Positions 1-16,587 of a stretch of 16,587 bases of DNA are shown in pieces; the stretch's first letter is position 1; each line of letters opens with the position of its first letter. Source of the stretch: Sulfurimonadaceae bacterium (GTDB lineage Bacteria; Campylobacterota; Campylobacteria; Campylobacterales; Sulfurimonadaceae); NCBI GenBank assembly GCA_041562555.1, contig JBFEXS010000044.1, positions 1 to 16,587 on the forward strand, read 5' to 3'. Made by a program: the position numbers and the translations under genes. The notes beneath the pieces are model-generated. The model searched no databases. It saw only the letters and a program-made list of their open reading frames with translations, and was not told the origin of the DNA.

Positions 1-165
1 ATTGAAAAAGGTGCCGTAAAACTTGGCATCGAGGCACCTTCGGATATTACTATCTTACGTGAAGAGCTTAAAGAAGCAGTTGCCGATGTCAACAAACAGG
101 CATCAGGTACAACCGATCAGCTGGGAAGTCTCCAGGACTTTATGAGTGGTTTCAAACATAAATGA
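1..165 (+). CDS. csrA: Carbon storage regulator CsrA, 5'-truncated by window edge
   Basis: Manual frame-1 translation [54 protein letters not shown] contains the CsrA VKLGIxAP..I.ILREEL motif and the Campylobacterota-type C-terminal extension. TGA at 163-165 overlaps the ispE ATG (ATGA). csrA-ispE-smpB order is conserved in this phylum. Confidence 0.9.
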   Translation: MEKGAVKLGIEAPSDITILREELKEAVADVNKQASGTTDQLGSLQDFMSGFKHK

Positions 166-932
166 AAAAATACAAGGCCTATGCCAAAGTCAATATCTTC
201 TTAAAGATTACAGGCAAGCGTGGGAATTATCATGAGATCTTCTCACGCTTTATGAAACTGCCGCATCTTTATGATGAACTCAGTTTTGAGACCAAGGAGA
301 GACCCGGCTTTGTCATCATCGGTGATTTTGACTGCGAAACCAAGCAAAACACCATCTATAAAGCTTATGAGGCTTTGCTCGCAGCAACCCATTCGGATGC
401 CCTGGCAAACCTTATAGAACGGTATGCCATACGGGTCGACAAACATATCCCGTCTTTTGCGGGATTAGGGGGTGGAAGTTCCGATGCAGCCACTTTTTTG
501 AAGATGTGCAATAATACCCTTGACCTTGGTTTGAGTCTGCATGAACTGGCACAGATCGGAGCCAAAGTCGGTGCCGATGTGCCCTTTTTCATCTATGACT
601 ATGACGCTGCCAATGTCTCCGGAATCGGGGAGATCGTTGAGAAATTCGATGAAAAAGCGCTGGAGCTTGAAACATTCACGCCCCAGATCAAGATCTCCAC
701 GCCAAAGGTCTATCAGACCTTTAGAGAACACTTTTATAAAGAGCTGGATCATGACACCTATGGAAAACTCAGTACCATGCCTTCACTAGAGATACTGCAG
801 ACCTACAGTATCTCGGAAGCCAATGATCTGTTTGAGCCGGCGCTACAACTGCACAGTGAACTCAAAAACAGCTACCAAAAAGGCTGGTTCTTCTCCGGAA
901 GCGGAAGCAGTTTCTTTAGACTTAAACCCTAA
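162..932 (+). CDS. ispE: 4-diphosphocytidyl-2-C-methyl-D-erythritol kinase
   Basis: N-terminal [23 protein letters not shown] kinase motif [25 protein letters not shown]-terminal SGSGSS. Confidence 0.96.
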
Positions 933-960
933 AACGAATAAATTTAATACGGAAAATATT

Positions 961-1413
961 ATGGGCGAGACAATAGCCACTAACAAAAAAGCCTTTCATA
1001 ACTATACTATCGAGGAAAAACTTGAAGCCGGTATTGAACTGTTCGGAAGCGAAGTCAAAGCACTTCGGGCAGGAAAAGCACAGCTCAAAGAGTCCTATGT
1101 TCGCTTTATCAAAGGTGAACTCTATCTTATGAATGCCCACATCGGCGTACTCGATACGACCCATGCCTATTATAAACATGAAGAGCGCCGTGTGCGTAAA
1201 CTCCTCGTGCATAAGAAACAGCTTGCAAAATTTGCCAAGGCTGTGGACAGAGATGGGATGACGATGGTATGTCTAAGCCTCTACTTTAACCATAAAAACC
1301 TTGTAAAAGCGCAGATTGCAACTGCTAAAGGTAAGCAGCTCCATGACAAGCGTGCCGATCTCAAAGCGAAAGATCAAAAACGTGATATTGAACGAAGCCT
1401 AAAGGGGTATTGA
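961..1413 (+). CDS. smpB: SsrA-binding protein SmpB
   Basis: [42 protein letters not shown]. Start reassigned to ATG 961 (GGAAAA upstream) rather than 823, which lies inside ispE. Confidence 0.96.
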
Positions 1414-1414
1414 T

Positions 1415-2149
1415 ATGCGATTGACACCCGAACAGATCCGCGAGTTCCAGACCAACGGATTTTTATTGTTACCTCACTTTGCCGACCCCGCACTTTGTGA
1501 CGCCATCCTTGAGAAAGCAAACGAGCATCTGTCCCATAAGATTGAGCCGATAGAGAGTGAAGAGGAGTATCAACAGACCAATCATCAGGGCACGACGACC
1601 GTCCGCCGTCTTCGACAGGTCTACAACAGAGAACAGATCTTCCAAGAATGGATGACAAACCCTGAAATACGTCCAATATTGCAACAATTGCTAGAGGATG
1701 AACCCGTACTCTTACTGGCACACCATAATTCCATTATGACCAAATTACCTCAAAAAAGTTCTGTGACATCCTGGCATCAGGATATACGTTATTGGCATTA
1801 TGAGAATGACAACCTTCTCTCCGTCTGGCTGAGTCTTGGAGATGAGTTCTTGGAGAATGGTCTTTTAGAGTTTATTCCCGGCTCTCATAAGATGAAATTT
1901 ACCCTTGATCAGTTTGACGAACGTTCAAGCTTCAGGGATGACCTTCCCCAAAATAAAGAACTCATCTCTACACGGGTACATTTTAATCTGCAAAAGGGAG
2001 ATATTGTACTCTTTCATGCAAAGACACTGCATTATGCCCATCAAAATGAGACTGACAGGGCCAAGATCTCCTTTGTATATTCCTTACGCGCAGCATCCAA
2101 CAAACCGATTGCAAACACGCGAAGCGACTTCAAAGAGATCATCCTCTAG
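1415..2149 (+). CDS. PhyH-family Fe(II)/2-oxoglutarate dioxygenase (substrate unknown)
   Basis: N-terminal LTPEQIREFQTNGFL, HxD motif WHQD, NGLLEFIPGSHK, GDIVLFHAKTLH (distal His). Starts 1 nt after the smpB stop. Confidence 0.88.
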   Translation: MRLTPEQIREFQTNGFLLLPHFADPALCDAILEKANEHLSHKIEPIESEEEYQQTNHQGTTTVRRLRQVYNREQIFQEWMTNPEIRPILQQLLEDEPVLLLAHHNSIMTKLPQKSSVTSWHQDIRYWHYENDNLLSVWLSLGDEFLENGLLEFIPGSHKMKFTLDQFDERSSFRDDLPQNKELISTRVHFNLQKGDIVLFHAKTLHYAHQNETDRAKISFVYSLRAASNKPIANTRSDFKEIIL

Positions 2150-2154
2150 AGCGC

Positions 2155-2508
2155 ATGCTTATCCTCAGACAGTTTACTATCATCCTCTTTTTCTATCTTT
2201 TGGGAGAAGGGATCTCCTATCTTCTGCCCTTTAGTTTTCCCGGATCACTTATAGGAATGGGCCTGCTCTTTTTTGCTCTCATGTCCAAGTTGGTAAAACT
2301 CGAAGATATCAATACTGTTTCACACTTCTTCTTAAAATATATGGCACTCTTTTTCATTCCTGCCGGCGTATCTGTGATGACCTCCTATGACCTGATCAAA
2401 GCAGAACTTCTGCCTGTAGTTCTTGTCATAACCCTCTCCACTATCTTTATGCTTGCCCTTATTTCCAAGCTTGTTGACTTTTTTGTCCGCAAGGTTGAAG
2501 ATGTCTGA
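2155..2508 (+). CDS. CidA/LrgA family membrane protein
   Basis: 117 aa, hydrophobic, motifs LGEGI, FPGSLIGMGLLF, MALFFIPAGV; directly upstream of an LrgB-family gene. Confidence 0.9.
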   Translation: MLILRQFTIILFFYLLGEGISYLLPFSFPGSLIGMGLLFFALMSKLVKLEDINTVSHFFLKYMALFFIPAGVSVMTSYDLIKAELLPVVLVITLSTIFMLALISKLVDFFVRKVEDV

Positions 2509-3196
2509 ACTTTTGTTTAATCCTCTCTTTGGAGTTTTTCTGACCCTGGTTTGTGCATCCGTGTTTTGGTACCTCAAAACATTGAGATATCTCTCCTTCA
2601 TCAACCCTTTGCTCTTTTCTATAATCTTGATCATTTCATTGCTGCAAAGTCTTAATATACCCTATGAAGCGTACAAACAAGGGGGTGAGCTTATTCATCT
2701 CTTTTTAGGTCCGATCACCGTTGTCCTTGCCGTTCCCCTTTATGAACACAAAAAAGAACTGATGCGTCATAAAACAGCCATCTTCTTAGGTACGACCGTT
2801 GGTTCCCTATCAGCTCTGATTTCTGTTTTTGTCCTTGGCAAGTTTCTTGGGCTTTCCCAACTGTTTATCTCATCCCTCTTGCCAAAATCGATGACGACAC
2901 CTATCGGTATCTCAGCTTCACATATGCTTGATGCCATTATCGGTCTATCCGTTATCAGTATTGTTATCACCGGTATCTTTGGCGCACTCATCGCCCCCCT
3001 TGTCTTCAGGATACTCGGGATTAAAAGTTCCATTGCCAAAGGTGTTGCCCTGGGTACGACATCCCACGCTATCGGGACAGCCAAGGCTTATGAACTTGAC
3101 AAACTCTGTGGTGCTATGAGCAGTTTAAGTATTGCCTTGGCCGGACTTATCAGTGTAATATGGATTGTCTTGTTGAATGTTTTGGGTAGTGTTTAA
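2501..3196 (+). CDS. LrgB/CidB family membrane protein
   Basis: LGPITVVLAVPLY, SLLPKSMTTPIG, AKGVALGTTSHAIGTAKA. Start assigned to ATG 2501 (AAGG upstream, 8-nt overlap with the cidA-like gene). Confidence 0.9.
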   Translation: MSELLFNPLFGVFLTLVCASVFWYLKTLRYLSFINPLLFSIILIISLLQSLNIPYEAYKQGGELIHLFLGPITVVLAVPLYEHKKELMRHKTAIFLGTTVGSLSALISVFVLGKFLGLSQLFISSLLPKSMTTPIGISASHMLDAIIGLSVISIVITGIFGALIAPLVFRILGIKSSIAKGVALGTTSHAIGTAKAYELDKLCGAMSSLSIALAGLISVIWIVLLNVLGSV

Positions 3197-3210
3197 ATAG
3201 AGTAATATGT

Positions 3211-3234
3211 AAAGAATAACACCCGAAGGTGTTA
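3211..3234 (-). terminator. Intrinsic terminator of the petABC transcript (possibly bidirectional)
   Basis: Minus strand TAACACC-TTCG-GGTGTTA (7-bp stem, C(UUCG)G tetraloop) followed by TTCTTT, 7 nt after the petC stop, between convergent genes. Confidence 0.75.
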
Positions 3235-3241
3235 AGAGAGA

Positions 3242-4306
3242 TTAATGCAGGTCTTTCCAGATCTGTTTTTTCCATAAGAAAGCTGCAATGATAAAGAAGA
3301 GCATATAGATCATGACATACATACCCACTCTGTTGCGTTCCTCTTTTTTAGGATCACCCGCTTCTTCCAGATATGCTACAACTTTTTCAGCTGCTTCAGC
3401 ATTCACCCCGACACGTGGCATAGAAGTCCCAAGCAGAAGTTGCTGAGGGTCTTCGATAAACGCAGAGATATAATGTTCCCCGCGTGAACGGATATACATA
3501 GAAAGATCCGGAGGAAGTTTCCCCATGTATCCTGTGATACCTTCTTGTGCATCCAAGTGTTTGATATCGAATGCAAGGGCATCACGTTTATCTTTGAAGC
3601 TTGGTTTTGTACCTACCAGTGTCCAGTTTTTATAACGTACGTCATGACAACGTCCACAGGCATCTTGAAAAGCCACAGCTGGCGTGATCTCTTCTGTATG
3701 TGGTGCTATCTTCTGAAGATACGCGATTACATCTACGATCTGCTGATCCTCTGTCACCATATACTTAACACTGTCCATCTGGTGACTGCGCACGATGGAG
3801 AACTTGTGATCCACATTCGATGCCATTGCAGGGTCCTTGATCAGACCGATCAGATAGTTACGGTCATACAGGGCACCCGCAGTCTCAAGATCCGGAGGAA
3901 CGACACCGCCCATGGATACACTACCACCACCGATATGACAACCTGTACAGCCGGCATCATACACTGCTTCACCGGCGACAGGGTCACCATTAAGTTTAGC
4001 AATACGCTCTACATCCGCCCAAAAGGCTTTTTTGGCGTCACGTCTTGCCTCAGCGGCTTTCATCTCTTCATCCAGAGCTGCCAGTTTGGCAGCATCGGGC
4101 TTTTCAACCTCTTTTGCTGCTTTGATATCTTCTCTGATCTTAGTGATTTTTGTATCAACCTCGGCAATATCTGACTCACCGTTGTATACAAAGCCTTTGA
4201 TCTCCACATGCTTGTGCATCTGCCCATGGGCAAACGGCTCAACCAAAAAATACGTCAGAAGTGAAAAGGCAACAACGACGCTTAAAATTACTAGTTCTTT
4301 TTTCAT
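3242..4306 (-). CDS. petC: Di-heme cytochrome c1 subunit of the cytochrome bc complex
   Basis: Two CxxCH motifs (CTGCH, CGRCH), two PPDL motifs, GTSMPRVG, C-terminal TM anchor ending WKKQIWKDLH; follows petB. Confidence 0.93.
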   Translation of the reverse strand: MKKELVILSVVVAFSLLTYFLVEPFAHGQMHKHVEIKGFVYNGESDIAEVDTKITKIREDIKAAKEVEKPDAAKLAALDEEMKAAEARRDAKKAFWADVERIAKLNGDPVAGEAVYDAGCTGCHIGGGSVSMGGVVPPDLETAGALYDRNYLIGLIKDPAMASNVDHKFSIVRSHQMDSVKYMVTEDQQIVDVIAYLQKIAPHTEEITPAVAFQDACGRCHDVRYKNWTLVGTKPSFKDKRDALAFDIKHLDAQEGITGYMGKLPPDLSMYIRSRGEHYISAFIEDPQQLLLGTSMPRVGVNAEAAEKVVAYLEEAGDPKKEERNRVGMYVMIYMLFFIIAAFLWKKQIWKDLH

Positions 4307-4316
4307 CTATTGTCCC

Positions 4317-5531
4317 TTACAGCTTTTTTTCAGATTTAGTGATAAATGGCAATGCGATCCATAATACAAAGAACATATAAGCCGCATACATACCAATTGT
4401 ATTCCAAGCACCCTCCGGTGGAAGTTTACCCATAGCAGTCAATACAATCAAATCCACTACCATCAACCAGAACCAGATCGCAAAAGGGCCCCTTCGGTTT
4501 GCCGGCGCGACATTCTCGCTTCTGTCCATAAACGGCAATGCGAAGAAGATCACCTGCGCGATACCGAATGCGATCAGACCTACATCCTTACCAAACGGAC
4601 GTAAGATTTCATATGACCATAGGAAATACCATTCCGGATAGATATGTGCCGGTGTCACAAGACCGTTTGCCGGATCAAAGTTGATCGGATCCATCGCAAA
4701 ACCGTAGTGCCAGAAGGTCAAGTAAAAGAAGAACATCAGGAAGACCGAGACAACAAACATATCCTTAGACATAAAGTCATTCGCAAAACGAATCACTTTT
4801 GAATCGGCTTTGTCTCCGTCCAGATATTTTTTTGACTCAGCTTCAAAATCAATCTCTTCACCATCCTGATTATTAACATGAGGAATACGAAGTGCCGCAA
4901 AGTGAACACCGATAAGCGCGATGATCGCCAACGGAAGTAAGAGTACGTGCAGCATAAAGAAACGGTTCAAGAAAGCTTGTCCAGGGACATAATCACCACG
5001 GATCCACTCAACTACACCGTTAAGCTCCAGCGAACCTGCAGAGAAAAGGTTGGTAATTACCATACCTGCCCAGTAAGACATTTGACCCCATGGAAGCATA
5101 TACCCCGAAAACGCCTCTGCAGAGAAGGTCACGAACAGAAGCATTCCTGAGATCCAGATCATCTCACGACCTTTCTTATATGAGCCGTAGTAGATACCCG
5201 TCAACATATGGATATAAATGATCAAGAAGACGACTGAAGCCGCTACCGCATGAATATGTCTCCACAACCAACCAAAACCGACCTCCTGCATGATCGTGTA
5301 GTTTACACTGTCAAAGGCAGTCTCGATATTTGGCTGATAATACATCAATAAAAAGATACCGGAGATAAGAAGTAGACCAAAAGTCACTGCCAATACCATC
5401 CCCATTGCCCATAGGAAGTTTATGTTTTTTGGGATCCAATATTCGGAAGCCATGACTTTTTCGACTTTTTCAATTGCAAGACGTTGATTCAACCAGTCTT
5501 TTACACTTGTTGCTTTTGTAAATTTTGCCAT
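4317..5531 (-). CDS. petB: Cytochrome b of the bc complex
   Basis: GWLWRHIHAVAAS, YIHML, GYMLPWGQMSYW, RFFMLHVLLLP..GVHF, PAHIYPEWYF (PEWY motif). Confidence 0.97.
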   Translation of the reverse strand: MAKFTKATSVKDWLNQRLAIEKVEKVMASEYWIPKNINFLWAMGMVLAVTFGLLLISGIFLLMYYQPNIETAFDSVNYTIMQEVGFGWLWRHIHAVAASVVFLIIYIHMLTGIYYGSYKKGREMIWISGMLLFVTFSAEAFSGYMLPWGQMSYWAGMVITNLFSAGSLELNGVVEWIRGDYVPGQAFLNRFFMLHVLLLPLAIIALIGVHFAALRIPHVNNQDGEEIDFEAESKKYLDGDKADSKVIRFANDFMSKDMFVVSVFLMFFFYLTFWHYGFAMDPINFDPANGLVTPAHIYPEWYFLWSYEILRPFGKDVGLIAFGIAQVIFFALPFMDRSENVAPANRRGPFAIWFWLMVVDLIVLTAMGKLPPEGAWNTIGMYAAYMFFVLWIALPFITKSEKKL

Positions 5532-5544
5532 CTGTTTCCCTTCC

Positions 5545-6069
5545 TTAAGCGACGACGCCGTCAGCTTTCATTTTTTGATATTCTGGGCCCTCTTCACCAA
5601 GCATAACGATATTGCCCGTTATTTTGAATGGAGGGATGACAAGCGGTGATGGAGGTGGGGACTTCGTCTGAATACCGGAAGCATTGAACTCTCCACCATG
5701 GCATGCACACTGAAAATCTTTCTTCGCATCTCTGTAGGCAGGAATACATCCCAGATGCGTACACAGACCGATCGTGATCATATAGTGACTTCCATCAACA
5801 ATAACATCACGAGCCAGCTCTTCTGCACTCTGACCAGCAACCATTTCTGCCGTTTTTTTCAAAACGAAGATCGGTTTGCCACGCCATTTTTCAACAACAA
5901 GTTTGTTCTCTTCGATTCGAGATAGATCGATCTCAGTAAAACCCGCTGCCTTTACACTTGGAAGTGGATCCCATGAGCTTTTCATCGCTACTAAAGAACC
6001 AACCGCCCCAATACCAGCAACAGCACCGAATGCTTTGCCCATAAATCCGCGTCTGCTTGACTTTTCCAT
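5545..6069 (-). CDS. petA: Rieske iron-sulfur subunit of the bc complex
   Basis: Tat motif SRRGFM; Rieske boxes CTHLGC and CACHGGEF (Gly/Phe at the positions typical of low-potential, menaquinol-oxidising Rieske proteins). Confidence 0.96.
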   Translation of the reverse strand: MEKSSRRGFMGKAFGAVAGIGAVGSLVAMKSSWDPLPSVKAAGFTEIDLSRIEENKLVVEKWRGKPIFVLKKTAEMVAGQSAEELARDVIVDGSHYMITIGLCTHLGCIPAYRDAKKDFQCACHGGEFNASGIQTKSPPPSPLVIPPFKITGNIVMLGEEGPEYQKMKADGVVA

Positions 6070-6272
6070 TATTTCTCACTTTTATGACTTAAATTCCAAC
6101 TATCTTATGACCTAGGTATCTGCATCTGTCATACATAATCGGCTTGTTCATGAATATAACCTGCTTATAATACTGATTTATGATTTAAATAAGAGTTAAG
6201 TCAGTGATTTTTAAAAAAAATACACTATTTTTGTAGCATTTACACATTTCTCGGATTACGCGTGTATATTAT

Positions 6273-6329
6273 AGGATGGAGGCCTGGGGTCAATGGGGAC
6301 CTGTTCTTTTAGACCTGTCCATCCATCCT
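6273..6329. repeat. GC-rich nested inverted repeat between mnmG and petA
   Basis: AGGATGGA (6273-6280) / TCCATCCT (6322-6329) enclose GGTC-AATGGG-GACC (6288-6301); GACCTGT occurs twice (6298-6304, 6312-6318). Function unknown. Confidence 0.5.
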
Positions 6330-6341
6330 CTTTAAAAACCT

Positions 6342-8231
6342 TTATTCGGAGGTTTTTGATTCGCTTTTTTGCCCCATCTTAATATAAATCTGTAATATCT
6401 CGATTGCGGCCGGAGTAACCCCTGAAATCTGTGAAGCGGCCTGCAGCGTCGGTGGATTGAACTTCTCAAACTTCTCGATCATCTCATTGCTTAGGCCTTT
6501 GACGATTTTAAAATCAAAGCCTTCAGGGATCTTCATCTTAAGCTGTTTTTTCATCTTGTTGATGTCGTTGAGCTGTTTTTCGATGTAACGGGCATATTTT
6601 GCTTCGATCAGGATCTGATTTTGCACATACTCGCTGTACTCGGCAATACGCGGCTCAAGTTTAAGAAGCTTATCCAGGGTAAAACTTTTACGCGCAGCGA
6701 TATTGATTGCCTTGGTCTTATCGGTAATATGCATCTCGTCCATGGACTCTAAAAAGGCCAAGAACTCTTTATTCGGCTTGCACTCTTGTTCGTTCAAATA
6801 TTTGACACCCGCTTCTATCTGTGACTTTTTCAATGCGACTTCTGCCATCTCTTCATCACTGATCAGGCCCAGCTCATGTCCATAATGACTCAAACGAAGA
6901 TCCGCGGACTCTTCTCTAAGCAGGAGTCTGTATTCTGCTCTTGAGGTGAACATACGATACGGCTCTTTTGTCCCTTTAGTCACCAGATCATCGATCATCA
7001 CACCGATATACGCTTCATCCCGTCTCAGGACAAAAGGTTCATTCCCCTGATTTGCCAATGCAGCATTGATCCCTGCCATCAATCCTTGGGCTGCAGCCTC
7101 TTCATATCCTGTCGTGCCATTAATCTGACCTGCGAGATACAGGTTTTTAATCTTTTTTGTTTCCATCGAATGGGTAAGATCGGTAGGATTTACATAATCA
7201 TACTCAATCGCATATCCATAACGTACGATACGGGCATTTTCCAGCCCCTTAACCGAATGGATCATGTCACGTTGTACATCCGGTGGCAGTGAGGTTGACA
7301 TCCCATTGACATACACCTCAGTGTTTTCCCAGGTTTGAGGCTCGATAAAGAGATGATGTCGGTCTTTGTCTCTAAAACGGTTGATCTTGTCTTCAATACT
7401 CGGACAGTAACGCGGCCCTACTCCTTCGATCTGACCCGAAAACAAAGGAGCCCTATGAAAATTCGATTCGATGATCTCATGCGTTCTTTCATTGGTATAC
7501 GCAATAAAACATGGAAGCTGCTGCTTCTCTTTTACAAACGCTTCTCTGTCGGTTCTAAAGGAAAAAGGTGCAGGAAGTTCATCTCCCGGTTGCTCTTCCA
7601 AGACTGAGTAATCAATGCTCGAACTGTCTACACGGGGGCAGGTACCCGTCTTAAGACGACCTATATCCAATCCAAGTTCCCTTAATTGCAGACCCAGTTT
7701 TTTTGCAGAAAACTCACCAAACCGTCCCGCTTCATGCGTCGTTTCACCGATATGGATCACCCCTTGTAAAAAGGTTCCCGTAGTCAAGATCACCTTTGAA
7801 GCCATAAACTCGTTTAGGAACTCCGTCTTGACACCGACGACACTATCCCCATCCATGATAAGCTCATCTACCGTTTCCTGGATCAATTCAAGATTCGGAG
7901 TGTTCAGGGTGATATTACGGGCAATGACACGATAGCGGTCCATATCAATCTGTGCCCGTGTTCCACGGACAGCAGGTCCTTTGGCAGCATTGAGTATACG
8001 AAATTGTATCCCTGCCTCATCGGTGATCAAACCCATCTGACCTCCCAAGGCATCCAGTTCTTTGACCAGATGTCCCTTAGCCAGTCCACCTACGGCAGGG
8101 TTACAAGAGGTAGCACCAACATTTTCAGCGAGCATTGAAATCAAGAGGGTACGTTGATTCATACGTGCGGCAGACAGAGCGGCTTCAATCCCGGCGTGTC
8201 CTCCACCGACAACAATTACATCATATTGCAT
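6342..8231 (-). CDS. mnmG: tRNA uridine-5-carboxymethylaminomethyl(34) synthesis enzyme MnmG (GidA)
   Basis: [93 protein letters not shown] upstream. Confidence 0.98.
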
Positions 8232-8282
8232 TAGCAGTCCTTCTGAACCTATTTTAAAGGTTGAGAAAATTTTAATAATGAA

Positions 8283-8291
8283 ATTATACCC
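8283..8291 (-). promoter_or_regulatory. Probable sigma70 -10 box for mnmG
   Basis: Minus strand GGGTATAAT (TATAAT at 8288-8283), about 50 nt upstream of the ATG in an AT-rich divergent spacer. Confidence 0.55.
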
Positions 8292-8382
8292 TTAATATAT
8301 GCCTTTGCCTAGTTTCTGCGTATATTCAGCTCTGTTACATAAGAGTTTCTTATCTTATTAACTGATGATTTGCAATTAACTT

Positions 8383-8391
8383 TGTTATACT
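8383..8391 (+). promoter_or_regulatory. Probable extended -10 box for the kinase gene
   Basis: TGTTATACT (TGn-TATACT) 65 nt upstream of ATG 8457. Confidence 0.45.
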
Positions 8392-8456
8392 TGCCTAGCT
8401 TTATGTTAATGAGATAGAATTATTATAACTACAAGGAAACAGGTGGCGATACGATT

Positions 8457-9692
8457 ATGTCTGATATGATGTTATTTGCAGATGATGACACACCAGAAAC
8501 AAAACCGAGAGAGGATGCATGGAAACTCTTTATTGTCGATGATGATAAAGACATTCATGAGATCACGAAATTAGCCCTTAAAGATCTTAAGTTTAAGGAC
8601 AAAACCATCTCTTTTGAGTCAGCCTTCAGCGCTGAAGAAGCGATCAATGAACTCAAAACCAATCCAAAGTTTGCCATTGTATTACTTGACATTGGCATGG
8701 AGACATCCGATGCAGGTCTTGAAGTTGCGAACTTTATCCGCAAACAACTCAATGACAACCTTACTCGTATCATTATCCGGACAGGTCAGCCGGGAGAGAC
8801 ACCTGAGCGTGAGATCATAGATGATTATGATATCAATGATTTCAAATCAAAAACAGAGCTCACCATTGAACGTCTTTTTAGTACGATTCGAACAGCCATC
8901 GCCCAATATGATCAGATCAATGAACTCGCTAAACTTAATGCCGAACTCGAAGAACGCATCGAACGCGCGTTAATCGCCCAGGAAGAGCAGCAAAAAGCCC
9001 TTATGTTACAAGATCGTACCGTACAGATGGGTGAACTCTTGAATATGCTTGCCCACCAATGGCGTCAGCCATTATCACGCATATCTGCTGTTACCTCCCA
9101 ACTGAAGTTTTCTCTTGCTTTGGGAGAACTCAACACAGAAGAGTTTGACAAACAGGTCGACAGTATTGAAAAATATACCGATGAGCTTTCACATACCATT
9201 GATGAGTTTAGAGCTGTCTATAAACCGAGTGAAACCGACAAGAAAGTGCCCCTGTGTGAACTCTTGGACAAGGCGGTATCTATTATCAATGCTTCTTTCA
9301 ATAATGACACGATCCAGATTCATCTTGACTGTGCAACAGATGACCGGAAGCACTTTGTATCCACTGCCTTGTATCAGGTTATCCTTAACCTATTAAAAAA
9401 TTCTGAAGAAGCCTTTATAGGGCAAGAGATTGAAGATCCAAACATAAATATCTCCTTCTCCTTTCTTGATGATGCTATCAAGATCTATATTGCCGACAAT
9501 GCAGGTGGAATCAATGAAGAAGACCTGGAGCGTATTTTCGAGCCGTACTTTTCGACCAAAGAAAAGAGAAATGGTCATGGGCTCGGGCTCTACATGAGCA
9601 AGAATATTCTCGAACAGCACTGTGATGGAAAGATCGAAGTTAAAAACACCTCTGCAGGTGCCTGTTTCACAATTACTCTTGCAAATAAATAA
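8457..9692 (+). CDS. Cytoplasmic hybrid histidine kinase (REC-coiled coil-HisKA-HATPase)
   Basis: Receiver motifs IVDDD, LLDIGM, RTGQPG, FKSK; H-box LAHQWRQPLS; N-box NLLKNSEEA; G1 DNAGGI; F IFEPYFSTK; G2 GHGLGLY. No transmembrane segment. Confidence 0.92.
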   Translation: MSDMMLFADDDTPETKPREDAWKLFIVDDDKDIHEITKLALKDLKFKDKTISFESAFSAEEAINELKTNPKFAIVLLDIGMETSDAGLEVANFIRKQLNDNLTRIIIRTGQPGETPEREIIDDYDINDFKSKTELTIERLFSTIRTAIAQYDQINELAKLNAELEERIERALIAQEEQQKALMLQDRTVQMGELLNMLAHQWRQPLSRISAVTSQLKFSLALGELNTEEFDKQVDSIEKYTDELSHTIDEFRAVYKPSETDKKVPLCELLDKAVSIINASFNNDTIQIHLDCATDDRKHFVSTALYQVILNLLKNSEEAFIGQEIEDPNINISFSFLDDAIKIYIADNAGGINEEDLERIFEPYFSTKEKRNGHGLGLYMSKNILEQHCDGKIEVKNTSAGACFTITLANK

Positions 9693-9750
9693 TTCTATAA
9701 CCTAGACTTTATTATACTTGCGGAACTAAATCAATTATGAAGATATTACA

Positions 9751-10434
9751 ATGATACAAGAAGCCCATAACGCATACAATTCAGGAGACTTTGACAAAGC
9801 CTTTAAACTCTATACGACTTTAGCTGAAGCGGGTGACGGAGCAGCTCAGGCAAGCCTTGGCTATATGTTCCAAAACGGTCAGGGTACACGTGAAGATATT
9901 GATAAGGCGGCACATTGGTATCAGCAATCTGCCAACCAGGAACACCCTCTTGCCATGTATAATATTGCCGTACTGATGATGCATGGAAAAGGTGTTGCCC
10001 ATGATATGTTTAAAGCCCATGAGTACTTTTTACAAGCAGCGATAAAAGAGGTCCCCCAAGCCCAATATGAGACAGCAATGATGTTTGAAAAAGGTTTGGG
10101 TTGTACTCAGAATTTTTCCGAGGCCGCTTTTTGGTATGAGGAGGCAGCTAAACGCGGGAACATGGAAGCCTTCAATAATCTAGGTGTTCTTTACAAAGAA
10201 GGGCATGGCGTACCTATGGATTATCAAAAAGCTTTCTATCTCTTTACCAGAGCGGCTGAGGCCAATGTCCCTACAGCCCAATATAATCTCGGACAGATGT
10301 ATGATCAGGGGCATGGTTGTGAAGCAGACCAGGACAAGGCACTGGAATGGTGTCGTAAAGCAGCCTATTCAGGGCACGAGAAGGCACAAAAGATCATCGC
10401 ACAACTTCAAGCCGATGGAAAGATCGTCTTCTGA
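9751..10434 (+). CDS. Sel1-like repeat protein
   Basis: Five complete 36-aa repeats of the AQxxLGxMYxxGxGxxxDxxKAxxWxxxAA type plus partial flanking repeats; no signal peptide. Confidence 0.92.
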   Translation: MIQEAHNAYNSGDFDKAFKLYTTLAEAGDGAAQASLGYMFQNGQGTREDIDKAAHWYQQSANQEHPLAMYNIAVLMMHGKGVAHDMFKAHEYFLQAAIKEVPQAQYETAMMFEKGLGCTQNFSEAAFWYEEAAKRGNMEAFNNLGVLYKEGHGVPMDYQKAFYLFTRAAEANVPTAQYNLGQMYDQGHGCEADQDKALEWCRKAAYSGHEKAQKIIAQLQADGKIVF

Positions 10435-11357
10435 TGCGTTTTCATGATTTTCTTAAAGCAGTAGGAACCGGTCCCAAAGGCAATCGCCACCTCAGCAGAG
10501 AAGAGATGAAAGAAGCCATGGGAATGATGCTTGACGGCACTGCCATACCCGAACAGACTGCAGCTTTTTTACTGGGCTGGCGGGTTCAGGGTGAAGACCT
10601 GGATGAACTGCTTGGGGCTATCGATGCGATGCATGCGCGTATTCAACAAACACCCATTAAAAAAAGCCTTGAAATCGGATATCCCCTTGATGGTAAAATC
10701 AAATCGGCACCGGTAATGCTGCTTGCTGCCAAACTTATCCCAAAGATCCCCCTCGTCATCCATGGAGACAGAGCCCAGCCTTCCAAATTGGGATTTAATC
10801 CTAAAGACTTCCATGAGAATATGAAACTTCCTTCGAATATCAACTATTTTGATAGAGCAAACTTTTTCCCGGAGCTTTCCAAGCTTACGGATTTAAGACG
10901 TTCCCTTGGGCTGCGCTCTGCTTTCAATACCATTGAAAAGCTTCATAATGTCGCCGATAGTGATTATGCACTGATCGGGATGCATCATCTTCCCTACTTT
11001 GATCTTTATAAAGAGCTTTACGGTCCAAAATATAAACGGCTCATAATCGTCAAAGGGAGTGAAGGTACACCGGAGATCCTCAAGAAGAGCAAGATCCTTG
11101 TCGTTGAAGGCGGGCATTCCCACTCTCTACCGATCGATCCGGAATATTTCGGGCTCAAGCCATTTCCTTCCGACAAAGAGATGAGTCTGCAGGAGATGAT
11201 TGATCAGCTTGAAAACCCAAGTGAGGAGATGCTTGGATATGCACGACTCAATGCAGCACTTTTGATGTATGCAGCCGATCAAACAACAAGCATCGAAGAG
11301 GGCTTTGCCTCCTTGCAAGCAAATTATGATAAACTGATCAAAAAGCATTTGGGATAA
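10434..11357 (+). CDS. YbiB-like / anthranilate phosphoribosyltransferase-fold protein (glycosyltransferase family 3)
   Basis: FLKAVGTGPKGNRHLSREE, QTAAFLLGWRVQGE, LRRSLGLRSAFNTIEKL, GMHHLPY, KGSEGTPE match the YbiB branch. The TrpD PRPP-binding GTGGD motif is absent. Start overlaps the Sel1 stop (TGATG). Confidence 0.8.
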   Translation: MRFHDFLKAVGTGPKGNRHLSREEMKEAMGMMLDGTAIPEQTAAFLLGWRVQGEDLDELLGAIDAMHARIQQTPIKKSLEIGYPLDGKIKSAPVMLLAAKLIPKIPLVIHGDRAQPSKLGFNPKDFHENMKLPSNINYFDRANFFPELSKLTDLRRSLGLRSAFNTIEKLHNVADSDYALIGMHHLPYFDLYKELYGPKYKRLIIVKGSEGTPEILKKSKILVVEGGHSHSLPIDPEYFGLKPFPSDKEMSLQEMIDQLENPSEEMLGYARLNAALLMYAADQTTSIEEGFASLQANYDKLIKKHLG

Positions 11358-11360
11358 GTC

Positions 11361-11975
11361 ATGTTCACAGGTTTGATACGCGAGATGGCAACTGTTCAAA
11401 GCTACGCCAACAATGAACTCACCCTGCAAGCGGATTACACTCCAAAGATAGGGGACTCAATCGCTATCAATGGGGCCTGTCTTACGGTGATCAGGCTTTT
11501 TCCCAACGGTTTTTCCGTTGAACTCTCCCCCGAAACGCAAACACATATCGCCACTGACAATCTAAAAGGCAAGGTACATATGGAGCCCGCCATGGCTATG
11601 GGAGATCGGTTTGAAGGGCATATTGTACAGGGACATATCGATTGCATCGGTGAGATCACTCAGATCCGGGACAATGGGAACTCTATAGATTTCTATCTCA
11701 GTATACCTCAGGATCAACGCCGTTTTCTTGTTCCCAAGGGTTCTGTTACCGTCGATGGGGTAAGCCTTACGATCAACGAAGTTACTGCAGAAGGGTTTCG
11801 ACTCACTATTATTCCCCATACTCTTAAAGAGAGTCTCTTTGGCGTCTATAAGATAGGACACAGGGTAAATATTGAAACGGACATGTTTGCCCGTTATATT
11901 TATCATCTCTTTAATCCTGAGCAGAAACAATCCCTCACATGGGATGATGTTTCCAAGATATCTGCCCTCTATTAG
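11361..11975 (+). CDS. ribE: Riboflavin synthase (alpha chain; ribC in E. coli nomenclature)
   Basis: Diagnostic N-terminal MFTGLI, GDSIAINGACLTV, GHIVQGHID, KGSVTVDGVSLT, VNIETD. Confidence 0.96.
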   Translation: MFTGLIREMATVQSYANNELTLQADYTPKIGDSIAINGACLTVIRLFPNGFSVELSPETQTHIATDNLKGKVHMEPAMAMGDRFEGHIVQGHIDCIGEITQIRDNGNSIDFYLSIPQDQRRFLVPKGSVTVDGVSLTINEVTAEGFRLTIIPHTLKESLFGVYKIGHRVNIETDMFARYIYHLFNPEQKQSLTWDDVSKISALY

Positions 11976-11983
11976 GTACTAAT

Positions 11984-12259
11984 ATGCGGCATTCTGAGCA
12001 AGGACTTAAAGCTGCTGCACTCAAATATGACAGTGATCAGAATGCCTCACCCGAACTTCTTGCCAAAGGCCGGGGTGAGGTTGCCCAAAAGATTTTAAAA
12101 CTGGCCAAAGAGCATGACATCTCCGTCTTTCAAAATAAAGCACTCGTAGATTCTTTGTTGGAACTGGACGTCCATGAAGAGATTCCGCCCAGACTTTACC
12201 AGGCAGTCGCCGAACTTTTTTCGTGGCTGATCCGTACTGAGAATCGTAACCTTGACTAG
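11984..12259 (+). CDS. FlhB C-terminal-like (FlhX/HP1575-type) small protein
   Basis: AAALKYD...PELLAKGRGEVAQKILKLAKEHDI..LVDSL...EIPPRLYQAVAELF corresponds to the FlhB C-terminal fragment; no TM region and no NPTH cleavage motif. Confidence 0.88.
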   Translation: MRHSEQGLKAAALKYDSDQNASPELLAKGRGEVAQKILKLAKEHDISVFQNKALVDSLLELDVHEEIPPRLYQAVAELFSWLIRTENRNLD

Positions 12260-12272
12260 AGGCAGTTTGATA

Positions 12273-14144
12273 TCAGTATTTCAAACAGTTTCGTCCCGCT
12301 TCTTTAGCCAAATAGAGTTGTACGTCGGAAGCTTTATACATCTCATTGGAACTCATTGACGCTTCACCCGGTTCATGGATAACAAGTCCTCCGGAGACGG
12401 TAACGATGTAATAGTTCTCATTATATTTATGCTCTATTTTGAGAGCGGCAATGGAATCAATCACCTTCTGTGCGAATCCGATAACCTTGTTTTTTGTCTC
12501 ACCGGTAAATATGACGAGGAACTCTTCACCCCCCATGCGGAATACAAAGTCATCAGGCCTTTCCAGTACCGAAGTAAACCTATTGGCGACTTGCATTAAT
12601 ACCTGATCACCTTGTTGATGTCCATAATTGTCATTGTAGCGCTTAAAGTTGTCGATATCCAGGATAAAATATCCAAAACAGACCTGATTCCGTTGTGCAC
12701 GCTTGATTTCATTTTCAATGATCTGTGCATAGTAGCGTCGGTTGTAAAGACCAGTAAGCTCATCTGTGATCGATAGTTTTTGTACCTTTTCCATCATCAC
12801 TTCGAGGTCACGTGTACGTTCATAGACCTGTTGTTCAAGTGAATGACTCAGTTCTTCCAGCTCTTTTTTAGCAGTAATGATATTACGGATAGCACTGTAC
12901 CCGACGATATTCCCCTTTCTGTCAAACTCCGGAGTGACAAACACCTCTACCCAATAATCGCTACCGTCTTTTCGTTGGTTTTTGATCTCCCCTGACCACT
13001 CCTTGCCAGACTGGATCGTCTCCCACATCTGCTTGTACACTTCTTTTGGCATATCTACATGACGGACTATATTATGGGGCTTTCCGATAAGCTCTTCCAG
13101 CGTATAACCCGAGATCTCACAAAACGCTGTACTGGCATAGATGATAAGCCCTTTTTTGTCTGTCTCCGAAGCAATAACATGCCTGTCAAACTTACTGATA
13201 AGTTTTTTGACTTCACGATTGGCATTTTCGAGTTCAATAACCTTCTCCTGAAGATCAATATTAAGTAAACAGACCTTCTCATGCAATGCACTCTCTCTGT
13301 AGTTATTGTAGAGCAATAACAGCAATAATAACAATATGACCGAATTCATGACATAAAAGTTAAACTGGTTATCTTGATCTCTATCTTCGAAATCCTCGAG
13401 TAATAACTTATACATCTGATCAATGGTAGTACCAATCAAAAGAGCATTATGTGCCTTTTGCAATGCCTCCATCAACTCTTGTCCTTCTACAAGGACATTG
13501 ACATGTTTTTCCATAGCCCTGGTTAAGCCTAATAATTGTTTATCATCCTTAAACTCTTTTTTTAAGATCTCAATCTGTTCAATTAAGGACCTTTTATCAG
13601 ACAGACGATCATAACTGATCAGCGCGACCATCAATGCAATCTCATCCAGGACTTCTTCAGAAAAATGCTCTTTTTTACTTGTACCTTTTTGTCGTATCTT
13701 TTTCTTTATATGACCGTGCATATCATAAAGAACACGCGTTGAGTTGATAGTCAAACCGTTCCAGGATTTATAACGTTCAATATAGGTCTGAGACTCTTTA
13801 AAACTGCTATCAAGTCTTTCATATAATGCAGCAAACTCCTTACGGCCATTATCCGTATCGACTAAAGCATGCTCTTTGAGCAGGAGTAAAACGTTAGTAA
13901 ACTCGCGGGTATCCCCGGTAATAGCATCAAAACTCTGATGATTAACATTCTTCTCAAACAGCCCGTCGATTTTTTGATGTATGGTCTTTAGATTTTTAAG
14001 CTCATGCAGCAAGCCATACTCTCGGTTCATCTCATTTTTGTTGCTGATTATATAGAAGACTTCCATAATGACTAAAAATAAAAGAAGTAGTAAAAGTTTA
14101 TTGACACCCGTTCTCTTACAAACTCTTTGTTCTGCTCTACTCAT
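12273..14144 (-). CDS. Membrane diguanylate cyclase: TM-periplasmic helical (DAHL-like) domain-TM-PAS-GGDEF
   Basis: TM at about aa17-33 and 261-279; periplasmic region with IERYKSWNGLTINS; PAS GKPHNIVRHVDMP..MW..KNQRKDGSDYWV; GGDEF domain with TDELTGLYNRR, DIDNFKRYNDNYGHQQGD, I-site RPDD and active site GGEEF. Confidence 0.92.
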   Translation of the reverse strand: MSRAEQRVCKRTGVNKLLLLLLFLVIMEVFYIISNKNEMNREYGLLHELKNLKTIHQKIDGLFEKNVNHQSFDAITGDTREFTNVLLLLKEHALVDTDNGRKEFAALYERLDSSFKESQTYIERYKSWNGLTINSTRVLYDMHGHIKKKIRQKGTSKKEHFSEEVLDEIALMVALISYDRLSDKRSLIEQIEILKKEFKDDKQLLGLTRAMEKHVNVLVEGQELMEALQKAHNALLIGTTIDQMYKLLLEDFEDRDQDNQFNFYVMNSVILLLLLLLLYNNYRESALHEKVCLLNIDLQEKVIELENANREVKKLISKFDRHVIASETDKKGLIIYASTAFCEISGYTLEELIGKPHNIVRHVDMPKEVYKQMWETIQSGKEWSGEIKNQRKDGSDYWVEVFVTPEFDRKGNIVGYSAIRNIITAKKELEELSHSLEQQVYERTRDLEVMMEKVQKLSITDELTGLYNRRYYAQIIENEIKRAQRNQVCFGYFILDIDNFKRYNDNYGHQQGDQVLMQVANRFTSVLERPDDFVFRMGGEEFLVIFTGETKNKVIGFAQKVIDSIAALKIEHKYNENYYIVTVSGGLVIHEPGEASMSSNEMYKASDVQLYLAKEAGRNCLKY

Positions 14145-15051
14145 GGATTTCGCCCGTCAATGTTTTTAAGAACAAAAGAATTTTTTCTATCTCATCCTCT
14201 TCCAGCATCCGCCCTAACTGGACATCTACCATTATCTCCACCGCTTCTTTAAGCGTTGCTGCACTACCGTCATGAAAATAAGGGGCTGTCTTCTCCACAT
14301 TGCGAAGACTTGGTACCTTGAAGTAGTATTTGTCGAATTCCTTCTTTGTCACATTGTAACGACCAAGGTCTTCTGAATTACTTGGAAGGTTCCCAAAAAC
14401 ACCGATCTTCTGATAGAGTGTCCCACCTATGTTGATACCATTATGGCACGCTACACACCCTTTTGTCTTAAAAAGTCTCAGACCCTCTTTTTCCTCGGAG
14501 TTCAGGGCCTTTTCATCCCCTTCCAAATAACGATCGAATCTCGAATTTGGTGTGACCAGACTCTTCCCGAATTCAGCCAGGGCATCCGCGATATTTGCAG
14601 CTGTTATGCCATCATCGTAAAGACGCCCAAAATACCTGGTATATTTCTTCTCTTTACCAAGTTTTTCAATGACACGTTCCATGCTCTCATTCATCTCAAT
14701 AGGATTGACAATTGGTTCAAGAGCCTGTTCCTTCAGATCCTTGGCCCGTCCATCCCAAAACTGAGAAAAGTTATACACCGCATTCCATACCGTCGGAGTA
14801 TTACGCTTACCCATTGCTCCGTCTACGCCAAAAGACTTTTGAAGATTATCCACACCGTAATTAACTAAGGGATGACAGGTGGCACACGAGATACTCTTAT
14901 CCCTGGAAAGTAACGGGTCGTGAAACAGCGATCGGCCTAACGCCGCTTTCTCAGAATCTACCTGCACATTCTCAGGCAAAGCTTCAAACAGGTTTTCGTC
15001 AGCCAAAACCGCCACGGTAAACAGCACAATAGAAATGATAATCTTACCCAT
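14137..15051 (-). CDS. Di-heme cytochrome c peroxidase family (CcpA/MauG superfamily) periplasmic protein
   Basis: Signal peptide; LGRSLFHDPLLS, SCATCH, NTPTVWN, QFWDGRA, NPIEM, GCVACHNG, FKVPSLRNV, TAPYFHDG; SD AGGAGG at 15064-15059. Confidence 0.94.
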   Translation of the reverse strand: MGKIIISIVLFTVAVLADENLFEALPENVQVDSEKAALGRSLFHDPLLSRDKSISCATCHPLVNYGVDNLQKSFGVDGAMGKRNTPTVWNAVYNFSQFWDGRAKDLKEQALEPIVNPIEMNESMERVIEKLGKEKKYTRYFGRLYDDGITAANIADALAEFGKSLVTPNSRFDRYLEGDEKALNSEEKEGLRLFKTKGCVACHNGINIGGTLYQKIGVFGNLPSNSEDLGRYNVTKKEFDKYYFKVPSLRNVEKTAPYFHDGSAATLKEAVEIMVDVQLGRMLEEDEIEKILLFLKTLTGEIHE

Positions 15052-15058
15052 GTTTCAA

Positions 15059-15080
15059 CCTCCTGCTTTTAACTATTGTA
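15059..15080 (-). promoter_or_regulatory. Probable -10 box (TACAAT) and strong RBS (AGGAGG) for the peroxidase-cyclase pair
   Basis: Minus strand CAGTACAATAGTTAAAAGCAGGAGGTTGAAACATG; TACAAT at 15080-15075. Confidence 0.5.
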
Positions 15081-15104
15081 CTGTTTTTTAAAGATATTTG
15101 AAAA

Positions 15105-15854
15105 TCAATTCTCATCACGCAAGGCCTTTGTATCAGGGTTACAACGCATCTTATGTTCTACATCCACCTTCTCATAAGGCAATGGCGACTTTGAAGCGAG
15201 TGTGGCATTTCTGAAGCCTTCCCCCTTGTGTAAAAAGACCTTTAAACCATTCTTATACAGGGCGATACGTGTTGCCAACGCCGTCGAATAGGTCGTCAAA
15301 ATTGCATCCTCTTTCATCAAGGCAGCGATATCGCCGAAATATTCACGCGTCCACAACATCGGGTTAGCAGAGGGAGAGAATGCATCCTGATACACCACAT
15401 CAAACTTAATGTCTGTCTCCCTGACAAAGACCCGGGCATCCCCCAAGTAGATATTGATGTCAATATTTTGTGTGCGGTAATGCTGCTTTTGTGATAGTGA
15501 TTGTATCACCTCGGTTAATTCATGGAACTCTTCAGGATAGGTAAAATGTGTCAAAGAACGGACCAGATCCGCATCAAACTCAGGAGAATATATCCTCACT
15601 CTTTTGTCACTTCCCTTGAGAGCATATAGGGTTGCCAGGGTGTTAAAACCCAAACCAAAGCATATATCTAGGATCGTGATCTCTTCCTTGTCCTGGCAAT
15701 GTTTAAGTGCCGGTAAAACATGCTTGGACATCGACTCATGCAAAGCCCCGTCTTTGGTAGAATGGTAGTGCTCATTAAATGTTTTTGAGTAGGCCGTATA
15801 TGAGCCGTCTTTACTTTTTACAGCTTGATGTTCCTGGGTGTTAAAACTGTGCAT
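15105..15854 (-). CDS. mnmD: Stand-alone MnmD/MnmC2-type tRNA (mnm5s2U34) SAM-dependent methyltransferase
   Basis: DGSYTAYS..FNEHYHS..GALHES, ILDICFGLGFNTL, GDAR, YQDAFSPSANPMLWT, LTTYS; no FAD-oxidase (MnmC1) domain. Confidence 0.85.
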   Translation of the reverse strand: MHSFNTQEHQAVKSKDGSYTAYSKTFNEHYHSTKDGALHESMSKHVLPALKHCQDKEEITILDICFGLGFNTLATLYALKGSDKRVRIYSPEFDADLVRSLTHFTYPEEFHELTEVIQSLSQKQHYRTQNIDINIYLGDARVFVRETDIKFDVVYQDAFSPSANPMLWTREYFGDIAALMKEDAILTTYSTALATRIALYKNGLKVFLHKGEGFRNATLASKSPLPYEKVDVEHKMRCNPDTKALRDEN

Positions 15855-15952
15855 ATCCCCACTTTTCTATAGTCATACTCTCAAATTGAGTATCGCACAG
15901 GTACAGACAGACCTGTTCTCACGTTCGTATTGTTTTCTTTAACTGATCCAGA

Positions 15953-16558
15953 CTAATCTTTGATCTGTCTGTTTTGCCTGCGCAGCTCTTGTAACTTATC
16001 GTAGATAGTGTCATCATGAGCATAGATCCTAAAACGGACATAAGGTTCTAGGATATCGTAAACCAACTCTTGATCCGCCCAACACTGTCTTCCAAAAGCA
16101 TGCGTAAATATGCCAATGATCTTCCCTTGTAAGAAAGGACAGCCCCAACGTTCTTCATCCGGTAACTCTTTTTGCATGGAGAGCTCCCAGGGATTTCGCA
16201 CAATCACCTCTGCATTCGTAGTCTCAGCATCCATATAAGGCAACTCAAAAAGTCCCCATCCCGCAGCACTTACGGCTTTTCCCCAAAGTAAAAACCCCTC
16301 TTCAAAATTATCCGAAAACTGGGTTACCATCGCATGATAGTCCTCTTCTGTCCCCAAGCTCGATGAATGTGCTACAAGTAGATTGAAAAGCTCTCTGCCC
16401 AACTCTTGTTCCAAGGGTTGTAAAAGATGCAGTAAAGAAGGGTTGTTCCAAAAAAGTGTAGATGGGATACCGAAAAAACGCAGATCGACCGTCTGCGTGT
16501 TCCAGGAGATCCCTACACCATTAACACTAATTGACTTTTGATGTTCATTTACTCCCAT
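15953..16558 (-). CDS. Hypothetical protein, probable V4R/XylR-A-like ligand-binding domain with short C-terminal helix
   Basis: 201-aa ORF with SD AAAGGA; pattern AGWGLFE...VRNPWE...GCPFLQGKIIGIF..AFG resembles V4R-type sensor domains. The ORF is well supported; the fold assignment is from memory. Confidence 0.6.
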   Translation of the reverse strand: MGVNEHQKSISVNGVGISWNTQTVDLRFFGIPSTLFWNNPSLLHLLQPLEQELGRELFNLLVAHSSSLGTEEDYHAMVTQFSDNFEEGFLLWGKAVSAAGWGLFELPYMDAETTNAEVIVRNPWELSMQKELPDEERWGCPFLQGKIIGIFTHAFGRQCWADQELVYDILEPYVRFRIYAHDDTIYDKLQELRRQNRQIKD

Positions 16559-16587
16559 AAGATTCCTTTGGGTAAAGATATCAATAA

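What the first reader, a model, noticed from the sequence alone, without database searches (positions are those of the whole stretch)
12273..15051. Cytochrome c peroxidase-like protein coupled to a DAHL-like receptor diguanylate cyclase: candidate modular periplasmic redox-sensing system
Seen: the peroxidase stop and the cyclase start overlap by 8 nt (CATGAGTAG on the minus strand, 14144-14137). The pair has its own candidate -10 box and strong RBS and sits between unrelated genes. The cyclase has a roughly 225-aa helical-looking periplasmic domain with an IERxKSxNxxxxNS segment that I recognise as DAHL-like, and an intact GGEEF plus RxxD I-site. Established: in C. jejuni the DAHL-domain chemoreceptor Tlp10 (DocB, Cj0019c) is encoded next to the peroxidase-like DocA (Cj0020c), which is reported to matter for colonisation without a clear role in peroxide resistance. 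Inference: the same peroxidase + DAHL pair with a swapped output (GGDEF instead of MCP) suggests the heme protein acts as a periplasmic co-sensor. It would report H2O2, redox state or a heme ligand to the receptor and here set c-di-GMP levels.
Basis: partly seen in the sequence, partly recalled or inferred. Interest (0 to 1): 0.8.

Follow-up and report, generated by a model that had tools for sequence, protein, structure and literature searches.

The report
Haem peroxidase paired with DAHL cyclase
A secreted two-haem peroxidase gene overlaps the start of a membrane c-di-GMP cyclase gene whose outer sensor is a DAHL domain, and because this pairing recurs next to almost every DAHL sensor examined, the peroxidase is probably part of the sensor rather than only a detoxifying enzyme.

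Summary
On the minus strand a 304-aa di-haem CCP gene (14137-15051) overlaps by 8 nt a 623-aa gene (12273-14144). That gene reads TM, DAHL, TM, PAS, GGDEF, with GGEEF and an RxxD I-site.

The pairing is close to obligate. In 61 related genomes, 45 of 46 DAHL genes have a CCP gene directly upstream; the 46th is cut by a contig end. In another class, 33 of 35 loci show the same. Outputs vary: GGDEF, GGDEF-EAL, histidine kinase, PP2C phosphatase, MCP.

The paired CCPs form their own clade. It keeps the catalytic and haem-ligand columns but never has the distal histidine of classical CCPs. CCP and DAHL trees agree: the true pairing ranks 1 of 3,072 within-genome re-pairings. Two same-genus genomes lack both genes at the same site.

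Best reading: the CCP is the receptor's periplasmic haem co-sensor for peroxide or redox state and sets c-di-GMP synthesis. Binding is not shown, because the complex predictor was unavailable.

A 2026 paper speculates the same for C. jejuni DocA/Tlp10. I found the general rule in no searched paper. This scan has noted the same pairing before on other DNA. It is a new variant of a known gene pair.

The parts
15075..15104 (-). promoter-like site TTTTCA-18-TACAAT upstream of the peroxidase gene
   Evidence: Consensus scan, 9 of 12 matches; 17 sites found against 8.0 expected in the region, so weak on its own.
15059..15064 (-). Shine-Dalgarno AGGAGG, 7 nt before the ATG
   Evidence: Read from the sequence.
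14137..15051 (-). DocA-type di-haem cytochrome c peroxidase gene (P0001, 304 aa)
   Evidence: PF03150 1.2e-57. Nearest solved structure is N. europaea CCP 1iqc, 8e-81. Lies in the DAHL-linked CCP clade.
15001..15051 (-). signal peptide, aa 1-17 (MGKIIISIVLFTVAVLA)
   Evidence: Hydrophobic window aa 4-22. The cleavage site is read from the sequence, so it is an inference.
14872..14886 (-). haem motif 1, CATCH (aa 56-60), the peroxidatic haem
   Evidence: C and H are kept in 49-50 of 50 clade members.
14824..14826 (-). Val76 at the column of the distal histidine of classical CCPs
   Evidence: DocA clade: V31 I17 F1 of 50. Canonical clade: H24 Y4 F1 of 29. The alignment to 1iqc places V opposite the H of SIGH.
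14443..14457 (-). haem motif 2, CVACH (aa 199-203), the electron-transfer haem
14137..14144 (-). 8-nt stop/start overlap ATGAGTAG (translational coupling)
   Evidence: The same junction in relatives has gaps of -54 to +19 nt.
12273..14144 (-). DAHL-PAS-GGDEF receptor diguanylate cyclase gene (P0002, 623 aa)
14043..14099 (-). TM1 (about aa 16-34)
   Evidence: Kyte-Doolittle windows above 2.0.
13359..14045 (-). periplasmic DAHL domain (aa 34-262)
   Evidence: PF19443 at 41.3 bits against a cut-off of 38. AF2 model has seven helices, pLDDT 90.4, pTM 0.83. Best PDB folds are the TorS sensor and McpS HBM.
13740..13781 (-). DAHL signature IERYKSWNGLTINS (aa 122-135)
   Evidence: K126, N129, N134 and S135 are kept in 84-97 of 111 DAHL domains. 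D73 is kept in 108 of 111 and H214 in 94 of 111.
13305..13361 (-). TM2 (about aa 262-280)
12891..13166 (-). cytoplasmic PAS domain (aa 327-418)
   Evidence: PAS_3 1.9e-18 and PAS 5e-17; TIGR00229 9e-21.
12288..12770 (-). GGDEF domain (aa 459-619)
   Evidence: PF00990 1e-41; TIGR00254 1.7e-43.
12549..12560 (-). RxxD I-site (RPDD, aa 529-532)
12519..12533 (-). GGEEF active-site motif (aa 538-542)

Best explanation
The two genes encode one two-protein periplasmic sensor. The exported di-haem peroxidase is made in step with the receptor through the 8-nt stop/start overlap. Its peroxidatic haem lacks the distal histidine that keeps classical enzymes closed, so it can react at once. Inferred step: the peroxidase docks on the receptor's DAHL domain, probably at the small patch of conserved polar residues (D73, K126, N129, N134, S135, H214). 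Inferred step: the oxidation or ligation state of its haems depends on the balance between H2O2 (or another haem ligand) and electron supply from the cytochrome c pool. Inferred step: that state is passed through the DAHL bundle and TM2 to the cytoplasmic PAS-GGDEF part, which then raises or lowers c-di-GMP synthesis. Shown here: the gene anatomy, the near-obligate linkage, the separate peroxidase clade and its residue pattern, and co-inheritance of the pair. Not shown: binding, the signal and the direction of the response.
For: - Linkage in the order: 45 of 46 DAHL genes in 61 related genomes have a CCP gene directly upstream on the same strand, with gaps of -54 to +19 nt. The 46th is a 1,920-bp contig cut at the gene's 5' end.
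- Linkage in another class: 33 of 35 DAHL loci.
- Reverse direction: 66 of the 80 closest genomic relatives of this CCP, from many phyla, have a DAHL receptor directly downstream.
- Outputs differ while the pair stays. Among the 46: 16 GGDEF-EAL, 13 PAS-GGDEF-EAL, 6 GGDEF without EAL (one of them cut after its PAS domain by a contig end), 9 histidine kinases, 1 SpoIIE and 1 DAHL only. MCP, Hpt hybrids and SpoIIE occur elsewhere. MCP and c-di-GMP outputs cannot be regulators of the CCP gene.
- Clade: all 50 DAHL-linked CCPs lie on one side of a branch against 37 other CCPs from the same genomes (support 71). 49 of them form a clade with SH-aLRT 90.
- Residues: the clade keeps both CXXCH motifs, W99, Q109, E119, H260 and M274, so it is a working redox protein. 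It never has His at the distal-ligand column.
- Redundancy: the genome has three other CCP_MauG genes, one in the canonical clade.
- Co-inheritance: Mantel r between DAHL and CCP distances is 0.649. The true pairing ranks 1 of 3,072 within-genome re-pairings.
- Empty site: two same-genus genomes have the FlhB-like and MnmC-like genes abutting, with neither gene of the pair between them.
- Fold: the DAHL model best matches the TorS sensor, which signals through a bound periplasmic partner in the solved entries 3o1h-j.
- Fusions: two metagenomic proteins join CCP directly to DAHL with no TM segment between (P0005, P0024). Membrane Ser/Thr kinases with an outer CCP domain also exist (P0032, P0052).
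Against: - No test of contact was possible.
- Linkage and co-inheritance of adjacent genes do not prove binding.
- The two TM-less fusions are single sequences on single short contigs (4,474 and 3,440 bp). They did not recur among 80 metagenome loci, of which I inspected 9 in detail. Four other 'fusions' keep a TM segment or look frameshifted and are probably artefacts.
- The founding DAHL receptor Tlp10 is reported to bind many small ligands by itself (abstract of Elgamoudi 2021, recalled; the paper is not held). DAHL may therefore not need a partner.
- DAHL domains diverge to 10-20% identity while the CCPs stay at 40-73%. This fits a small conserved interface, but it also fits no interface.
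- 2 of 35 DAHL loci and 14 of 80 CCP loci lack the partner.
Confidence: 0.5

Rival explanations
1. The peroxidase works as an ordinary enzyme beside the receptor. It removes H2O2 or respires it in the periplasm, while the DAHL domain senses small molecules on its own. Linkage would reflect co-expression, for example shielding the receptor or shaping a local peroxide gradient, and not protein-to-protein signalling.
For: All catalytic and haem-ligand columns are kept, and the closest solved relatives are true peroxidases: 1iqc at 8e-81 and 9qdt at 2e-79. Tlp10's DAHL domain is reported to bind amino acids, organic acids and sugars directly (recalled abstract; cited in PMC9796306, passages). PMC13462783 notes that C. 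jejuni CCPs may use periplasmic H2O2 as an electron acceptor.
Against: A general enzyme has no reason to sit upstream of nearly every DAHL gene and almost nowhere else, or to be duplicated together with its receptor. The same genomes usually carry a separate canonical CCP. docA mutants are reported not to be peroxide-sensitive (PMC3156733).
Confidence: 0.22
2. The peroxidase is a MauG/MbnH-like maturase. It uses H2O2 to oxidise a residue of the DAHL domain once, creating a modified side chain that the receptor needs.
For: The CCP_MauG family includes enzymes that modify a partner protein encoded nearby, MauG and MbnH (recalled). The best NCBIfam rows for P0001 are MauG (176 bits) and MbnH (170 bits). 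Some aromatic columns are semi-conserved in DAHL: Y/F at positions 72, 125 and 138.
Against: Both NCBIfam scores are far below their cut-offs of 443.85 and 362.85. MauG chains match only at about 1e-28, against 8e-81 for true peroxidases. The Met at the classical electron-transfer haem ligand column is kept in 48 of 50. No Trp or Cys column is conserved in 46 DAHL domains.
Confidence: 0.1
3. Signal flow runs the other way. The DAHL receptor, on binding its own ligand, controls the activity or electron supply of the peroxidase.
For: The same linkage data fit this direction. Nothing here fixes the direction.
Against: The receptors carry classical cytoplasmic transmitter domains of many kinds, which implies outside-to-inside signalling. 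No precedent is known to me.
Confidence: 0.05

Closest known systems
Campylobacter jejuni DocA (Cj0020c, CcpA1) with DocB/Tlp10 (Cj0019c)
   Same: A CCP gene lies immediately upstream of, and is translationally coupled to, a DAHL receptor gene (PMC3156733; PMC13462783). Campylobacter loci L127 and L168 in my survey show CCP followed by DAHL-MCP.
   Different: The output here is PAS-GGDEF (c-di-GMP synthesis), not an MCP signalling domain. The organism is an uncultured marine Sulfurimonadaceae relative. A DocA-Tlp10 interaction is only a speculation in print.
TorT-TorS (also LuxP-LuxQ, and ChvE-VirA as recalled)
   Same: A membrane sensor with a long helical periplasmic domain signals through a separately encoded periplasmic partner protein. 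The TorS sensor is the top Foldseek match of the DAHL model: 3i9y, E 1.2e-3, TM 0.56; TorS-TorT complexes 3o1h-j are also listed.
   Different: Those partners are periplasmic binding proteins for small ligands, not haem enzymes. Sequence similarity is nil (8-12% identity). A profile of the DAHL alignment finds no solved structure.
H-NOX or NosP haem proteins paired with kinases or c-di-GMP enzymes, and YfiR-YfiN/DgcN (all recalled)
   Same: A stand-alone haem or redox-sensitive protein is encoded next to a kinase or GGDEF enzyme and controls it by contact. YfiR does so in the periplasm.
   Different: The folds and cofactor chemistry are unrelated. H-NOX and NosP act in the cytoplasm on NO. None is a peroxidase. 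Not tested here.
Classical bacterial di-haem CCPs (N. europaea 1iqc, P. aeruginosa 1eb7) and 9qdt
   Same: About 45-50% identical over the whole mature protein. Both haem motifs are kept, as are the columns I recall as the inter-haem Trp, the catalytic Glu/Gln and the Met ligand.
   Different: The distal His column is Val/Ile in the whole DAHL-linked clade, and the loop is two residues shorter. 9qdt also reads V at that column. An earlier scan note calls 9qdt YhjA; I did not check this.
MauG / MbnH
   Same: Same Pfam family, and a habit of acting on a protein encoded nearby (recalled).
   Different: Far below the NCBIfam cut-offs and about 50 orders of magnitude weaker than the CCP matches in the PDB.

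Membership tests
DAHL domain (Pfam PF19443) | Match to the family HMM above its gathering score | tested here: met
   41.3 bits against 38, E 1.9e-10, aa 70-257. Six-frame search of the genome gives 43.4 bits.
DAHL domain (Pfam PF19443) | Extracytoplasmic position between two TM helices | tested here: met
   Hydrophobic windows at aa 12-36 and 260-279. The topology itself is inferred.
DAHL domain (Pfam PF19443) | All-helical, two-module bundle | tested here: met
   The AF2 model has seven helices, one of 52 residues, pLDDT 90.4. Best folds are the double four-helix-bundle sensors TorS, McpS and PilJ, TM 0.44-0.68.
DAHL domain (Pfam PF19443) | Direct binding of small ligands, as reported for Tlp10 | not testable with these tools
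   The primary paper is not held.
Bacterial di-haem cytochrome c peroxidase (PF03150) | Family HMM above cut-off and two CXXCH motifs | tested here: met
   195.2 bits against 25.6. CATCH at 56-60 and CVACH at 199-203.
Bacterial di-haem cytochrome c peroxidase (PF03150) | Inter-haem Trp, catalytic Gln/Glu and Met ligand of the electron-transfer haem (roles recalled) | tested here: met
   W99, Q109, E119 and M274 are present and are kept in 48-50 of 50 clade members and 29 of 29 canonical CCPs.
Classical reductively activated CCP | Distal histidine that ligates the peroxidatic haem in the resting enzyme (role recalled) | tested here: not met
   V76 in the window. 0 of 50 clade members have His, against 24 of 29 canonical CCPs.
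DAHL-linked (DocA-type) CCP clade | Falls in the clade of CCPs encoded directly upstream of DAHL genes | tested here: met
   Nearest rows are same-genus DAHL-linked CCPs at 63-73% identity.
MauG / MbnH | NCBIfam equivalog score above cut-off | tested here: not met
   176.2 against 443.85, and 169.9 against 362.85.
Diguanylate cyclase (GGDEF) | Domain HMM above cut-off, GG[DE]EF motif, and RxxD five residues upstream | tested here: met
   PF00990 142.9 bits and TIGR00254 148.2 bits. GGEEF at 538-542 and RPDD at 529-532.
Diguanylate cyclase (GGDEF) | c-di-GMP synthesis | not testable with these tools
   Needs an enzyme assay.
Partner-dependent periplasmic sensors (TorT-TorS type) | Physical complex between the sensor domain and the partner | not testable with these tools

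The most novel reading that the evidence does not exclude
DocA-type peroxidases are obligate haem co-receptors of DAHL domains. They are an always-open di-haem protein that docks on the conserved D/K/N/N-S/H patch and converts periplasmic H2O2 or cytochrome c pool redox state into transmembrane signalling. This would define a widespread and so far undescribed class of two-protein haem sensors. That class would feed c-di-GMP, phosphorelay, PP2C and chemotaxis outputs in at least eight phyla. It would also explain why docA matters for C. jejuni colonisation without protecting against peroxide.
Probability: 0.4. Interest if true: 0.8.

Novelty: new variant of a known kind. Interest (0 to 1): 0.62.

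Why it matters
DAHL is a common but barely studied sensor domain, and bacterial CCPs are usually filed under detoxification or respiration. If the pair is one sensor, three things follow.
- Bacteria would have a direct periplasmic route from peroxide or redox state to c-di-GMP, phosphorelay and chemotaxis.
- Many 'peroxidase' annotations would need re-reading.
- The docA puzzle in C. jejuni (a colonisation defect without peroxide sensitivity) would become testable with simple binding and signalling assays.
In this sulfur-oxidising marine lineage, which lives at oxic-anoxic interfaces, such a sensor could set the switch between biofilm and motility. That last point is inference.

Tried and rejected
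- Complex prediction. I handed complex prediction the mature peroxidase, the DAHL domain and 2 haems. Nothing was folded, so there is no verdict.
- Fold of a natural fusion. As a substitute I built alignment A3, with part of P0005 first and CCP and DAHL rows after it. MAFFT laid the DAHL rows on the CCP half (4-14% identity), so I ran no fold on it.
- Locus search with the DAHL alignment. The search for related loci with A1 failed because no stretch was conserved enough. I used the CCP alignment A2 instead.
- Metagenome scans for more fusions. The scan with P0024 found no relative. The scan with P0005 gave 80 loci. The 9 I inspected, 7 of them with long matches, are ordinary two-gene pairs.
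- Other fused forms. P0026, P0027, P0029, P0126 and P0129 keep a TM segment between the domains or look frameshifted. I reject them as evidence.
- Expression. No RNA holder was listed for the stretch. Five DNA runs from two studies hold it or part of it.
- Literature.
  - No paper holds 'DAHL domain' or 'double all-helical' together with 'peroxidase'.
  - The nine papers holding DAHL, 'cytochrome c peroxidase' and 'sensor' have unrelated titles and abstracts (listing only).
  - '9QDT' is in no paper.
  - Elgamoudi 2021 (PMC8112392) is not held, so whether it mentions the peroxidase neighbour is open.
- Maturase reading. It is kept only as a minor rival: no conserved Trp or Cys in DAHL.
- Receptor as regulator of the CCP gene. 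Rejected, because MCP and c-di-GMP outputs do not act on transcription directly.
Full report
**Observation**

On the minus strand, ORF 14137-15051 (P0001, 304 aa) and ORF 12273-14144 (P0002, 623 aa) overlap by 8 nt, ATGAGTAG.

P0001 is a secreted di-haem protein:
- It matches CCP_MauG at 1.2e-57.
- It has CATCH at aa 56-60 and CVACH at aa 199-203, and a hydrophobic N-terminus.

P0002 reads TM1 (about aa 16-34), DAHL, TM2 (about aa 262-280), PAS and GGDEF:
- DAHL PF19443 matches at E 1.9e-10 with 41.3 bits against a cut-off of 38, over aa 70-257.
- PAS covers aa 327-418. PAS_3 matches at 1.9e-18 and TIGR00229 at 9e-21.
- GGDEF covers aa 459-619, at 1e-41.
- GGEEF lies at aa 538-542 and RPDD at aa 529-532.

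AGGAGG lies 7 nt before the peroxidase ATG. A promoter-like site lies at 15104-15075, but such sites are common in this AT-rich stretch, 17 found against 8 expected.

The neighbours are unrelated. Downstream, a 91-aa FlhB-C-terminal-like ORF converges on the cyclase gene with 13 nt between them. Upstream lies an MnmC-like methyltransferase gene.

**Is the pairing more than chance?**

The genome holds a single DAHL match. It is 2.1 Mb in 137 contigs and 89% complete.

*From DAHL to CCP, within the order.* In 61 related genomes of one order, 36 hold DAHL, with 46 matches. I fetched about 5 kb on each side of all 46.
- 45 have a CCP gene immediately upstream on the same strand, with gaps of -54 to +19 nt.
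- One genome has the tandem CCP-DAHL-CCP-DAHL (L046).
- The one exception, L009, is a 1,920-bp contig cut inside the receptor's 5' end. A DocA-type CCP ends 253 nt from the start of another contig of that genome (L074).

*Outputs of the 46.*

| Output | Count |
|---|---|
| GGDEF-EAL without PAS | 16 |
| PAS-GGDEF-EAL (one with a degenerate GGDEF) | 13 |
| PAS-GGDEF, the window type (all in the window's genus) | 4 |
| Cut after PAS by a contig end | 1 |
| GGDEF without PAS | 1 |
| Histidine or hybrid kinases | 9 |
| SpoIIE phosphatase | 1 |
| DAHL-only ORF of 273 aa | 1 |

*From DAHL to CCP, in another class.* I centred a second survey on a Rhodoferax MAG. There, 42 of 250 genomes hold DAHL. 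Of 35 loci examined, 33 have the CCP directly upstream. These 35 were the 30 best-scoring loci (one shared) plus five more from the five-handle search. The 25 lower-scoring matches were not fetched.

*From CCP to DAHL.* Of the 80 closest genomic relatives of P0001, 66 have a DAHL receptor directly downstream.
- 65 were found with a local HMM built from alignment A1. One more was found by Pfam (L187).
- By their record titles these come from Campylobacterota, Alpha-, Beta- and Gammaproteobacteria, Myxococcota, Acidobacteriota, Planctomycetota, Verrucomicrobiota, Cyanobacteria and Armatimonadota.
- Their outputs include MCP (L127, L168, L180, L186), Hpt-bearing hybrid kinases and SpoIIE.
- The 14 without a partner include a canonical Vibrio CCP with the distal His (L178) and a subgroup with uncoupled neighbours (L139, L151, L170).
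- These 80 were selected as the best CCP matches, so they lean toward the DocA type.

**The peroxidase clade**

The same 61 genomes hold 154 CCP_MauG matches, of which 150 are listed. I fetched the 45 DAHL-adjacent ones and 40 further regions. The further regions covered every non-adjacent match with an open frame of 335 aa or less, plus higher-scoring ones in list order. About 65 non-adjacent matches were not fetched, and one 227-aa fragment was dropped.

The quick maximum-likelihood tree has 87 rows.
- 44 of 45 adjacent CCPs, plus 5 others, form one clade (SH-aLRT 90).
- A canonical clade of 29 CCPs of about 340 aa stands apart (support 100).
- The remaining adjacent CCP (L066) is a long branch next to the clade.
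- All 50 lie on one side of a branch against the 37 others, with support 71, which is weak.

The 5 others in the clade also follow the rule:
- L076 is followed by a DAHL-like ORF: 2.6e-17 with the local HMM, 0.04 with Pfam.
- L077 is followed by a truncated 188-aa DAHL-like ORF (1.1e-9).
- L075 is followed by a hybrid kinase with a weak Pfam DAHL hit (0.002). Its local-HMM hit is by construction, because it is in A1.
- L074 is cut by a contig end.
- L045_6771 is a tandem copy upstream of a CCP-DAHL pair.

By sequence P0001 is a true peroxidase relative. N. europaea CCP 1iqc matches at 8e-81, 9qdt at 2e-79, and MauG only at about 1e-28. It is far below the NCBIfam cut-offs for MauG and MbnH.

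The clade keeps both haem motifs, W99, Q109, E119, H260 and M274 in 48-50 of 50 members. At the column of the distal histidine it has V31, I17, F1 and never His, whereas the canonical clade has H24, Y4, F1 of 29. The loop is two residues shorter. The roles of these residues are recalled from work on P. aeruginosa and N. europaea CCPs.

The inference is a redox-active enzyme whose peroxidatic haem is not closed by a protein ligand.

**The DAHL domain**

- AlphaFold2 on 46 aligned domains gives seven helices, pLDDT 90.4 and pTM 0.83.
- The best solved folds are the TorS sensor (3i9y, E 1.2e-3, TM 0.56, and its TorT complexes), McpS HBM (TM 0.61-0.68) and PilJ. No match reaches E below 1e-3.
- No solved structure matches a profile of the domain.
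- DAHL domains diverge to 10-20% identity outside the genus, while their CCPs stay at 40-73%.
- A few polar columns persist in 111 domains from many phyla: D73 in 108, S135 in 97, N134 in 96, H214 in 94 (32 of 32 outside Campylobacterota), K126 in 85 and N129 in 84.
- No Trp or Cys column is conserved.
- I could not map these residues on the model, because its coordinates are not given.

**Co-inheritance**

Distances between DAHL domains and between their CCPs correlate. Mantel r is 0.649, and the maximum over 1,000 random permutations is 0.196. Among all 3,072 ways of re-pairing paralogues within the eight genomes that hold several pairs, the true pairing ranks first. Adjacent genes are expected to travel together, so this shows that pairs were duplicated and kept as units. 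It does not show contact.

Within the window's genus, two genomes without DAHL have the FlhB-like and MnmC-like genes abutting at the same site. Two genomes with the pair have it next to ribE. So both genes are gained or lost together.

**Fusions**

Among 524 long CCP homologues, of which 120 are listed, five carry both PF03150 and PF19443. Two more appeared.
- Only P0005 (58% identical to P0001, with a kinase output) and P0024 (with a class III cyclase output) join the CCP to DAHL with no TM segment between. That arrangement is topologically coherent.
- The others keep TM1 or look frameshifted.
- Both good cases are single sequences on short contigs and did not recur. This is weak support.

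Separately, membrane Ser/Thr kinases with an extracytoplasmic CCP domain exist. P0032 and P0052 were read, and seven more clusters have the same Pfam pair. A CCP domain therefore does serve as a sensor module in some proteins.

**Mechanism and rivals**

The best-supported reading is that the peroxidase is the receptor's haem co-sensor and here sets c-di-GMP synthesis (confidence 0.5). I put functional coupling of some kind at about 0.85.

The rivals are:
- an ordinary enzyme co-expressed with a ligand-binding receptor (0.22);
- a MauG-like maturase (0.1);
- reverse control, receptor acting on peroxidase (0.05).

**What is known**

- docA lies immediately upstream of docB, and the CCPs do not contribute to peroxide resistance (PMC3156733, passages).
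- DAHL is named in PMC9796306 (passages).
- I found no paper linking DAHL in general to peroxidases.
- The founding DAHL paper is not held. Its supplements and text may bear on this.

Earlier notes of this scan report the same pairing on other genomes, and also the missing distal histidine. My counts are independent of them and agree with them.

**Verdict**

The pairing is real and general. This window adds a PAS-GGDEF output in a Sulfurimonadaceae relative; the best match is a Sulfurimonadaceae MAG at 74% identity, and the DNA occurs in marine metagenome runs. It is a new variant of a known but uncharacterised gene pair.

Noticed in passing
window 11984-15104; L307 (G012), L311 (G013), L309 (G005), L310 (G001): The two-gene pair shows presence/absence at a fixed site within the genus. 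In G012 and G013 the FlhB-like ORF abuts the MnmC-like gene with nothing between. In G005 and G001 the pair lies next to ribE without the FlhB-like ORF.
   Followed up: partly
P0032, P0052 (also P0044, P0062, P0064, P0075, P0081, P0089, P0134): These are membrane Ser/Thr protein kinases with one TM segment and an extracytoplasmic di-haem CCP domain, so the CCP is used as a built-in sensor module. Two sequences were read; the rest are judged by their precomputed Pfam lists only.
   Followed up: partly
P0005 (836 aa), P0024 (843 aa): Single-sequence metagenomic proteins in which the CCP is joined directly to a DAHL domain without TM1. A TM segment follows, then a kinase or a class III nucleotide cyclase.
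   Followed up: partly
L046 (G049), L045 (G033), L276: Tandem arrangements: CCP-DAHL-CCP-DAHL in L046, two CCP genes before one DAHL gene in L045, and two tandem CCP genes in L276.
   Followed up: no
L068 4344-5165 and L077 4778-5344 (both G050): DocA-type CCP genes followed by short DAHL-only ORFs of 273 aa and 188 aa with no output domain. They may be decayed receptors or output-less partners.
   Followed up: partly
window 3242-6069 (-): A Rieske / cytochrome b / di-haem cytochrome c gene set (a bc1-type complex) lies 6 kb away. It is a possible source of electrons for periplasmic cytochromes.
   Followed up: no
window 8457-9692 (+): A cytoplasmic REC-HisKA-HATPase hybrid protein, followed by a Sel1-repeat protein at 9751-10434.
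   Followed up: no
window 162-932 and 823-1413 (+): The GHMP-kinase ORF and the SmpB ORF overlap by 110 nt as listed. The SmpB match starts at residue 51, so its real start is probably later.
   Followed up: no
G000:C38, C13, C90 (L108-L110): The genome has three more CCP_MauG genes. One is in the canonical clade (339 aa). Two are divergent (380 and 478 aa), one of them on a very long branch.
   Followed up: partly
L145 4378-7281, L158 4522-6843: Large ORFs of 968 and 774 aa downstream of DocA-like CCPs in a Binatia MAG and an Opitutia MAG match no Pfam family at E 1e-3.
   Followed up: no
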